A DNA stretch of 64,000 nt from a virus. Of this stretch, positions 1-64,000 are shown one piece after another. Under the pieces are notes generated by a model, which worked only from the letters and a program-made list of their open reading frames with translations, did no database searches and had not been told where the DNA came from. The translations under genes and the position numbers were made by a program. Each line of letters begins with the position of its first letter. Positions within the stretch are counted from its first letter, which is position 1. The DNA lies in IMG/VR virus record IMGVR_UViG_3300022932_000017, positions 9,821 to 73,820 of that record. One strand, written 5' to 3'.

Positions 1-20
1 AGGAATAATAGTTTTTTCAT
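1..20 (-). CDS. 5' end of a gene running off the window (MKKLLF..., signal-peptide-like start)
   Basis: ATG AAA AAA CTA TTA TTC on the minus strand, 9 nt after the stop of the upstream gene; only 6 codons visible. Confidence 0.45.
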
Positions 21-29
21 GATTGATTT

Positions 30-1550
30 TTATAAAGGTGATAAAGTCCCTTGTGAGGATGTAATTACAAAAGTATTTGCGGCAACAAGCCTAAGTGTTA
101 TCGTACAATACCTATCTGTACTGGAAATACTACCTCCGGACGATGTAGTGACACCTACTCCTTTAGCTGTATATCCGGCAGGGAAGTTTATACGCCAGCC
201 TCCTGCCCCCTCGCCCACAACTTGAATTAATGAACCTATTATTGTTGCACTTGGTGCTGTAATAGTTGTTAATGCTGCATTATGAGGGATATAAATCGTG
301 TTAGCGTTAGCTGTTTGGGTTGTTCCTGTAATTTCGACTACTTGAGTTAAATCACTTGTATATGCCACCGTACCACTAAAAGGTCTCCATGTTGCAGTAA
401 CGTCACTAGTAAATGATGGAGTAGCAAAACTAAGAGGGAAATTACTATTAGCGTTTAATAAAGCAAAATTACCATTATACTGCTGAATTGATAAGTCAGT
501 AGCGGTAGAGCCTGTATACGTACTGGCATTTGGCCCAAATATCCAAGAAAAAGAAGTCCTTTTTGGACTTGTTAAATTCTGATAGGTATCCTTTGTTAGA
601 AATTTACTTGAGTCTACAGCTATAGTAATAACCGGAGTTGTTGTTGGATTTGCTACACTAGCTGAAATACCATAGCCATTTACTCTTGAAACATTTGTTA
701 CAGTCCCCGTATTTGACGTATATCCATTAGGATTTGAGGCTAGATAATAAGTACTGTTATCATAACTTATTGTAGTTCCTGATGCCTTAACAAAGCCCGT
801 ACCGTTCAATTGAGGCTGTTTAGCTGTCCATGATGCTTGATCTGTAGTTGTTGGAATAGAATAACCAGATTGTAACGCTACTGCTAACGTTCCAGATGTC
901 GTAATAGGACTGCCTGTTACCGTTAAACCTGTAGGCGTTGTCATTGCCACACTAGTCACCGTCCCAGAGGAAGTAGCTGGCGTTGGTATATTTAAAGCGC
1001 CCGTACTTTGGTTAAACGTAGCTGCTCCTGAACCTGTAGTTGTTAGTGTTACTAAGTTTTGTTTTGACGCAATAGAGCTGACATTAGCACTTATCTGACC
1101 TTGTAGCTTTTGAAATGCACCTAAATAGGTGTCCGTAGCTGCAAGTGACGTATTTGCCCCAATAGCGTACCCTGTAAGCACGTAAAGCAAAGAACGAGCA
1201 TTTGTAGCATACAAGTTAGTTCCTTCGGGTACAGCCGTTGTGTTCAGTGTCTGGAATGTTTTATCACCTCTGTAGTACTGTGTAGTTGTTCCGGCAGCAA
1301 TTAAAGGATTATAAGTTGTAGTAGCTAACGTTTCAGTAAGCAAATTCTGCCATACCGTGCCATTATGAATTGCTAATTTAAATGTACTAGGTTGAAACCA
1401 TAGACCCCCGGAAACAGCAATACTTGGTGCGCTTGCTCCGTTAGGCGTATAGAGTCCATTAGCAAACCTAAATGGTGTATTATTAACTGACTGACCAAAT
1501 GATATAAAACTCCATATGGTAATTATATATATTAATGTTATTCTTTTCAT
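30..1550 (-). CDS. Tail fibre-like Thr/Ser-rich protein with predicted N-terminal signal peptide
   Basis: GTVTSVAMTTPTGLTVTGSPITTSGTLAV, TQYYRGDKT and VPEGTNLY segments typical of Bacteroidota phage fibre proteins; N-terminus MKRITLIYIITIWSFISFG|Q. Confidence 0.65.
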   Translation of the reverse strand: MKRITLIYIITIWSFISFGQSVNNTPFRFANGLYTPNGASAPSIAVSGGLWFQPSTFKLAIHNGTVWQNLLTETLATTTYNPLIAAGTTTQYYRGDKTFQTLNTTAVPEGTNLYATNARSLLYVLTGYAIGANTSLAATDTYLGAFQKLQGQISANVSSIASKQNLVTLTTTGSGAATFNQSTGALNIPTPATSSGTVTSVAMTTPTGLTVTGSPITTSGTLAVALQSGYSIPTTTDQASWTAKQPQLNGTGFVKASGTTISYDNSTYYLASNPNGYTSNTGTVTNVSRVNGYGISASVANPTTTPVITIAVDSSKFLTKDTYQNLTSPKRTSFSWIFGPNASTYTGSTATDLSIQQYNGNFALLNANSNFPLSFATPSFTSDVTATWRPFSGTVAYTSDLTQVVEITGTTQTANANTIYIPHNAALTTITAPSATIIGSLIQVVGEGAGGWRINFPAGYTAKGVGVTTSSGGSISSTDRYCTITLRLVAANTFVITSSQGTLSPL

Positions 1551-1553
1551 ATC

Positions 1554-4364
1554 CTATCCTATTTTTGATTTAATATTTCCTTCATACCTAAATCCCTCTC
1601 TATAATGGCCATTCGCGTTTAAATGATAACTGTCTGGTTGTCTTAATAAAGTTGTTTGAGCAGCATTATCCCAATCAAATGTTGCTTCGCTAATATTATC
1701 CACTATGTAAATGCCATGATTTCTACAAGCTATCTTTGCAGCGTCAAAATATGATTGATAACCTATAGTTTGAGGTCTTGGGTATATGCCTATCCAAATT
1801 ATTTTTATATCTGGAATTTGTGTTTGAATGTATTCAAGGCTATAATTCATAGCGCCATAAACCGTACTTTTATCAGTACTATTTTCTGTACCTATAGGTT
1901 TGCCTTGTGCCGCATCATTCGTTAAAATATCTATTATTAGATATTTTGTATCCAATGGTATATCCGCTAATCTATTAACCATAGGAATGCCAGAACCTCC
2001 AGTATTATCAGTTAGTAAATTACCATTTATACCTAAATTTAGATATGTCATACCATTTCTTTGCGCAATCTGATAACCATATACCTGATCGGCAGGTAAT
2101 CCATTTCCTTTACCCATAGAATCACTAATAACCACCAACTTTTGACCAAACATGGGATTAAAACCAGATGTATTTTGATATTCTCTTATAAAATCTATTA
2201 ATTGTAATTTGTTATAGTATATAGGTTTTTGAGCACACACATATCCAACACCTAACTGTCCATTATTGACAATTGACGTTACTAAAGACCCTGTGTTTTT
2301 CCCAGCTAATCGAGCTAACTGCTTACCTGTTTGCCCACTTCTATAGTAAAGAGAAGTGGATACATCTGACATGAATATTAAAAAATTACCAGCAGGGACA
2401 GGAATATTCACATTATAATCAAAAGTATTCGCTATTAAATTTAAACTGTACTCGGCTGTATATGTCAAAAAACTTGTACTCCCTATAAATGGATTTCTTG
2501 GATTTATTTCACCTACTACAATAGTCAGAATCGCATCTACCAAGGTTCTAATAGTCAACTGTTGAACTATCTCGTCCTCTTCAAAATACAACTCATTATC
2601 AGTCCAGTATTGATTCACAGCTACAAGAGAAGTAAAAGAGCTAGGAGTAATAGATCTAATATTTATCTCTGCATCGAGTGTTTTAGTTGTAATAGATATA
2701 TCTTCTAAAGTCTCAATTTTTGAGTCTATTTCTGATTCTGAAACAGTATTATCTTCTACTAAATCTATTAACATCTCCTTTTTTAGATATTCATTAGATT
2801 CAGCCACAGTCCATCCTATACCTAATTCGGAATTAGCAACAATTTGACTTATAACCGTACCTGTTCCACTTAAAAGACGAGCTATAGTCTTTCCTGTCAC
2901 TGGAACTCCATTCCTATACTTAAGTAATCCTGCTACAGTAGGCCTAAACAATAAAAATTGACCTGCACTTATGGGTATATTTACGGCATACTTGTTAACC
3001 CCATTAACACATGGCACAGTATATGTGCCAGTAAACACTGCTATAGAACTATTAACTACAAGTGGTAAAGGAGATATATTCGCAACATATACCATCAAAT
3101 CTCCTGAAACAGAAACTGGGATAGTTAATTCATTAATCACCCTTGTATTTTGAAATTGCATTAATGCACTAGTCCAAGTAACATTTACAGTGGCATTTAC
3201 GGTGTATAATTCTGGTATGATAACCCTATTATCTCCCTGACTGCTTGAGGCCGATAAAGTATCAACAGTTATTGCTTGTTGTTTGGTAACCAAAGAACTT
3301 GGTATAATTACAGGATCTCCACTCTGACTGTACAATACGCCTACATCCTCCGATGCTGATATACTTCTAGGAAAAGTATAAACACCAGTTCCCATATCAA
3401 ACTGTACTATCTTAGGAGTTTCACTATTAACAGATGCAGATATGGCGTATTCCTGCCCCCCTACAGTTACAAACTTAGGAAACTGCCCCACCGAGGTTGA
3501 ATCCGTAATAGTGTTTGTTCCATCAGCCACTAACCTTTTAAAAAGAGTTAGAGATTTATCAATATTTTGCTGTAAAATTGTCTCGGCAGATATAGCTCTA
3601 TTAGTCTCAATGTATATAGAATCACTTAAATTTTGATCTTCTACTTCTCTATTTGAAGATTCTAAATCTAATGCATCATTAACCTCATTAATAGCAGGAA
3701 CAACTTCTTTGGCCATTGTCTCTAAAGAAGCATCTTCGGATAATTGAATCGAGTATAATGGTTCTTCACCTGTTGCGTCAAATTTAAAAAATTTCAGTTT
3801 ATTATCTGAATCAATGCCTATACCCCATGTATCTCCGCTTTGCAATCTTCCTCTTGTAAGATATATAATAGGTGCATCGATATCATTATCTGTAACTGCT
3901 AATAAAGATCTTGAAATATTATCAGAAGCCATTGCTCCTTTATTACCTCCTGAAGCTACAAACCCCGGAGTAGAAACATTTGTAGCTGAAATATCACCAG
4001 TGAAATTCTGTCCAGATACAGCTGCTTTATCATCCAAAAGATCATTAGTCTGCTGTTGTGTATAATAATTTGATAGATCGGTCTCGATGAACTTTAAAAC
4101 TAAGTCTTCGTCTGTAAGGCTATTTGGATCTGGCCACCAATATTCTCTAGCTCCATCTTCATCAACTAATACAGCCCCTATAACGCCTTTTCTTTTGTTA
4201 GCAGTATCAAAGTAGCCTAATATCTCTGTAATTGAATTAAATGGTCTCTTTACGCCTGTAGTTTGATCATAGAACCAACTCTTAGCGGTATCTGGCTGTC
4301 CTGATGTAGCATACGGCTTATTAGAGCCTGTAAACATTGGATTTGATGGATTATACGTTGCCAT
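1554..4364 (-). CDS. Tail spike/fibre with C-terminal SGNH/GDSL esterase domain
   Basis: C-terminal blocks VISDSMG, GING, TND and DSYHLN; short coiled coil (ETNRAISAETILQQNID); tandem-duplicated beta-rich domain; lies in the tail module. Confidence 0.75.
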   Translation of the reverse strand: MATYNPSNPMFTGSNKPYATSGQPDTAKSWFYDQTTGVKRPFNSITEILGYFDTANKRKGVIGAVLVDEDGAREYWWPDPNSLTDEDLVLKFIETDLSNYYTQQQTNDLLDDKAAVSGQNFTGDISATNVSTPGFVASGGNKGAMASDNISRSLLAVTDNDIDAPIIYLTRGRLQSGDTWGIGIDSDNKLKFFKFDATGEEPLYSIQLSEDASLETMAKEVVPAINEVNDALDLESSNREVEDQNLSDSIYIETNRAISAETILQQNIDKSLTLFKRLVADGTNTITDSTSVGQFPKFVTVGGQEYAISASVNSETPKIVQFDMGTGVYTFPRSISASEDVGVLYSQSGDPVIIPSSLVTKQQAITVDTLSASSSQGDNRVIIPELYTVNATVNVTWTSALMQFQNTRVINELTIPVSVSGDLMVYVANISPLPLVVNSSIAVFTGTYTVPCVNGVNKYAVNIPISAGQFLLFRPTVAGLLKYRNGVPVTGKTIARLLSGTGTVISQIVANSELGIGWTVAESNEYLKKEMLIDLVEDNTVSESEIDSKIETLEDISITTKTLDAEINIRSITPSSFTSLVAVNQYWTDNELYFEEDEIVQQLTIRTLVDAILTIVVGEINPRNPFIGSTSFLTYTAEYSLNLIANTFDYNVNIPVPAGNFLIFMSDVSTSLYYRSGQTGKQLARLAGKNTGSLVTSIVNNGQLGVGYVCAQKPIYYNKLQLIDFIREYQNTSGFNPMFGQKLVVISDSMGKGNGLPADQVYGYQIAQRNGMTYLNLGINGNLLTDNTGGSGIPMVNRLADIPLDTKYLIIDILTNDAAQGKPIGTENSTDKSTVYGAMNYSLEYIQTQIPDIKIIWIGIYPRPQTIGYQSYFDAAKIACRNHGIYIVDNISEATFDWDNAAQTTLLRQPDSYHLNANGHYREGFRYEGNIKSKIG

Positions 4365-5217
4365 TTACTGATAATTTAAGTTTTCTATTATTTCCATCAA
4401 AGGTAAAAATCCCTGTTGAATTATATACCCCTCTTGAATTGACTATTATTCTGTCATTCATAATAAAATCAGTGCCTAACTCCCCTTGATTTAAAGCTGT
4501 GTTATACCAGAAAAACTTTTCAGGTTCAGATTGAGGTTCGCTAATCGATATATACACATCTCCTGTCAAGACCTCTAAAGGGAACTCCACTTCATAACTT
4601 GTAGCTCCTGCAACGATACTTTTAGAACCTTGATAAGCAAATGTAGCAGGGTTGATAGGGGAAGAACTATATCCGAATAATATTGTGATGTTGTTTGCTG
4701 TAACAGTAAGTTTAACTGTATCGCTCGCAGTTAGCCCATTACCATCTGTAACTGTAATCTTGAACTCGTATTGACCCAAAGGCATACCTCCAATAGTACC
4801 GCTTACTGTTAATTGAGAAGTGGTGGTTCCTGTCATTAGAACGCTACCACCACTTACTTTAGTCCACAAGTAAGATGTAATAGGTGCCGAACCTTGAGTA
4901 GCTACAGCGTTGAATACTGCACTCTGACTAGCTTGTTTTGTTTGGTCGGCTCCTGCGTTAACTGTCGGAGGATACTTGATAACAGCACTTCCAATAATTA
5001 ACAACATCTCTGTGTATAGTTTTTCTGTAATGTCACTAGGTACAGTCTCTACCGTAACTCTATAATTTAAGCTATCAATGATGTACGACAAGCAATCATA
5101 GTCTCTAGGTTTGCAACCACATCCGCTTTTAAGTTCTGCTACCCATTGATCTGTCAACACAAGGTAAACCCCTTCTGCCCGATCTAAATCCGTTATAATT
5201 TCTGCTATAGTACTCAT
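4351..5217 (-). CDS. Virion protein with PKD/Ig-like domain
   Basis: PPTVNAGADQT...ITSYLWTKVSG...YEFKITVTDGNGLTASDTVKLTV is a PKD-type signature. Confidence 0.7.
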   Translation of the reverse strand: MSTIAEIITDLDRAEGVYLVLTDQWVAELKSGCGCKPRDYDCLSYIIDSLNYRVTVETVPSDITEKLYTEMLLIIGSAVIKYPPTVNAGADQTKQASQSAVFNAVATQGSAPITSYLWTKVSGGSVLMTGTTTSQLTVSGTIGGMPLGQYEFKITVTDGNGLTASDTVKLTVTANNITILFGYSSSPINPATFAYQGSKSIVAGATSYEVEFPLEVLTGDVYISISEPQSEPEKFFWYNTALNQGELGTDFIMNDRIIVNSRGVYNSTGIFTFDGNNRKLKLSVNGNV

Positions 5218-5471
5218 TGTGAAGCGTAATTATATAAAGTGTAGTACGTAGCCTGAACATATGATTTATATCTAGGTTCATCACTAACTTTAGTCGCTAT
5301 ATCTGTAGCTCTCATTAGATTACTAGCGTCACTAAGAATATCCTTCATTCTGGCACTTGAACAGCAATGTTTTTGTTGTGATACAAGGTCACTAAACATA
5401 GCGTTGTTTTCGTTCTCTACATCCCCGTAATCCAAATTTGGGTCGGAAAAGTCTATTTTTGCGTATATCAT
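5214..5471 (-). CDS. Hypothetical protein (tail module)
   Basis: 85-aa ORF with its own promoter box; ATGA overlap with the next gene. Confidence 0.65.
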   Translation of the reverse strand: MIYAKIDFSDPNLDYGDVENENNAMFSDLVSQQKHCCSSARMKDILSDASNLMRATDIATKVSDEPRYKSYVQATYYTLYNYASQ

Positions 5472-5487
5472 AATTTTGTTTTTTTAC

Positions 5488-5495
5488 CAAAGGTA
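5488..5495 (-). promoter_or_regulatory. Bacteroidota sigma-A -7 box TACCTTTG
   Basis: Matches TAnnTTTG; just after a terminator and upstream of the fibre operon. Confidence 0.7.
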
Positions 5496-5508
5496 TTAGT
5501 TTTATCAT

Positions 5509-5536
5509 AAAAAAAGGTGCCGTTTCCGAACACCTT
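5509..5536 (-). terminator. Rho-independent terminator
   Basis: AAGGTG-TTCGGAAACGG-CACC followed by a T run, after the giant gene. Confidence 0.8.
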
Positions 5537-5541
5537 GTATA

Positions 5542-8500
5542 TCAGTCTTTCTCTTGAAGCCCTTTTCTAGTTTCCTCTATTTTCTGTTTGGCTTCTTTAA
5601 TCTTTTCCTTCCTTTCTGCATCACTAAGTGGTTTATCACTTTCAGCATCGGGAGTAAGACCTAAGTAGTTTACAAACCCATCCCTGTAGAAACTGTTCCA
5701 AAAGCTTTTAGTAGAATAGTCAGGAGAGATCTGCGGTTGTCCTGTAACGCCTCTATAAATATTTTGAACCTGTCTACCGAATCTATAAGGTATAATAGGT
5801 AAAGAGGTTTTACTTCCTAATACATCTCCGGCATATCCTCCTGCTTTCTTTAAATCTCCTTCTGTAGCTGCTTCAATACTTTTCACCACCTTAGCCCCAT
5901 CATCAAATGCTGCTACTTTCTGGTTTAGAATCTGTTGCATGAATTTACCCATCTTCTTGTCTTCTAAAGCAAGTAAGAAACTTAAAGCAGGAGGTGAAAT
6001 TACATTGAAGTACTTCTTAGCCCATTCGTTCTTTTTAAGCCAACCTGCGAGGTCTTTATCCTTTCCAGATGATATTGTCGCACCCGCAGCTAGTAAAGAG
6101 ACTGTAGCCCCTATAAATACTCTTCCAGCTGTACTCTTAGCTTTAGCTTCACTCATTAAAGCATACTCCATGTCCTTAATTCCTTTTTCAGTAGTCAAAT
6201 CAAGCTTTCTTCTCTTTACAAAGTTCTCTAAAGGACTCCAAGCATCAACTCCTGCTTTTTGAAGCGTAAGTGTAACCCAATTACTAGCACCACCGACAAA
6301 AGGATTTAGAATGTTCTTTGATAAGATTGAAGTGAACGTAAGCATTGCAGCCTCATTCCACCTTTTCTCTTTAATGGCATCTTTCAATTTACCTTCATTG
6401 TACGAGTTTAACAATCCTACAGTCCTAGAAGCAAAGTTATTCGCCTCATGCCCCATACCTAGACCTGCAACCGTATATCCTGCCCTGTAAGAAGCTTCAA
6501 TCTGATCTAAGGTTAACTTCTCTCCTACAACCAAAGCCTCCTTTACAATGTCCATAGCAAGCCTGTTCGTAAACTCTTTGTTCTCCGGCAGAGTCTTTTT
6601 ACCTGACAGCCTGTTTACCTTTTCAATAATCTCGTTAGCCGTTACAAGTGCATCACTAAACTTCTGTCCTGTAAGATTCTCCGATACATACTGCACCGCT
6701 TCATCCTGCCCCATACGCTTAGGGTTGTTCTTGTCTGTAAGCACCTTTATAAGGTTTCTAGTGAAGTACTTTTCAGTTAGGTTAGCTTTATTCAAACCAT
6801 CCATGCCCTCTAAATAGATACGTCCTAAGATGCCTGATACAACAGCATGATATTTTCTGCTTGTCGAAACATTGTTGATGTAGTTCTCTGTAGCACTTTT
6901 CACCAAGAACGGATTTGATATGTCTCCATAGTCTAGTCCGGCATTGTAGATAGCATCCTTTAACACATTTCTTCCGGCATCCCTTCGTTGTTTCTCTAAT
7001 GCCTTTGTATCGTTCTTTTCAAATGCAAACGTTAGTTTGTTAAACGTCCTTTCAATATATCCACTAAGCGTGTTATCTCCAAGCTGTTTTACTGTGGTTA
7101 AAATAGCACGTTGAGCCATACTCAAATACTCTTGAGTGATTTTAGCTGCTTTAAAAGCACCATTACTCTCATTCCAAGCTACCTTACTCAATAACTGCTC
7201 TATCTGGTGGTTAATTTGATTTACTGCACTATTTAGCCCAAACTCGTTAATCACCCTACCATCGCTTCTTGACTGATACAACTCTGATAAACTCTTAGCA
7301 AGTACTTTAGCTTGAAAGAATGCCTCCTGACCAATACCATTAAGTCCAATAGCATTATTCATCAGGTAATCATACGTATCACTGTTCTTCTCAAACAAAC
7401 CGTAGTTATACAATTCTGCTAATCTCTTTGCTGTAGTCTTAGTGTTTGTCTTAGGCTTCTCTGTATTGCGTGTTTCTAGCTCTTTTAAGCCCTTTTCTAT
7501 TACAGAGGCACGTAAGTCATTGTATTCCTTTTCAAAGCTGTCCTGTAGCCTGTCAATCTCTACATCAGAATAGCCTTTATCCTTTAAGACTTTAGCTACA
7601 TTTTCCTTCATCCGGTCAATACTACCTTCTTCTCCGGCTAGTTTCTTCCAATCTAAAGTTTGTGTTTTCTCTTTACGCTCCACCACATTGCCATTGGCAT
7701 CAGTCTCTTTACGTGTAACTGTAATCTCTCTGCCATAGCCCGACTCAATCAAGGCTTCTTTCACGAATATTTTAGGCGTAGGGTCTAATTGCTCAAGAAC
7801 TTCTAATGCAGCTTTCCTTTCTCCTTTTAACCTATTGATTTCAGGACTCTCTATTGGGTCTTTCTTCGCTTCACGTTCCGCTTTCTCCCCTTTAGCAATC
7901 TGATCGTTTAAACGTTCCAAGTCATTCTGCAATTTCTTTACTGCCGTAGCCTTCATACGCTCGTCTACAATCGCTTTACTCTCCGAAGTAAGGTATTTCA
8001 TCGCCTCACGTTTATAAGCGGATTCTTCGGCTTGTAATGACTGTAATTCAGGATCAGTTAATCTGCTGGTTGCTTTGAGTTCAACTTTCTTATCTGCTAT
8101 CTGCTGTTTAAGGTCTTCAATGCGCTTTCTGATGTTCTCTTTAGCATCAGCTAACTTTTCAGCATCACTCTTAACTTTACCTCGCTTAGTGCCGGATTCA
8201 GTATCAATGTTCTCTTCTTTGAAACCATCAAGCATATCCTTTCTAAAATCGTCTTCCTTAGCCCATTTCTTTTGAGTCTCCTTGATTTTATTTATACCAA
8301 GCTCAATAGCATCAGCAATGTTTACTCCGGCCTTTATAGCGGCTTTAATGGTAGTTATCCCTGCATCAATAATAGCAACCGGAACACCTATACTAGCATC
8401 GTAAGTTTTACTTCTAAGTTTCTTCTGAATCTTGTCTAGTGCCGCAATAGCTTTGTCTGCCGCTTCCCTACGCTTAGTAGGTAGTTTCTCGTAAAGACTG

Positions 8501-11500
8501 TTTACTTCCTTCTCTACTCCTTTAGCAATAGCATTTTCAATATCAGGACTCAACACATCTACAGCATCAGTTTCAATTGATTGTGCTTCCTTATTAATCG
8601 CATCAGGACTAGCTTCAATGCTTTTTTCAATAGTAGCTTTCTCTTGCCTTTGAGCGGAACTAAAAAACTCCTTGGTAATTTGACCCATATCATAAGCCGC
8701 TCGCGCAGCCTGTCTGAATCTACCATAACCAATAGCAATAGCAGCAGACCTTTGAAACTTAGTAGATATATCCCTTACATACTTTAATTGCTTGTTTACA
8801 GCTACTTCATTCTCTGGTTCTGCTAATATCCTTCTCTCAAGCTCATTCTCTAGGGATACAGTAATTAAACTTCGCTTATCTACAGGAAGCTTATTCTCTT
8901 CAACATACTCCATAAGTTTAGTGGCATATTCGTCACCAAACTCTTTTTTAGCATTTTGAACAATATCATCCCCATGCTGAAAATCAATAAGGCTGTCTTT
9001 CCGCTTGTACTCTTTCTCCGAAGCATCTAAAGTCCTTCCTGTCTCACGCTCTACGTTGTTTAAAGTATTACGGATTTCATCAGTCTCTAGGTTCTTATTA
9101 ACCAACTCAACAAACTTGTTGCTTACTTTTCCTTTGGCGGGTTCTGCTTGCTCTGTTTTACTTCCTGTATTTTCTTTTGCATTTGTTCCTCCGTCATTTC
9201 CGGTTGGTTGTATAGTTTCCGCAATAGGTTCAGCTTGTTGTTCGATTGCTCTTCTTTCATGTTCGATAAAATCATTTGTTGTTAATTCTTCGTTTTTAAA
9301 TTCATTTTCAAATTGTGTAGTCTCTTCCGTTGTTAAATTCTCTGCTTTAATCTTAGAGGCGCTATCTGCCAATACATCATCAAACCTAGTTTTAAGTTCA
9401 TCAAATTGTTTGGTAGTAATCTCTCCCTTACTCTTAGCCTCCGTAAGTCTTTTTAATGATGCCTCTGCTTTAAGCGTTTTATTAGCTACTTGTTTTAAGG
9501 CTTTAAGGTCATCCTCCGCTTTGTCTAAGACTTCTTTAGTTCTTTCCGGTGATACACTCTCTTGAGCCACATTCTCTTGTGCAGGTACAGGTTGTTCAAC
9601 TTCATTTGTGCCTTGTTTTAATTTTTGGTCATTTTCTAAATTAACAGGATTCCTTATTTCAGTTTCTTTAGGTTTATATTCCGTTACTAATATATCTCTT
9701 GATCTTCCACCATCAAATGCACCAACAATACCTTCTGACTCCATCTGATCCATTATCTCTTTCGCCCTCTCGTAGCTTATATTCAATTTTTTACTTAAAA
9801 CAGCTATAGAACTATCTTTAGATTCCACAACTGTTTTTGCTGCTTCATCAAATAATGGGTCTAGTGTTCTAGGCGTCTCTACAGCAGATGAAGGCTTATC
9901 CTGCACAACTTCATTTTCTTTTTCAAAATCATAAACTTTAACATTAATACTAGTTTTACCGCTCTGTATGTCATTAGCTATCCTATGATGCCCATCTAAC
10001 ACATAATATTTATCACCTTCTTTTAATAAAGCAACATCTTCTGTAGGATTATTTTGGTTTTTAGTTCCTCCTAATTTATCAGCTTGTAGCGATTCTTGAG
10101 TTGGCACTATATCATTAATATCAACTATCTGCTTCGATTCTTCATAACCTGAATTATCGCCCTCTTTTGACTTACTCCGTTGTTCTTTAATAAGTCTATT
10201 TGCTTTTAAAACCTTTTCACTAGTTGCTTGGCTTATTTTATTTTTAAAAATATTTTCAGAAGGTATTTTATTATCAACCTGTTTCTCTCTTACTGTAGTG
10301 TTACCGCCTACTTCTGTATTAATAACCTCTTGTGGAACTTCTGGCTTGCTTCTTTCAGTCTGTTCAAGATTGTATCTTTCCTCTGTAATTTCAACAGGTT
10401 TCTCTTTACCGATCTGTTTAGTGTAGGTTCCTTTCTCTTCATCAAAGCTATACTTGGTTTTAAGACCTGTAGCAAGCTCTCTAAGCTTATCATTAGACTG
10501 ATCGATCTTATTCTCTAAAGCAATCTCTTCGGGTAGTTTAATCTCTCCTAATGCAGGGTCGGTAGGAGTCTTCGTAGATTTAACATTATCCAAAGCTTCC
10601 TGCATCTCATTACGCCCTGTAATCAAATCCACTCCTTCATCAAATTGTTTAGGGGTAAATTGTTCCGGTAACTTAGACACAGCATCAGCAATAACCATAG
10701 CTTGCTTTTGAGTGTTTGCTATCTCTTCTGGTTTCCACCCTTGCTTAGCGCCTAACACACCAACATCTTCAATTACCTTGGCGACATTTTCAGGACTCCT
10801 GTCAGCTTTAACAGCATCAATAACCATATTCTTATACGGAGACTTGCTAAACATCATCCCTACATCTTGCCTCATGCCAAGACCCGCAAAGATTGGCGCA
10901 TCTTCCGTAAGTATCTTTCCAATCGTATCACTCATTTCTTGAGGACTTTGCGCCTGAAAGGCTTCCGACTCATTTACATCATTAGCTTTTTTCTTTAACT
11001 CATTATCCACATACGCTAGTGCCGTTAAATCAAGTGAGGTATTACGATAAGCCTTGGCGCCTTTATTTAAGAACTCTGGAATCTTCTTAGCAATACTCAC
11101 ACTTTGCTGTTTCATGGCATTAGCGATACTCTCTGCTGTAATAGCCTCTCCTGAATCAACCAAACCCTTCATAGCATTAACAGTAGCTTGTCCGGCTAAG
11201 TCGTCTCTAACCGCAGCAGGAAGCTTATTAAATAATACATGTGAGTTAAGCGCTTTCATCAACGTGTAATCAGTAATCATTTTGCCAACTCTATACAGGT
11301 CATCAGCACCATTCTTAAACTCTACACCATTCTTTTTAGCCTCACGAATCTCTTTATCTGCTGTTCCCGCTCCATTCATAGCGAAACTCATTCCCCCTGT
11401 AGCCTCTGCGCTAAGCATAGCAGGAACAAACTCTGCAAGTGAACCTACAGCCCTATCTACAGGAGTGAAGCCCCTAAAATTATCCTCAAGTCCCATAGAT

Positions 11501-12063
11501 GTTTTTTCTTGAGCTTTATCAAAAAATTCATTGTTTATCTTTTCTTCTTCGGGAGTATAATCTTCACCACCTAATACTTTTCTTCTTAGAAGGTCTGCCG
11601 CAGACAATACGCCTTCTCCAAGATTTACAGCACCTCTAGCAAGTCCCCTTCCAATAATCTTAGTGATTCCCTCCATTCCGGTCTGTACACCGCCCCAATA
11701 AGTATCCCCGTATTTCTTTTTATAGGATTCTAACTTATCGTTAATGACCTTTTCTTCATCTACCGAAGTATCAGGATTTTCTATGCGCTGTTGAGCAGTT
11801 AATTTAGTAGGATCTACCCTATAGTTAGCAGCAGTCTGTTCTTGAACTGTTATAGGTTTGTATGCTCCTAAAGCAGTCAAGTCTAGTTTTACTTTAGGAG
11901 TCTTTACAGGTGTTTGTCTTAGTTCTTTTGGTTGAACTGAAAATGATTCGTCTTGCAGGTTATTAGCCGCCTGTAATATATTAGTACTTTGGAAAGGCTT
12001 TGAGCCACTTCCAGATGTTTGAACACCACTCTTTGAAACGGCTGAACCCCCCCCCAGCCCCAT
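5542..12063 (-). CDS. Giant internal/ejected virion protein (polyvalent-type) with ParB-like and FtsK-gamma domains; probably the downstream frame of a frameshifted gene starting at 12199
   Basis: 2173 aa, mostly helical/charged; VLDGHHR motif; DPLFDEAA...LNISYERAKEIMDQMESEGIVG FtsK-gamma signature; follows two pilot-like genes. Confidence 0.7.
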   Translation of the reverse strand: MGLGGGSAVSKSGVQTSGSGSKPFQSTNILQAANNLQDESFSVQPKELRQTPVKTPKVKLDLTALGAYKPITVQEQTAANYRVDPTKLTAQQRIENPDTSVDEEKVINDKLESYKKKYGDTYWGGVQTGMEGITKIIGRGLARGAVNLGEGVLSAADLLRRKVLGGEDYTPEEEKINNEFFDKAQEKTSMGLEDNFRGFTPVDRAVGSLAEFVPAMLSAEATGGMSFAMNGAGTADKEIREAKKNGVEFKNGADDLYRVGKMITDYTLMKALNSHVLFNKLPAAVRDDLAGQATVNAMKGLVDSGEAITAESIANAMKQQSVSIAKKIPEFLNKGAKAYRNTSLDLTALAYVDNELKKKANDVNESEAFQAQSPQEMSDTIGKILTEDAPIFAGLGMRQDVGMMFSKSPYKNMVIDAVKADRSPENVAKVIEDVGVLGAKQGWKPEEIANTQKQAMVIADAVSKLPEQFTPKQFDEGVDLITGRNEMQEALDNVKSTKTPTDPALGEIKLPEEIALENKIDQSNDKLRELATGLKTKYSFDEEKGTYTKQIGKEKPVEITEERYNLEQTERSKPEVPQEVINTEVGGNTTVREKQVDNKIPSENIFKNKISQATSEKVLKANRLIKEQRSKSKEGDNSGYEESKQIVDINDIVPTQESLQADKLGGTKNQNNPTEDVALLKEGDKYYVLDGHHRIANDIQSGKTSINVKVYDFEKENEVVQDKPSSAVETPRTLDPLFDEAAKTVVESKDSSIAVLSKKLNISYERAKEIMDQMESEGIVGAFDGGRSRDILVTEYKPKETEIRNPVNLENDQKLKQGTNEVEQPVPAQENVAQESVSPERTKEVLDKAEDDLKALKQVANKTLKAEASLKRLTEAKSKGEITTKQFDELKTRFDDVLADSASKIKAENLTTEETTQFENEFKNEELTTNDFIEHERRAIEQQAEPIAETIQPTGNDGGTNAKENTGSKTEQAEPAKGKVSNKFVELVNKNLETDEIRNTLNNVERETGRTLDASEKEYKRKDSLIDFQHGDDIVQNAKKEFGDEYATKLMEYVEENKLPVDKRSLITVSLENELERRILAEPENEVAVNKQLKYVRDISTKFQRSAAIAIGYGRFRQAARAAYDMGQITKEFFSSAQRQEKATIEKSIEASPDAINKEAQSIETDAVDVLSPDIENAIAKGVEKEVNSLYEKLPTKRREAADKAIAALDKIQKKLRSKTYDASIGVPVAIIDAGITTIKAAIKAGVNIADAIELGINKIKETQKKWAKEDDFRKDMLDGFKEENIDTESGTKRGKVKSDAEKLADAKENIRKRIEDLKQQIADKKVELKATSRLTDPELQSLQAEESAYKREAMKYLTSESKAIVDERMKATAVKKLQNDLERLNDQIAKGEKAEREAKKDPIESPEINRLKGERKAALEVLEQLDPTPKIFVKEALIESGYGREITVTRKETDANGNVVERKEKTQTLDWKKLAGEEGSIDRMKENVAKVLKDKGYSDVEIDRLQDSFEKEYNDLRASVIEKGLKELETRNTEKPKTNTKTTAKRLAELYNYGLFEKNSDTYDYLMNNAIGLNGIGQEAFFQAKVLAKSLSELYQSRSDGRVINEFGLNSAVNQINHQIEQLLSKVAWNESNGAFKAAKITQEYLSMAQRAILTTVKQLGDNTLSGYIERTFNKLTFAFEKNDTKALEKQRRDAGRNVLKDAIYNAGLDYGDISNPFLVKSATENYINNVSTSRKYHAVVSGILGRIYLEGMDGLNKANLTEKYFTRNLIKVLTDKNNPKRMGQDEAVQYVSENLTGQKFSDALVTANEIIEKVNRLSGKKTLPENKEFTNRLAMDIVKEALVVGEKLTLDQIEASYRAGYTVAGLGMGHEANNFASRTVGLLNSYNEGKLKDAIKEKRWNEAAMLTFTSILSKNILNPFVGGASNWVTLTLQKAGVDAWSPLENFVKRRKLDLTTEKGIKDMEYALMSEAKAKSTAGRVFIGATVSLLAAGATISSGKDKDLAGWLKKNEWAKKYFNVISPPALSFLLALEDKKMGKFMQQILNQKVAAFDDGAKVVKSIEAATEGDLKKAGGYAGDVLGSKTSLPIIPYRFGRQVQNIYRGVTGQPQISPDYSTKSFWNSFYRDGFVNYLGLTPDAESDKPLSDAERKEKIKEAKQKIEETRKGLQEKD

Positions 12064-12199
12064 CGGTGATGGAGCTTTTATATTCTGGATACTTTACTAA
12101 CATCTTATCTGCTAACTCTGTATCGTCTACATCCTTGTACTCTGGATATTTCTCTTTTATTTTTTGAGCAAACTGTTGCTTGGTTACTTTATCAGGCAT
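11981..12199 (-). CDS. Short ORF, probable true N-terminus of the giant protein
   Basis: FAQKIKEKYPEYKDVDDTELADKMLVKYPEY internal repeat; good A-rich start context; overlaps the giant ORF across a G9 run. Confidence 0.7.
   Translation of the reverse strand: MPDKVTKQQFAQKIKEKYPEYKDVDDTELADKMLVKYPEYKSSITDGAGGGFSRFKEWCSNIWKWLKAFPKY
12047..12055 (-). repeat. G9 homopolymer (C9 on + strand) at the frame junction
   Basis: GGGGCT-GGGGGGGGG-TTCAGCC; loss of one G fuses the two ORFs. Confidence 0.9.
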
Positions 12200-12208
12200 A
12201 ATTTATAT

Positions 12209-13528
12209 TTAGAAAAGACCTAATGGGTCATTTTTCGGTTTAACTGTTTTTTGTTTGTTTACTCTGTCACGTTCCGTTTGTATAGCACCTTTAACTTTCC
12301 CTGCGGCATTACCTGTCTGGAATTTACTTTCGGATACATTCTCTCCGGTAATGTCGCTTAACAAGCGGTTTAACTTCAACTTCCCTTCCGGTGAACGCTT
12401 GTCTATAGTAACCGTATATGCAGGAGTCTCTTTCATCTTAACCTTACCCTCTGCATCATACGATTCAGTTACCTTTTTAGGAACCCTCACCTCAATGAAA
12501 TTACCTTTAGAACCTATCATGTTTTTAACAGCATTCTGGTCATAACCCGGCATTGCGCTTACAATAGCTTTAAACCTTTCTCCTGAACCTGCAACTCCGC
12601 TAAGCATATCATTTACCGTCTTCTGCCTGTACAACGTAGCTTCATCTGCTGCTCCTTTATCATTCTTTCTTGCCCTTTGAAGCATATCAGAATAATTAGC
12701 TCTTTCTCTCCAATCGTCATTCTCTTTAAAGACAGGTTTAGCGGGCTCTTTCTTTACCCTATCCTTTACCAATTGACTAATTAAAGTGTTTTTTAATTGA
12801 ACGGGATCAGTTATACTTGCCGCTAGATCAGGATACAATTGTTTTGCCGCTAACTTGAAGTCTGTATCTGCATCCCATTTCGCTGAATACCTCTGCGCTT
12901 GCATTACAGGGTCTATTACCCTTTCTTGAGTAACTAATACCCCTGACTTATTTCCTTGCTTGTGAGGCACTTCTAATGGGTTGTTCCATTTAGAACTCTT
13001 TAATACTAATTCATCGTCTTTATCCAATTCGGAAAGAACCTTGTTAACGTCAATTTTTCTTTCAAACGTAGTTAAATCCCTGATGTATTTAGGATCGTTC
13101 CTTGACAAGTTTTTAGATTGCTGATATTTAGTAACAGCATCATCAGTGAAGTTATCTCTCTTAGCAGGATCCATAAAGAGAGCATTCAATGCAGTTTCTC
13201 CTTTAGCTAAATTCTTAGAGTCATATACCATATTCTGCAAGTCTAACTCTTTTTCATCAAACTGACGCTTTAACATAGCTTTCTTCTGCAAATCTTTTTC
13301 CGCTTGAATCTGTCCGTAAAGGTTTTTCCACTCGTTATACTTTGAGGTATATTCAGGAACATCACCCTGACGAACTCCATCAATCTTAACCTTACCCATT
13401 TCTTCCTGCAAAGCTTTCTGTTCTGCCTGACGTCTAGCCTCATTCTGTTGAGCTTGTTTAAGGTAGTAGTTTACAGATCCACTAGTGTCAAATACAACCG
13501 AATCATTAGCGTTTAGTCCTTCTCTCAT
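12209..13528 (-). CDS. Putative internal/ejection virion protein
   Basis: 439 aa, helical, Q/K-rich; between the pilot-like and giant genes. Confidence 0.55.
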   Translation of the reverse strand: MREGLNANDSVVFDTSGSVNYYLKQAQQNEARRQAEQKALQEEMGKVKIDGVRQGDVPEYTSKYNEWKNLYGQIQAEKDLQKKAMLKRQFDEKELDLQNMVYDSKNLAKGETALNALFMDPAKRDNFTDDAVTKYQQSKNLSRNDPKYIRDLTTFERKIDVNKVLSELDKDDELVLKSSKWNNPLEVPHKQGNKSGVLVTQERVIDPVMQAQRYSAKWDADTDFKLAAKQLYPDLAASITDPVQLKNTLISQLVKDRVKKEPAKPVFKENDDWRERANYSDMLQRARKNDKGAADEATLYRQKTVNDMLSGVAGSGERFKAIVSAMPGYDQNAVKNMIGSKGNFIEVRVPKKVTESYDAEGKVKMKETPAYTVTIDKRSPEGKLKLNRLLSDITGENVSESKFQTGNAAGKVKGAIQTERDRVNKQKTVKPKNDPLGLF

Positions 13529-14154
13529 TAGAATCCTGCTGATGGTAAATAATTTCTAATATAACCGTTACTTCCTTGAGGTGGCATTTGAGAATTAGTA
13601 CCGCCACCTTGTTGTCCACCATAGTAGCTTTGGGCTAATTGGCTAAGATCGGTTAAGGCTCCAAAACTGTTTCGCTTTCCATCTGCAATAGTTTGAGAAG
13701 CTGCGTTCCCTTGTTGGATGTATTTTTGCTTTTTATTCCAATCCCATACCCTTTGTTCTTCATTAGCTAACACACCTCTCTGTCCCATAAGAACGCCCTG
13801 ATTTCTTAATCTAGTATTAGCATCCTGAACATCAAGGCTTAATGTGGCATCATTAGAAGCTCTCACAAGAGACGCAAGCCCCGCACTCGGATTAGCACTT
13901 CTACCCAATTGAGTTAAAACCCCTTGTTGGTTCCTTTGAATGTTCTGTGCTGCTTGGTTATACTGTTGCTGTGGTAAACCTACTTGAGCCATTTGTTCCG
14001 CTTGCGCTACATTCTTTAAAATATTGTTGTTTACTTGAGCTGTTGGAAAGGGGTTATTTTTAGCCATTTTATTCCCTTTGAGAATTCCGGCTATTCCGGC
14101 TATTCCTTTTAAAACCGATGGTGCAACTGCTGCCGCTATTAATGGTAAAGGCAT
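13528..14154 (-). CDS. Putative DNA ejection (pilot-like) protein
   Basis: Hydrophobic Ala/Gly N-terminus (MPLPLIAAAVAPSVLKGIAGIAG) followed by Gln-rich helices. Confidence 0.6.
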   Translation of the reverse strand: MPLPLIAAAVAPSVLKGIAGIAGILKGNKMAKNNPFPTAQVNNNILKNVAQAEQMAQVGLPQQQYNQAAQNIQRNQQGVLTQLGRSANPSAGLASLVRASNDATLSLDVQDANTRLRNQGVLMGQRGVLANEEQRVWDWNKKQKYIQQGNAASQTIADGKRNSFGALTDLSQLAQSYYGGQQGGGTNSQMPPQGSNGYIRNYLPSAGF

Positions 14155-14203
14155 AATATTTATTTTTTTTATGTTATTTACTTAAACAAAGTACGTCAAT
14201 TAT

Positions 14204-15124
14204 TTAGCGTGTTCCAATTTTACTCGGTATACTGTTCACCGCAACGTTCTTCAACCGTAGTATTCCGTTCTCTGTAGTCACAAGTTCGATTACAATATAA
14301 GTCCCTTTAAGGTCGTCTCCGTTAATAATATCTACATTCTTATCTTTCATAAACGAAGCACTAAACACACCTTCTACACTATAAATATCCACTTGGTCAA
14401 CTCCATCATCCATTACATCTTTCAGAAAGTCATATTCAATTAATTCTGATACCTGACCCAAACTTGTAGAAATACCATCAACACTTGTTATCATCAGCAT
14501 ATTACCCTCGTAAGATAAGCTTTCAAATGTTTTAGGCTGTCCTTCATTTCCATTAGCAGTGAATTTTATCAGTGTTTTATATTGCATACCATAATATCTG
14601 TTTCTGCCTTCAATAGAAGCCTTGTGAGCGTATAACTGCCCAGACTTGAATGTATATAGGTTTGTGAACAACGAAAAGCCTGTATCGAAGTTTAACGGCT
14701 TAAAACAACTCCATTTATTGTTCTTTTCCGACCATGACAAAGTGTTCTTCTGTTTTAGGCTCGTATCCTCTACTGTATCGCTAATTGTAAAGGAAGTCAG
14801 TTTAAGGTTAGCGTTAGAATAAACCGTAAGTATAGGGTCACTACCTGTAGCTGTAATGGTTAGATTTACAAAACCCGGAGTGGTTCTATTTGCGGATGCC
14901 GCTGTTCCTGCATTAACCCTGAAAAATCCTGAATTTATATACTCCAAACTATAACTAATCTGATAAGTATGTCCAGAAATCAAAGGATAATTTCTTAAAG
15001 TCATCTGCCCTGCATTACATACCTCATGTATAGCGTAATCCTCGAATATAGTCCAACCAAATGACTTGCCTAATGTGAGCAAGTCTAAAGTGATCGGTGT
15101 GTTCTGTAGTGTTGTAAAGCTCAT
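14204..15124 (-). CDS. C-terminal part of tail nozzle/stabilization protein with an extra N-terminal beta domain
   Basis: TLSWSEKNNKWSCF...YTFKSGQLYAH...RNRYYG...KTFESLSYEG resembles the C-terminus of nozzle proteins of this phage type. Confidence 0.6.
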   Translation of the reverse strand: MSFTTLQNTPITLDLLTLGKSFGWTIFEDYAIHEVCNAGQMTLRNYPLISGHTYQISYSLEYINSGFFRVNAGTAASANRTTPGFVNLTITATGSDPILTVYSNANLKLTSFTISDTVEDTSLKQKNTLSWSEKNNKWSCFKPLNFDTGFSLFTNLYTFKSGQLYAHKASIEGRNRYYGMQYKTLIKFTANGNEGQPKTFESLSYEGNMLMITSVDGISTSLGQVSELIEYDFLKDVMDDGVDQVDIYSVEGVFSASFMKDKNVDIINGDDLKGTYIVIELVTTENGILRLKNVAVNSIPSKIGTR

Positions 15125-15125
15125 A

Positions 15126-18100
15126 TTATGTAAAGATTACTTCTGCTGTTAATGTTGTTTTATTATACCGTATAACCCCTACTTTATAAGAGTTTGCAGG
15201 TGTATGTGTGCTATTGTGTATAGTAGTGTTTAATAGCCTAGTATCGCTAGATACCGTAACACCACCTGTATTTACGATATTCGTCCCTACCTTACTCATA
15301 GTCCCTCCTTTATAAGTAACAACCTCTAAAGTGAAGTCACCAGAAGCAACCGAACCATACCAGACACAATACAATCCAACTTCAACGATATTAGGACTTG
15401 AAGGAAAGTCTGTCACAAACTTTAATATGTTAACCAAAGCTCCTTCTATACCTTGTGGAGCAGCGCTTGAATTGGTATCATCTAAACCCCACCACAAGTA
15501 AGCATTTGATTCAGGAGTTGTGCCAGAAAGGACAGTATCATCAACATTCCCAAACCCAACAAATATATTATCAATAGTAGGCGTATCATTATTTTCAAAT
15601 TGAACTTGAATATCTAAATCACTCCCCGCACTAGGGTAATCCCAAAGGAACCTAGCTACCAAGAAGTCAAAGTCAGGAATTAAAATGGTTGTGCCTGTAT
15701 TTACATTAAAGATTCCGTCTACACCACCTATCGTTAAAGTTGTAGAAGTAGTTGTATCTTCTGTTGCAGAACTTGTCTGTCTAACTTGTACAGTTTGTCC
15801 ATTACTCACGTTTCCCGCAGCCGATGTATAAGCCCCTCCATTGATTCTATACTCGCCACCTGTAATAGTTGTTGGTGAAGGTGCCCCAAGCCCTGTAATA
15901 GTTACAATATTCGATTCATAAACCGTAGATAATTCAGCATCACTAATATCAATAAAATCAAAAGGATCGGGTTCTGTATCGGTCTTAGTTTTAGCATCAA
16001 AAGAATCTGAATAACCTCCTACGGTAAGAACAGAACTCGTTGTTGTATTATAAGAGGCACTTGTAGTTTGTCGAACCTCAATCGTATCTCCTGCATTAAC
16101 ATTTCCCGCTATATTTGTCCATGCGCCTCCGTTAATCCTATATTCACCTCCTGTTATGCTTATTGGCGCCGGAATAGTATTTCCTCCAATCAATATAGAG
16201 TTAGAAATTACAACAGTACTTAGCTCCTGATTAATCAAATCTATAAAGAAGAATGAATTTACATCAGTGCTTCCGGCAGTAATCGTTCCACATACATTGC
16301 TTTGAATAACGTTTTCTCCAATCTCAAAAGAGAAGATAAACCCTACTGACCCTGTATAGTCTGTTTCAGGAGTAAATACCGCTTGTCCTGTAGTTGTGTT
16401 GATAACTACGCTTCCATGATTGGAACTAACCAATAGTAATGTCGAAGGATCAATCCCAAAGTCAAACTGATATTGCCATGTAGAACTATTGAATTTAAAG
16501 CTCGTCACAATGCCACCTAACGTTTCAATGTGTATCGTATACTCTTCGTTGTAATTATCAAATAACCCATATATCTTTTTACCATCCTTCTTAGCTTGTT
16601 GTAATACCCTCATAAAGAACTTGGACATTTTAACTGCTATTGGTGCCACACCATTATATCCATCCCGTATAGGCAATGAATTATTTGGGTCAACAAAGTA
16701 TATTGTTCCATTCCTAGACTTCACAAAGCTTTCCTTAGCGGTGCCTATCCCAAAGCTACCTGACTGCAAGTATCTGGCTTTATTCAAAAGCTTATCGGAG
16801 ATTGCTACATTCTGATTCTCTGCCTGATCTTCTAAAATTGAAATGTTAACAGGAATATGAATTAATTTCAACTCTTGAATACATACTAAGTATGAATCTC
16901 TTTGGCTAAGCACTCCAATAGCTCCGAACTGTGAAGAGGTTTCTCCTGCTCCATCACCATAAATACGCTCTCCATAAAACCTAGAAATGCCATTCACCCT
17001 GCTTCCGGTAATAAATGTATCAGAATATCTTATAGAAGCTTTCTTTCGTGTCTCTTCCTGTTCATCGTTATAGAGTCTTGGCCTTCCATAGGAGTAGTAA
17101 TTAGATTTATAAAAGTCACTGAAATTAAAATCTTCAACAAGGAAAGTATAAGGGATGTTAACATCGATATTGCTTACAAGATTTCTTGTTTTAAAATACG
17201 CATCAGCTTCTCTTATAACTCCTGACTTAACGGTATAGTCTCCATTCTGAATAAGTATCTGCTCTCCTATTTCATAAAATAATGTAGAAGTTTCCGAAGT
17301 TACACCATCATTAGTTTCTGTTCTTTTCTTTGGTGAATATATCTCTAAAAGGACTTCTTTACCTGTTATGTCTGCAATATTTATAGATGCTGACTTTCTA
17401 ACCTTAAGATTATACTTGGTTGTATTAGGATCTACACTAGTATCTACCACAATATCTAACCCCACAACTTCAACGTCTATAGCAGGTGCATCAAACCATT
17501 TTACAGGAGTAGATGTGCTCCCTGTAAACGTAAACATAAATGTACACCTATCTCCAACAGAATAGTCATAACTTAAAATTGAAGAAGAATTGACTTGGTT
17601 AAATCTTAAAAGCGAAGTTATATTAAAAACTAAATAATCATCATTGGATAGAAAAGCATCCAAGGCACCATTAATATATAAGTCCGTAGCGTGTGTATTA
17701 TTAAAAGAAATCAACCACTGTGCACTTTCTGCTCCGGCAGGAGGTAGACTATTTATCTGCCAACTTATTTGAGGAATAAAACCATGTGTCTGCGCGTACG
17801 ATGGGGTCTTAATCATAAATCTCTTATCACTGACAATAGGAAAGTAATTCCCTGCACCTTTGTAATGTGCTAAAGCCAATTGATAGGCCGAATTTAATTT
17901 TATACTATGTATAGATTTTGACACTCCCGTTCCGGCATTCTGTAAAGTAACTGTTGCATATGAAAGCTCAAAATAAGGGTCGGTCTTTATATATAATGCG
18001 AAAGGAGTGGTATTACTGTTGGGTATACCAATAGAAAATGAATTTATTGCGGATATGGTATCGTTGTTTTGAGTTATAGGGACTGTATAAGAATAGTTTT

Positions 18101-19367
18101 GAGTTACTGAAAAATCCCTTAAATCCCTCAATTGAACGTTAAAAACATCTCCCGTTTTAGCAATCCCATCATACCCTATAGTAACGTTTCTTCTGTGTCC
18201 TCCTGCATTACCATCATCATAAGCCTTAGTGACCCTTAAATAATCGTATACAGGAGGATCGTTTTCAATTTGAGGGTCATATACACTCACTGATAAATTA
18301 ACATCAACTACAGGTCTATTTTCTCCTTCTGTAAGGTCTCCTAACGTAAGAATGCTACCATTGATTACTTCTAATGCTCCTGCTCTTTTAGGAACATAAT
18401 CATAAGGTAAATCAGTTTCTAATACAGGTATGTTGTTGTATAACCCATCATTATAAAAAGCAAACGAATAAATATTTGTAGCAGGGTCATAAGCCTCGTA
18501 AATCTCTTGTGAAACATCTACCGTAGTATTAGGCAAACTAACAATATCTTTCCTGTCTACAGACTTCACCAAAAACCAATCTAAGTTGTCATACCTAGCA
18601 CCTACATTTATTGTTTTCACCCTGTCATTACCCGCATCTACAGAGACAATCAAGTTATTGGCTTTAGTTACATCCGTTCCTATTGCAGGAGTAGGTTCAT
18701 CACTAGGAACATTTCTTTTTGAATATGTACTCCACGCACTATATTCATCATCTAACCTGATAAACTGCTCTGTGAATTGAAATAAACGCTTCTGGATAAG
18801 GTTTACCGATCTTCCGGCATCATCACCATACACATAAGTTGGAAGCTTTATTGGTTGACCTTTCAGTAGTGTAATATCCTCTTGCAGTAAAATCCCGTAT
18901 CCCCCACTTTTAAGCCTTTCTAAGTTGATTATTCCCGGCTGTATATTGTCAGCATTAAAGATTAAATACTTGCCCTGTAATAGCTTTATTTGATTTACCG
19001 AATATTTAGGGTCTAAAGGCAGAATATCTACATTACCGCTATCCGTAATATTCTCGAAAATGACTGTTTCAGTTTCAGTATCATAATCAAACTCTGTAAT
19101 TTGGTTTAGCTTAGATGAATTATAAACAAAAGAATAAGCTTTCCTTGCATCATCAAAACTTGCAGTGCCCAATGTTTTGTTTAACCCTGATGGTTTAGCG
19201 CCTGATATAAGCTCATTTGACTCCATACTAGTACCATCACCATCCTCTTGTTCTACAGTTCCGGTAACACGAAGGTTGAATGCCTCTAGGTAATCGTTTG
19301 GCGCTATATCCTGAATAGCACTATCGCTATCCATACCGCCTCCTTTAAATTTCTTTATTTCCTGCAT
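15126..19367 (-). CDS. Tail nozzle/stabilization protein (N-terminal part) with appended Ig-like repeats
   Basis: GGMDSD...NDYLEAFNLR start, SIRYSD...NGISRF and LVCIQE motifs; follows the tail tube gene. Confidence 0.7.
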   Translation of the reverse strand: MQEIKKFKGGGMDSDSAIQDIAPNDYLEAFNLRVTGTVEQEDGDGTSMESNELISGAKPSGLNKTLGTASFDDARKAYSFVYNSSKLNQITEFDYDTETETVIFENITDSGNVDILPLDPKYSVNQIKLLQGKYLIFNADNIQPGIINLERLKSGGYGILLQEDITLLKGQPIKLPTYVYGDDAGRSVNLIQKRLFQFTEQFIRLDDEYSAWSTYSKRNVPSDEPTPAIGTDVTKANNLIVSVDAGNDRVKTINVGARYDNLDWFLVKSVDRKDIVSLPNTTVDVSQEIYEAYDPATNIYSFAFYNDGLYNNIPVLETDLPYDYVPKRAGALEVINGSILTLGDLTEGENRPVVDVNLSVSVYDPQIENDPPVYDYLRVTKAYDDGNAGGHRRNVTIGYDGIAKTGDVFNVQLRDLRDFSVTQNYSYTVPITQNNDTISAINSFSIGIPNSNTTPFALYIKTDPYFELSYATVTLQNAGTGVSKSIHSIKLNSAYQLALAHYKGAGNYFPIVSDKRFMIKTPSYAQTHGFIPQISWQINSLPPAGAESAQWLISFNNTHATDLYINGALDAFLSNDDYLVFNITSLLRFNQVNSSSILSYDYSVGDRCTFMFTFTGSTSTPVKWFDAPAIDVEVVGLDIVVDTSVDPNTTKYNLKVRKSASINIADITGKEVLLEIYSPKKRTETNDGVTSETSTLFYEIGEQILIQNGDYTVKSGVIREADAYFKTRNLVSNIDVNIPYTFLVEDFNFSDFYKSNYYSYGRPRLYNDEQEETRKKASIRYSDTFITGSRVNGISRFYGERIYGDGAGETSSQFGAIGVLSQRDSYLVCIQELKLIHIPVNISILEDQAENQNVAISDKLLNKARYLQSGSFGIGTAKESFVKSRNGTIYFVDPNNSLPIRDGYNGVAPIAVKMSKFFMRVLQQAKKDGKKIYGLFDNYNEEYTIHIETLGGIVTSFKFNSSTWQYQFDFGIDPSTLLLVSSNHGSVVINTTTGQAVFTPETDYTGSVGFIFSFEIGENVIQSNVCGTITAGSTDVNSFFFIDLINQELSTVVISNSILIGGNTIPAPISITGGEYRINGGAWTNIAGNVNAGDTIEVRQTTSASYNTTTSSVLTVGGYSDSFDAKTKTDTEPDPFDFIDISDAELSTVYESNIVTITGLGAPSPTTITGGEYRINGGAYTSAAGNVSNGQTVQVRQTSSATEDTTTSTTLTIGGVDGIFNVNTGTTILIPDFDFLVARFLWDYPSAGSDLDIQVQFENNDTPTIDNIFVGFGNVDDTVLSGTTPESNAYLWWGLDDTNSSAAPQGIEGALVNILKFVTDFPSSPNIVEVGLYCVWYGSVASGDFTLEVVTYKGGTMSKVGTNIVNTGGVTVSSDTRLLNTTIHNSTHTPANSYKVGVIRYNKTTLTAEVIFT
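15697..16265 (-). repeat. Tandem ~95-aa Ig-like repeat pair in the nozzle protein (approximate bounds)
   Basis: Both copies contain ELSTV...ITGGEYRINGGAxT...GNV...VRQTxSA...LTxGG. Confidence 0.85.
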
Positions 19368-19370
19368 AAT

Positions 19371-20132
19371 TTAGCTCTTGGCAACAAGTTTATTTCCTGA
19401 TCTGGCAACGTCCTGTAATTCGTTCAAAATAAAAGGGTTCATTCGCATCTTAGTTAATCTTTTGGCGTTGTAATACTCTGACCTCATAGACATAACTTCA
19501 TTCCTTCCGTATTTCTTTCTTTGTCCGGCAGCATCTTTCCACTTCATATAAAGAGACATTGCCTCTGCGGCTCTAATGTCAATAACAAAATCTCCATCTT
19601 CTTCTACGTATCCATTAGACAAGTACTCAAGTAATATCTCCTGTTGGCTGTTTCGAGGGTCTAGGAAGATTAATTTCTGACCATTATCTACTTTATACTC
19701 ACCGTATGTTGCAGTGCCGCTATCAGCTCCAAACAACCTGTAAGAAGCACCATTGAAATAATAGTTGTGGTAATAGTCATTATCGTAAGGATACCCATAC
19801 CCGTCCACCGTAGTAGAAGATATAATTCCCTTAGTCCTGTTAAAAGGATTTGTATTTAATGTAGATAGTTGTGAGTTCCTTTTATACGTCAAAACTTCCC
19901 CTCTACTATTAATCTGTCCTATCTTAGAATACTGAATGTAGTCACAAGGCAGTTCAACTGTTTTGTTAGGTAGTATCGGTAGTAACACTGTTTTAAATGT
20001 GCCAGTAACATCTAAGTTAAACTCTGTCTCTAGTCCCCATTTAGCGATATTATATAGCCTTAAAAACTGATGTGAAGACAAATCATCAGTGTTCAAATGG
20101 TTAGCTACGATTTTTTTAAGTCCAATATTCAT
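19371..20132 (-). CDS. Tail tubular/ring (adaptor) protein
   Basis: VELPCDYIQYSKIG, ILLEYLSNG and YYNAKRLTKMR motifs; position in the module. Confidence 0.7.
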   Translation of the reverse strand: MNIGLKKIVANHLNTDDLSSHQFLRLYNIAKWGLETEFNLDVTGTFKTVLLPILPNKTVELPCDYIQYSKIGQINSRGEVLTYKRNSQLSTLNTNPFNRTKGIISSTTVDGYGYPYDNDYYHNYYFNGASYRLFGADSGTATYGEYKVDNGQKLIFLDPRNSQQEILLEYLSNGYVEEDGDFVIDIRAAEAMSLYMKWKDAAGQRKKYGRNEVMSMRSEYYNAKRLTKMRMNPFILNELQDVARSGNKLVAKS

Positions 20133-20134
20133 GA

Positions 20135-20761
20135 TTATGCAGGGTTAGAAACGCCATTATTTAAATTATCTTGAGGAATTTGTTTTAAAGGAAGCAACTT
20201 AGCCATTATTTTATCCAATACATAAGCCTCGTAGTTCTTTGGAATATTAACATTGGACGTTAACAAGTCGTCTCCGCTTACAGAACCTATCATTTTGATA
20301 GTTGCGGTGCCTTCTAAGAGATTATTATCGCTTACATATACAATCTTACCATCTTCAACTTTATATAGCACCATGCCTTTAGGAATGCCTATTAAATCTT
20401 GAGCAAAAGAACTTTGATTTTTCATAGGTATGCAATCCGAACAAGTATTTCCTGTAATCCTTACCGATACAATCTCCTGTCCATTAGGAAGCGCCGTAGG
20501 TGTCTGCGGAAGTACCGTATATTTTTCACCTCCAACCGATAAAATAGGTTGATTTTTAAATACGCTGATAAACTGATTATTTGCGTAAGCACTTTCACCT
20601 TGGTTAGAATTGGTAAATGAATCAAAAGTAGATGCTTCTGCTATATAAATCGCACATAATTCAGCAAAATAACGCAAGCTGTGATTCTTATCATCTGAAC
20701 TTTTACCGTTGTAATACATTTCTAACGCCAATTGCGCTAACTTTTTATATGTTGTTGCCAT
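20135..20761 (-). CDS. Neck/ring structural protein
   Basis: Position between MCP and tail tube genes; C-terminal PQDNLNN. Confidence 0.55.
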   Translation of the reverse strand: MATTYKKLAQLALEMYYNGKSSDDKNHSLRYFAELCAIYIAEASTFDSFTNSNQGESAYANNQFISVFKNQPILSVGGEKYTVLPQTPTALPNGQEIVSVRITGNTCSDCIPMKNQSSFAQDLIGIPKGMVLYKVEDGKIVYVSDNNLLEGTATIKMIGSVSGDDLLTSNVNIPKNYEAYVLDKIMAKLLPLKQIPQDNLNNGVSNPA

Positions 20762-21393
20762 TATGCTTGTGTTTGAATGTCTCTAGTTACTACCTGTTCC
20801 GCTTGAAAGTCCCTCATATTAAATAAAAGCATATCGCAAGCCATTAATATAATCTTGTCAATATCATCATCCTTCCATTTAGGTTGTACCGAGGTAGCGG
20901 AATTATATACCGGACGGTTATTAACCAACGTATATCCCCATACAGAAGGAACCAACTCTTGCAAGTAAATGAATATTGCCTCACCTAAATCTATAGGGTA
21001 AAACTGCAAATAACTAGCGTATTCTGTGTATACAGGGAACTCTGCTGTAGGATAATCATATTCACTCTTTAAATGACTTGAAAGCCTATCCTTCTCTACT
21101 CTCTGTATTTCATCGTTATTAACGCTCATTAGCGTGTCTATATGCAATAAATTATCTGGCTTAACATATCTGCCTGTATCAAGTATATCAATCGATATAG
21201 GGTCTGATAAGTATACACTCAAAGACTCTGTGTTGTTCTGGTCTACACCGTATCCGGCATAAAGCTTATTGTAGTACTTCTGTTCGGCTGAACCAAAAAC
21301 AAGATTGAACTGACTAGGACTTATATTCCCGTTAAACCCCGATTTATTAGCTAAGTATTGAAGTAATTTCTTGCAATCATCTATTGATCTCAT
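20761..21393 (-). CDS. Neck/ring structural protein
   Basis: NK..NGNISPSQFN, PTAEFPVY and WGYT...VYN motifs typical of this gene position. Confidence 0.6.
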   Translation of the reverse strand: MRSIDDCKKLLQYLANKSGFNGNISPSQFNLVFGSAEQKYYNKLYAGYGVDQNNTESLSVYLSDPISIDILDTGRYVKPDNLLHIDTLMSVNNDEIQRVEKDRLSSHLKSEYDYPTAEFPVYTEYASYLQFYPIDLGEAIFIYLQELVPSVWGYTLVNNRPVYNSATSVQPKWKDDDIDKIILMACDMLLFNMRDFQAEQVVTRDIQTQA

Positions 21394-21417
21394 ATCGCAT
21401 TGTTAATTAACATAAAA

Positions 21418-21425
21418 CAAAGGTA
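21418..21425 (-). promoter_or_regulatory. Sigma-A -7 box TACCTTTG
   Basis: TAnnTTTG immediately after a terminator, upstream of the tail genes. Confidence 0.7.
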
Positions 21426-21429
21426 AAAT

Positions 21430-21465
21430 AAAAAAGGGTTAGTAGTTTATTAGACCACCAACCCT
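21430..21465 (-). terminator. Rho-independent terminator
   Basis: AGGGTTGGTGG...CTACTAACCC followed by TTTTTTATTTT. Confidence 0.75.
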
Positions 21466-21492
21466 CAAGCAAAGCAACATATGGAAAAAACT

Positions 21493-22374
21493 TTAAGGCG
21501 CTGTAATCTGCAATTGTTCGTAAAATCCTAAAGCTTCTTTATTCCTAGACATAACTAGGCGTGCTACCTGTTCTGCAACGTCTCCTTGTGGGTTTACGTC
21601 ACAAATAACGTTAAGTGTATCTACATAGACCAACTTGCCTTCAATCAAAGTGAAGGATACTATATTGTTCATTAGCGCCTGTGAAATCAGGTACTTAATT
21701 TTATTTTTCGGATTAACAAACTCCCTCATAAATACATTAGGAAGCTCAATAGCCTTCAAGATTAGTTTCTTACGAATAATAACCTCGTCATCAATACCTC
21801 CTGATACATCAATACCAAATACAGCAGCGACCGGAGCCATTTCTTCAAATGTAGCCTCTCTAACCGCAGATTGAGCTTGGAAGCTAATATCACTGTCTTC
21901 AAATAATTTGTTGAGGTCTTCATCAGGATTAACTAACTTATATGCTGTAGGCACAGGACGTACTTGGTTTTTATTTCCTTCAAACTCGTCTTGAACCTCT
22001 ACCGCCATAACTTTAGCTTTGTCAGCAGAATCAACCTTCAATAAGCCGTTTTTGAATACAATTTCGTTTTGTGGAGATTCTAACTCTGTTTTAGTTGGCT
22101 TAGGCTTCTCCTGATCATCTAACCAAATACTAGGGTAACCGTACACATATCTCCATCTGCGCATCTCTCCGGTCTTAGGGTCTTTAGCGACACCTTCTGT
22201 AGGAAAAAATCTGATTGGAGGATAAGGAGCATGATCGGATTCTCTTGTTTCGTTATTAACAGGCTTCATTCTTTCAAAAGTCTGTGTTAAAATATAACGG
22301 TACTCTTTTGGAGTTTCCTTTGTCTTCGCTTTACCTAAGTTTGGATTCCCTCTTTTTGTTGTTACTGTTTCCAT
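21493..22374 (-). CDS. Conserved protein downstream of MCP (head assembly/structural)
   Basis: RRWRY..GYPSIWLDDQ and IVFKNGLLKV motifs; synteny. Confidence 0.55.
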   Translation of the reverse strand: METVTTKRGNPNLGKAKTKETPKEYRYILTQTFERMKPVNNETRESDHAPYPPIRFFPTEGVAKDPKTGEMRRWRYVYGYPSIWLDDQEKPKPTKTELESPQNEIVFKNGLLKVDSADKAKVMAVEVQDEFEGNKNQVRPVPTAYKLVNPDEDLNKLFEDSDISFQAQSAVREATFEEMAPVAAVFGIDVSGGIDDEVIIRKKLILKAIELPNVFMREFVNPKNKIKYLISQALMNNIVSFTLIEGKLVYVDTLNVICDVNPQGDVAEQVARLVMSRNKEALGFYEQLQITAP

Positions 22375-22394
22375 ATATTATTTATTGTTAAATT

Positions 22395-22428
22395 AAGAAA
22401 CCTCCATATCAATTAAGACATGGAGGTT
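22395..22428 (-). terminator. Terminator after MCP
   Basis: AACCTCCATGTC-TTAATT-GATATGGAGGTT-TCTT hairpin. Confidence 0.75.
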
Positions 22429-22435
22429 AGTGATT

Positions 22436-23788
22436 TTATTGACCTTTGAATATCGCATACTGTTGGCATCCAATGACTCTAGCCCCAAAATAACCGATGG
22501 TAGTGTTTACCAATTCAGCTTTAGTTGAAGTCGGAGTATCCGCAAATAATCCGTTTTGAGCTACGTGCCATTTATTACCTCCTTTTGGAGTTTGGTACAT
22601 AACAGTGAAACGAGGTACAGTTACAGTTGAACCTGATTCAGTGTTAGAAGAAGTCTTACCAACAGGCATAAACAAACTAAAGTTTGAACGTGCACCTAAG
22701 CCGCTTGAACCATAAGTTGTTTGTTCGTCAAATAAACCGTAGTTCGTAAAGTTGTATTTACGTCCGTAGATGTTTAACGATTTGAAGTTCCTGTTGATAT
22801 CAATTCCACCACGAGTTCCTGCATTGTCTGCATATATCACCGCACCGTTATTAACCTCGGTAAACAAAGCGTTTTGTTGCGCTTGGAAAGCTAAACCATC
22901 TGAAAGGATGTCATATTCTTTTGGTGCGCCTACTGCATTTAACGCTCTGTCTAAAGTAGCAAACTGTGCAGTACTCCAAACTCCGCTACCGTTAATACCG
23001 TTAGCCTGAACTTGTTTAATAACACCGTTGGAACCTTCCTCAACATAAGGCAAGTTGTTGGTTTGTGTACCCTCGAACAACAGCAAGTCCAATTCACGCA
23101 TTAAACGCATATCAGTGTCTTTTTGTTGTTTAGTAACATACGAGTATTGTCCGTTCACTTGGAACTCAATTTTCTCTGCCATTGCTAAGTCACCGAAGGT
23201 ATCATCAGCACGAATCTCTGTACAGTAGTTGGTATACAAGTCAGTATTACGGATGATTGTATCAGTTTTATCAGATTGCTCACCCAAGTACTTGTAACCA
23301 CGTCCCAACAGTTCGTCTCCTGCGATAACCGAAGCATTCTCACCTGTGTTAACCGGAGTTAATACCATAGTGTGTGCATTTGGAGTAGCCTTGTTAGGAA
23401 CAGCAGATACACGGGATTCTACACCTGTACGTGAGTTATAGAAAATGAATCCTAAGCCTCCAAGAGATTTAGTTCCTGATTGTGAGTAAGAACCTGTACC
23501 CAAAGTGATTGTTGCAGGTGCACCATTAGCAACAGTTACAGCGCCATTTGCAGTAATAAAACCTAAAGGGCGACCATGTGATTGATACCATTTGAATTGT
23601 TTGTTTGTCGATTTCTCTTCATTACCCATGATTTGGGATAATGCACCGTAAGGTACGAAACCGTAAAAGTCGAAATACTGATTGAACGCATGTACGTTTA
23701 CAATATTCAATCCTGAAATTAGTCCGTATCTGGTGATCGACGGATCAGTGTAATTTGCAGGGGTGGTATTTGGAGTGGTAATTGGCAT
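22436..23788 (-). CDS. Major capsid protein
   Basis: 450 aa after portal and scaffold; followed by a strong hairpin terminator; ELDLLLFEG and GSNGVIKQV motifs. Confidence 0.8.
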   Translation of the reverse strand: MPITTPNTTPANYTDPSITRYGLISGLNIVNVHAFNQYFDFYGFVPYGALSQIMGNEEKSTNKQFKWYQSHGRPLGFITANGAVTVANGAPATITLGTGSYSQSGTKSLGGLGFIFYNSRTGVESRVSAVPNKATPNAHTMVLTPVNTGENASVIAGDELLGRGYKYLGEQSDKTDTIIRNTDLYTNYCTEIRADDTFGDLAMAEKIEFQVNGQYSYVTKQQKDTDMRLMRELDLLLFEGTQTNNLPYVEEGSNGVIKQVQANGINGSGVWSTAQFATLDRALNAVGAPKEYDILSDGLAFQAQQNALFTEVNNGAVIYADNAGTRGGIDINRNFKSLNIYGRKYNFTNYGLFDEQTTYGSSGLGARSNFSLFMPVGKTSSNTESGSTVTVPRFTVMYQTPKGGNKWHVAQNGLFADTPTSTKAELVNTTIGYFGARVIGCQQYAIFKGQ

Positions 23789-23819
23789 TTTTTCTTTAAT
23801 TTAAAAGGTTAAAACTTAG

Positions 23820-24884
23820 TTAAGCATTACCCCATATCATACTTGGAACATCGGCACTCAATTCAGGACTTCCTTGTGGCGTAGTAAGGTCAAGGTTTTT
23901 GATCTCCGCTACAACCTTCTTAGTTGCCTCTGTTTTCATTTGAGTTGCTGTAGATGCAATGATCTTCTTAATGTTTTCAAGCTTATACACATCCTCGGTA
24001 ATCGCTTTAACATTAGGGTTTCCTTCTGCATCAAACCATCCTCTTTTAGTAAGATAGTCTTTCACTTCAAACTGCTTCATGTATTCAGTCATAACCCCTT
24101 TCTCCTGATCCGTTATCTTATAGCTGACTTCCTCGCCGTCTATGTCAAACTTGAAATCCGATACTGTAGGTATTCCTGCTACAACCTTAGCCTCCCACTC
24201 ACGATTTGATTCGTCAATCTGCTCTTGAGTTAATGCGGGTGTTTGAGGTGTTGCCTCTGCTGTTGGTATTTTGGGTAATTCTATTGCTTTTTTCTGTTCA
24301 TTGTTCCATAACCTAGCATCTCTGCCGTCACGCTCTAGCATAAGCTCTCTGCGTTCCACATCTTCATTGTGGGCTATAGCTCTCTGATATTTTTCGGGTT
24401 CTAAATCCGCATCAATTGAATCTGTATCAATTCTGTCGAATGTTTTACCGTATTTGAATTTAATCTCCGACTCAATGTCTTTCTGACTCCAAGAAGGGTT
24501 TTCCTTTTTAAGCTTGTACTCAATGTTCTCTCTATCGGAGATTACTGTGTAGTCCCTAAACTTCTCATCGAAGTAACTTTTTAACTCTTCTTCTTTGCCG
24601 TCTAAGATAGCTTGGTAGATTTGCTTAGAATAGTCATCCTTAAATTCAGGGTGCTTCTCAATAATCTTTTCTACCTCTACAATCTTTTCTTGGATAGTCG
24701 GTTCTACGACTTCTGCCGCAGGAGTAACTACAGGCACATCTACAGTTGCCGGAGGTTCAGGTGTACCTACTACAGGAGGAGTCTCTTCTACTTTATGAGC
24801 TACTTCCGGTGTAGTTCCACCCCATACATCAGGTGCTACGTTTTGTACTTGCTCTACTTGTGTTTCTACTTGTTGATTTTCCAT
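23820..24884 (-). CDS. Putative capsid scaffolding protein
   Basis: Acidic, P/E/V-rich N-terminus; between portal and MCP. Confidence 0.65.
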   Translation of the reverse strand: MENQQVETQVEQVQNVAPDVWGGTTPEVAHKVEETPPVVGTPEPPATVDVPVVTPAAEVVEPTIQEKIVEVEKIIEKHPEFKDDYSKQIYQAILDGKEEELKSYFDEKFRDYTVISDRENIEYKLKKENPSWSQKDIESEIKFKYGKTFDRIDTDSIDADLEPEKYQRAIAHNEDVERRELMLERDGRDARLWNNEQKKAIELPKIPTAEATPQTPALTQEQIDESNREWEAKVVAGIPTVSDFKFDIDGEEVSYKITDQEKGVMTEYMKQFEVKDYLTKRGWFDAEGNPNVKAITEDVYKLENIKKIIASTATQMKTEATKKVVAEIKNLDLTTPQGSPELSADVPSMIWGNA

Positions 24885-24935
24885 AATCGTTTACAAATCT
24901 TGTGTTATTTATTCACTATTCCAAATTAGTTCTTT

Positions 24936-27425
24936 TTATGCCACCATTTGAGGCTGTTCAGGAGCTTCTTCTTGCATCGGCTGACCCATCGCCTCACCTT
25001 GCGGTAATTGTCCTTCCTGTGTAGCCATTTGCTGTTGTTCCATCTGTTGTTGTTCGGCTTGCTGATCTTCCTGTTCCTGCCTTATTTGTTCCATTAAAAT
25101 TTGCTTGTTGGAAATGTCGATCAATCCCACGCCTTCAAAAATAAATCCGGGCAAATCTTTCATTGAACTACCTTCTTTAGAAAGTATTGATTTCATTAGC
25201 TCAACTTTTAGTATAGAGGTATACTTAACAAGTTCGTTTTCTTTCAATGCCTCTGTTTCTTCTACAACACCTTGTGATTTAAGTTGCGCCTTCAATACTT
25301 CTAGCTCTTTGTCTTGAGTTCCTTTTTCTTGTGCCGCAGCAACAGCAGCTTGTGTATTCTCTTGTGAGGCTCGTGAGGCTTGTTCCTGCGCTTCTTTAAG
25401 ACGTTTCTTCATCCTTGATGATAGCATATAGCTTGCATATTTAAGATTGTTCTTAGCAAGCAACCTTACGTCAATAGCATCTTCCAAAGTAATCTCTTTC
25501 TGTGATAATGCCACCTGAATGTTTTGCTCTAAGTATTGAGCTTCCTTGTCATCTATTACCGCCTGTATCTTAACATCAAAGTTGCACTTCTCAAAATCAT
25601 CCGTAGCCTCTAACCTGATATATTCAATTCTTTCAGAACCTAATGCCATTCTGTACCCATCGTAATATCTTTCTCCTTTCTTCTTATGAACGAGTATGTC
25701 CCATAACCTCTGCCCTGCAATCTTAGCAGTTCTTTCGTCTATATCAAGGAAAGCGTCATAAATGTAATTTGAAGCGCTCTCACCGATTTGTTTTGCGTCC
25801 TGTAATGTTTTATTCCCTACAGCTTGATTGGTAATGTTACCTGCCGCTAGGTTATTGTCCCCAATGATCTTTTGAAGTTTATCGTATTCAGCATTCCATA
25901 CCCCCATCAACTGTTCTAATTTAGCAGAGAAAGGAACGTTTGCCGGAGTAATAGGAGGTTGATTGTCCCTAGAGTTAATTCCTTCATCAGAAACTCTCTT
26001 GTAATACTGAATACCCGTTTGTTTGTAGATTTTGTAAAGTTCAAATGGACTTACACTCTCCATTCCCTCTCCCAAAGTAATATCACTCATTTGAGAAATA
26101 TCTACCATGTATCCATCCGGTGCGGCAGCAGCAATGATTTTCTGTTGTTGCAGTTGAACCAATTGCATCATCTTAATAGATGGAATCATAGTTTCAATAA
26201 GCGGAGTATTTACCATCTTATTGTTCCCATACATGTGAGTGACATACGGAAGAGTTACCTCTAAAAGATTTTTGTCATTCTTAACTTGGTTCTTTGCTAA
26301 TCCCCACTCTAAAACAAATTGGCTTTTAGTCAACATAACCCCGACATATTCTACTTCGTATGGTGGAGACTGAATATTTGGTTTTTCAGGGTTTAACTTT
26401 TCTTTTCTGTCTAAAACCTCCTTGCCGAACCTATCTGTGTTAACCTGATATTTTAAGTTGTTTACCGCTTTAAAGGATAGTTGTATTACCTCAACACTAA
26501 ACCCATCGTAAGGTCTGTCAATAGCCTGATTGTATTCAGGTGTCCATCCCCAACCAAAGTTAGTATCGTTGCCGTTAAGACCCTTATTTGATATTGCCAG
26601 TTCAAATAGCTTTTCTTCACCACCAAGTCTAGTAACTGCTTTAGGGTACTTCATCCTTATCTCTGATATTTTCATCAGATTCACCCCCCCCTTGTAAGTA
26701 GCGTCTCTAAAGTCATCCCACTCACTGTAAGAAGATACAATATTCTCCGGCTTAGTTACTCCAATTTTAATCTTGCCGTTACCATCTAGGTAAGTATATG
26801 TTTGGGCGATACCTGCGGTAATCAAATCATATAGAATGCGTTTCTTAATGATCTTATCCCAATTGTTATCGTAAAATATTAAGTCAATGCCCTGTTCTAA
26901 AATAACCTCTTCACGCTCCTTATAGTTGAATCCGAAGTGAATGTCAATCTCCCGTTCGTCTTTAGGATCATCATCACTAAATTCTTCCAGTTCTAATCCA
27001 GACTCCTGTTGTATAGCTTGAATCTTTTCTTTATTCTTCATCTTGAACAAAGCATCCATCTTCGCTTTATCTTTTTTGCTTTGCGTAAAGGGGTCAATAG
27101 CATTTGCCTGAATCTTCTCTATACGCTGCATGTAACGGTCTATAAGACGGTTTACAAAGGGAATAGCAATGGGCGTAGGGGAATAGTCTAGGTTTATCAT
27201 AGACATATCTCCATCAAGGTCTAATATATCTTTATACTCTTGCATGGGTTGTTTACCCATAGCAAATAACCTGTTGTAATCATATCGGTTCCTTCGTCCT
27301 GATGCACCTTCCGTAGTACCGTTCGTCCACTTCTCATAAGCAGAGATTAACAGTCTTTTTCCAAATTCTAAACTATCCTTTGTAGTGTCCGGTGCTATAG
27401 GTGAAAGGTTTACTGCATCATTCAT
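24936..27425 (-). CDS. Portal protein
   Basis: RLFAMGKQPMQEYKDIL...INLDYSPTPIAIPFV motif; follows TerL; Q/E-rich tail. Confidence 0.85.
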   Translation of the reverse strand: MNDAVNLSPIAPDTTKDSLEFGKRLLISAYEKWTNGTTEGASGRRNRYDYNRLFAMGKQPMQEYKDILDLDGDMSMINLDYSPTPIAIPFVNRLIDRYMQRIEKIQANAIDPFTQSKKDKAKMDALFKMKNKEKIQAIQQESGLELEEFSDDDPKDEREIDIHFGFNYKEREEVILEQGIDLIFYDNNWDKIIKKRILYDLITAGIAQTYTYLDGNGKIKIGVTKPENIVSSYSEWDDFRDATYKGGVNLMKISEIRMKYPKAVTRLGGEEKLFELAISNKGLNGNDTNFGWGWTPEYNQAIDRPYDGFSVEVIQLSFKAVNNLKYQVNTDRFGKEVLDRKEKLNPEKPNIQSPPYEVEYVGVMLTKSQFVLEWGLAKNQVKNDKNLLEVTLPYVTHMYGNNKMVNTPLIETMIPSIKMMQLVQLQQQKIIAAAAPDGYMVDISQMSDITLGEGMESVSPFELYKIYKQTGIQYYKRVSDEGINSRDNQPPITPANVPFSAKLEQLMGVWNAEYDKLQKIIGDNNLAAGNITNQAVGNKTLQDAKQIGESASNYIYDAFLDIDERTAKIAGQRLWDILVHKKKGERYYDGYRMALGSERIEYIRLEATDDFEKCNFDVKIQAVIDDKEAQYLEQNIQVALSQKEITLEDAIDVRLLAKNNLKYASYMLSSRMKKRLKEAQEQASRASQENTQAAVAAAQEKGTQDKELEVLKAQLKSQGVVEETEALKENELVKYTSILKVELMKSILSKEGSSMKDLPGFIFEGVGLIDISNKQILMEQIRQEQEDQQAEQQQMEQQQMATQEGQLPQGEAMGQPMQEEAPEQPQMVA

Positions 27426-27440
27426 AATTTAATTTTTTAT

Positions 27441-27448
27441 CAAATGTA
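27441..27448 (-). promoter_or_regulatory. Sigma-A -7 box TACATTTG
   Basis: TAnnTTTG 15 nt upstream of the portal start. Confidence 0.65.
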
Positions 27449-27452
27449 GATA

Positions 27453-29636
27453 TTATACGTTATATTTCTTTGATTTACGGATTTTCATGAACGTTACGAC
27501 CTTGTTTACTGTTGTTTGTTTGCCTGTAGCTTCTTTCAATCCCATCAGCGCATATCCCCACGCCATACAAGCATCATAGTCTCCACGATCGTTAATATCA
27601 AAGTCCCTCATATCTTTTAGAAGTCTAAGAAACTTGATTTTCTTCATGTTGTTTATGGAGTATTCAATCATTTCCGTTAAATGCTGCTCTCTGGCTTCTT
27701 TATTCTGTGGAGGTACACCATACGTCTCTCTCTTATCAGAAAGTCTTGTAGTCATCAGATAACCAAACTTGTGATCGTGGTTTAATGGAGAGGCTAAACG
27801 TCTTGTGGGTGAAGTAGCATAATCTTCCCAATCTGTAGGGGCACGCTCTGCGAGCATTTTTATGCCGTAGTATTCTAATCCCCAAAATACCTGATCGTGA
27901 AACGCTTCTTTTGTTTTAGGTCTTCCAATAAACATTGCTATAGGCATTCCTGATTTTTCAGGGTTTAACGCATCGTATCTCTTATGAACGATCAAACAAG
28001 CATCAGATCCTTTATCTACAGCCGCCTTAGCATTAGCAAATGTATCTAGTCCGGCAGCACCATATATTGTGTTTTCAGGGCATTTAATGTTTCCCCTATA
28101 CGTAGATCGATTAGAACCTTCATCTAACAGTTCAATGATATACCACATTCCTTTAGGGTCATCTACAGGTATCTTCTTTCCATCATGCCCATTTTTAAAG
28201 CTCATGCGCCTACCGAACTCTTGCTTCCCACCCATACGGACTAATTCATCTTCAATGTACTGGATCTGTTCGTTTAAAGCATCTAAATCAAAATTACACC
28301 TGTTGTTAGCACCCTTAAATACTTCTTTCCATTCAAAAGGGTATTTACGAACCTGCTCTGCATATTGTTCAGGATCATTAGCTTTCATGTTCCTAGCTTC
28401 CTGTAAGAATGCCTTTGCTCCAATTGTAGGGTCAAGACAAGCCAAGTCCCCTGTAGAAGGGTCAATTACCGTAGCCATGAATGCGGATTGTTCAGGAGTA
28501 GGAGTTTCCACTACAGAATTACCGTATTTATCAATATATCCTAATAAACCTCTATACCCTGCAATAAAGAATCTTTTTAAGCACGTCTCTGTTCTACCGA
28601 ACCTGTCTTTCTTTCCGTCAATATGATTTGAACCATCCCATATCTTTCTAAAGTTCTCTCCCCCTTTATCTCCTTTGTTTACCGTACTGAACACCGACAC
28701 GTGACCTCCAATAGAGGAACCTACAACAAGCGTATCACTGATTTTATTTAAAAGGGTTTGTACGTTGACCTTCTCAAACTTACCCGCTTCATCAATGATA
28801 ATCCTTCTTGCACGTCTACCATCATAAGCATTCTCCGCAGTATCTAGGTAATTAATCCTATTGTTCAACCCTTTATCAGAGGTAACCATTTTGTTATTGC
28901 TGCTGATCTTCTTTTGAGGCTTTGCGATATGGATTTCAGATTCAGTTACCTTGTTTAGTTCCGGCATAAAGAACGGAGGTAAGTTTTCCAACCCATTCTT
29001 TATCATCAAGTACATCTCATAAGCATCCGTACCCGTCTTAGATACAATACCTTGTAAAGTATTGTTTTCTATTATGCCTATCTGTAAGTGAATAGATGAT
29101 GCCATAGAGGACAATCCTAAACGTCTACCCTTTATCCCGCAATCCCCTAATGTTCCCCGATCTTTTTCACATAATTCATAGAACCTGTAGTACTCTAGCG
29201 AAGTATCCTTATAAGATGGGAATATCTGTTCAATTAATAAAACAAACCATTGGTGGAAAAATAAACAGTATTTATTAAAGTAGGTTGGCACTCCGTTTAT
29301 CATTATCCATTCTCCGGTATGCAAACGTTCAATAGCAGACTCGTACCAAGTCATCTGTTCTTCCCACTTCTTGTACTCTCTTTTCTCTGCGGCATTTAAA
29401 GTATTCTGTCTCTTTTCGTAATTAGGGATAGGGTTAGTAAACCATAAACGTCCTAATAAAGGGTCAGTATTCCATTCCCATCTTTCGTATTCAGTATCCC
29501 GAACCCATACCTGATCTTCTATGTTCTCTTCCCAATTACGAATAGACCTTAATGGAGGGATAGGAGGATCTGTATAAATTAAACCCTGAACTTCATGTTC
29601 TACAACCGCTCCTACATTAATCTTACTTTGCGCCAT
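27453..29636 (-). CDS. terL: Terminase large subunit
   Basis: Walker A-like KGRRLGLS, Walker B IIIDEAGK, coupling motif FSTV, nuclease acidic motifs GLDTF and DYDACMA. Confidence 0.9.
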   Translation of the reverse strand: MAQSKINVGAVVEHEVQGLIYTDPPIPPLRSIRNWEENIEDQVWVRDTEYERWEWNTDPLLGRLWFTNPIPNYEKRQNTLNAAEKREYKKWEEQMTWYESAIERLHTGEWIMINGVPTYFNKYCLFFHQWFVLLIEQIFPSYKDTSLEYYRFYELCEKDRGTLGDCGIKGRRLGLSSMASSIHLQIGIIENNTLQGIVSKTGTDAYEMYLMIKNGLENLPPFFMPELNKVTESEIHIAKPQKKISSNNKMVTSDKGLNNRINYLDTAENAYDGRRARRIIIDEAGKFEKVNVQTLLNKISDTLVVGSSIGGHVSVFSTVNKGDKGGENFRKIWDGSNHIDGKKDRFGRTETCLKRFFIAGYRGLLGYIDKYGNSVVETPTPEQSAFMATVIDPSTGDLACLDPTIGAKAFLQEARNMKANDPEQYAEQVRKYPFEWKEVFKGANNRCNFDLDALNEQIQYIEDELVRMGGKQEFGRRMSFKNGHDGKKIPVDDPKGMWYIIELLDEGSNRSTYRGNIKCPENTIYGAAGLDTFANAKAAVDKGSDACLIVHKRYDALNPEKSGMPIAMFIGRPKTKEAFHDQVFWGLEYYGIKMLAERAPTDWEDYATSPTRRLASPLNHDHKFGYLMTTRLSDKRETYGVPPQNKEAREQHLTEMIEYSINNMKKIKFLRLLKDMRDFDINDRGDYDACMAWGYALMGLKEATGKQTTVNKVVTFMKIRKSKKYNV

Positions 29637-30057
29637 TCAATTTTAGTTTAATCTTTTCTGTTGCTTCTTCAAAGACATTCCTATGCTCCCCTTTAAACTC
29701 TGGTTCATCTTCTTCCTCTTTTTTAGGCTTAGCATCTTCCTTAGTTAAAGTAGTGACCATTTCCTGCTTAGCGAAGTCTGACAATGCTTTGAAGTTTTTC
29801 ATATTCCCAATCAAAGATAAGAACCGTTCATAGATTTTATTCTTCTTGGAGCCTAGCATCAACAGTTGATTGTCTAATTCATCATCAGCAAGCGTGCTAC
29901 TAGCGATTCTAACTACATCATCAGCTATTACCCCTGCTACATCATTACATGCCTGTACAAGCCTCTGTATATTATCCCCGTTGAACTTCTCTAGCTCGAC
30001 AATATAATCATCAACCTCTTTTTTTCCGCTCCTTATATACGACTTTATGGTTTTCAT
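29623..30057 (-). CDS. Putative terminase small subunit
   Basis: 144-aa helical protein overlapping the TerL start; call is positional. Confidence 0.45.
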   Translation of the reverse strand: MKTIKSYIRSGKKEVDDYIVELEKFNGDNIQRLVQACNDVAGVIADDVVRIASSTLADDELDNQLLMLGSKKNKIYERFLSLIGNMKNFKALSDFAKQEMVTTLTKEDAKPKKEEEDEPEFKGEHRNVFEEATEKIKLKLNGAK

Positions 30058-30796
30058 CTATTTTAGGTATTCTAATCTTAGTTTTTGCTTTCTTGGAGTC
30101 GTCAATAACTAATCTTGGTTTAACATTATGGTTTTTAAAGGTTTTATCAAATCCCTCAAACATTGTTGATATTTTAGCTTTGAACTCTTTCTGGAACAAC
30201 TCAAATAACTTCTGTCCCTGTAGAGTAGCGGAGTAAACAAACCCAAATCCTGCACCTCCTTTGTACTTAGCGGCTAACCCTCTTGCAACAACCCTATTTA
30301 GGGACGTTCTAAGCAACGATAAACTGTATGGCAGGAATAACACTAGGTCTTTAACATTAATCCACTCATGGCAGCATAACACCACTAGAATTGCAAATTC
30401 TCTTTCAGCAAGATCATTGTCTTTTGTAAACTTCTGAATAACCGGAAAGGCAATAACCCCATCCACATAGTTTGACTTCTCTAATAAGTCCCTTTTTATT
30501 TTAAGGTAGTATACATCTGTAGCACGCTCTGAAATCTTTCTTTGGTTTATAGCAGACTTCTTTAGGTACTTCTTGAATCGGTCTGTCTGAATCCTTCCTA
30601 CAGTTTTTTTGTTTATGGTTTTACGGTCATCAACCTTGGCCTTCATCTTTACAATCTGCCGCCTTAAATCAGCTATGATCTTCCGGTAACGGATAGGAGC
30701 GACTCTAGGGTCATTCTGCTCAACCAAAGTCTGAAATTCCCTAGCGGTAATGTCTCCTAGTAATTCGTCTTTGTATAATGATTGATTTTCTGTCAT
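30011..30796 (-). CDS. Basic protein with MarR-like winged helix
   Basis: LAEREFAILVVL...LRTSLNRVVARGLAAK...YSATLQGQKL. Confidence 0.55.
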   Translation of the reverse strand: MTENQSLYKDELLGDITAREFQTLVEQNDPRVAPIRYRKIIADLRRQIVKMKAKVDDRKTINKKTVGRIQTDRFKKYLKKSAINQRKISERATDVYYLKIKRDLLEKSNYVDGVIAFPVIQKFTKDNDLAEREFAILVVLCCHEWINVKDLVLFLPYSLSLLRTSLNRVVARGLAAKYKGGAGFGFVYSATLQGQKLFELFQKEFKAKISTMFEGFDKTFKNHNVKPRLVIDDSKKAKTKIRIPKIDENHKVVYKERKKRG

Positions 30797-31452
30797 GACT
30801 TAACCCCTATAATCTCCCTGTCTTTAAGTACAACGTATTCTTTGCCTTCGTATTGAATGACGTAATTGTTCTTGTCCATTGGCAATACGGTATCACCCAC
30901 TTTAACATGCCTGTACTCCCTCGCACATTTATCAGGTACATGAGTAATTACAATAGCAAGGTCGTTCTTTATCTTTTCATCAGACGAGGTAAGGAAGATG
31001 CCACTTTCTGTCTTAGGTGCATCTTCTAATTCCCATGTTCCAAGGAATACTCCATCATTCATTATGAATTTATCTCCTTCTATTTTGAATAGTACATGTT
31101 GAGCACCTACCAATGAAAACTCTTCTCCGGCAAACTCTACTTTGTCTTCCCATTCTTTAGCCATGTAATGCAGGAATACCACTTCTCCTTTTGCGTATCC
31201 TTTCTCAATATACTTCTCGGAGCCGTCAGGATTAAAACCATCTCTTAGCTTACATATCGCATTGCGTTTAACTGTGGCTACCTGTGGGTGTGTAAGGAGT
31301 TTGTTTACATTACTCTCAAATGTTCTTGCTCCCTGCTCGTCTTCACTCATTTCCCACATATCAGGACGTATAAGGTCTACTCCGGCTAAATTAAATACCT
31401 TGTTGTGGGATACATCAAATTCTACGAATAAATTGTTGTTTATGGTCACCAT
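30793..31452 (-). CDS. GroES-like co-chaperonin with two tandem domains
   Basis: C-half KTESGIFL...VKVGDTVL...YEGKEYVVLKDREIIG is GroES-like; N-half KGEVVFL...FAGEEFSLVGAQHVL is a second degenerate copy. Confidence 0.7.
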   Translation of the reverse strand: MVTINNNLFVEFDVSHNKVFNLAGVDLIRPDMWEMSEDEQGARTFESNVNKLLTHPQVATVKRNAICKLRDGFNPDGSEKYIEKGYAKGEVVFLHYMAKEWEDKVEFAGEEFSLVGAQHVLFKIEGDKFIMNDGVFLGTWELEDAPKTESGIFLTSSDEKIKNDLAIVITHVPDKCAREYRHVKVGDTVLPMDKNNYVIQYEGKEYVVLKDREIIGVKS

Positions 31453-31454
31453 AC

Positions 31455-31586
31455 CTAGCCTAATTTTATGATGTTGTTTTTAACCATGACTTTTAATTTC
31501 TTGTAGATGATGTTGTAATTTCCACCTGTATCAAGAGAGATTTTACGTGCCTGTAGTCTTAATTTCCGTGCTGCTGAACTATTCAT
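31455..31586 (-). CDS. Small basic protein (43 aa, MNSSAARKLRLQARK...), absent from the ORF track
   Basis: Hand-translated; directly follows the structured leader and precedes the GroES-like gene. Confidence 0.55.
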   Translation of the reverse strand: MNSSAARKLRLQARKISLDTGGNYNIIYKKLKVMVKNNIIKLG

Positions 31587-31599
31587 AATGTTAAATTAA

Positions 31600-31690
31600 C
31601 CCCACCAAAAGGATGCTTATTCAAACTGCTGTTCGATTCCTAATGGTGAGGTGTGTCTAAAATATGTGATTCCATACGTTTGAATAAGCA
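31600..31690 (-). ncRNA. Structured 5' leader with interleaved inverted repeats (pseudoknot/switch)
   Basis: Perfect 13-bp pair 31678-31690/31614-31626 crossing the 14-bp imperfect pair 31638-31651/31600-31613. Confidence 0.6.
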
Positions 31691-31693
31691 ATA

Positions 31694-31721
31694 CAAACTT
31701 AGTTATTTTTATATACTTTTG
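31694..31721. promoter_or_regulatory. Back-to-back divergent sigma-A -7 boxes
   Basis: TAAGTTTG on minus (31694-31701) and TACTTTTG on plus (31714-31721). Confidence 0.7.
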
Positions 31722-31759
31722 TCCTAGTCCATTTATTTACTCACTTAAATCAATACAAA

Positions 31760-32020
31760 TTGGCAAATTTAATCCCCATCACAAGCTTTAGTAAACTCGC
31801 TAACCAAGAGGTTAGTGGAACTACTACCACGCCATTAGTCATTAATGTGGCTAATATTATTGCTATTAGCACAAGGGTTACTCCATTCTCAACTACTGGA
31901 ATTACTGATGTGCTCTACTCACTTCCGGTTAACAATACTAGTTACCAAATCACACTTGTCTGTACCGAAACAAGAGCAGCATTATTAGCACTTGCAAACG
32001 CTAATGCAGTGGCAACTTAA
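31760..32020 (+). CDS. Small Thr/Ala/Val-rich protein, possibly a virion decoration protein
   Basis: TTG start; own promoter and terminator; non-overlapping gap between minus-strand genes. Confidence 0.65.
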   Translation: MANLIPITSFSKLANQEVSGTTTTPLVINVANIIAISTRVTPFSTTGITDVLYSLPVNNTSYQITLVCTETRAALLALANANAVAT

Positions 32021-32041
32021 ACAGTTTATGCTTAAAAAAGC

Positions 32042-32078
32042 AAAACCCCTTACTTCTTTTCGAGGCAAGGGGTTTTTT
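32042..32078. terminator. Bidirectional terminator
   Basis: AAAACCCCTT...AAGGGGTTTTTT between convergent genes. Confidence 0.85.
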
Positions 32079-32096
32079 AATGGATTAACTTTTTTA

Positions 32097-32486
32097 CTAT
32101 TCCGAAGCAGGGGTAACAAGCTTTCCTGCGGCACTTAATGCAGCCATTGCCTGTTCATTAGTTTCGTACTTAGGCTGACCAGATTGAGGATCAGCAACAA
32201 GTGGTTTCTGTAAAATAGATGCTGTGTGTGCATTTACAGACAAACTACCATCTTCAAGTTTATCTTTTACTTCTTGATCGGCTTCAATGACCTCTTTTGC
32301 TTTATCATCATCTGCCATTTCAACTAGAGGTGCGTCAACTGAACTGGATTCTGCTTTAGCCGACTCTAGTGTTTCATCAACGGTTTCATCTACAGGTGTA
32401 GTTTCCGGAGTTTCTTTTACTGTTTCTTTAGTTTCAGGAGCTACAGTTTTAGCTTCTTCTTTGGTTGTTTCTTTTTTTGCTGTCAT
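32097..32486 (-). CDS. Acidic low-complexity hypothetical protein
   Basis: E/T/K-rich; promoter box TACTTTTG at 32523-32530. Confidence 0.7.
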   Translation of the reverse strand: MTAKKETTKEEAKTVAPETKETVKETPETTPVDETVDETLESAKAESSSVDAPLVEMADDDKAKEVIEADQEVKDKLEDGSLSVNAHTASILQKPLVADPQSGQPKYETNEQAMAALSAAGKLVTPASE

Positions 32487-32536
32487 GACTTTTAGTTTTT
32501 AAAGTTTCTACAATTGTGAGTCCAAAAGTATGAATT

Positions 32537-32704
32537 TTATGAGAATAGTTCTAGTTGTTCCACCGTTGGCAGTTTAAATCCTATTTCCTTCCACCTCTTT
32601 CTCATGTGGGACTTGCTGTATAGCTTAGCTACATAAAATTCTCTCTCAAAAGTCTTATCCTTTTCATCTACAGAACGTCCAAGGTATTTTTCAAAGAGAC
32701 TCAT
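32537..32704 (-). CDS. Small protein (55 aa) ending in a QLELF clamp-binding-like motif; absent from the ORF track
   Basis: Hand-translated MSLFEKYLGR...PTVEQLELFS; ATGA overlap with the upstream ORF. Confidence 0.6.
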   Translation of the reverse strand: MSLFEKYLGRSVDEKDKTFEREFYVAKLYSKSHMRKRWKEIGFKLPTVEQLELFS

Positions 32705-32877
32705 AACGTCATGTTTTTAAAGTCTCCCCAACATTCTAATACCTCATAAGAGATAATCCCTTTTATTCCGTATATCCATCTAGTGAATCCTCCTGTGTAC
32801 ATACCTCTTGATAATCCTGCTTTACCCCAATGAGTATGCTTAGCTTTCTTTCCTATTTTTATTTTTCTCTGTTTCAT
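32701..32877 (-). CDS. Hypothetical 58-aa protein
   Basis: Hand-translated MKQRKIKIGK...; tightly packed with its neighbours. Confidence 0.5.
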   Translation of the reverse strand: MKQRKIKIGKKAKHTHWGKAGLSRGMYTGGFTRWIYGIKGIISYEVLECWGDFKNMTL

Positions 32878-32878
32878 C

Positions 32879-33268
32879 TTATTTTAATTTAAGTTCCTCT
32901 CCGTTTAAAGCATAATATAAATTCTGCAATTGATGTACTTGGATAATATCAGGTGTATGAGTACTTATCTTTGCGTAATCATTTTTAAAATATAAATATG
33001 GTTTACCCTCAAAAGCTAATGTTCCATCATGCAATGTATTTACTTTTTTAAATCCAAAATTAACTATCCACTCTTCTGTTAATAGAATGCCAGACACACT
33101 ATCAGCACTTGTTTCAAAAAAATATCCATCAGTAAATAATTCCAATTCTGATTCCTCAAGTCTTGAATTACCTTCCTCTATAAACTTTTTTGATGTAATG
33201 CACTCTACTGTACAAATTGAACCATTGTGATCTACTAAATTTCCAATCCTTAATTCTTCTGCTTTCAT
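32879..33268 (-). CDS. Bacteroidota phage hypothetical protein
   Basis: ELRIGNLV...LTEEW...FGF...VHQLQNLYYAL.GEEL family pattern. Confidence 0.75.
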   Translation of the reverse strand: MKAEELRIGNLVDHNGSICTVECITSKKFIEEGNSRLEESELELFTDGYFFETSADSVSGILLTEEWIVNFGFKKVNTLHDGTLAFEGKPYLYFKNDYAKISTHTPDIIQVHQLQNLYYALNGEELKLK

Positions 33269-33269
33269 C

Positions 33270-33617
33270 CTATTTTTTAGTTAATTGTTCCACAATGTAA
33301 TTTCCTAAGTCATCTTGTATGTCTGCTGCTTCCGTATCGCTTATTTTTAAGCCACCAGATCCAGTTAAATAACCCCATCCACGTATTTCTATCAGTTGTG
33401 TATTTGAGTGTCTTATAAAGCCTAATTCGTAGCTTATATCTGAAAACTTAGTCTGAACGTATGATGTGTTTATTGCAATTAATAATTCCTGCCTGTCTTT
33501 AGGGTCTGAAATACGAAACTGCATACACATCTCTCCTTTACTGTCTTCTATCCAACTACCATACTTTACAGTTTTGAATGGAGGGGTAAATGCTTTTTCA
33601 AATAATCTTTTCATCAT
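33270..33617 (-). CDS. Hypothetical protein
   Basis: Operon packing; IRGWGYLTG motif. Confidence 0.65.
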   Translation of the reverse strand: MMKRLFEKAFTPPFKTVKYGSWIEDSKGEMCMQFRISDPKDRQELLIAINTSYVQTKFSDISYELGFIRHSNTQLIEIRGWGYLTGSGGLKISDTEAADIQDDLGNYIVEQLTKK

Positions 33618-34207
33618 TTTAGTTCTTTAATTATGTTTTCAGCGAATGCCATTACTTGATTTATAAACTCGTCACGCCTTTTAATGCTTTCTTGAAGTGG
33701 AACCTGATTACCTAATTGATTTTGCTTAATGGCATATCCCCCAATTTCATAATCGTTAGATGGAAACGACTGCAACATTGCTATGATATCAAATGCTGTA
33801 CGGCTTTCGGTTAAATCATTTTTAGTTAATGAATGTTCTTGGTGATGTTCAAATTCTTGTCTAATCCAAGTCATAAATTCATTTAATGGTCTACCGCACC
33901 TATAGCATGAATCTATGCTATCATGATCTCCGTTATTATCCATATACCATTCTTTTATTTTATACTCTGGATATTTTTGTTGCAGTTCCGAAAGAGTGGC
34001 TAATACACATGAATCATTATTGCAAGTATCGTATTCTATCAAATCCAAATCATCACTTTTATCCCCATCTGTATCTACAGACTCGAAATAGGCTATCTCA
34101 TGTGATACCTCTTCTTTGTTGTATGGCCTTAATAACTCAATAGCTTGTTCGAGAATAGCTTCTTGGTGCTCTGTCAATATTATCCTGTAGTCGTATGCTG
34201 TTTTCAT
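33614..34207 (-). CDS. Hypothetical protein with Cys pairs
   Basis: 197 aa; CxxC; operon packing. Confidence 0.65.
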   Translation of the reverse strand: MKTAYDYRIILTEHQEAILEQAIELLRPYNKEEVSHEIAYFESVDTDGDKSDDLDLIEYDTCNNDSCVLATLSELQQKYPEYKIKEWYMDNNGDHDSIDSCYRCGRPLNEFMTWIRQEFEHHQEHSLTKNDLTESRTAFDIIAMLQSFPSNDYEIGGYAIKQNQLGNQVPLQESIKRRDEFINQVMAFAENIIKELK

Positions 34208-34231
34208 TACTTCTGTCTCCCTAATTTCTTT

Positions 34232-35815
34232 TTAAAATAACTGTGTTTGAATTTTAAATGGTTTTATCTTTTTATCTGCAATCTTACAGTAGTCACTACT
34301 CATTTCTGAACCTACATAGTTTCTTCCTGTTCTTAATGCCATGATAGCGGTATTACCTGAACCCATAAAAGGGTCGTAAATTAATCCTCCTTTCGGACAA
34401 CCTGCGATAATTGGTTTCTTTATGAGTTCATCGTTGTAAGCAGCATAATGGGCATCCGTAGATGGTTTAGTTGGTATATCAAAAAAATCAAATTCTCTAT
34501 TTAACTCTTGAGGAAATCTAAGCCTCTTTCTGTCAAGCGATCTGGTATACCCACTATAAGCATAATCATAAAAAATAGCAGCATCATTATCAACATATGA
34601 TAATCTATAAGTTCCTTTTATTTTTTTTGGTGTTTGATTGTACATTCCCGTTTTATATAATCTATCAGAAACCCAAATCAATAGTTTTTCTTTTCCAAGA
34701 AGTTCTAACCAATAACGCTCTGACCCTTTATAACCCGAATATACACCAACAGAACCGTCACCATCAAATAGTCCTCTAATAAAAGCATATTCAAAATCAT
34801 GTGATATATTAGGAACTTCCTTTGATTTATATCCCAATGACTTTAGATCCGAAACCAATTTTTGGCTGCCCAAAGTTAATCTTACTGAACTTGTCTTATT
34901 CCTTTGCCTCTCATATATAAGATGATTATCCATTAAATCCTCTTGAAAAGATAACAAATGCTCTTTATCCTTAGTATGAATTTCTAATTCTAGTGAGTTC
35001 TTATTAAGATACGCATCTGCCCATATAAACCCTAACCAATAAGCCTTATCATCGCTGTCTATAGTTTCAAAATAATTTTCTCTAAAAAAATATTTTCTGT
35101 TTGGATAGCTTTTTCCAGTATCCCAAAAATCAGATACAGAGCCAGGGTTCTTTCCCTTATCTTCATCACCCCAAACCCTAAAACCCTCTGAAAATTGTGA
35201 TGAACCAGAACCTCTGCCATATATTTCACTTGCTTTATTCCGAATAGAAACATTGTTTTTAAGTTTATCCCTTATACCATCCAAATCAAAATAATATTTA
35301 TTGGATTTAGTCATTAAGAAAAAATACTCATGCTTCTTACTGAACCTATCTGTTACACTCTCTGGCATAGCATTCCTTTTAGCCCACACAATATCATTCC
35401 TAACCATTAAACCTCTGTCAATACATCCTATAGCGAATCTATGAGGCAATAATAACAGTGATTTGTGAATGCTTTTACTTTGCTGAACTTTAGCGCCTGA
35501 ACCTGCGTGTTTTGATTCCTTTGATGAATAATCAACTGAACTTGCCATACCTCCTGATTTTGTACCATAAGTGTCTCCAAGGTTTATCCACATTGTTCCA
35601 TTAGATTTTAATTTTGGTATTAATGCTTCTATCATAGACCAAAGATGCTCTAGGTATAATTCAAATGTTGGCTCTAATCCCCATTGTCCATCGTAGCCAT
35701 AATCTCTAAGCTGCCAATATGGAGGCGAAGTAATTACACAATCAATAGAATCATCGTCAAACCTTTTTATGGTTTCTAAACATGGTTCTTGGTATATTTT
35801 ATTTAATTCTATCAT
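34232..35815 (-). CDS. Beta-class N4-C/N6-A DNA methyltransferase with in-frame LAGLIDADG insertion
   Basis: TSPPYW catalytic motif N-terminal; DPFMGSG SAM-binding motif C-terminal; 214-aa insertion. Confidence 0.9.
   Translation of the reverse strand: MIELNKIYQEPCLETIKRFDDDSIDCVITSPPYWQLRDYGYDGQWGLEPTFELYLEHLWSMIEALIPKLKSNGTMWINLGDTYGTKSGGMASSVDYSSKESKHAGSGAKVQQSKSIHKSLLLLPHRFAIGCIDRGLMVRNDIVWAKRNAMPESVTDRFSKKHEYFFLMTKSNKYYFDLDGIRDKLKNNVSIRNKASEIYGRGSGSSQFSEGFRVWGDEDKGKNPGSVSDFWDTGKSYPNRKYFFRENYFETIDSDDKAYWLGFIWADAYLNKNSLELEIHTKDKEHLLSFQEDLMDNHLIYERQRNKTSSVRLTLGSQKLVSDLKSLGYKSKEVPNISHDFEYAFIRGLFDGDGSVGVYSGYKGSERYWLELLGKEKLLIWVSDRLYKTGMYNQTPKKIKGTYRLSYVDNDAAIFYDYAYSGYTRSLDRKRLRFPQELNREFDFFDIPTKPSTDAHYAAYNDELIKKPIIAGCPKGGLIYDPFMGSGNTAIMALRTGRNYVGSEMSSDYCKIADKKIKPFKIQTQLF
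34491..35132 (-). mobile_element. LAGLIDADG homing endonuclease domain inserted in the MTase
   Basis: AYWLGFIWAD and AFIRGLFDGDG motifs; flanked by imperfect 14-nt direct repeats (35119-35132 and 34477-34490). Confidence 0.8.
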
Positions 35816-36162
35816 TTTTGTCTTCCTACCTTTCGTTTAAACTCTTTCGAGTCGTATGTTTTAATCTTTACTTCTAAATGGCTGTAGTCCCAAACCGTAT
35901 ACCTATTTGATTCATCCCATTCTATTCTTGCACTTATGCCATTAGGGTTCTCCACTCCCTTTATAAATTCAGAGTAAGGTTCTATCCTTCGGAATTTAGT
36001 GTAGTCGTTACTGAACTCAAAGTCTCCATACATGTCTATTCTTGTTTTAATAGCTTCTACGAAGTCTTCTCTGTCGGGTCTTTCTACTGAATACCATTTA
36101 TTAAATTCAGTTTTATTTTCTAAGTTATAGAACAATTCTTTTAAATACATATCAGTGACCAT
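35812..36162 (-). CDS. Hypothetical protein
   Basis: Overlapping operon packing. Confidence 0.65.
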   Translation of the reverse strand: MVTDMYLKELFYNLENKTEFNKWYSVERPDREDFVEAIKTRIDMYGDFEFSNDYTKFRRIEPYSEFIKGVENPNGISARIEWDESNRYTVWDYSHLEVKIKTYDSKEFKRKVGRQK

Positions 36163-36535
36163 CTTCCAAATCCTTTTTTAAAATTAATTCCTCAATAGAG
36201 GCTTTCAAAATTTCTATTTCCTTTTTCAACCCTTCATTCTCTCTATGGAAGTCTCCTAGTAACCTATTTATTTGCCAATTGAAAGAATGTATATCTGCAA
36301 ATTCTCCTACTACCTTACGAAGAATATTCAATCTATGTATTTGCGCATCTGACTTTTCAGTCCTTGGTCTGTCCAAATGAAAAAATGCTAGATCACTTTC
36401 CATTTCAACTATTACTCCTTTTGCTAACATTATTTGGATATTCCTATAAGACATATCTTCATACCTAGATAAATAAACTTCTGCTAGTTTAAGATACTTG
36501 GCTTCTAATGGTGTTAATTTTGGTTTTTTAATCAT
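36152..36535 (-). CDS. Hypothetical coiled-coil protein (start reassigned to MIKKPK)
   Basis: The ATG at 36535 follows the helicase stop; the longer track start overlaps the helicase. Confidence 0.6.
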   Translation of the reverse strand: MIKKPKLTPLEAKYLKLAEVYLSRYEDMSYRNIQIMLAKGVIVEMESDLAFFHLDRPRTEKSDAQIHRLNILRKVVGEFADIHSFNWQINRLLGDFHRENEGLKKEIEILKASIEELILKKDLEDGH

Positions 36536-36536
36536 T

Positions 36537-37484
36537 TTAAAAGGGCGGTAAGTTATTATCAGTTTCGCTATCTTCTGGAAATTTTTCATATTGGAATGCT
36601 CCACATTTGTTATTCCCTATCATTTCATAATACCTACTTCTAAAGAAATCGTAATACAAACTTCCCATGCCTTTGTTCGCAACACCTTTTGGTTTCGCTT
36701 TCTCTATCATATAAACCATTTCATTAGCTTCATAAGGTTTGTCGTGATACCCTTTTAAACCTACTGGTGGTCTCCACACATTAATCCATGTCATAGCCTT
36801 CCTGAATAGAGATTGTCCGCCAGAAGCTTCCCTAGCAAGAGGTATCGGGTAATATCTAACTGATTGTCCGTTTATCTTTTCTTCTTTCAAATGTTGAGCA
36901 GCAGGATGAAGTGTAATAATCATGTGAGTATCCATTTTTTTATTGGCTCTACGAACATCTCCCATTAAGTCTTCAATGTACAAATCCTGTCTAGCGCCAT
37001 ATAAAGACATATCGTGTTTATGTTCATTGTACGGATCGGCTAATATTATTTTTTCGTCAGTCCTCATTTCAAATATCTCACCGAATGAATAAGACTTTTC
37101 TTCTGTATCTATGATGGAAAACCAATTATCAACATAAGCTACAGCTTTTTTGAAAGTCTCGTAATCTATTGCCATAGGATGTGAGGGATAAATTGACCTA
37201 TTGAAAACCTTATGAATTATTTCCGCATAGATGTCAGCCACAGAGCCCGTCTCCGAAGAACTTATTATTGCTCTTTTTTTGTATTTACGGACTTGATTTA
37301 AAGCTAACTCAAAGCTTAATTCGGATTTACCTTGATGTGGCGCTCCTAATATGAATGTATAACTGCCCTGTTTTAGTGTAAATAGCTTATCTAAGCTCCT
37401 AAATCCGGTAGAGTCACCTAATGGACTTCCTAATTTTTTTAATGCCTCTAATTGATCTTGTACGTCTTTATATTTTTTTATCAT
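36537..37484 (-). CDS. DnaB-like (SF4) replicative helicase
   Basis: Walker A GAPHQGKS, ILADPYN Walker B, HP motif, SGG, KAKPKG; follows the initiator. Confidence 0.8.
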   Translation of the reverse strand: MIKKYKDVQDQLEALKKLGSPLGDSTGFRSLDKLFTLKQGSYTFILGAPHQGKSELSFELALNQVRKYKKRAIISSSETGSVADIYAEIIHKVFNRSIYPSHPMAIDYETFKKAVAYVDNWFSIIDTEEKSYSFGEIFEMRTDEKIILADPYNEHKHDMSLYGARQDLYIEDLMGDVRRANKKMDTHMIITLHPAAQHLKEEKINGQSVRYYPIPLAREASGGQSLFRKAMTWINVWRPPVGLKGYHDKPYEANEMVYMIEKAKPKGVANKGMGSLYYDFFRSRYYEMIGNNKCGAFQYEKFPEDSETDNNLPPF

Positions 37485-37488
37485 GATA

Positions 37489-38163
37489 TTAGTTCAATGG
37501 CATTAATGAATAATTCTGTTCTTCCTGAATCTCAATTATAGTTTCAAATTCATCTAACCATCTTTTCTGATTAATATACTTAGACGGATACATTTGCTTC
37601 AACCAACTCTGCTCTGGCTTTTTTAGGTAATTCAAATAATTAGGCGTTAATCTAATGCAATCTTGCTTTTGTTTTGTGGTAAGCTTTGACCATGATTTTT
37701 CACTAGAATCCCGTTCTTTTTTTAGTCCGTATAAATTCCAAAAAATTTCAAAAGAAGGTTCTTCTATGTTATTTCTTAAAGTGTTATTCTTAGGGTCAAC
37801 GTCCTTTACTACCCCTAGTAAATCTAGTTGACTAGGGTAGTCAATCTCCTTTACTACCTCAACTTCTTCAATTAGATATAAAGGCTCATAAACATTGTTA
37901 CCGTAATCCCCTTGTTTAGTTATCTTTTTTTGAACTACAACCAAGCAGTTATTTTTAAGTTCGTTTATAGATTTTATTATAGTTGGTTTAGATAATTTTA
38001 AGTTTTTGCAAATTGTATTTATAGAAGGATAGCATGTAGCCTTATCTCCTGCGTAGCTAACTAAAAGTGCATATAAAGCTTTTGCATTGGCGCTAATTGC
38101 ATCGCTTGTCATTATATCTCTCTGTATCATACCAAATCCCTCTTTTATTCTTGCTGTCCTCAT
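37489..38163 (-). CDS. Phage replication initiator (HTH)
   Basis: AKALYALL...CYPSINTICKNLKLSKPTIIKSINEL HTH; C-terminal FEIFWNLY...YPSKYINQKRWLDE. Confidence 0.85.
   Translation of the reverse strand: MRTARIKEGFGMIQRDIMTSDAISANAKALYALLVSYAGDKATCYPSINTICKNLKLSKPTIIKSINELKNNCLVVVQKKITKQGDYGNNVYEPLYLIEEVEVVKEIDYPSQLDLLGVVKDVDPKNNTLRNNIEEPSFEIFWNLYGLKKERDSSEKSWSKLTTKQKQDCIRLTPNYLNYLKKPEQSWLKQMYPSKYINQKRWLDEFETIIEIQEEQNYSLMPLN
37795..37858. repeat. Three iterons GTCAA-N5-TTTACTA inside the initiator gene (putative origin)
   Basis: 37795-37813 and 37840-37858 direct (17/19 identical); 37816-37832 inverted; adjacent AT-rich stretch. Confidence 0.7.
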
Positions 38164-38822
38164 ACGTATTGTGGGTTTTTAAGGTTATTTAAATCATCTG
38201 CCCCATAAACAAGGTCTCCATGAGTTATTATGGTATTTCTTTGCTCTAGTAGATCGTTTAAAGCATCTAATCTAAATTGCCTCCATTCTTTTAATGGATA
38301 ATATTTATTCATATAATCTTCTTTATATTCAAGATCGCTCATGTTTTTATATTTTAAAAAATTTAAATAATACCATTGAACATCACCAAATATCAATTTA
38401 GGTTCTAAAGAAGAGCAATTACATGAAATTACATATTCATGAGTTACGATAGTAGGCATAGTATTATGACCATTTTTATATATTGATGGGAACTCTATAC
38501 TTGACCTTGTGTATTTCTCCTTTCCTAGGTTGTCATATTTATCTGGATATACTTCCCAAACCGGAGAATGATTTTCGTGTTCATAAGTAAATTCAGGTTC
38601 TTCTTTTTGGTGTTCTTTTGCATGGCAACTTGCGCATATTGTTTCTAATTCTTCCAATTTAACATCCCAAGGATTTCCTTTATAGGAATTATGGTGTACA
38701 TGTAGAGTGCTTTTATCGTCTCCGCATCTTAAACATGTGAAACTATCTCTACTAAGAACCTCTAATCTTTTTTTCTGCCACCTAGGATCAAGTAATTTTT
38801 CTTTATATGTAGTCTTTGTCAT
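38160..38822 (-). CDS. HNH endonuclease domain protein
   Basis: DPRWQKKRLEVL.RD.FTC..CG...LHVHH...CASCH. Confidence 0.85.
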   Translation of the reverse strand: MTKTTYKEKLLDPRWQKKRLEVLSRDSFTCLRCGDDKSTLHVHHNSYKGNPWDVKLEELETICASCHAKEHQKEEPEFTYEHENHSPVWEVYPDKYDNLGKEKYTRSSIEFPSIYKNGHNTMPTIVTHEYVISCNCSSLEPKLIFGDVQWYYLNFLKYKNMSDLEYKEDYMNKYYPLKEWRQFRLDALNDLLEQRNTIITHGDLVYGADDLNNLKNPQYV

Positions 38823-38870
38823 TTGTTTGTTGTTTAAAAGTGTTATAAAAAAGTCGACAGCAAAGCCTAG

Positions 38871-39020
38871 CTATGCTATTTTGACGAATTTTACTCCATC
38901 TATTTGAACTAGAGTAATTAGTTTAGCTTTTGCTTGATCGTACACCCATGTAGTGCTTTTGTTTTTCTGTCTGGCGAAGGTGCTTACCTTGACGAGATCT
39001 GTTCTTATTTGTGTTTCCAT
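38871..39020 (-). CDS. Small Xis/MerR-like DNA-binding protein (49 aa), absent from the ORF track
   Basis: METQIRTDLVKVSTFARQKNKSTTWVYDQAKAKLITLVQIDGVKFVKIA; promoter box TACCTTTG at 39026-39033. Confidence 0.65.
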   Translation of the reverse strand: METQIRTDLVKVSTFARQKNKSTTWVYDQAKAKLITLVQIDGVKFVKIA

Positions 39021-39086
39021 ATAAACAAAGGTATAAGGTTATTTGGAAGTTTCAAAGTATTCGGTAATATTTATTTTTTACCCAAT

Positions 39087-39115
39087 AAAAAACCCACAGT
39101 ATCACTACGTGGGTT
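39087..39115 (-). terminator. Rho-independent terminator
   Basis: AACCCAC...GTGGGTTTTTTATT. Confidence 0.75.
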
Positions 39116-39162
39116 AACCTCTATCTCACGACAAGGCTTGACTATTTAACAGGTCTTAAATG

Positions 39163-39411
39163 CTATGGATTTTGCACCTTTTTTATGTCTTCTGCCGGAC
39201 TGAAAGTAATATAGTACTCTTCCCCTGCTTCAAAGAAGCCTAGTGCATCAGGGTTCGTTATATGAAGCTTAATTGAGCCACTAGGAGTATACATACTGAA
39301 AGATTTGTTTTCTTCACTTCCTGATACAACCGGAGAAAGGTTTGCTTCGTGATTGTTGTTTCCGTAGTCTACGACAGAGCCTACTTTGAATTTTGCTTGT
39401 AATGTTCTCAT
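39163..39411 (-). CDS. Conserved small phage protein, monocistronic
   Basis: AKFKV...EENKSF..YTPSGSI.L.ITNP.A...GEEYYITF pattern; promoter box TACTTTTG at 39438-39445. Confidence 0.75.
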   Translation of the reverse strand: MRTLQAKFKVGSVVDYGNNNHEANLSPVVSGSEENKSFSMYTPSGSIKLHITNPDALGFFEAGEEYYITFSPAEDIKKVQNP

Positions 39412-39462
39412 TGCTTATGTTTTTAAATTGTAAGTCTCAAAAGTACAGAAAATAGCAGACAT

Positions 39463-39488
39463 AAAAAAAGAGGGACATAACCCCTCTT
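39463..39488 (-). terminator. Rho-independent terminator
   Basis: AAGAGGG-GTTATGT-CCCTCTTTTTTT. Confidence 0.8.
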
Positions 39489-39557
39489 CCTTGATAAACA
39501 GAATAATATATTTTTTTTAAATGTTTATAAATCTATTAATTGTTATTTTGTTGCTGA

Positions 39558-40154
39558 CTAAGCGATTTTAAGTTGTCTGCCTTTTAGTTCTTTTCCCTTA
39601 GCTAACCAAGAGTCAATAGCCTCAATCATTTCGTATACTTGAGCATCTAACAGGCTTACCAAGGGGTAGTACATGTCATCTGTCTTATTCAGATTGATAA
39701 CTCCACTTTTAAATGAGTTTTTAAATGGTTTTGAGCGCTTTACAGCCACTTTATGTCCGGTGATGTTGATTCCTGCCAGTTGACCATCTTTGTTCTCTAT
39801 AAACTGTATTTTGTCGATGTCAACATTGTCAAACCTTACGTCTTGTTGAAGACCTTCCTTCTGCCATTCAAATTCCTTGAACCATTTTTCGTAGTCCATG
39901 TCTTTATCAAGGTTGATAGAATTGTCAATAAACTCCGAACTAAATAAAAGATGGGGAATCATTTTTTCTATGCAGTCTGACAGTTCTTTGTTTAGAGGTT
40001 GATTGCTGCTCTTAGTCCATTTAACGTCGTACACCTCTTGAGTATTGGATACTTCGGCATCAGGAAACACTACAGTGCAGAACACCTGATTCTTTTTACG
40101 TTGGATTGTTAGTTCTTTGTACTTTACCATTTTTGTTTTTCTAATTGTTTTCAA
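39558..40154 (-). CDS. Hypothetical protein
   Basis: 198-aa ORF in the operon. Confidence 0.65.
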   Translation of the reverse strand: MKTIRKTKMVKYKELTIQRKKNQVFCTVVFPDAEVSNTQEVYDVKWTKSSNQPLNKELSDCIEKMIPHLLFSSEFIDNSINLDKDMDYEKWFKEFEWQKEGLQQDVRFDNVDIDKIQFIENKDGQLAGINITGHKVAVKRSKPFKNSFKSGVINLNKTDDMYYPLVSLLDAQVYEMIEAIDSWLAKGKELKGRQLKIA

Positions 40155-40163
40155 ATATATTAA

Positions 40164-40514
40164 TTATTGTTTTATTAGCTTTCCGTCTCTAACTATATTC
40201 ATTTTAGCCCACGAGTTTACATCTTCATCAGAAGCATTTAAAAACTCATAAGGTAGACGTTTAAGGTAAATAGTCCAAGGTGTTCCTGTGCTATCGGAAT
40301 AAATCTCTGAAATATTTTCATTTCCAATAATATCCCTAAGCCACCCTCTTATCATTTCAATGTCTTGTTCTTCTTGTTTAGTGCCTTTGTCGTAGAGCGA
40401 CGGATTAGCTACCACGATACGGATAAAAGGTGATGATTGGTCTGTTTTTCCAAGTGTTACTACCGCTCTGCTTGGCAAGGCTTCCCTTACTCTGTTTAAA
40501 TCAATTGTTTTCAT
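40164..40514 (-). CDS. Hypothetical protein
   Basis: Operon packing. Confidence 0.65.
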   Translation of the reverse strand: MKTIDLNRVREALPSRAVVTLGKTDQSSPFIRIVVANPSLYDKGTKQEEQDIEMIRGWLRDIIGNENISEIYSDSTGTPWTIYLKRLPYEFLNASDEDVNSWAKMNIVRDGKLIKQ

Positions 40515-40525
40515 AATTCTTTGTT

Positions 40526-41083
40526 TTATTCGGGTACTTCAATGTCTCCTAGTGGAGTGCTTTCTATTCTGGTTTTAGGTTTTGGATTAGCTTTATCAGC
40601 TATTTTGTAATTAGTCCATGCGCAACCTATCTCAAACATATCTCTGTTGCCAAGGATTAAGGTTCTGCAACCATCCATTCTCTGCCATTCAATATCTTGT
40701 TTGACTAACCATGAACGAAATAGAGATGAACATTCCATTACAGGCACTCCTTCTTTGATAGGTTCTAAGTCTACAGGACGACCTACAGAAGTGAATTGCA
40801 AAGGTTGCCTATCAAAATCATGAAGCATCTTAACAAGTTGGTCTTGCTGTTCTTTCTGCCACTCTTTATCTATCTCAACTATCTGCCAGTCTTCACGTAG
40901 AACTGTTGCTTCTAGCCAAGGTGTTGTAGATACAGTGCCATCATGCTTCATTACATTGATCTTTCCGGCCTCTAGAAACCAATAGCCCGACCATTCGGGA
41001 CACCTTACCCACTTTCTCTCTTTGAGAGCTTGTAGAGCCTCGGAGAAGGTTAAATTACGCTGTACAATTGTTAGTTTTTTCAT
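40526..41083 (-). CDS. DUF2829/Tad2-like protein with C-terminal extension
   Basis: TFSEALQALK...VR.PEW.G...PW....VLREDWQIV. Confidence 0.65.
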   Translation of the reverse strand: MKKLTIVQRNLTFSEALQALKERKWVRCPEWSGYWFLEAGKINVMKHDGTVSTTPWLEATVLREDWQIVEIDKEWQKEQQDQLVKMLHDFDRQPLQFTSVGRPVDLEPIKEGVPVMECSSLFRSWLVKQDIEWQRMDGCRTLILGNRDMFEIGCAWTNYKIADKANPKPKTRIESTPLGDIEVPE

Positions 41084-41085
41084 CT

Positions 41086-41364
41086 CTATAGTTTATTAGG
41101 TGAACATACTAAATCAAACTCTTCTGCATACTCGGTTGCCGACTCTTCGGAAAAGTCTCTAATAAACCTTCTGCAAGCATCTGCATTGTGAAACCTAACT
41201 AGTTCGAAGGCTATTTCTTCATCACTGTCTTTGTTGTATCCATAGCATTGTATGGTTACAATTTGATTTCCATCGTCATCTGTGTCTCTGAAAAGTAGAA
41301 CATCAGGTAGTGGATTTTTTAATTCAATAGTTTTAAATTCCATGTTGTTTTCTATTTGTTTCAT
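41086..41364 (-). CDS. Hypothetical acidic protein
   Basis: Operon packing. Confidence 0.6.
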   Translation of the reverse strand: MKQIENNMEFKTIELKNPLPDVLLFRDTDDDGNQIVTIQCYGYNKDSDEEIAFELVRFHNADACRRFIRDFSEESATEYAEEFDLVCSPNKL

Positions 41365-41855
41365 AATAAATCTATTTCTTTTTGCTCATTGGGAGAGGGA
41401 ATGTAGTGGTTCAAAAACTCCATGCTCCACTTTTGGATTGCATCTATGTAACTCATAAACTCTGTAGTGGTTAATTCAGTAGTTGATTTGGTTATACTGA
41501 TGTATTCCCCGCTAAATTCAGGTGATGGTAAGTCCTCTGTAAGGAATTTATGCCTAAGCATATCGTGTACTACCTCAAGATTAAGTGAACTAGCTTCGAA
41601 TCCTGCCTCTATAAGCCCGTCTAATACTTCCGGCACACAGCAACTCCAATAATACGAGTTCTGTAGCGTAGAGCGCATCTTACGTGGCTTCCTGAACACT
41701 CCAATGACAGTCATGCTTTTGAATAAGTTTTTCATGTCATTTTCGAAGGCTTTACGATTTACAATCTTGATTTCTTTGCCATCTTCGGAGACTTTAAATT
41801 GATATTTAAGTTCTTTAGTTGCCATTATCCTAATATTATCCAATACATGCCACAA
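41361..41855 (-). CDS. NinB/Orf-like recombination accessory protein
   Basis: RSTLQNSYYW...VHDMLRHKFL...STTELTTTEF..YIDAI..W...IPSP. Confidence 0.7.
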   Translation of the reverse strand: MWHVLDNIRIMATKELKYQFKVSEDGKEIKIVNRKAFENDMKNLFKSMTVIGVFRKPRKMRSTLQNSYYWSCCVPEVLDGLIEAGFEASSLNLEVVHDMLRHKFLTEDLPSPEFSGEYISITKSTTELTTTEFMSYIDAIQKWSMEFLNHYIPSPNEQKEIDLL

Positions 41856-41952
41856 ATCTTTTTTTCACGAATCCACATCGTATGTAATCCGTACATGTGA
41901 AAAGCTAATATCCCCGCTCCTACATGAATTATTTTAAGTGTTGTTAGTCTAC

Positions 41953-42222
41953 TCATTTCAATTGGTCTTTAATTTTAAGTATTGATTCTTGGTCTACTTC
42001 AACATGATCCATGTCATCTGCAAAGTATGCGTAATTGCCTTTCATAATATGTTTGTTATGTCTTTCTATTTTTAAGTATGCTTTATCTGCTGCGGCATCT
42101 ATAGCTTGTTCAGCGTATAACTTCATGAAATTGATAACATCTTTATACGTATATAATTCATCAAATTGACTTACGTCATCGGCTTGCCAATATTCTTGTA
42201 AAATTTCTAGTCCTGTTTTCAT
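41953..42222 (-). CDS. Hypothetical protein
   Basis: Phage small-gene pattern ending VDQESIL. Confidence 0.6.
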   Translation of the reverse strand: MKTGLEILQEYWQADDVSQFDELYTYKDVINFMKLYAEQAIDAAADKAYLKIERHNKHIMKGNYAYFADDMDHVEVDQESILKIKDQLK

Positions 42223-42225
42223 GGT

Positions 42226-42468
42226 TTAATCTTCAATTATAAGTTCAAATTCTCTAACATACCAATCTTGAAACCTGCCAAATTCAAATGGAATATAATC
42301 TTCATGTTTATAGCATTCATCCCATTCTGACTTTTCCTGCGCTTTGTGTTTATTCATTGCCGCTATTGCTCCTTCTTCTGTTCTGTGGTAAGATTCAATA
42401 TAAGATGCGCTTTCCTCTGTCATTGGGTTGTAATAGAATGCCCAAAGTTTAATTGTTTCGTTTTCCAT
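42226..42468 (-). CDS. Hypothetical protein
   Basis: Operon packing. Confidence 0.6.
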   Translation of the reverse strand: MENETIKLWAFYYNPMTEESASYIESYHRTEEGAIAAMNKHKAQEKSEWDECYKHEDYIPFEFGRFQDWYVREFELIIED

Positions 42469-42472
42469 GTTT

Positions 42473-42730
42473 TTAAATTAAAGCCGTTACAGCCGTTTTA
42501 AGCTCTTCATAAGTTAATTCCGATATATATTCATCTCCACCAGAACAAATGCATCCAAAGACCTTATTTGACCAATTAAATGAATATCCTGATATGTTAT
42601 CTATAGTAAAGAACATACATTCCCTAGTTTCAGGTCTTTCATCGCTTATTTCTATGCCTAAGTCTAGCAGTTGTGTTGCCTCCGGTGTATTCCAGAATAT
42701 GTTTAGGGCTAGTGGGGTTTTAAGATTCAT
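42473..42730 (-). CDS. Hypothetical protein
   Basis: Operon packing. Confidence 0.6.
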   Translation of the reverse strand: MNLKTPLALNIFWNTPEATQLLDLGIEISDERPETRECMFFTIDNISGYSFNWSNKVFGCICSGGDEYISELTYEELKTAVTALI

Positions 42731-43037
42731 GTGTTTCTTGTTTTTCTTTTTCAGCTATATTCAAGAGTGTTCTCCTGATTCCTCGCTTTGTAAATTCTAT
42801 AGACAATAATCTATAGCACTCGTCACGATAACTTTCTTTATCTTCCGTCGCCATTTTACCATAATAAGGCCCTGTGCCTAGTCTATACATTAACTTATCA
42901 CTTCCTGTATACAAACAAACTGTAGCGGTTTCATCTGTTATTTCTTCTTTGAAATACATAGACGTACCTTCTTCCATATTTATTTCGTCAATTAGCTTTC
43001 TAAAAAAGCCTCTGCTTAAATTCTTTCTGTATGCCAT
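42720..43037 (-). CDS. Hypothetical protein
   Basis: Operon packing. Confidence 0.6.
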   Translation of the reverse strand: MAYRKNLSRGFFRKLIDEINMEEGTSMYFKEEITDETATVCLYTGSDKLMYRLGTGPYYGKMATEDKESYRDECYRLLSIEFTKRGIRRTLLNIAEKEKQETHES

Positions 43038-43254
43038 TTCTATTTATTTTTAAACCTTCAACCTGCATTAATAGATCTTCTTCTCTCTCTTTAATTCTAA
43101 CACTTCCGTTTCTTAAATTGGGAGCAGTAAACATTATAATCCCATCCTCATTTATATCGAAAGCCCCCTTACATCTATCGAGAAACAAATTAATTTTAGT
43201 TCCGTCAGTAGTATCATCCGATGATACAGTAATCGTTATTCTTTTATCTTCCAT
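43000..43254 (-). CDS. Hypothetical protein
   Basis: Operon packing. Confidence 0.55.
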   Translation of the reverse strand: MEDKRITITVSSDDTTDGTKINLFLDRCKGAFDINEDGIIMFTAPNLRNGSVRIKEREEDLLMQVEGLKINRNGIQKEFKQRLF

Positions 43255-43484
43255 TATTTGAATATTATAGCACCCCTTACTTTTGTTTTTGTATGAGGCA
43301 GTTTAACCCATCCTATTTGTTGCCTCCCATCTTTAGCTCGTGAGAAGTCGTTGAACTTCATAAATTGAAAAACTATAATATTATCACAATCAGATTTGAA
43401 AGATGCAATTTTTGACTTACCCGCTAATGACAGCAATGAACATGAATATCTAGTATTCTCATGAACTATATACCACCTTCTCAT
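43254..43484 (-). CDS. Hypothetical protein
   Basis: Overlapping starts and stops with its neighbours. Confidence 0.5.
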   Translation of the reverse strand: MRRWYIVHENTRYSCSLLSLAGKSKIASFKSDCDNIIVFQFMKFNDFSRAKDGRQQIGWVKLPHTKTKVRGAIIFK

Positions 43485-43966
43485 TTTACCTCCCTAGTTA
43501 ATGTTGTTTCTACTCCATGCTTAAATTCCATAATATACTTTATAGATGAAATCCTTTTTGAATCATCCTCTACAAAGTAGTATAATGGGTTTATCTTGTA
43601 AACTCCCTTAATCATAGATACTAAAAACCCAACATCAGAAAGCTGCCTGAAAGCTTTATTAATAGCATCATCACCATAACTCTTGTTTGCCTTCCCTTTA
43701 TGTTTAGAATGAAAGTCCGCAAACGTCTTTCTTGTTATAGCGTTGTTATTAATAAAACCATTTTCTGTCATATTACCAGACAACCATTCCATCAAATGCA
43801 TTCCACACCCTGTTATACCCATTATAAGGCATACAACCGAATTATACCTTCTAGTGAATTTAACATCCGCACTAATAAAGTCGTACTCATAAGTCTTATC
43901 ACCATCAGCATCTTTAAGAACCTTCTTTCGATACTTAATCTCTACTATATCTGTTTGTTTTTTCAT
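43481..43966 (-). CDS. RepL-like winged-helix protein (start reassigned to MKKQTD)
   Basis: INKAFRQL..VGFL...KGVYKINPLYYF; promoter box TATATTTG at 43971-43978. Confidence 0.6.
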   Translation of the reverse strand: MKKQTDIVEIKYRKKVLKDADGDKTYEYDFISADVKFTRRYNSVVCLIMGITGCGMHLMEWLSGNMTENGFINNNAITRKTFADFHSKHKGKANKSYGDDAINKAFRQLSDVGFLVSMIKGVYKINPLYYFVEDDSKRISSIKYIMEFKHGVETTLTREVK

Positions 43967-43989
43967 ACAGCAAATATACATATAGTATT

Positions 43990-45100
43990 TTAAAATCCTA
44001 ATCTTATGTATAAATAAATATCATTATAGCATACGCCTCATCCTATACAACTGTACGCCACGTACGACAAGTACCCCAAAAATCGGTGTGCCAAACTATT
44101 AAAATCACTACTCAACACACATTAAACATCGATTTTCAACATTCCAAGATTCCCTATTACATTTACGGGTGTACTAAACAAATAACGTAAACTATATACA
44201 ATAAAAAATCTCCAAAATTTTTCTAGATATTCGATGAGGACATACTATCCACCCCATTATCACCCCGCCCCACCCCAAAATGAATCAATCCCTACAAACG
44301 GGGGTGGGCTAACAATCAAAATCAATCCATCTTGTTTATCCCTCTCCCTGTCATGTATTAATCAAAAGCGAATCAATCTAAGGATATCTCCTTGTTAGCT
44401 TATCATACTAAAGCAAGGCATACCAATAGATATATCTATTAGACCTTGTAATGGATTAACTTTAGTCATTAGTGTTATTGGTTATCCATCTATAATCACA
44501 GGCTTAAAGCTAATTGTTTGAATTTCATAGTAAAGTCTCCCAGTTTACGGGGTTTATACTATAATGTTGTTTGAATTTCATAAGGAATAAGTTTTGACTA
44601 TTTAATTCATTCATTTGAATAGTTTTGTTAGTCATTTGAATGAAAATGAGGTATAAAAACCCCTTAAAAAACAGTAAAAATACCTTAAATCCCCACTTAG
44701 TCTAATCTTGATTAATATGTAAGTATCTAATAAATAAAGTGTTGTTGTTATCTAAGATGGTTTATAATAGCTTGATAGACGTATTTGTTATGGAGTCATA
44801 GTTGTTATTATATATAATAGATAGTTGTTTGTGCGGTGTTATAATGGTTTATAGGGTTATTATGGGAATAAGGTTAATATAATGGCATATATAGTAGTTG
44901 TTGGTATAAAAATAGTTTACATTGATTTGTGGGTTTAAAGTACATTAAAGACTGATTAGCATGTTTTATATTAAAATATATCAAATATTATTTGGTAATA
45001 ATAAATATAATGTGTTATCTTTGTTGAAGACAAACGGGAAGAAATAAGGGTCATTTCGGGTTTGTACTAAATAAAGGACATTAATTTAAAACTTGCAATT
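43990..45100. other. Large non-coding divergence region (candidate genome end/packaging or control region)
   Basis: No ORF of 60 aa or more; C-tracts, AATCAATC repeats, then a G/T-rich, AT-rich stretch. Confidence 0.6.
44991..45023 (+). promoter_or_regulatory. Early sigma-A promoter TTTG-N21-TATCTTTG
   Basis: Both -33 and -7 Bacteroidota elements at consensus spacing, upstream of the first plus-strand gene. Confidence 0.8.
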
Positions 45101-45391
45101 ATGAATACTACAGACAAAATCAATCAACTACTTAATGAAGGTGTAACGGCTAGCTTTGCTAAGTTCCATGGAATGGAACAGGATGATGTTAACGATTATA
45201 CTAGAGGTGCTATACAAACGGCAAATGCTTTAATGCCTGTTATAGCTCAAATGATATTATTAATGGAGCAGGATGCTATTAAATTTAGGGATTGGTGTAC
45301 TAATGTACAGGCACCATATTTAAGAAATGGTTGGCAAGATATGAGCACAGAAGAACTATATATATTCTATAAAAACACAAAGTCACTGTAA
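45101..45391 (+). CDS. Hypothetical early protein
   Basis: First gene after the promoter. Confidence 0.65.
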   Translation: MNTTDKINQLLNEGVTASFAKFHGMEQDDVNDYTRGAIQTANALMPVIAQMILLMEQDAIKFRDWCTNVQAPYLRNGWQDMSTEELYIFYKNTKSL

Positions 45392-45660
45392 AGTTCCGCA
45401 AGTCTTTGCGGTCTGTCTGCCTCGCCTCCTTAATTGGTTGCGGGGATTAGGCAGTAGTAAGACAATGTAGTTTTACATTTTAGCTTTATCTCACATGAAC
45501 ACATTACAATCACTTCAACCGTTTAGCCTTGTTAGAATATCTCATGGAAAGTGGCAAGTATTAGACTGCAACGGTATAGATTACATTGGGGAGTATGTAA
45601 CATTGAAAGATGCTAAACGTACTACTGGAAATAAATATATAATAATTAAATAACTAAACT

Positions 45661-45918
45661 ATGAAATTCATTCTCACACTAGCTTTATGTTTGTCTATGA
45701 CAGGTGTATTAAGCGCACAAACGATTAAAAAAGACTTATCCGGTAACTATATTCAAGTATCTAAAGATAGTGTATCTAAAGCCTTAAAAACAGGCAATAC
45801 GTTTACAGACTCTAAAGGGGTTGTGTATCCATTGTATAAAGGTTCTAAAGGAGGTCTGTTTTACAATAGAGTATCTAAAGCGGGTAAAGAGTATAAAGTT
45901 TATATTAAGGGGGTTTAG
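45661..45918 (+). CDS. Small secreted protein
   Basis: Signal peptide MKFILTLALCLSMTGVLSA|Q. Confidence 0.7.
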   Translation: MKFILTLALCLSMTGVLSAQTIKKDLSGNYIQVSKDSVSKALKTGNTFTDSKGVVYPLYKGSKGGLFYNRVSKAGKEYKVYIKGV

Positions 45919-45921
45919 GTT

Positions 45922-46131
45922 ATGAAATACTACGTTGTAAAACTTAAAGACGATAAAGCAACACAATTTATTAAAACGTGCGCTTTGAATGATGACGGAC
46001 TAAGAAACATTATCATGAATGCTTATAACTGTCCCGAATATGCAATAGAGTTTAAAGAGGTGCCATTTAGTTCATGGAGTATGGGCGCAAAGTTCTTATT
46101 TAACAACACGCCAAGCAATGAAAAATATTAA
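45922..46131 (+). CDS. Hypothetical protein
   Basis: Operon packing. Confidence 0.55.
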   Translation: MKYYVVKLKDDKATQFIKTCALNDDGLRNIIMNAYNCPEYAIEFKEVPFSSWSMGAKFLFNNTPSNEKY

Positions 46132-46268
46132 AGCACCATCGCAACGATTTACATACGCATTAGCGGCATTATTAGTTATCGCAGCAGTATTTGTATACCT
46201 AATCTTTTAAATGCCTTAAAAGGGCTTAAAATCAATCAAATTATTAACAGTATTTAAAACATATTAAA

Positions 46269-46682
46269 ATGAACAATTCAGAAACACAAACCGGAGCAAT
46301 TGACCTACGTAAAAAAACAGAACTACCTTCATTCCATTACACGTTCCAAATAACAAAAAGTATAATGTTTAATGTTTCATATTATAGATTAGGTAATAAT
46401 AAAAATAAATACTTTGCTACATCTGCCGATTTATTTAATAAACCTAAAAGCGATTGGAGCGAATGCGGTCAAGCTCAAAGCAACTTGCTAAGTGGGCTAT
46501 CTATGAAATTCTATAAAAAATGGGATAACTACCACACTCTTGATTTAAGCAAAATTGAATACGATGCACTATTAATAGATATAGAAGCTTTAAAAAACGC
46601 TTATAATTTTCTACACACAGACACCGACAATGATTTTAATTTTTCAGATATAAGGACTTTTTCAAAACAAAAAACTAAATAA
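46269..46682 (+). CDS. Hypothetical protein
   Basis: 137-aa ORF with an A-rich start. Confidence 0.65.
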   Translation: MNNSETQTGAIDLRKKTELPSFHYTFQITKSIMFNVSYYRLGNNKNKYFATSADLFNKPKSDWSECGQAQSNLLSGLSMKFYKKWDNYHTLDLSKIEYDALLIDIEALKNAYNFLHTDTDNDFNFSDIRTFSKQKTK

Positions 46683-46686
46683 GGGA

Positions 46687-46980
46687 ATGAAATCTAAACT
46701 AACCTGCCTTATACTGTTAATGAGTTTATCGGGATTTAGCCAACGTTATAAAAGCATATTAGTAGCTGATGAAACAACAATAAAACAATTAAAGTATTCA
46801 TTCATAGTAAACACTTGCAATGACAGCATTTTTAATCTCATACAGACACGATTTAATGTTAATGTCACTGATTACTACAGAAAGAAAAGAAAGTCCTTTA
46901 AAACGCCTTATTTCGATTACACGATTAGGTTTAGACAAACACAATTAACAGAGGTAGAACAATATTTAAAATCACTATGA
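46687..46980 (+). CDS. Small secreted protein
   Basis: Signal peptide MKSKLTCLILLMSLSGFS|Q. Confidence 0.65.
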   Translation: MKSKLTCLILLMSLSGFSQRYKSILVADETTIKQLKYSFIVNTCNDSIFNLIQTRFNVNVTDYYRKKRKSFKTPYFDYTIRFRQTQLTEVEQYLKSL

Positions 46981-47231
46981 AAACTGAATGGCATAATGCA
47001 TATATAACTGACAAAACAGGGGCAAAACTATTTTGCGCAAACGCAACCGGATTTGGCATACAATCAGAGTTAAAGAATTTACAGCGCCACATTAATAATG
47101 CAAAAAGTAATCCAGAGCATTACAGATTTTTAGATTTAGAAACGGCACATATAATTTTAGATGGTGAAAGATACGGCACCGCACTTAATGACATTTTAGA
47201 TGATGACCTTCTTAATCAATTGCTAGGATAA
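46977..47231 (+). CDS. Hypothetical protein
   Basis: ATGA overlap. Confidence 0.65.
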   Translation: MKTEWHNAYITDKTGAKLFCANATGFGIQSELKNLQRHINNAKSNPEHYRFLDLETAHIILDGERYGTALNDILDDDLLNQLLG

Positions 47232-47389
47232 AACATATTCCCTAATTGCGCTTAATCCGTCATCGCACCGGATAGGGAACCAACACAAAACATATAGTGT
47301 ATAAATGTATGTCGTATTGCAATGTTACGTCATTGCACGTGTGCTAACGAAAAAGCTAGGGATATGATGCACTAAACCCAAATCAAAAC

Positions 47390-47556
47390 TATGTGCCGTT
47401 AAAACGTCTGTAATGGACAGTATCCTAAAGAGAAATAAGGAGAAAGCGCAACACTCGGAATCGTGTCTAAGGTAATACCGTAACACCCGTAAAAATATGT
47501 AATGATACTACGCTATGCGTAAAGGTTGCAAGTCCTTGTAAAATTCAGAGCACATA
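47390..47556 (+). ncRNA. Candidate structured RNA
   Basis: Closing stem TATGTGC/GCACATA; internal hairpins TACGC-TAT-GCGTA and T-arm-like AAGG-TTGCAAGT-CCTT. Confidence 0.35.
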
Positions 47557-47574
47557 AATGGAAACATAAAACAA

Positions 47575-47784
47575 ATGAATATGGAAGGAATCAATTTAAA
47601 TACTGTGTATATGGTTTATTGTTTAAAAAATGAATCAATTGCATTAATTACCGAATCAGAGACAACAGCAAAATCAATGGTTTTTAATGATAATGGTTTA
47701 GAGTATTCAATCTACCCTCCATTTACATTTGTCTCTAACAAAGTGCAACCGCAGCTTTACGAAACTACATTATTAGAATATTAA
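47575..47784 (+). CDS. Hypothetical protein
   Basis: A-rich start context. Confidence 0.55.
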   Translation: MNMEGINLNTVYMVYCLKNESIALITESETTAKSMVFNDNGLEYSIYPPFTFVSNKVQPQLYETTLLEY

Positions 47785-47797
47785 CAAACGTTGTATT

Positions 47798-48469
47798 ATG
47801 AGTTATAAATCATATTGGTTTTTTACAGCCGGAATAAATAAGACTTTAATAGTAAAAAAAGGAACAAAACAATGGATAGAATACAATATCCAAGAAACAG
47901 AGGAGACTCTAAACATTGAGAGGGAGAAATATATGGACAATCCTGTACGGTGGAAATGGAGCGATTACAAGGACATTAAAAATGAAATTCTATGTGAAGT
48001 AGCTGAAAGGCATAATAATTTCACTAAGAGGCTATACGATCGCATAAATGAATGTCAAAAAAATATACCTACTGAATTTGAAGAGATAACACCATCCGAT
48101 TTTGCTGAATACCTACCTGCACTATCCACAATAACAGTGCCCCCTGAAAGATGGACAGGAGATTATTATACTGAACAAATGAATGTTATGTATAGGGTAA
48201 TGCGAGGCCAAGGAGAGGACGATGGAATTTATTTAGATGCTCCTAAATTATCCATCAAACAAGCTGCGGGAGTTATAAGACTTTTTAGTGAATACCTAGA
48301 TAAGGATGATAGGCGCTTAGATGTACCTAAAGGACATGATTATTTAGCATCAAGTTATGATGGTGGCTATGAATGGTGTGAAAAATGTGGTGCCATAACT
48401 TATGATGACTCGTTATCATGTAGAACTAGAAAATGTCCACTAATTAAAGAGTATAACCGAAACGATTAA
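47798..48469 (+). CDS. Hypothetical protein with C-terminal Cys cluster
   Basis: CEKCG...C...CP. Confidence 0.7.
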   Translation: MSYKSYWFFTAGINKTLIVKKGTKQWIEYNIQETEETLNIEREKYMDNPVRWKWSDYKDIKNEILCEVAERHNNFTKRLYDRINECQKNIPTEFEEITPSDFAEYLPALSTITVPPERWTGDYYTEQMNVMYRVMRGQGEDDGIYLDAPKLSIKQAAGVIRLFSEYLDKDDRRLDVPKGHDYLASSYDGGYEWCEKCGAITYDDSLSCRTRKCPLIKEYNRND

Positions 48470-48741
48470 TCAAATGGAAACTATACTATTCCTTACCCTC
48501 CCTATCATTCTATTAATACTAATTGCTTTGTTTGCTGATTGGCTGACAGAATGGCTTCCTAAATGGTGGGCTAAACATTTTAACGATTAAAAATTAGAAC
48601 AAATGAAAAACACAAAATTCAGAGAAACACAACTAAAGCTAATTGAAAAATACCTCAAACAACCTAAACCGCCTATGATAAAGATTCATTCCGGCTCTAT
48701 GGCGCTGCGGTATTCTATGAAAGTATTACTTCACCCCAATA

Positions 48742-49149
48742 TTGACCAATTATATTTATAAGGATATGGAAAACACATTAGAAAATAAAGCGAAGTTCTT
48801 TGCTCAATATTGGAATCAAGATTGCTTTTTTTGTGGCAGACCAGAACAAAAAGAACCTTACAAAGTGTATCACTATCAAGGTATTCTTGAAAAATATCCG
48901 GACATATCTTATTTGCATCTTAAACCACTATCATCAATTACAGATGAAGATGCTAATGCAATAACGATTTATGGTCTATATTCAAAAGGTAGATTTAATG
49001 AGGTAGGATATGATACCCCATCAGGTTTTCAGCGCTATTCTAGCGATAGCATAGACTTTATTCGTTCACGTGGATATGCAATTAGATACTTAGGCTTATC
49101 AGTAGAAAAAATGATTGAGTATGGATGGATTAAGCTTCAAGAAGTATGA
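48742..49149 (+). CDS. Bacteroidota phage hypothetical protein
   Basis: LKPLSSITDEDA...DFIRSRGYA...GWIKL pattern. Confidence 0.7.
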   Translation: MTNYIYKDMENTLENKAKFFAQYWNQDCFFCGRPEQKEPYKVYHYQGILEKYPDISYLHLKPLSSITDEDANAITIYGLYSKGRFNEVGYDTPSGFQRYSSDSIDFIRSRGYAIRYLGLSVEKMIEYGWIKLQEV

Positions 49150-49247
49150 TAACCCTATTAATATGCTTATATATCTGCCTATTGGATATACTAAGCGACT
49201 GCGAAGAACTAGACCCTAACGATACTAACTTTTAAACTTAAAAATAA

Positions 49248-49592
49248 ATGAAAAGCATAAAACAAATAATAGAACAATTAGAGTTCTGTAAATTCACAGA
49301 TGAACATGGACATCCGTTAGAGAATAATGTTGCATTCATGTCTTTAAAAACACTTGAAAACAGAACTTTACTACCTGAATATGCTGCCGGAGATATTGTG
49401 TACTTTATGCACAAAGAAAAAATAACTAAAGCTAAAATCACTAGCTCACAAATTTTCAATTGCAATTCTAATCAAGCTAAGATACAATATACGGCAGAAG
49501 ATTTTAACAATCCTGTAACGTGGATTGACTATCAATACTTAAATCCAAATCAATTGTTCAGTTCTAAAACGGCATTAATTGAATCACTATAA
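49248..49592 (+). CDS. Hypothetical protein
   Basis: GDIVYFM...LFSSK.ALIESL pattern. Confidence 0.65.
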   Translation: MKSIKQIIEQLEFCKFTDEHGHPLENNVAFMSLKTLENRTLLPEYAAGDIVYFMHKEKITKAKITSSQIFNCNSNQAKIQYTAEDFNNPVTWIDYQYLNPNQLFSSKTALIESL

Positions 49593-49869
49593 CATGGAAA
49601 AAGATTTATTACCCGAACACTACACTTACAAAAATCAACCTTACTACAAAGGTGATGGAGTGTTAAACGTTACACAGCTTGAAACATTAGCTAAGGATTT
49701 TACAGAATATGTACATCAGCAAGCAATTATAAAAGACAAGTTGATAAAAGCGTTGAATGAGATTAACGATATTGATACATCTTATGAAAAGTCAATTAAT
49801 GACACATGGATTAGAGGCAGATCTAGCGGAGTATTAAAATGTCAAAAAATAGCACAAGAAGTACTTTAA
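49579..49869 (+). CDS. Hypothetical protein
   Basis: Operon packing; true start probably MEKDLL. Confidence 0.55.
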   Translation: MNHYNMEKDLLPEHYTYKNQPYYKGDGVLNVTQLETLAKDFTEYVHQQAIIKDKLIKALNEINDIDTSYEKSINDTWIRGRSSGVLKCQKIAQEVL

Positions 49870-49880
49870 ATAAAAACAAC

Positions 49881-50072
49881 ATGGAAACTAACACACGTAT
49901 AAGCCTCACTAAGGCATTAAAAAACAACAACAGCATAATTGACTTGCTTACTAAAGATAAGACCAGAGAGCAAGGCATTGCGCTTCTAAGCGAGAAATCA
50001 AATGTATCTGTTAACTTTCTTACTATTCACTTTGCAGAGGTAAGGAGAATGGTATTTGAATTAAGTATGTAG
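49881..50072 (+). CDS. Hypothetical protein
   Basis: METNTR start in an A-rich context. Confidence 0.5.
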   Translation: METNTRISLTKALKNNNSIIDLLTKDKTREQGIALLSEKSNVSVNFLTIHFAEVRRMVFELSM

Positions 50073-50077
50073 GGATT

Positions 50078-50296
50078 ATGGGAAAATTAAGTGAAATGCC
50101 AGAAATTGTAGATGTAGCGAAAGACTTATTAGCACACAGACCAGATTGTCACGAGACAGCACAAGTAATTTACAACAAACTAATGAGCATGTCTCAAAAT
50201 ATGTGCGTATACGTAATGCTTGCTGCGTATGAAGCTCAAAAAGAAGAAGCGGAACGGCATAAAAAAGCATTAGAAGTTTATTTAAACAACAGATAA
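50078..50296 (+). CDS. Hypothetical protein
   Basis: Operon packing. Confidence 0.55.
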   Translation: MGKLSEMPEIVDVAKDLLAHRPDCHETAQVIYNKLMSMSQNMCVYVMLAAYEAQKEEAERHKKALEVYLNNR

Positions 50297-50300
50297 GAAG

Positions 50301-50648
50301 ATGAAGGATTTTGTAGAACAGGAGATTGCAATCAGAATTGCTCAAAACATAAGGTCAGAAAGATTAAAGCAGGGGATTAAAGCCGTAGATATGGCAGACC
50401 TTTTAGGTATTAGTGCCCCAAGCTATTCTCAACTTGAAACAGGTAACATTCTATTTAGCGTAGAACGTATTCTTAAAGTATGTCAGGCATTACAAGTGCC
50501 ATTACATGCAATAATTGAACATGAGCTAGTACCTAAGATAGATGAAGAGATTGAAAGGCTTAAACAGCAAGCGGTAAGGGATAAGGAATTGATTATTGAT
50601 TTACAGAACAGACTTTTGAAAGAGAGTCGAAAAAAGAAACTATTATGA
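50301..50648 (+). CDS. XRE-family HTH transcriptional regulator
   Basis: NIRSERLKQGI...MADLLGIS..SYSQLETG...ILKVCQAL; C-terminal coiled coil. Confidence 0.85.
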   Translation: MKDFVEQEIAIRIAQNIRSERLKQGIKAVDMADLLGISAPSYSQLETGNILFSVERILKVCQALQVPLHAIIEHELVPKIDEEIERLKQQAVRDKELIIDLQNRLLKESRKKKLL

Positions 50649-50902
50649 ATATAGCAGAAGCACAAGCGTTACGATATGGCGCACAAATAGTGAAGACATA
50701 TCCAGATTGGATACCAACATCTGAAAGATTGCCAGAAAGTAATACTACGGTGTTAGTAGTAGCCAATAAAGGCTCTATTTTTATGATGTATTTTGGATTA
50801 GGGAATAGCGGTGTTGATGAATGGTTTCACAACGATTGTGAGATTAGGCCTTATATGATTCCTAAATATTGGATGCCATTACCCGAATTGCCCAAAGAAT
50901 AG
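50645..50902 (+). CDS. DUF551-like protein
   Basis: WIPTSERLPE...YWMPLPELP. Confidence 0.8.
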   Translation: MNIAEAQALRYGAQIVKTYPDWIPTSERLPESNTTVLVVANKGSIFMMYFGLGNSGVDEWFHNDCEIRPYMIPKYWMPLPELPKE

Positions 50903-50905
50903 AAT

Positions 50906-51073
50906 ATGTCAAAGCATGATAAACAAACCGCTCAATTCGGCAAGTACAAAGGCAAGCTAATTTCATGGATATTAGAAAATGACCCTGCTTATGCTGAATG
51001 GTTAGCTAAAAGATCTAACTCCAAAACTAAATCTAAAAGAGCAGCACAATCATTATTAGATAAATCAAAATGA
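50906..51073 (+). CDS. Small DUF3820/ExoX C-terminal-like protein (55 aa), absent from the ORF track
   Basis: FGKYKGK.I.WI...DPAYAEWL. Confidence 0.7.
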   Translation: MSKHDKQTAQFGKYKGKLISWILENDPAYAEWLAKRSNSKTKSKRAAQSLLDKSK

Positions 51074-51189
51074 GTAAACAGAAATACTACCCCATAAGCG
51101 AAATAGTACTCGCTATATTAGGTTTATTAGCTTTGATCGTACTACTAGACTACTTTAAAATTATTCACCTCACACATTAAAATTATGAA

Positions 51190-51807
51190 ATGAGAACAAG
51201 AAGAAGATTTCAAGAAGATAGCCCAGAAGAAGTCAAGGCTGCTTTTATTAGCAAGTTCAACTACAATCCAATAAGCGGAGAGATAACAAATACTTTAAGC
51301 GGTAGATTTTATTTGAAATTGAACAAAAAGAAGTATAGACAGGAATTATCTGTTGGACTTAACAAAGTCGAACACTGCGTTAACTATCATAGATTATGTT
51401 GGTTCTTACATTACAATCAAATTGTACCTGATGACATGCAAATAGACCACATAAATAACGTTAAGGATGATAACAGGATAGTCAATCTACGTATTTGCTC
51501 GAATCAAGATAATGCAAAGAAGCAACTACTAAGAATGGACAATAAAACCGGATACAAAGGTGTATCATATTGCTATGATGTAAATCAACAAGGCAAAATT
51601 TATTACTATTATACTGCCGCTATCGGACTAGATAAAAAACCAACTAAAATTGGAAGATTTAAAGATCCTATAGAAGCAGCAAAGTTTTACGATTCAGCAG
51701 CTAGATATTATTTCGAAACATTCTCTAAGTGCAACTTTGAAGAAGAGTTTATACCGCCAATGTCAGTTGAGGAACTAAGAATCCTAAAGAAACAAAAGAA
51801 ATTATAA
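51190..51807 (+). CDS. HNH-AP2 homing endonuclease
   Basis: HRLCW...IDHINNVKDDNRIVNLR; AP2 NKTGYKGV...IGRFKDPIEAAKFYD. Confidence 0.9.
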   Translation: MRTRRRFQEDSPEEVKAAFISKFNYNPISGEITNTLSGRFYLKLNKKKYRQELSVGLNKVEHCVNYHRLCWFLHYNQIVPDDMQIDHINNVKDDNRIVNLRICSNQDNAKKQLLRMDNKTGYKGVSYCYDVNQQGKIYYYYTAAIGLDKKPTKIGRFKDPIEAAKFYDSAARYYFETFSKCNFEEEFIPPMSVEELRILKKQKKL

Positions 51808-51982
51808 CAGACATGGAAGACAACCTAAAAGTATTAAGAGGCAAAATAGAAGCACTTATTGTCGATTTAGATGCCGATGAAAAGGCTGAACTCAACAAAC
51901 CTAATTCTGACTTTACAGAACTAGTTAGTATCACTTCTAAAATAAATGCCTACCGAACAGTAATCAACTTATTATACGAGCT

Positions 51983-52312
51983 ATGAAAGGAAAACCAATA
52001 ACCTTCACCCGTAATATTAACGGAGAGGACGTAGAAATAGACGATGGATATGAGACTACTTGGGATGATTTTGATGAAGACTATCCTGATGATACAGAAA
52101 GTCGCTTAGAACTGCTTAAAATCATTAATACATGTCATTTATTCTACAGTACAACAATAACAGAACACTTTCCTCTTAGAAGTCAATTTAAAGATATGTT
52201 GATATGTCATTGCGAACAGAAGCTGTTCGATGTTGAGTTTAGTGAACAAGCTAAAAGAGAGATTAGCACAGTAGGAGAATTAATTGATTACCTTATAGAA
52301 CAAGGAGTATGA
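51983..52312 (+). CDS. Acidic protein with degenerate acyl-carrier-protein-like C-terminal half
   Basis: RSQFKDMLICHCEQKLFDVEFSEQAKREISTVGELIDYL aligns to ACP [38 protein letters not shown]. Confidence 0.5.
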   Translation: MKGKPITFTRNINGEDVEIDDGYETTWDDFDEDYPDDTESRLELLKIINTCHLFYSTTITEHFPLRSQFKDMLICHCEQKLFDVEFSEQAKREISTVGELIDYLIEQGV

Positions 52313-52578
52313 AAAAGACACAATATAAATGGACGGTACAACCAGATAGTCCACACACAATTGCCGTAACAGATGGAGAACGGGATATATGTATTGTAGA
52401 ATGCAAAGGCGATGTATTGAGCGAAGAAGATTGAAATATTGCACGATTAATAAGCGCTGATCCCGATTTATTTAAAGCAGCGTATGAATTTGTAGCAAAG
52501 GTTGATAATGGGCAAGCAAAGTCCGTAGACAGCTACAGTAAATTTAAAGCAGCTATTAAAAAAGCGATGTTAACATGA
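52309..52578 (+). pseudogene. Common phage protein (NARLIAAAPDLL family) broken by an in-frame TGA at 52432
   Basis: ...VLSEED*NIARLISADPDLFKAA...FKAAIKKA; the frame continues 47 codons past the stop. Confidence 0.65.
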
Positions 52579-52720
52579 CACCAATGTTTAGGCAACCCCG
52601 ATCAAAGTTTGTCCGCAAACTACCAATGCAACAGAAACTAGTCACCCAAGACGGAGAAGTATATAACTATAGCTTTAAGGGCGGACTACACTTTATATTT
52701 TCACACTTTATTAAATAACA

Positions 52721-53446
52721 ATGGAAACTAACAAAGAATATTTACAACGATTATTGCCCCTTCTAAAGAAGGAGATACCTTCACAATGGAGGGTACAAAG
52801 CTACTCTAAGAACAAGCCTATTGCTACGGTAATGAGTTACATCGACCAAAGAGATTTAATGGATGTACTAGACGCTTATTGCGATTATGGATGGGAAAAG
52901 AGATACGAAGAGGTTGCCGGAAATGTATTCTGCTCGATTGGCATACACATGCCTGATGGTACAACTCATTGGAGAAGTGATTGCGGAGTAGAAAGCCAGT
53001 CAGATGCCGAAAAAGGGCGTGCAAGTGATGCAGCTAAAAGGGCAGGTGTTAATTGGGGTGTTGGGAGGTTCTTATATGACAAGAAAATACAATATGTACC
53101 AACTAATGTTAAAAAAGAAGGAAATAACTATCCGTATTGCATAGACGAACAAGGTAAACAGATTTGGGACTTGACTACCTACATTAACAACAAGAATCCG
53201 AATGCTCCTAAAGCACCTGTTAGCGTAGCAGAACCTACAATTGACCAAAAGGTTCAACAAATGAATCCTGCTAAGTCACCATTAACCGAAGAAAAATTAA
53301 AGCAATACAAAGAGGCTATTGATAAAATAGTATCAGCTACAGGCTTAACAGGGTATTACAACTCACTTGCCGCAGATGTACAGGCAAATAAAACAGTACA
53401 ACAGTATTTAAAAGACAAACGTGATTCACTTAAAGCTAAAGCATAA
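52721..53446 (+). CDS. sak: Rad52/Sak-family single-strand annealing protein
   Basis: WRVQ...YIDQRD.MD.LD...WRSDCG.ES..AEKG.ASDA.KRA.V.WGVGRFLY. Confidence 0.85.
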   Translation: METNKEYLQRLLPLLKKEIPSQWRVQSYSKNKPIATVMSYIDQRDLMDVLDAYCDYGWEKRYEEVAGNVFCSIGIHMPDGTTHWRSDCGVESQSDAEKGRASDAAKRAGVNWGVGRFLYDKKIQYVPTNVKKEGNNYPYCIDEQGKQIWDLTTYINNKNPNAPKAPVSVAEPTIDQKVQQMNPAKSPLTEEKLKQYKEAIDKIVSATGLTGYYNSLAADVQANKTVQQYLKDKRDSLKAKA

Positions 53447-53937
53447 TGGAAGAGAACATTGAACACAAACTACAGAATGAGCTACAGGTAAATACCGTAG
53501 GCTTATTAAAAGCAAGTAAATCGGATATAGCCAATATCGTTAAAGACGTAATGTATAACGTTAATGAAGGCTACGTAGATAAATTAGATTCTTACATCTT
53601 CGCTAAGAAGCTAGAAACATTAGCAAAAGACTTAGTTAAGAAGCTAAAGCCTCTAGCGGAAGAAACACCAATCAATAAAGGATTCGTAAAGCATAACGTT
53701 GCCATTACAGAGGGTAATAAAGGCGTATCATGGGATTATTCAGAAACAGGAGACGTTGTACTGCCGGAACTATTAAGAAAGCAGGAAGAGCTTAAAAAGG
53801 AGATTGAGAACAGGCATAAGTTCTTACAGACTATAACCAAACCTACTCCTTTAATTGATCCTGATTCAGGAGAGGTATATACGGTAAATCCTCCTATTAA
53901 ATCTGGTTCATTGGGATTCACTCTAAATATTCAGTAA
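53446..53937 (+). CDS. Hypothetical protein linked to sak
   Basis: TAATG coupling; WDYS...IDPDSGEV...PP.K pattern. Confidence 0.7.
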   Translation: MEENIEHKLQNELQVNTVGLLKASKSDIANIVKDVMYNVNEGYVDKLDSYIFAKKLETLAKDLVKKLKPLAEETPINKGFVKHNVAITEGNKGVSWDYSETGDVVLPELLRKQEELKKEIENRHKFLQTITKPTPLIDPDSGEVYTVNPPIKSGSLGFTLNIQ

Positions 53938-54117
53938 ATGAAATTCAGCAAAATAATAGCAACTAACAAAGGCACTCAAGAGAATTTAACGTTCTACTTC
54001 ATCCTTGTAGGTAACAGTGTAAATCTTCTACCTATACATACCGATACAGAGCCTTTTAAATATGAGAGCATACATTATATGCTTGAAGAGTGGATTAACA
54101 TAACTAAATTTTAGATC

Positions 54118-54567
54118 ATGGACAAAATAAGATTATTAGCTATTGACCAAGCAAGTGCTTGTGGATGGGCTACAGCGAATGCTTCGGGAGTATGGGATTT
54201 TAAAACCAGAAAGGATGAATCTAGTGGCATGAAGATGTTGCGATTCCGTTCTAAATTAAAAGAGGTTTGTGGACTAGAGGAAATAAACTTGATTGCCTAC
54301 GAAAGAGTTGCCGGATTTCACAAAGAAGCAATTATTCATGCTGCCAAAATGGTTGCTATTATAGAAAGCTATTGTGAAGAAAATGGCATTCAATATAAAG
54401 CCGTTTCAGCTACAGAGGTGAAGAAATATGCTACAGGTAAGGGCAAAGCTAACAAAGATAAAATGGTTGAAGCAGCACAGATTAAATTAGGTTATACAGG
54501 TAAGGATGACAACGAGGCTGATGCTTTATGGATTTACCAATTAGTAAAAAATGAATTAAGCTTTTAA
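54118..54567 (+). CDS. RuvC-like Holliday junction resolvase
   Basis: LLAID...IAYE...VKKYATGKGKANK..M...DDNEADA. Confidence 0.85.
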   Translation: MDKIRLLAIDQASACGWATANASGVWDFKTRKDESSGMKMLRFRSKLKEVCGLEEINLIAYERVAGFHKEAIIHAAKMVAIIESYCEENGIQYKAVSATEVKKYATGKGKANKDKMVEAAQIKLGYTGKDDNEADALWIYQLVKNELSF

Positions 54568-54568
54568 T

Positions 54569-54682
54569 ATGAAAACACTAATCATCCTTATTGCAGTTAT
54601 CCTGCTATCATCATGCAGTAATAGAATATGTCCTGCTTATAATCAAGGGAGGACTCATAACATTTTAAAGGGACGTAGTTAA
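54569..54682 (+). CDS. Tiny lipoprotein (37 aa), absent from the ORF track
   Basis: MKTLIILIAVILLSS|CSNRICPAY: lipobox LSSC. Confidence 0.6.
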   Translation: MKTLIILIAVILLSSCSNRICPAYNQGRTHNILKGRS

Positions 54683-54704
54683 AAACAAATAAAAACATAA
54701 AATT

Positions 54705-55484
54705 ATGGGATGTGATATACACATGTTTGCCGAGAAAAAGGTAAACGGAAAATGGGAACAAGTAGGTAAAATTTTTGAAAATCCTTATTATTCAGAAGAC
54801 AGAGAATCTACAGTTGATCAAGATGGTTTTGAATGGAATCCAAAGCTAACTAATCAGCCATACAAAGCAAGGAATTATGACCTTTTTGCTATCCTTGCTG
54901 ATGTTAGAAATGGAAGAGGGTTTGCCGGAGTAAATACGGGAGAAGGATTCAATCCAATATCTTCTCCAAAAGGATTACCGAAAGATATTTCTAAAGAATT
55001 ATTAAACGAAGAAATATGTGCGGTAGGAAAAGATGATTTAGAATTATCTGATTTACAAAGATGGGTAGAAAAGGGATATTCAAAATGGGTAGAAGAAAAC
55101 ATTAGTTGTACTAATCCAGACTACCATTCTCATTCTTGGTTCACTTTAAAAGAATTAAAGGATTATGATTGGCATCAAATTACAATGAAGCGAGGAACAA
55201 TATCCTTAAATCAGTACAAAAAATTAAAAGAAAATGGAGGATCACCCGATGGATGGTCAGGTTCAGTTGGTGGCGAGAACGTAATAACAATTGATGAAAA
55301 TTCTGCTGATCTGTTTTTAGAAGGAAAACTGCCAGATTTAGTAGGTAAAAATATTTACGTCGATTATCATTGGGCTATTACGTATTCAGACCATGCACAA
55401 CACTTTATCACCGATACAATTCCAACTTTAGAAGCATTAGGTGAACCAGAAGATGTAAGAATTGTATTTTGGTTTGATAATTAA
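54705..55484 (+). CDS. Conserved phage protein (MGCDIH family)
   Basis: MGCDIH...RNYDLFAILADVRN...HSHSW.TLKEL...RIVFWFDN. Confidence 0.8.
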   Translation: MGCDIHMFAEKKVNGKWEQVGKIFENPYYSEDRESTVDQDGFEWNPKLTNQPYKARNYDLFAILADVRNGRGFAGVNTGEGFNPISSPKGLPKDISKELLNEEICAVGKDDLELSDLQRWVEKGYSKWVEENISCTNPDYHSHSWFTLKELKDYDWHQITMKRGTISLNQYKKLKENGGSPDGWSGSVGGENVITIDENSADLFLEGKLPDLVGKNIYVDYHWAITYSDHAQHFITDTIPTLEALGEPEDVRIVFWFDN

Positions 55485-55517
55485 TTTGCAACTGTAAAAT
55501 ATTACCACGTACTTTGC
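55485..55517 (+). promoter_or_regulatory. Sigma-A-like promoter TTTG-N21-TACTTTGC
   Basis: -33 element plus a near-consensus -7 element, upstream of the structured leader. Confidence 0.6.
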
Positions 55518-55532
55518 TGTACAATATCAACA

Positions 55533-55662
55533 CCCCTGCCAAGGAGTTCAGATATAAAGTAGTACTTCAAAGATAATCCATAAGGGGTTAGGAGTTTTAA
55601 CATAAATACCATCTTACTTGGCAGGGGAATAAGGTATCAATTGTTTAACCCTAACCCCTTTT
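55533..55662 (+). ncRNA. Structured 5' leader with interleaved inverted repeats and a terminator-like end
   Basis: CCCCTGCCAAG (55533-55543)/CTTGGCAGGGG (55617-55627) crossing AAGGGGTTAGG (55582-55592)/CCTAACCCCTT (55650-55660). Confidence 0.65.
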
Positions 55663-55935
55663 GCTATGACAGGCAATTTAAAAACTACTCCAACATGACA
55701 GCCCACACTACAGCGTTAGTGACAAAGGCGCTTGCAAATGTTACACTTCAATTTACGAGATTGACTGGATCAGGTCACACTTACATGGTTAAGAATAAAG
55801 ATGATTTTTCAGGGGGACTTTTTCTTTTCTTTCTTCTTTTCCTTTATTTTCTTACGCTTCTTTTATTTCCTTTTGTTCTTTCTTTTCTTTTGGGGCAGGG
55901 AAAGAAAACCGCATAAAGACTAAAAACAAACTCAA

Positions 55936-56817
55936 ATGAATAACACAGAAATCATAAACAAAATACTGTTCTCAAAAACGGCAGCAGAACTATTTGAAGA
56001 TTTATCAGACTGGAAGAAAACATACAGGTTATACAGTAAAATTCACCCTGATATATGTAAAGAACCAAAAGCACAAGAAGCCTTTGTAAAGTTAAACGAA
56101 TTTAAAACTGAACTCGAAAAAGGTAAAACTCACAACGATGATGCAGGAACTGTAACTTATTCCCTTTATACAATTGAAATAATTGGTGATGCAGATCTTC
56201 TTAAATCCTCTTTTGAAAACTACAACAAATTAATGGCGCTCACTGATGAATCCTCTAAGCACTTTAAAAAATACATTCCTACATCCGGCAGAATGATTTC
56301 CGATAATGAGTTAGAATGGACTATAGATTATAGGGCAATGCCTTTATCTTCAATAGGCGACCAACCACATTTACATGTTAATTGGATTACAAGCAGAATG
56401 TTAGAATTTGCATCGTGGCTTAGTCAGGTAGGATATTGTCATGCAGGAATTAACCCTGATTCAATTTACATTATTCCTGAAAATCATGGCATGATGTGTA
56501 TTTCTTTTTACCACATGGTAGCTATGGGAACTAAATTAAGAAGCGCATCAGGTAAATATTCAAATTTATACCCTCATAAAATATTTGACCACAAAAAAGC
56601 CACCTCTAATATCGATATAGAGCTTGCTAAGCGAACTGCAATATACTTACTAGGGGATAAGTCAGCTACAGGAAATAAACTCCGTAAAACCCACAATGAA
56701 GAGATTATAGACTTCCTTCAAAAGACGGATTACGATGGACTGGAAACCTACAAAGAATACAGGTCAATCCTAAAAAAACACTTCGACACAAAACAATTCA
56801 ATAAATTAATCATATAA
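55936..56817 (+). CDS. J-domain fused to a protein-kinase-like (pseudokinase) domain
   Basis: WKKTYRLYSKIHPD...AQEAFVKLN J-domain; GYCHAGINPDSIYII catalytic-loop-like segment lacking HRD and DFG. Confidence 0.75.
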   Translation: MNNTEIINKILFSKTAAELFEDLSDWKKTYRLYSKIHPDICKEPKAQEAFVKLNEFKTELEKGKTHNDDAGTVTYSLYTIEIIGDADLLKSSFENYNKLMALTDESSKHFKKYIPTSGRMISDNELEWTIDYRAMPLSSIGDQPHLHVNWITSRMLEFASWLSQVGYCHAGINPDSIYIIPENHGMMCISFYHMVAMGTKLRSASGKYSNLYPHKIFDHKKATSNIDIELAKRTAIYLLGDKSATGNKLRKTHNEEIIDFLQKTDYDGLETYKEYRSILKKHFDTKQFNKLII

Positions 56818-56830
56818 ACAAAGAAAGACA

Positions 56831-57751
56831 ATGGGAAGTTCAAGTTGGTCAAGTGATGCTTATCAAAATTTAAGAGCATCTAACAGTACAAAAAGTACAA
56901 ATCAAATTTTCACTCAAAGCGCAAAGAAAACAACCGCTACAGAGTTATCGCCAATTAATCTTAAATTCAGAGAAGCCAGAGATAGCGACGCTCACCCTGA
57001 ATCATTAGCGGTAATCGTTAACCTTGATGTAACAGGTAGCATGGGTAGGATACCAGAAGTTATGGTAAGAGAGAAATTAGGAACCCTAATGGACACATTA
57101 ATCAGTCATGGTATTAAAGATGCCTCTATCTTATTCGGAGCAATAGGAGATCATTTTACAGACACCGACCCTTTACAGGTGGGACAATTTGAATCCGGAA
57201 CTGATGAAATAACTAAGTGTTTAACCTCTATCTATCTTGAGGGTTACGGTGGCGGTCAGGTAAAAGAATCTTATTTGTTGGCATGGTTAATCGCTGCACG
57301 TCACACAAGTATCGATTGCTTTGAAAAACGTGGGCAGAAAGGAATCTTGTTTACTATTGGTGACGAAGCATCTTGGGATAAGGTAAGCGCAGATAAGTTA
57401 AAAAACCTGCTTGGTTATTCAGAGGCTACAGAAATTACAGATAAGGATATTTTAGAGGAAGCACAAAGAATGTATCACGTATTTCACATACATGTAAATG
57501 AGGGTAGTTACAAAGACAATCCTACCGTTCTTGAGTATTGGAGAAATATGGTTGGTGAAAGATTAATTATTTTGGATAATTACCAAAACATAGCTGAATT
57601 AATCGCTTCTACCGTTGCTATTATTCATGGCATTGACATCGACCAAGTAACTAAATCATTCAGTCCGGCAGTAGCCTCAAGCATTAAGAATGCTCTTGTA
57701 AGAGTAGACACATCAGTAGCAAAACAATCAAACAAAGTAATTACATTTTAA
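56831..57751 (+). CDS. vWA domain protein
   Basis: MIDAS-like LDVTGSMG; EGYGGGQ..ESY; FTIGDE. Confidence 0.85.
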   Translation: MGSSSWSSDAYQNLRASNSTKSTNQIFTQSAKKTTATELSPINLKFREARDSDAHPESLAVIVNLDVTGSMGRIPEVMVREKLGTLMDTLISHGIKDASILFGAIGDHFTDTDPLQVGQFESGTDEITKCLTSIYLEGYGGGQVKESYLLAWLIAARHTSIDCFEKRGQKGILFTIGDEASWDKVSADKLKNLLGYSEATEITDKDILEEAQRMYHVFHIHVNEGSYKDNPTVLEYWRNMVGERLIILDNYQNIAELIASTVAIIHGIDIDQVTKSFSPAVASSIKNALVRVDTSVAKQSNKVITF

Positions 57752-57752
57752 T

Positions 57753-58835
57753 ATGAAAGCAGTAATAGGCATGGGATATGGCGATGAAGGTAAGGGGCTA
57801 ACAACCTCTTACCTTTGTTCCAAAACTATAAACCCACTAGTAGTAAGGTTTAACGGAGGTCATCAGGCAGGACACACAGTAGTCTATGAAGGACAGAGGC
57901 ATATATTCTCCAATTTCGGATCTGGTAGTCTACAAGGCGTTCCTACATTATGGAGTCACTTTTGTACCTTTCATCCTAGTCACGTTCTAAACGAATACAA
58001 TGCTCTTAATAACCCTAAATTATTCGTACATGGATTATGCCCTATTACTACTCCTTACGAAATCCAAGCAGGATGCGAAAGAGAGAAAGCGGTTCAACAT
58101 GGTTCTGTAGGCTTAGGGTTCGGTGCTACCATACAAAGACAGCAAGATTATTTCAATCTATATGTACAGGATTTGCCTTTTGAAAGTATTGTGAGAGCTA
58201 AACTTCATAACATTTCTCTTTACTACGGGTTTAAATTAGATATAACACAGTTTTTAGCCGATATAAGAGAGGTTCTTGATGTGATTGATATAGTTAACTA
58301 CTACTATAACTTATTCATGCATTACAACCCTATTTTTGAAGGAGCGCAAGGCATATTGTTAGATCAGGACTTCGGTTTCTTCCCAAATGTTACAAGGAGC
58401 AATACTACAACACATAATGTTTTATCTCTTACCGAAGCAGTTGAGGTATTCTATGTAACTAGAACGTACCAAACAAGGCATGGAAATGGATTTATGACTA
58501 ATGAAGGTCTGCCATTAGAATTGGTTAATATAGAGAATGAAACTAACGTTTTAGATGAATGGCAGGGAGTATTCAGGAAATCAGTGCTAGATATTGATTT
58601 ATTGAACTATGCTTTAACATGCGACAACAATTTCTCTAAAAACTGCCAGAAGAATCTAATTATAAGTTGTGTTGACCAAACTGGATATGATTTTGATGTT
58701 ACTGTTGGAGGCAAGATTAAAAGAATTGAATTAGTAGAATTACCAACTCTGTTAAATGCCAAATTTGAAAACGTATTATTCAGTAAAGGCGATTCATTGG
58801 ATTGCATCGAGTCCTTACCTCAATTAGTGTATTAA
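57753..58835 (+). CDS. Divergent adenylosuccinate synthetase (PurA)-like ligase
   Basis: GYGDEGKG, RFNGGHQAGHTV, FEGAQGILLD, FPNVTRS, TRTYQTRHGNG. Confidence 0.9.
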   Translation: MKAVIGMGYGDEGKGLTTSYLCSKTINPLVVRFNGGHQAGHTVVYEGQRHIFSNFGSGSLQGVPTLWSHFCTFHPSHVLNEYNALNNPKLFVHGLCPITTPYEIQAGCEREKAVQHGSVGLGFGATIQRQQDYFNLYVQDLPFESIVRAKLHNISLYYGFKLDITQFLADIREVLDVIDIVNYYYNLFMHYNPIFEGAQGILLDQDFGFFPNVTRSNTTTHNVLSLTEAVEVFYVTRTYQTRHGNGFMTNEGLPLELVNIENETNVLDEWQGVFRKSVLDIDLLNYALTCDNNFSKNCQKNLIISCVDQTGYDFDVTVGGKIKRIELVELPTLLNAKFENVLFSKGDSLDCIESLPQLVY

Positions 58836-58879
58836 ACTATAACGGTAATAACAATACACACCCTAAACAAAACAAAAAC

Positions 58880-59671
58880 ATGGAAATTAAATTCACAACA
58901 GACGGACGTAAAGTCGTAGTCATCGGAAACCTAAACGCACAAGAAAAAATAGTACAGGAGGTTTTTATAGTAAACAATATTGAGGTTCCTAGCGGAGAGA
59001 ACTTCGTGGTAAAATCACTACATGACGCTCCTGCAATATCTTGGAAGGAAAGTGAAGTTAAAAAGATGGATGCTATATATGAGAAGCAAAAATTAGCTCA
59101 CGATCAGAGGATGGATGACCTCAATAAAAGATTGAGAAAAAATAGAGAGGAACTGGAATCTAAACTTTTGTATGTAGGGAAAGTTCTGAAAGAGGTGTCA
59201 GAGGACAGTTTTAATATGATAAGCGACTACTTGTGTGGACACATAAAATATGTTGTTGTAGACTCGTACAGTGCGCCTGAAATAATAGAGATAGACAAGT
59301 TCCAAGAGACAAGAGAAGATAGTTTTTACAGTGACAGAAGATTGAGGCTTATATCTATATACGGCAATGACAATGGCAGTTTAACTTTTAAACAAGGTCA
59401 GTATTCAGATGGTTCCGGTAGTGATATATGTACGTTTCATCCTTTTAAAGATTATGAGTCTGCATTGGAAAAATTTAAAGAAATCATTTTAACAAAAGCA
59501 ATCTCCGATTCTTTAATTGTTCTGGCAAAAACTCATGGAGTGACTTTAGATAGCGAGAAGCTAGAAGAATATAAAGATAATAAACGTAAAAATTATCAGA
59601 GCAATATCGAGCGTTACAGTAAAGACTTAGAAACTTTCAAAAAGGCTTTAGAAGATGTAGATTCGATTTAA
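58880..59671 (+). CDS. Conserved phage coiled-coil protein
   Basis: TTDGRKVVVIG.LN.QE.IVQEVF...EVPSGENFVVKSLHD.P. Confidence 0.75.
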   Translation: MEIKFTTDGRKVVVIGNLNAQEKIVQEVFIVNNIEVPSGENFVVKSLHDAPAISWKESEVKKMDAIYEKQKLAHDQRMDDLNKRLRKNREELESKLLYVGKVLKEVSEDSFNMISDYLCGHIKYVVVDSYSAPEIIEIDKFQETREDSFYSDRRLRLISIYGNDNGSLTFKQGQYSDGSGSDICTFHPFKDYESALEKFKEIILTKAISDSLIVLAKTHGVTLDSEKLEEYKDNKRKNYQSNIERYSKDLETFKKALEDVDSI

Positions 59672-59689
59672 ACCTAAACAAAACGAACA

Positions 59690-60184
59690 ATGAAAACAGA
59701 ACTCACACTATCTCATTTAGCTCCTTACCTTCCTTATGGATTGAGGATATATAATATAATGGACAAATCAATAGTAGAAATGTCTGTTGAAAGCGAAATC
59801 TATAAATACGAAAGAAAAACAGAGTTAAACGGCATAGCTTCCATAATGGTTGTATTGAATAGTAATACGCTTAAACCTATCCTACGTTCTTTAAGTGATT
59901 TAACAAAAGAGGAACTACGTATGATTATATCTCACATATTCAGAGACACTAAAATGATAAGACCCAAAATGGAATCTGTAAAGTACGATAATGGATTCAT
60001 TAGCTTTTACGACCTCGATACCTCACACACTTATGTTGCGGTAAAGCCCGGAAAGGACAACTTACCTGTAATGAACATGAGTAATAGCTTCGATGACTAC
60101 TCTATCTTTTTCAAGTTACACGTAGATATGATGGGGCTATTGGATGACGGAATAGCAATTAATATAAACGACTTAAACAAATAA
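59690..60184 (+). CDS. Bacteroidota phage hypothetical protein
   Basis: HLAPYLPYGL...KPILRSLSDLTKE...HVD..GL...G.AI.IN. Confidence 0.75.
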   Translation: MKTELTLSHLAPYLPYGLRIYNIMDKSIVEMSVESEIYKYERKTELNGIASIMVVLNSNTLKPILRSLSDLTKEELRMIISHIFRDTKMIRPKMESVKYDNGFISFYDLDTSHTYVAVKPGKDNLPVMNMSNSFDDYSIFFKLHVDMMGLLDDGIAININDLNK

Positions 60185-60186
60185 CC

Positions 60187-60471
60187 ATGAAAACATTTGA
60201 AACAATTTCGGCAATAGCATTAATCTCAATTGGATTAATAACCATAGTAGTTTTCATTTACTCTAAATATAAATATAAAAAAAATCTAAAGGAATTATAC
60301 GCCCTAAAACAGCGTAATGAGAAGTTATCTATGTTCCGCATATATGTTTTAACAATGTTTGGCAGAGAGGCTTATATGTCTCTTCCTTGCTATGATTACA
60401 TGCTACACGATGACAAGGAACTTACATTTGAAAACTACGTCAATGTTGACGAGTTCATAAACCTGAATTAA
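60187..60471 (+). CDS. Small membrane protein
   Basis: N-terminal transmembrane helix. Confidence 0.65.
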   Translation: MKTFETISAIALISIGLITIVVFIYSKYKYKKNLKELYALKQRNEKLSMFRIYVLTMFGREAYMSLPCYDYMLHDDKELTFENYVNVDEFINLN

Positions 60472-60472
60472 G

Positions 60473-60886
60473 ATGGATAATAAATTTAAATGGGATGACA
60501 AACCAAGAATTAAGGCTTTAAAGTTAAAAATACTAGGAATAGAATTAGCAACACGTCCTGTAATGGTAAAAGATACTAAGCCCGATAAACGCTTTTTAAG
60601 GGGATATAGATACACGGGAGTTAAAAGCCCTAAGATAACAGTGGACACAACTTTAATAGTTTCCTACACCCCTAAAATACGCTTAGGACAGACACTACAT
60701 GTAGCAGGTTTTGGACAAATGAGATGCGTGGATATGAAGCGTATGGATTTAGGTGGAGATTTACGGTTGAAGAACTGCGAATGGTTATTTCAGGACAATT
60801 ATAACCTATCATTTGCGGTGGATGAATACATAGATGTATTACCATTAGGCTTTATAGCGGGAGAATCATCAAAACAAATTAAATAA
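60473..60886 (+). CDS. Hypothetical protein
   Basis: Operon packing. Confidence 0.6.
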   Translation: MDNKFKWDDKPRIKALKLKILGIELATRPVMVKDTKPDKRFLRGYRYTGVKSPKITVDTTLIVSYTPKIRLGQTLHVAGFGQMRCVDMKRMDLGGDLRLKNCEWLFQDNYNLSFAVDEYIDVLPLGFIAGESSKQIK

Positions 60887-60892
60887 AAGAAC

Positions 60893-61216
60893 ATGCCAAT
60901 AACAACATGGCTGTCCAATCAAGAATTGGAAAACTACAGCACAGTACAAGACAAGGAATTAAACGACTTATTGCATGAAGTTAGAGAACTTATGCCAGAT
61001 GTATACATCTGCGAATACAGTGTAGTTAAAAAGCCTTTATTCGGACGAACAATACGTACAACAACATACGAGGTATTCCATAAGATGCTTGACAATACAG
61101 GAGAAGTACAGATAATGAATCTTCCCTCTAGCAATGCAGGATATGTAGCTAATTACTTGTATGGACTTATTAATGGATATCATAAATGTTTGAAATATGG
61201 AAACTCCGAAAGCTAA
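60893..61216 (+). CDS. Hypothetical protein
   Basis: Operon packing. Confidence 0.65.
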   Translation: MPITTWLSNQELENYSTVQDKELNDLLHEVRELMPDVYICEYSVVKKPLFGRTIRTTTYEVFHKMLDNTGEVQIMNLPSSNAGYVANYLYGLINGYHKCLKYGNSES

Positions 61217-61526
61217 TGAAGAAATTCCTCAATATGATGGTAAAAGACTAAGAAGTGGATTACTGGAACTAGAATGGTTGCTTGAGCAACAGGCAATAGA
61301 TAGGTTCAGACAGCAGTTCCCTAATGGCTTTCCATTTAACGAGGTTTTAAAGGACTGTAAAGGCCAAGTAGTCGGAAAGGCTATAATCACATCAACTGTA
61401 GATTTAAATTCTTCTGATAGCTTTAAAAAGATGTGGGAAGACAGCGAACATAAAGATACGTTACACAGAGTATTTGTTCCGGCATATTACCAAAATAAAA
61501 AAGACAAAAAAGATGGAGAAATTTAA
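61197..61526 (+). CDS. Small protein resembling the Walker B-to-coupling-motif segment of TerL
   Basis: YDGKRL, VVGKAIITSTV, FKKMWEDS and LHRVFVPAY are colinear with TerL YDGRRA, IGGHVSVFSTV, FRKIWDGS and LKRFFIAGY. Confidence 0.6.
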   Translation: METPKANEEIPQYDGKRLRSGLLELEWLLEQQAIDRFRQQFPNGFPFNEVLKDCKGQVVGKAIITSTVDLNSSDSFKKMWEDSEHKDTLHRVFVPAYYQNKKDKKDGEI

Positions 61527-62337
61527 AATACTTGAGACAGCCATGAGTAAATATCCTTATGGTACAAAATTTAAGACACCTAAAAGCGGACGAGAAGTAA
61601 CCTCTACAGGCTGTTTTCATATTCTTGACGATTATGAGGGAATTGATTGCGCAGATAATAGTGGAGAATTCGTTTTGCATAACGGAAAATGGGCTGAAAT
61701 AATCCCATCAGAACCAGAAAAGTCCGGACTGCTTGACTGCAAATGCGCAATACAAATCTATAACGAGAGACAATATAATTTGTTGATGCAACATTATGAA
61801 GATAAAAATTGGTGTCAAGTTGCAAATTTAGATCTGACATGGGCGAGTAGGCAAGGAGAAAGACTTGCTGGATATAATGCTATGACTTACCATGATAAGT
61901 TCTTCTCAATAATAACACCGTCAGTTGATTACAAAGTTATCCCCTTCGATGACTTCGCAAAAGAGGTAGGAATTGATTTTCCTGTTTACATTATGGATTC
62001 AAAAGATGGAGTGCCGCTTTATGAAGGTGATGGATATGTTCAGGTGTATAGTGACTCAAGATGGCATATTGAGATGGATTCCATAAATAGTGATTACAGA
62101 TTGACTTCGATAGATGCTGTAGTTACTATGCCTCACAAATACAAATCTTTCCACTCAAAAGAAGCCGCAGAGGCTTGGATAAAAGAACAGAACAGCCCAA
62201 AGGAGGTAATAGTTAAACTACATGGTGGTTACACCGTAAGGGTTGAAAAAGACAAAGCAACTTTTGCTATCAATAACTTCGGTATTACAGGAAAAGAATT
62301 GGAGGAAATCTATCAAACTTATAAATCACTAAAATGA
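61513..62337 (+). CDS. Hypothetical multidomain phage protein
   Basis: KYPYGTKF...GKWAEII; SKDGVPLYEGD; FHSKEAAEAWI. Confidence 0.7.
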   Translation: MEKFKILETAMSKYPYGTKFKTPKSGREVTSTGCFHILDDYEGIDCADNSGEFVLHNGKWAEIIPSEPEKSGLLDCKCAIQIYNERQYNLLMQHYEDKNWCQVANLDLTWASRQGERLAGYNAMTYHDKFFSIITPSVDYKVIPFDDFAKEVGIDFPVYIMDSKDGVPLYEGDGYVQVYSDSRWHIEMDSINSDYRLTSIDAVVTMPHKYKSFHSKEAAEAWIKEQNSPKEVIVKLHGGYTVRVEKDKATFAINNFGITGKELEEIYQTYKSLK

Positions 62338-62696
62338 GAAAGAACAAACAAGACATTCTCGAAGACGAAACAATAACCGTTGACCTTTCAGAATACGATG
62401 CTATATTCAAAGCAATGGATAGGTGGCACACGCAAGAATCAGCTTTACTTAAATCCTGTTATGGTACTGCGGTAGAGAACAACAATAAGCTTGCATTGGA
62501 GAATAACAGGCTAATGTCAGAGTTGACTATCTTAAAACAGAAAAATGCTGACTTATTTGATGCCGGACAAAAATTACATGGACTAATATCAAACATAAAA
62601 CACGAAACAGATTATCTACCTGACTTTTATTACGAATGGGCGGGTAAAGTTTTAAATGAAATAGACGAAATATTATCAGACGATGAACAAACCTAA
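62334..62696 (+). CDS. Hypothetical coiled-coil protein
   Basis: ATGA overlap. Confidence 0.6.
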   Translation: MRKNKQDILEDETITVDLSEYDAIFKAMDRWHTQESALLKSCYGTAVENNNKLALENNRLMSELTILKQKNADLFDAGQKLHGLISNIKHETDYLPDFYYEWAGKVLNEIDEILSDDEQT

Positions 62697-62865
62697 AGAT
62701 AGACCGATGTACCCTGCATTAGAACAACGCATCATCAAACAGGAGGCACGTATTAAGCGTTCAGGGTTATTAAACTTCATGGATTGGAACCTAACATCAC
62801 CTACGCTTTCAAGAAGCTTATACAGCCTTAAATTCAATAATAGTATAACCATTAAATAAACTGGC

Positions 62866-63048
62866 ATGAAAGAGAATAGACACGAACGCCATGACCACTA
62901 TTGGATAAAATCAGGAGGACTTTACGAATCATTTAGAAAGTCACGTGGAGATCTTGGGTATAACTTTATAAAGGAAGTTGATTTACCTGACTGCAATAAA
63001 CTAACAAAGGAACAGATTAAAGATATATTCGATGGAGAGGAAACTTAA
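62866..63048 (+). CDS. Hypothetical protein
   Basis: 60-aa ORF in the operon. Confidence 0.45.
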   Translation: MKENRHERHDHYWIKSGGLYESFRKSRGDLGYNFIKEVDLPDCNKLTKEQIKDIFDGEET

Positions 63049-63631
63049 ACTATGTTCAGGATGCCAGACCATGAAGGTAATCTGGAAAGCAAAAACAAAA
63101 GAACACGGTATGCTTTGCAAAGACTGCTACCATAAACCTAAAGTAGGTGATACATTCAAAGAAGACAAGATAAGCTATGATTCAAATGGAGTACCTTACA
63201 ATAAGGAGTTTAAAATAGTCGATATAAAGGCGTCAGAGACAACTAAGCACCAAATAAAAGCTAACAGTCCAAACGAGATACCAAGATTGCTTAGAGAAGC
63301 TGAAAAAGTGTTTAACGCATACATCAGAAAGAGAGATAGTTTTGAAGGAAGATTTATTTGTATATCATCAGGGGAAGAATTAGATGTTAAATTCATGCAA
63401 GCGGGTCATTTTTATCCTAAAACCTATTCATCACTTCGGTTTAACGAAGACAACGTTCATGGAGAAAGCACACAAGCTAATTGCATGGATATAAATCATC
63501 TTGAAGGCTACAAGATAAATCTTATCAACAAGATTGGAATAACCCGTTACAACGCCTTAAATGAGGTTAAAAACGTGATTAAGAAATGGGATAAACAAGA
63601 GCTATTGGAGATAATTAAAAAATATAAATAA
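63032..63631 (+). CDS. NinG/Rap-like recombination endonuclease
   Basis: VFNAYIRKRD...CISSG...QAGHF...LRFNEDNVH...YKINLINKIG. Confidence 0.85.
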   Translation: MERKLKLCSGCQTMKVIWKAKTKEHGMLCKDCYHKPKVGDTFKEDKISYDSNGVPYNKEFKIVDIKASETTKHQIKANSPNEIPRLLREAEKVFNAYIRKRDSFEGRFICISSGEELDVKFMQAGHFYPKTYSSLRFNEDNVHGESTQANCMDINHLEGYKINLINKIGITRYNALNEVKNVIKKWDKQELLEIIKKYK

Positions 63632-64000
63632 TGGAAATTAAAATAATAGAACCAAGACCAGGCAAACGTATTGCTGCCATTGAAGTGCCGGAAGGCGTAA
63701 GAAAATTCAAGATTATTCGATATCCTTTATCTGGCAAGTGGCTATCATCTGACACAGGCGCTTTTAATGAATGGAAAGTCTTACTAGCAAAAACTACTGA
63801 GACAACAACATTTAAAATACTAGGATTTTCTAACGAGCTGAACGAAGAACAATGTGGGGATCTTATGCATGTATTCGATAACAAAGAATCCTTCGCCTCC
63901 TTTATGCTTGCTAATGGGCTTGTAGATAGGAATCCTTTTGGGGACAATCAGCCTTATGTATCAATTTTCGACACCCACTTAGATTCAGCATGTAACGTAA
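63631..64000 (+). CDS. Hypothetical protein, partial (runs off the window)
   Basis: MEIKIIEPRPG... open to the window end; TAATG coupling to the NinG-like gene. Confidence 0.6.
   Translation, partial: MEIKIIEPRPGKRIAAIEVPEGVRKFKIIRYPLSGKWLSSDTGAFNEWKVLLAKTTETTTFKILGFSNELNEEQCGDLMHVFDNKESFASFMLANGLVDRNPFGDNQPYVSIFDTHLDSACNV

Follow-up and report, generated by a model that had tools for sequence, protein, structure and literature searches.

A vWA-linked clade of the adenylosuccinate-synthetase fold in a three-gene module of phages and bacteria, with relatives in NAD/ADP-ribose gene neighbourhoods

Adenylosuccinate synthetase (PurA; EC 6.3.4.4; E. coli structures PDB 1ADE/1CG0; Pfam family PF00709) has a fold for which, to our knowledge, only two reactions have been described, namely AMP synthesis and the 2-aminoadenine synthesis carried out by PurZ. 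The latter (of phiVC8 and S-2L) is a phage-borne PurA paralogue of ~340–370 amino acids with altered substrate choice, which has a serine in place of PurA Asp13 but still uses aspartate. P-loop NTPases that are genetically locked to a MIDAS-bearing vWA protein are found in the MoxR/AAA+ pairs (e.g. NorQD, CbbQO, and the Mg-chelatase subunits ChlI/ChlD), in which the NTPase is an AAA+ ring. Finally, phages and bacteria alike carry genes of the NAD+ reconstitution pathways NARP1, NARP2, and NARP3, whose enzymes include none with a PurA-type fold and none that depends on a vWA protein, and ‘ARG-centred’ anti-ADP-ribosylation systems have been predicted to use vWA proteins as chaperones, in an account that mentions neither a PurA-like enzyme nor a J-domain pseudokinase (Iyer et al. 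2022; PMC9503650).

Here, we describe a locus that shares features with each of these systems. It lies in a complete phage record of 73.8 kb (~74 kb; IMG/VR IMGVR_UViG_3300022932_000017), of which a 64,000-nucleotide stretch (‘the window’) was analysed, and consists of three plus-strand genes encoding a J-domain pseudokinase (JK), a vWA protein, and a PurA-like enzyme (PurAL) (Table 1). An earlier sequence-only reading had described the genes as tightly packed; indeed, the open reading frames were confirmed with gaps of 13 nt (JK/vWA) and 1 nt (vWA/PurAL), and every motif that had been quoted for the three proteins was located in the translations. By Pfam and PHROGs, the neighbours of the trio in this phage are recombination genes and genes of unknown function.

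Table 1. Positions of the three genes, their leader, and selected motifs (coordinates are those of the window).
Feature	Position	Strand	Remarks
Leader, non-coding	55485..55935	+	451 nt, upstream of JK
Leader inverted repeat 1	55533-55543/55617-55627		11 nt, perfect
Leader inverted repeat 2	55579-55592/55650-55663		14 nt, 93%; interleaved with repeat 1
ORF inside leader	55641-55916		probably spurious
JK, J-domain + pseudokinase	55936..56817	+	293 aa; PHROGs: kinase
JK HPD	56044-56052		aa 37-39; J-domain is aa 1-62
JK HAGINPD	56440-56460		HAGINP is aa 169-174
JK CISFY	56497-56511		aa 188-192
vWA protein	56831..57751	+	306 aa; PHROGs: phrog_2971
vWA Met-Gly	56831-56836		start of MGSSSW, aa 1-6
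vWA MIDAS D66, T68, S70	57026-57040		within LDVTGSMG, aa 65-72
vWA IGDE	57356-57367		contains D178
PurA-like enzyme (PurAL)	57753..58835	+	360 aa; PHROGs: phrog_1211
PurAL P-loop GDEGKG	57780-57797		aa 10-15
PurAL GHT	57870-57878		AGHT is aa 39-42
PurAL IMP loop HGSVGLGFG	58098-58124		remodelled
PurAL FEGAQG	58335-58352		kept
PurAL aspartate-loop site	58536-58592		NETNVLDEWQGVFRKSVLD
PurAL SCVD	within 58662-58679		TKLD in PurA

The sequence-only reading had also credited the genes with their own promoter and a structured leader. The promoter found no support, sigma-70-like sites in the leader being no commoner than in shuffled sequences (15 vs 16.1, in a scan that excludes Bacteroidota-type promoters). 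Nor was the claim of structure confirmed: the leader does have two interleaved inverted repeats, but its fold energy is unexceptional (z −1.6), it has no Rfam match, and it is not conserved in the related loci that were compared. It also includes a T/C-rich tract of ~90 nt.

PurAL has the PurA fold in common over residues 3–251, the only part matched by PF00709 (2.2e-35), and has a remodelled C-terminal third; Lys331 has been lost. The P-loop with its catalytic Asp, the GHT motif with its catalytic His, FEGAQG, the SNTT region, and TRHG are retained, as is, in most members, the guanine-contacting Asp of the TKLD motif (Asp333). Among 77 members of the PurAL family, D13, K16, H41, and Q224 each reach ≥90% conservation, whereas T128/T129/R131 and T301/R303/R305 are replaced throughout; the earlier observation of an intact catalytic Asp and His beside altered substrate loops therefore holds for the entire family and extends to the catalytic Gln. 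The PurA aspartate loop, GxTTGRxRR (with Thr301, Arg303, and Arg305), has given way to NETNVLDEWQGVFR in a segment that includes NVLDEWQGVFR, and the family consensus is N..n..Qg..R; the N..QG..R that stands for the TTGRRRR of PurA is one residue shorter. At the IMP loop, TTGR has become (S/T)CGx in the family consensus HG(S/T)CGxG, and N38 has become Q. Given the exchange of N38 and the lost 5'-phosphate contacts, the substrate of PurAL need not be a mononucleotide.

Against curated PurA models, PurAL scores 100.8 bits (NF002223; cut-off 402), i.e. a quarter of the requirement, and 89.8 bits (TIGR00184; cut-off 395.55), and against the PurZ model it scores 36.2 bits (NF038379; cut-off 300). 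In a tree with four housekeeping PurA and two PurZ references (the row PurA_Dactylo, a wrongly extracted frame, is to be disregarded), all PurAL sequences form a single clade (SH-aLRT 98) apart from both reference groups. Judged by its sequence, PurAL belongs to a clade of its own within the adenylosuccinate-synthetase fold, in which the GTP- and phosphoryl-transfer machinery has been kept and the aspartate-binding arginine loop is gone. Two proposals of the sequence-only reading are thereby supported: the protein is not PurZ, given its Asp13, its score, and its place in the tree, and it is not an ordinary auxiliary AMP-synthesis gene, given scores far below the PurA cut-offs, a family-wide loss of the aspartate pocket, and a clade of its own.

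The distribution of PurB was also considered. A search of all 73.8 kb of the phage record turned up no PurB-type lyase, which extends an absence previously noted for the window. Among bacterial carriers of PurAL, Chryseobacterium, Mucilaginibacter, and Dactylosporangium have separate housekeeping PurA and PurB, whereas two CPR genomes, possibly incomplete MAGs, have neither. The cassette is present in 3 of 151 genomes of the phylum Patescibacteria and in 1 of 121 genomes of the order.

The vWA protein has a complete MIDAS (D66, T68, S70, T159, and D178), all five residues of which are invariant in 35 vWA sequences, so that the motif first seen as merely MIDAS-like is a full site. Its AF2 model (pLDDT 91, pTM 0.90) matches integrin I-domains, the Ku80 vWA domain, and NorD in Foldseek (probability 1.0). 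The N-terminal glycine to which attention had been drawn follows the initiator methionine in every intact copy out of 78 bacterial and 79 viral sequences, and no N-terminally extended form occurs among the longer proteins checked. The family is large, with 6266 clusters of homologues and occurrences on >568 viral contigs and at ≥587 bacterial genome loci.

JK likewise answers to its earlier description as a kinase-like protein without HRD/DFG but with an HPD-bearing J-domain. Its AF2 model (pLDDT 92) places helices 23–36 and 46–62 on either side of HPD, of which P38 and D39 never vary among 19 homologues and H37 is kept in ≥90% of them; the Pfam DnaJ match is weak (PF00226; 1.3e-3, 19.2 bits, below the gathering score of 27.8). 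The kinase domain lacks the catalytic (beta-3) Lys, the HRD Asp, and the DFG Asp, none of which is conserved in the family, and H169, P181, H184, D227, and G240 are invariant instead in the 19 homologues. Foldseek assigns the model to the kinase fold (CHK1, VRK3, and PDK1; E ~1e-7, TM 0.5–0.58). From the conserved HPD we infer that JK would recruit host DnaK.

A neighbourhood search showed the families to occur together widely in phages and bacteria, as the sequence-only reading had surmised: of 80 bacterial loci, 77 have PurAL immediately behind vWA, and of 80 viral loci, 76 have it adjacent to vWA or a few genes downstream. The survey also revealed three natural fusions, always with vWA preceding PurAL and with the Met-Gly start left free. 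Inteins usually occupy conserved functional sites, and here their insertion points coincide exactly with the MIDAS Asp of vWA and the GHT loop of PurAL. The C-terminal extensions of P0127 and P0134 gave no match. The third partner alternates between the J-domain pseudokinase and a small helical protein, a replacement that had been overlooked. The trio is a single instance of a protein module that is self-contained and widespread, being present in hundreds of phages and bacteria. Neither this trio nor the Chryseobacterium versions match any defence model in PADLOC.

Equally overlooked was the recurrent NAD-salvage and ADP-ribose-processing setting of relatives, which are found in operons beside NAMPT, Prs-like, NadE, NADAR, Macro, and NrtR genes, a feature in common with the NARP pathways and the NrtR-controlled nrtR-prs-nadV operons. 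In one phage lineage the order is NADAR...NAMPT-NadE-vWA-PurAL-Prs-small protein-GuaC-like (GuaC-type GMP reductase makes IMP). The Chryseobacterium operon runs from NrtR, NADAR, a 2OG oxygenase, and a small protein through vWA and PurAL to Macro, DUF4291, PARG, Sir2, ARH, Tpt1, and a phosphoesterase, and that of Mucilaginibacter reads nrtR-prs-nadV-ARH-JK-vWA-PurAL. In a Rhizobium phage, Nampt and NadM-Nudix precede the vWA-PurAL pair by a few genes, and in Vibrio phage Va1 the pair is near NADAR; unrelated genes surround the module at most loci of Saprospiraceae and of viruses. A Ter (tellurite) cluster with TerY-vWA had been entertained as an identity for such loci and was rejected when Pfam showed the neighbours to be NAD/ADP-ribose genes. 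The NrtR/Nudix regulator, ARH, Macro, NADAR, and phosphoesterases are shared with the ARG-centred systems. NrtR is an ADP-ribose-sensing repressor (PMC2330246), and the NrtR-regulated ‘nrtX-nrtY’ genes (Rodionov 2008) could be the vWA-PurAL pair.

The phage studied here has the trio without a NARP gene. It encodes neither enzyme pair of NARP1/2 (Adps+Namat or Nampt+Nmnat), its 73.8-kb record containing no NAPRTase-family gene, and no NAMPT, Macro, or other NAD gene was found in it; within the window, neither the NAMPT, Prs, NADAR, and NrtR profiles nor an operator of the Flavobacteriia NrtR type (TTWGYGTAAnnnTTACRCWAA, built from sequences downstream of nrtR) have a match. The link to NAD is therefore an association seen in the relatives only.

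We consider that there is about an even chance that PurAL is an aspartate-independent ligase of the PurA type, acting with its vWA partner in a phage-host conflict centred on NAD and ADP-ribose, with a substrate, nucleophile, and product that we infer from sequence. Such an enzyme would, as PurA does, transfer phosphate from GTP to an oxygen of a purine-type nucleotide, after which a nitrogen nucleophile other than aspartate would displace the phosphate, and PurB would be unneeded. The vWA protein, in an obligate complex with PurAL, would hold a ligand at its MIDAS or present its own N-terminus, and JK would serve as a scaffold for the recruitment of host DnaK. In this phage, the trio would operate as a stand-alone module in a block shared with recombination genes. 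Its probable role would be to protect or restore a nucleotide pool, or to modify a target, once NAD-directed immunity of the host has fired.

Several other readings have to be weighed. That PurAL is an ordinary auxiliary metabolic gene, i.e. a divergent but working adenylosuccinate synthetase that raises the AMP supply next to unrelated neighbours, is most improbable: the significant PF00709 match and the public records that name its homologues adenylosuccinate synthetase would fit, but an aspartate loop missing from the entire clade, a score so far below the NF002223 cut-off, near-obligate linkage and even fusion to vWA, and the lack of PurB in the phage and in the two CPR carriers all speak against it. 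We also hold it very unlikely that the trio works without ligase chemistry, with PurAL as a GTP switch, the vWA MIDAS gripping an acidic residue of a target (e.g. an ADP-ribosylated protein) in the manner of MoxR-vWA pairs, and the J-domain passing that target to DnaK. The recurrent pairing of P-loop NTPases with vWA proteins (NorQD being among the fold matches), the peptide-binding chaperone role proposed for vWA in ADP-ribose systems (PMC9503650), and the conserved HPD of JK would suit such an adaptor; however, Asp13, His41, and Gln224, which act on IMP rather than in GTP hydrolysis, are conserved family-wide, and PurA is no AAA+ remodeller.

In another reading, unlikely in our estimate, small molecules would be rescued to replenish adenylate or NAD, and vWA and JK would only regulate or scaffold: PurAL might use ammonia or another small amine to aminate IMP, ITP, or an inosine-containing dinucleotide directly, or, by analogy, add to the 1''-OH of ADP-ribose a phosphate that nicotinamide then displaces to rebuild NAD+. 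The position of the gene between NAMPT/NadE and Prs-like genes and next to a GuaC-like gene in some relatives, its location under or next to NrtR in some bacteria, the CPR genomes that have PurAL without PurA or PurB, and the existence of ADPR-1''-phosphate as a product of NAD breakdown (bioRxiv 10.64898/2026.01.28.702374) are in keeping with this. Yet it accounts neither for an obligatory, sometimes fused MIDAS vWA with an invariant N-terminus nor for a chaperone-recruiting partner, the GuaC/NadE setting is confined to one phage lineage, and the ADP-ribose variant has nothing but chemical analogy behind it. Somewhat less likely still is self-modification, in which PurAL would be a protein-nucleotide ligase: a 6-oxopurine nucleotide, activated at the expense of GTP, would be bonded through its C6 to the free alpha-amine of vWA Gly2 (a C6-N bond), which would stand where aspartate does in PurA, to give a protein tagged with a nucleotide, with DnaK, engaged via JK, aiding loading or release. 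The invariant Met-Gly, left free in all three fusions and with no extension found before it among the longer proteins, and the loss of the dicarboxylate-binding arginines, as a neutral peptide amine would predict, point in this direction; but the constancy of the N-terminus might just as well reflect a part in folding, partner binding, or MIDAS chemistry, and a module retained in NAD-metabolic operons would not usually be expected to have a stoichiometric protein substrate.

A full-text search of the literature found no description of the trio or its chemistry. PurAL represents a third, large clade of the PurA fold, one that appears to have dropped aspartate and to have tied itself to vWA proteins and to a putatively chaperone-recruiting pseudokinase, and the annotation ‘adenylosuccinate synthetase’ in the phage and metagenome records examined would need correcting. 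The setting of the module touches NAD depletion, the NARP pathways, and aRES, the most active area of research on phage-bacterium immunity. Were ligation of a nucleotide to the vWA glycine to prove true, it would be a previously unknown protein modification in a phage-host conflict centred on NAD and ADP-ribose. The product of PurAL, once known, would define a new enzyme activity, and might bring to light a counter-defence not described before or, on the bacterial side, a new route of defence or repair.

The trio comprises a J-domain pseudokinase (JK), a von Willebrand factor A-type protein with a MIDAS site (vWA) and a PurA-like enzyme (PurAL). It lies in a virus record 73,820 bp long, which CheckV rates as 100% complete and of which the window covers bases 9821-73820. 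The three ORFs of the sequence-only reading were recovered at exactly its coordinates (see table), separated by 13 nt (JK/vWA) and 1 nt (vWA/PurAL), and every motif it cited is present in the proteins. A block of recombination genes precedes the trio. In PHROGs, JK matches a kinase, vWA matches phrog_2971 (unknown function) and PurAL matches phrog_1211. The same reading proposed a promoter dedicated to the trio and a structured leader. Sigma-70-like sites show no enrichment there; of the structure two interleaved inverted repeats stand (11 nt perfect and 14 nt at 93%, ordered A-B-A'-B', a pseudoknot-like topology), but the fold energy of the 451-nt leader is ordinary (z -1.6). The leader matched no Rfam family, and no conservation of it was found in related loci. 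Just 5' of the JK start, ~90 nt rich in T and C underlie a 91-aa ORF that is probably spurious. On the other side, an ORF matching phrog_16901 (unknown function) falls outside the conserved module at other loci; read from TTG it overlaps the end of PurAL, and an internal Met 25 codons in would give a start clear of it.

Coordinates of the trio, its surroundings and selected features of related loci (L-numbers)
Feature	Sequence	Position	Strand	Length
Rad52/Erf-like annealing protein, upstream of trio	window	52721-53446		
RuvC-like resolvase, upstream of trio	window	54118-54567		
Leader inverted repeats	window	55533-55663		
91-aa ORF, probably spurious	window	55641-55916		91 aa
T/C-rich tract	window	55805-55900		~90 nt
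JK ORF	window	55936-56817	+	293 aa
vWA ORF	window	56831-57751	+	306 aa
PurAL ORF	window	57753-58835	+	360 aa
phrog_16901 ORF, downstream	window	58802-59671		
NrtR-headed run, Chryseobacterium (example)	L037	5425-16786		
Met/Gly-rich protein, Vibrio phage Va1	L003	3222-3935		
Met/Gly-rich protein, gut phage	L004	3486-4094		

PurAL matches the Pfam family Adenylsucc_synt (2.2e-35) over residues 3-251 only, and its PDB sequence matches are exclusively to PurA, ending at residue 246-251. We aligned 77 family members with Escherichia coli PurA and phiVC8 PurZ. The family retains the P-loop with Asp13 and Lys16, His41 (in GHT) and Gln224 (in FEGAQG), and TRHG is invariant. Gln replaces Asn38 in every member, the IMP loop has changed from GTTGRG to HG(S/T)CGxG, and TKLD has become TC(L/V)D, with Lys331 lost and Asp333 mostly retained. 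In place of the aspartate loop GATTGRRRR stands a shorter segment, N..QG..R, that lacks Thr301, Arg303 and Arg305. Judged by these residues, PurAL looks catalytically alive for phosphotransfer, and aspartate binding in the PurA manner is not possible.

Against the NCBI curated models, PurAL scores 100.8 bits for PurA (cut-off 402) and 36.2 bits for PurZ (cut-off 300). In a maximum-likelihood tree with four housekeeping PurA and two PurZ references (one further, mis-extracted reference row was disregarded), the 77 sequences form a single clade (SH-aLRT 98) separate from both, within which bacterial and viral members intermingle. Chryseobacterium, Mucilaginibacter and Dactylosporangium encode a full-scoring PurA (560-610 bits) and PurB alongside PurAL; a Saccharibacteria and an Absconditabacterales metagenome-assembled genome (MAG) carry PurAL and lack both PurA and PurB. 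No PurB-type lyase was found in the window's phage. PurAL is therefore not a housekeeping PurA; nor is it a PurZ, in line with the sequence-only reading.

No Pfam match was found for the vWA protein, which is modelled as an integrin-I/vWA domain (pLDDT 91, pTM 0.90). Across 35 diverse homologues D66, T68, S70, T159 and D178 are invariant, and hence the MIDAS site is complete; the Met-Gly start and many charged positions are likewise invariant. Among 78 bacterial and 79 viral sequences every intact copy begins with MG, followed in almost all by an aromatic residue 2-4 residues later. JK has a DnaJ match below the Pfam threshold; its model (pLDDT 92) joins a J-domain of four helices, HPD lying between the second and the third, to a protein-kinase fold. 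In a set of 19 homologues, all share the Pro and Asp of HPD and at least 90% have the His; no conserved beta-3 Lys, HRD Asp or DFG was found, which makes JK a pseudokinase and agrees with the dead kinase with HPD described before.

The vWA family comprises 6266 homologue clusters (E <= 1e-3); species-representative genomes of bacteria contain at least 587 loci, and at least 568 viral contigs carry a member. PurAL lies directly 3' of vWA in 77 of 80 bacterial loci, and directly after it or beyond a few inserted genes in 76 of 80 viral loci, the exceptions being mostly cut contigs. Three independent proteins (P0121, P0126 and P0128) are fusions, always vWA then PurAL and with the MG start retained; no vWA form with an N-terminal extension was found. 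Viral loci add a third partner, which is JK in 39 of them and, in 33, a helical protein of about 111 aa that matches no family; the two were never seen together. Just before vWA, Vibrio phage Va1 and a gut phage encode a Met/Gly-rich protein (200-240 aa, no family match) in the place of JK or the small helical protein, which may be a third alternative partner.

Inteins interrupt vWA homologues P0122 and P0123 directly before the MIDAS IGDE, and PurAL homologues P0124, P0125 and P0129-P0133 at the catalytic GHT loop. Of the 16 viral loci with a GIY-YIG homing-endonuclease gene (~255 aa), most have it between vWA and PurAL (loci with the gene include L095, L097, L101, L103, L105, L108, L141, L142 and L162); in some mycobacteriophages it is an annotated HNH endonuclease that interrupts the vWA gene. 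Among named phages, the pair occurs for example in about 200 mycobacteriophages of cluster C, whose JK is annotated as a Ser/Thr kinase, and in Rhizobium Cuauhnahuacvirus phages, Va1 and a gut phage. Distribution of the cassette is patchy (67/101 Chryseobacterium species genomes; 1/121 genomes of the Saccharibacteria carrier's order and 3/151 of its phylum). The closest PurAL relative (61% identity) is from a Bacteroidota MAG (L016), where many small ORFs surround JK, which is ~6 kb 5' of vWA-PurAL; for that reason the region looks like phage or prophage rather than chromosome.

In Chryseobacterium (L037-L076) and relatives vWA-PurAL lies inside one long operon-like run headed by NrtR (Nudix-wHTH), in the order NrtR, NADAR, 2OG-Fe(II) oxygenase, small helical protein, vWA, PurAL, Macro, DUF4291, PARG, Sir2, ADP-ribosylglycohydrolase (ARH), Tpt1/KptA and calcineurin-like phosphoesterase. 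In many of these loci a 21-bp palindrome, TTWGYGTAAnnnTTACRCWAA, lies between nrtR and the gene that follows it. In Mucilaginibacter the module ends an nrtR-prs-nadV-ARH run, nrtR-prs-nadV being an NrtR-controlled NAD-salvage operon type (Rodionov et al. 2008, PMC2330246); Table 1 of that study also lists nrtX-nrtY, two genes of unknown function that form an NrtR-regulated operon in Streptomyces, Frankia, Kineococcus, Proteus and Hahella and that may be the vWA-PurAL pair. One IMG/VR phage lineage (L147-L154) encodes NADAR and, further on, NAMPT, NadE, vWA, PurAL, a Prs-like protein, a small helical protein and a GuaC-like IMPDH/GMP-reductase family protein; another has HAD(SAK)-JK-vWA-PurAL-R2K ATP-grasp-DNA ligase. 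In Rhizobium phages the pair is a few genes 3' of Nampt and NadM-Nudix genes, and in Va1 a NADAR gene is nearby. Profiles for NAMPT, Macro, NADAR, NrtR, Sir2, ARH, Tpt1 and Prs had no match in the window's phage, nor was a Flavobacteriia-type NrtR box found; the trio therefore stands alone there as a self-sufficient module. Full-text literature searches found no description of the trio, which was also not found in the Aravind group's viral NAD/ADP-ribose survey, the NrtR regulon paper, the R2K ATP-grasp paper or the aRES preprint.

Plain AMP synthesis is very improbable for an enzyme whose aspartate loop has been replaced. That PurAL is a GTP switch, with vWA as its adaptor and no ligase chemistry, is quite improbable given the retained Asp13, His41 and Gln224. 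Attachment of a nucleotide to the vWA N-terminal glycine, as first suggested, agrees with an MG start that never varies and with the polarity of the fusions, and we consider it distinctly unlikely. An enzyme of small-molecule amination or NAD rebuilding, with regulatory partners, would fit the NAD-salvage genes around the module in some relatives; we consider it unlikely.

The residue pattern, clade, linkage, fusions and contexts are jointly best accounted for, at about an even chance, by the following reading as a whole, in which PurA-type ligation proceeds without aspartate. We infer that PurAL would activate an oxygen on a purine-type nucleotide in a GTP-dependent manner, and that a nitrogen nucleophile other than aspartate would then displace the activated group. 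For this, PurAL and the MIDAS vWA protein would form an obligate complex, and the pseudokinase would be a scaffold able to call in DnaK. The module as a whole would serve an NAD/ADP-ribose-centred conflict between phage and host.

Follow-up and report, generated by a model that had tools for sequence, protein, structure and literature searches.

A family of small phage proteins homologous to part of the terminase ATPase core

Genomic setting

The window, as we call the whole 64,000-nucleotide stretch analysed here, corresponds to bases 9821-73820 of a 73,820-base IMG/VR record (IMGVR_UViG_3300022932_000017) that is rated complete by CheckV. A minus-strand block (30-43981) carries a methyltransferase, the terminase large subunit (TerL), the portal (24936-27425) and structural genes. 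A plus-strand block, composed mostly of small genes, begins at about 45 kb, occupies the remainder of the record and contains the gene described in this work, which we refer to as the TerL-fragment gene. It is tightly packed among its small plus-strand neighbours, divergent from the structural module and not placed beside the portal (Table 1). The original prediction had described an intact open reading frame overlapping the genes on both sides; its coordinates, length and neighbours all agree with the ORF listing. The downstream overlap amounts to 14 nt if the neighbour starts at the ATG at 61513, or to 53 nt if it starts at the TTG at 61474. A Pfam scan of this downstream neighbour identified no family.

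Table 1 Features of the TerL-fragment gene, its neighbours and the terminase large subunit in the window.
Feature	Position	Strand	Details
TerL-fragment gene (P0001)	61197..61526	+	ATG start, 109 aa; ORF listing, homologues and TerL homology
Upstream neighbour, 107 aa, no assigned function	60893..61216	+	20-nt overlap with the TerL-fragment ORF
Downstream neighbour, ~274 aa, no assigned function	61513..62337	+	Overlaps the end of the TerL-fragment ORF
YDG motif (Y13-G15)	61233..61241	+	Matches TerL-invariant Y271 D272 G273, just before Walker B
Residues 20-40, family-specific segment replacing the Walker B strand	61254..61316	+	Consensus EYERQMW
G60-V67, GK, strand and S-T-V block	61374..61397	+	Equivalent to the TerL strand ending in the C (coupling) motif
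F76-S83, helix FxxxWxxS	61422..61445	+	Matches TerL-invariant F329, W333, S336; modelled helix 76-81
L89-Y97, strand L-[HY]-R-x-F-x-P	61461..61487	+	Matches TerL K354 R355 F357; modelled strand 89-95
Working terminase large subunit, 727 aa	27453..29636	-	phrog_6681, E 9.7e-71; 201 homologues found
TerL residues 270-375, stretch homologous to the small protein	28512..28829	-	hhalign ranges 270-361, 268-373

Judging from the gene layout, the plus-strand block, and the TerL-fragment gene with it, would be early, preceding TerL. Scans of the region for promoters, terminators and the Bacteroidota promoter pattern stayed at chance level. A near-consensus sigma-70-like site (TTGACA, 16 nt, GATAAT; 11/12 matches) occupies 61089-61116 (+), 80 nt 5' of the TerL-fragment ATG and within the upstream ORF; sites of this kind are as frequent in the region as chance would predict.

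The same plus-strand block encodes a NinG-family protein (63032-63631 (+), Pfam E 2.4e-18) and an adenylosuccinate-synthetase-like (PurA-like) protein (57753-58835 (+), E 2.2e-35). The upstream neighbour has a homologue at L005 6969-7283, on contig G002 (37% identity, E 2.8e-19), and G002 thus carries both this gene and a small TerL-fragment gene; no homologue of the upstream neighbour was found in G001, in G013 or in five close relatives. By eye, a gene of about 57-60 aa with an initial (I)KDRPM / IKHRPM-type motif is common to the small-gene blocks of three phages (window 62683-62859 (+), L002 5327-5500 and L005 7470-7655).

A conserved family of small proteins

A word-indexed protein search with the 109-aa ORF returned nothing but the ORF itself. 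Exhaustive HMMER search detected three small relatives, and with a profile search the number of members rose to 16 (88-134 aa). Additional copies lie in three IMG/VR phage contigs, at L002 4270-4593, L005 8001-8354 and L057 1402-1857, the genome of the first being 75.6 kb long with terminal repeats. Altogether the family comprises at least 19 intact small proteins of 88-151 aa, from Bacteroidota-type phages of about 75 kb.

The homologues share 26-47% identity with the window's copy, with 7 invariant and 9 near-invariant columns. Pseudogene-like decay, which would have spoken against the original prediction, is not seen: there is no stop or frameshift in at least 19 homologues, and the motifs and a similar length are kept. 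The gene is moreover tightly packed in four different phage contexts. Intact copies, conserved motifs, the divergence between homologues and the four genomic contexts together argue for purifying selection on the TerL-fragment gene.

The proteins are mostly acidic, with a pI of 4.4-5.7 in 14 of the 16 members and acidic C-terminal tails in most; this is less marked in the window's copy. Pfam yielded no family for the ORF or for any of the 16 members, a search of PDB sequences with the family profile gave nothing relevant, and a nucleotide search of phage records with the TerL-fragment gene found no match. With no Pfam family and a weak match to the TerL PHROG in few members, the small proteins constitute a new, unannotated family. 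Five stretches of a 2024-aa protein (P0124) match residues 5-43 of the small ORF (E 4.7e-5), which is probably a repetitive or low-complexity coincidence.

Homology with the terminase large subunit

The small ORF had been reported to contain four colinear blocks matching the phage's own TerL, and all four are found in the sequences as described. BLASTP aligns ORF residues 13-97 with TerL residues 271-361 (nt ~28554-28826) at 24% identity, with an E-value of 7e-4 for the pair and of 0.023 against the window's 136 ORFs. When all ORFs of the window are compared with each other, about five unrelated pairs equal this match. Pairwise BLAST was rejected as sole evidence of homology, being at chance level in the all-against-all comparison.

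The profile search against TerL proposed as a check proved significant. Aligned by hhalign with a profile of 24 TerLs of the window's clade, the family gave a probability of 97% and an E-value of 1.3e-10 when represented by 4 sequences, and 95% and 1.9e-8 when represented by 16. The 16-sequence alignment spans TerL residues 268-373, with IDEYGF facing YIDKYG as a fifth block. As controls, the best of 100 column shuffles reached E 0.01 and the reversed profile 0.7.

Searches in both directions are reciprocal. Within the window, the TerL HMM matches the TerL-fragment ORF at 6e-4, the next match being at 0.056; conversely, a family HMM from which the window's copy was excluded matches TerL at 2.5e-4, ahead of the next match at 0.75. 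The family HMM also matches the TerL ORF in 15/15 related phage genomes, at E-values from 9e-9 to 3e-3 per genome. The top PHROG family is phrog_6681 (TerL), matched by 4/16 members, and a tblastn search of 50,697 phage records with member P0122 retrieved solely TerLs of Cellulophaga Pachyviridae phages. Lastly, the columns conserved within the small family are the same blocks that make up the TerL match.

We consider that these profile comparisons make the homology of the small family to TerL residues ~270-375 secure. The alternative, that the four-block likeness is coincidental, could draw on the ordinary single-pair E-value in the all-against-all comparison of the window's ORFs. It is contradicted by every family-level test, and the profile and shuffle controls all but disprove it; its probability is next to negligible.

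Retained and lost terminase elements

The homologous stretch of TerL includes Walker B, the C motif and the helix and strand that follow, up to YIDKYG. The P-loop of TerL, which has a deviant form in the window's clade (GIKGRRxGxSS, residues 167-177), lies outside it: the homology starts at TerL residue ~268, about 100 residues past the P-loop. As the original prediction had it, Walker A is absent, with neither GxxxxGK[ST] nor KGRR anywhere in the 109 aa, and so is the nuclease, the protein stopping some 10 residues beyond the strand with which the homology ends. The same prediction had read the Walker B sequence as GLLELE. This is one possible placement and is not secure, as three alignments place the stretch differently: LLELE faces IIIDE in one of them, whereas in the others the invariant E30 faces TerL E283. 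Since the P-loop and the nuclease are absent, the conclusion that the protein is not an ATPase stands whatever the reading of Walker B. By its sequence, the TerL-fragment protein cannot be a packaging ATPase; with catalysis excluded, it would have to act by binding.

The retained elements are distributed along the whole fragment. The YDG motif is kept in 13-16 of the 16 members and in at least 85% of 27 TerLs, and the basic stretch that follows it, just 5' of the Walker B position, is retained as well. Residues 20-40 align unstably with TerL; E30 and Q32 are invariant in the family, and AlphaFold models the segment as helical with low confidence (pLDDT ~57-69). Residues G60-V67, modelled as a strand over 58-66 in a low-confidence AlphaFold prediction, have as counterparts in TerL G311, S317, T318 and V319. 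The C motif is therefore present: most members retain the S-T-V of the window's copy (S317 T318 V319 in TerL), and the Thr beside the C-motif Ser is retained throughout the family alignment.

Three TerL lineages share 38 conserved columns; 11 of these persist in 12 or more of the 16 small proteins, and four more partly. The 11 comprise YDG, a Glu, L303, G311, the C-motif Ser, W333, S336, R355 and F357. Polar TerL motif residues are thus kept that have no obvious role in a fragment devoid of a P-loop, which suggests that the likeness to TerL is itself under selection.

Structure prediction gives no confident fold for the protein alone: the pLDDT of the AlphaFold models was 50.9 with 5 sequences and 56.7 with 16. 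Neither Foldseek against the PDB nor VIA-align wide found a match to the 16-sequence model (best Z 2.2), which is too poor to be informative. The ESM Atlas offered no usable lead, and the model that it produced itself had a pLDDT of 0.36.

These conservation patterns bear on whether the family still acts through its resemblance to TerL. It is possible that a captured TerL piece was exapted as a scaffold for an unrelated role in host takeover or anti-defence. Such a role would fall to the family-specific parts (EYERQMW helix, PDGFPW loop and acidic tail), with folding as the sole reason for keeping the TerL-like residues. Small early phage genes mostly have host targets. Nothing in TerL corresponds to the stretch that is most family-specific and strongly conserved (E30, Q32, P42; EYERQMW...PDGFP), and acidic C-terminal tails are found in most members, both of which favour this reading. 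The retention of polar TerL motif residues without an obvious folding role, as in YDG and the C-motif S-T, speaks against it, and on balance we regard it as doubtful though a serious contender.

Origin and distribution

The original prediction held that the gene is too diverged to be a recent duplication, and a tree of the homologous segment bears this out. The small proteins fall outside the window-type TerL clade, which is well supported (97) and excludes them, and form one group (SH-aLRT 72) near the Pachyviridae-type TerLs. Motif detail is likewise nearest to the Pachyviridae-type TerLs (TGKxMxxSTV, SGLYRxFxPA, DEYGF). Tracking of the cognate TerL by co-evolution or gene conversion was not seen: the TerL encoded in the same genome is never the one that a small protein resembles most. 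One group outside the TerL clade, with no member closest to its own TerL, points to an old single origin followed by spread. On these relationships, the TerL-fragment family arose once, long ago, from a piece of TerL reaching from just before Walker B, across the strand with the C motif, to the last strand of the Rossmann core of the ATPase.

Its distribution is patchy. Only 1/15 TerL relatives has the small gene, namely G013, the most distant of them with 39% TerL identity. In five complete relatives neither neighbour of the window's gene is present, and an empty syntenic site is thus undefinable. Patchy copies and absent neighbours indicate optional cargo of a hypervariable region rather than a component of the core packaging machinery. 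Downstream of the small gene in G013 lies a gene (L057 1854-2321) for a 155-aa protein with an HExxH sequence (HECLH); the protein may be a small metallopeptidase.

Several TerL relatives (P0047, P0051-P0054, P0077 and P0105) contain inteins, recognised by Hint / LAGLIDADG Pfam matches. The insertion point is exactly after Walker B (...IDE), with the C-extein resuming at TerL residue ~284, and so falls within the stretch homologous to the small gene. HNH endonuclease-like genes occur next to the small gene in L002 (4472-5005) and one gene away from it in L005 (8877-9332); none is adjacent to it in the window or in L057. The inteins at Walker B in relatives and the HNH genes by the small gene in two genomes make a homing origin possible, and a homing event may have taken place when the fragment arose. 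One related idea, in which the fragment serves as a repair donor for a homing-cut TerL, was rejected: at 25-35% protein identity, no nucleotide similarity is left for a recombination template.

Could the gene be just a relic with no function, brought into the early region as a TerL fragment through mobile-endonuclease or intein homing and not decayed yet? The position of the inteins in relatives, exactly at Walker B and within the homologous stretch, would fit such an event, as would the HNH endonuclease genes close to the small gene (adjacent in L002, nearby in L005). We nonetheless find it very improbable, given that at least 19 intact copies persist at 26-47% identity to the window's copy with their motifs kept and no stop or frameshift, that the family is one old group, and that the gene is tightly packed in its different phage contexts.

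Possible functions

Our best guess, ranked first and held tentatively, is that the small protein is a TerL look-alike engaging TerL-sensing defences, either Upx or Avs1-3. In the proposed sequence of events, it would be made before TerL and would present the TerL core strands, with the flanking YDG loop, to a TerL sensor of the host. Candidate sensors are of the Upx type, which would thread unfolded strands of the ATPase core by beta-augmentation, or of the Avs1-3 type. The sensor would then be occupied without the activating contact being completed, and the abortive infection triggered by TerL would be blunted.

Several observations favour a decoy. Polar, non-core TerL positions are kept (YDG, the C-motif Ser); the gene is an accessory one in a variable region, and the small protein is not tuned to its own TerL; and it is acidic, like many anti-defence proteins. 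Phage proteins of comparable type have been described: Vs.8 of T4 and Ksap1/2 are TerL-ATPase-like proteins predicted to sit in the terminase pocket of Avs2 (Evans et al. 2026, PMC13601566), and an anti-defence role for them was raised by the same authors (PMC13601566). Upx senses TerL and was modelled as threading its unfolded strands b1, b4, b5 and b6 by beta-augmentation (PMC13601566); one tested Upx homologue comes from a Bacteroidota (PMC13601566). A small, poorly folding protein made of post-Walker B strands is a plausible ligand for Upx.

Other observations weaken the decoy reading. The TerL-like small proteins tested so far, Vs.8, Ksap1 and Ksap2, all activate Avs2 and none blocks it (PMC13601566). 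EcAvs2 buries ~2,800 Å2 of TerL and contacts the TerL-bound ATP and the hydration shell of the active-site Mg2+, and the fragment has no P-loop. Avs sensors envelop the core of their target (PMC13581612), which a 100-residue piece could not reproduce. The anti-Avs proteins named in the EVADES preprint, the ORF55 ligase and ORF83, are not mimics (10.1101/2025.06.06.658234). For Upx, strand b1, also threaded in the models, is missing from the fragment. The published Avs2 contacts are unmappable on the window's TerL, which is too distant from solved terminases: a TerL family profile gave no terminase match among PDB sequences, and E 0.25 against T7 gp19.

A more specific form of the look-alike reading, that the family is an early, poorly folding mimic of an immune target which competitively antagonises Upx or Avs1-3, and one of several such mimics to have evolved independently in phage lineages unrelated to each other, must be put forward with still more reserve.

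The fragment might alternatively interfere with packaging or regulate it: bound to TerL, or to one of its partners (TerS or the portal, for example), it would poison or time motor assembly. Such interference could be directed at a rival phage or satellite, or at the phage's own motor in the early stage of infection. The subunits of TerL function together as a ring, and pieces of enzymes that oligomerise commonly have dominant-negative effects. The basic stretch upstream of Walker B harbours a trans-acting arginine in some TerLs. The greater likeness of the window's copy to Pachyviridae-type TerLs than to its own TerL would fit a foreign target, and there is a precedent for a small TerL-binding packaging inhibitor in Gpi of the PLE satellite (10.1101/2024.04.22.590561). 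Against this, the homologous segment consists mostly of buried core strands and is not a known subunit interface. In G013 the small gene coexists with a Pachyviridae-type TerL, and self-poisoning would have to be avoided there; the absence of the gene from 14/15 relatives shows that it is not a core packaging factor. We see interference with packaging as rather unlikely, though a close rival of the look-alike reading.

Altogether, it appears from sequence comparison that the small gene encodes a TerL-derived accessory protein kept by selection, which probably acts by binding, perhaps as a look-alike in the conflict between phage and host. Terminase is among the principal proteins that betray tailed phages to bacteria, the sensors being Avs1-3 and Upx. 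The case described here is a catalytically dead sub-domain copy of TerL that selection seems to have kept and that is carried as an optional gene. Were TerL the target instead, the phage would be encoding an inhibitor of packaging that stems from the motor itself.

Comparison with known systems

The closest known proteins are the TerLs of Pachyviridae-like Bacteroidota podophages (phrog_6681; e.g. gp098 of Cellulophaga phage phi13:2), with which the small family shares homology over ~100 residues of the ATPase core. The motifs common to both are YDG, GK-x-M-x-x-STV, F-x-x-x-W-x-x-S, SGLYR-x-F-x-PA and DEYGF. In contrast to these TerLs, the small protein is about 1/7 as long and lacks the P-loop, the nuclease and a secure Walker B; its gene stands in a small-gene block instead of by the portal, and is optional among relatives.

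Like the members of the small family, Vs.8 of T4 is a small protein descended from the TerL ATPase domain, with a gene lying apart from the packaging genes and a distribution limited to certain phage taxa. It is a TerL-ATPase paralogue, toxic in combination with EcAvs2 (PMC13601566). With 219 aa, it is reported to retain both Walker motifs (A and B) and a complete ATPase fold (PMC13601566), whereas the small family covers the C-terminal third of the core only. A relation between the two was considered and rejected: hhalign of the small family against Vs.8 gave E 0.2 and a probability of 0.3%, i.e. no detectable sequence relation, which points to independent origins. Next to Vs.8, the small family thus represents a second, independently derived kind of accessory protein descended from TerL.

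Ksap1 and Ksap2 are likewise small, lineage-restricted phage proteins with a likeness to the TerL ATPase; they have a TerL-ATPase-like secondary structure and are predicted to occupy the sensor's terminase pocket (PMC11564622, PMC13601566). By their description, they are set apart from the small family in that they are triggers of Avs2, not inhibitors, and in that their likeness to TerL is structural only, whereas that of the small family is at the sequence level.

Gpi of the Vibrio PLE satellite and the small protein are both small accessory proteins with a proposed role concerning TerL. Gpi is encoded by a satellite, is not reported to be TerL-derived and has been shown to bind TerL; the small protein, in contrast, is encoded by a complete phage and derived from TerL, and its binding to TerL is hypothetical.
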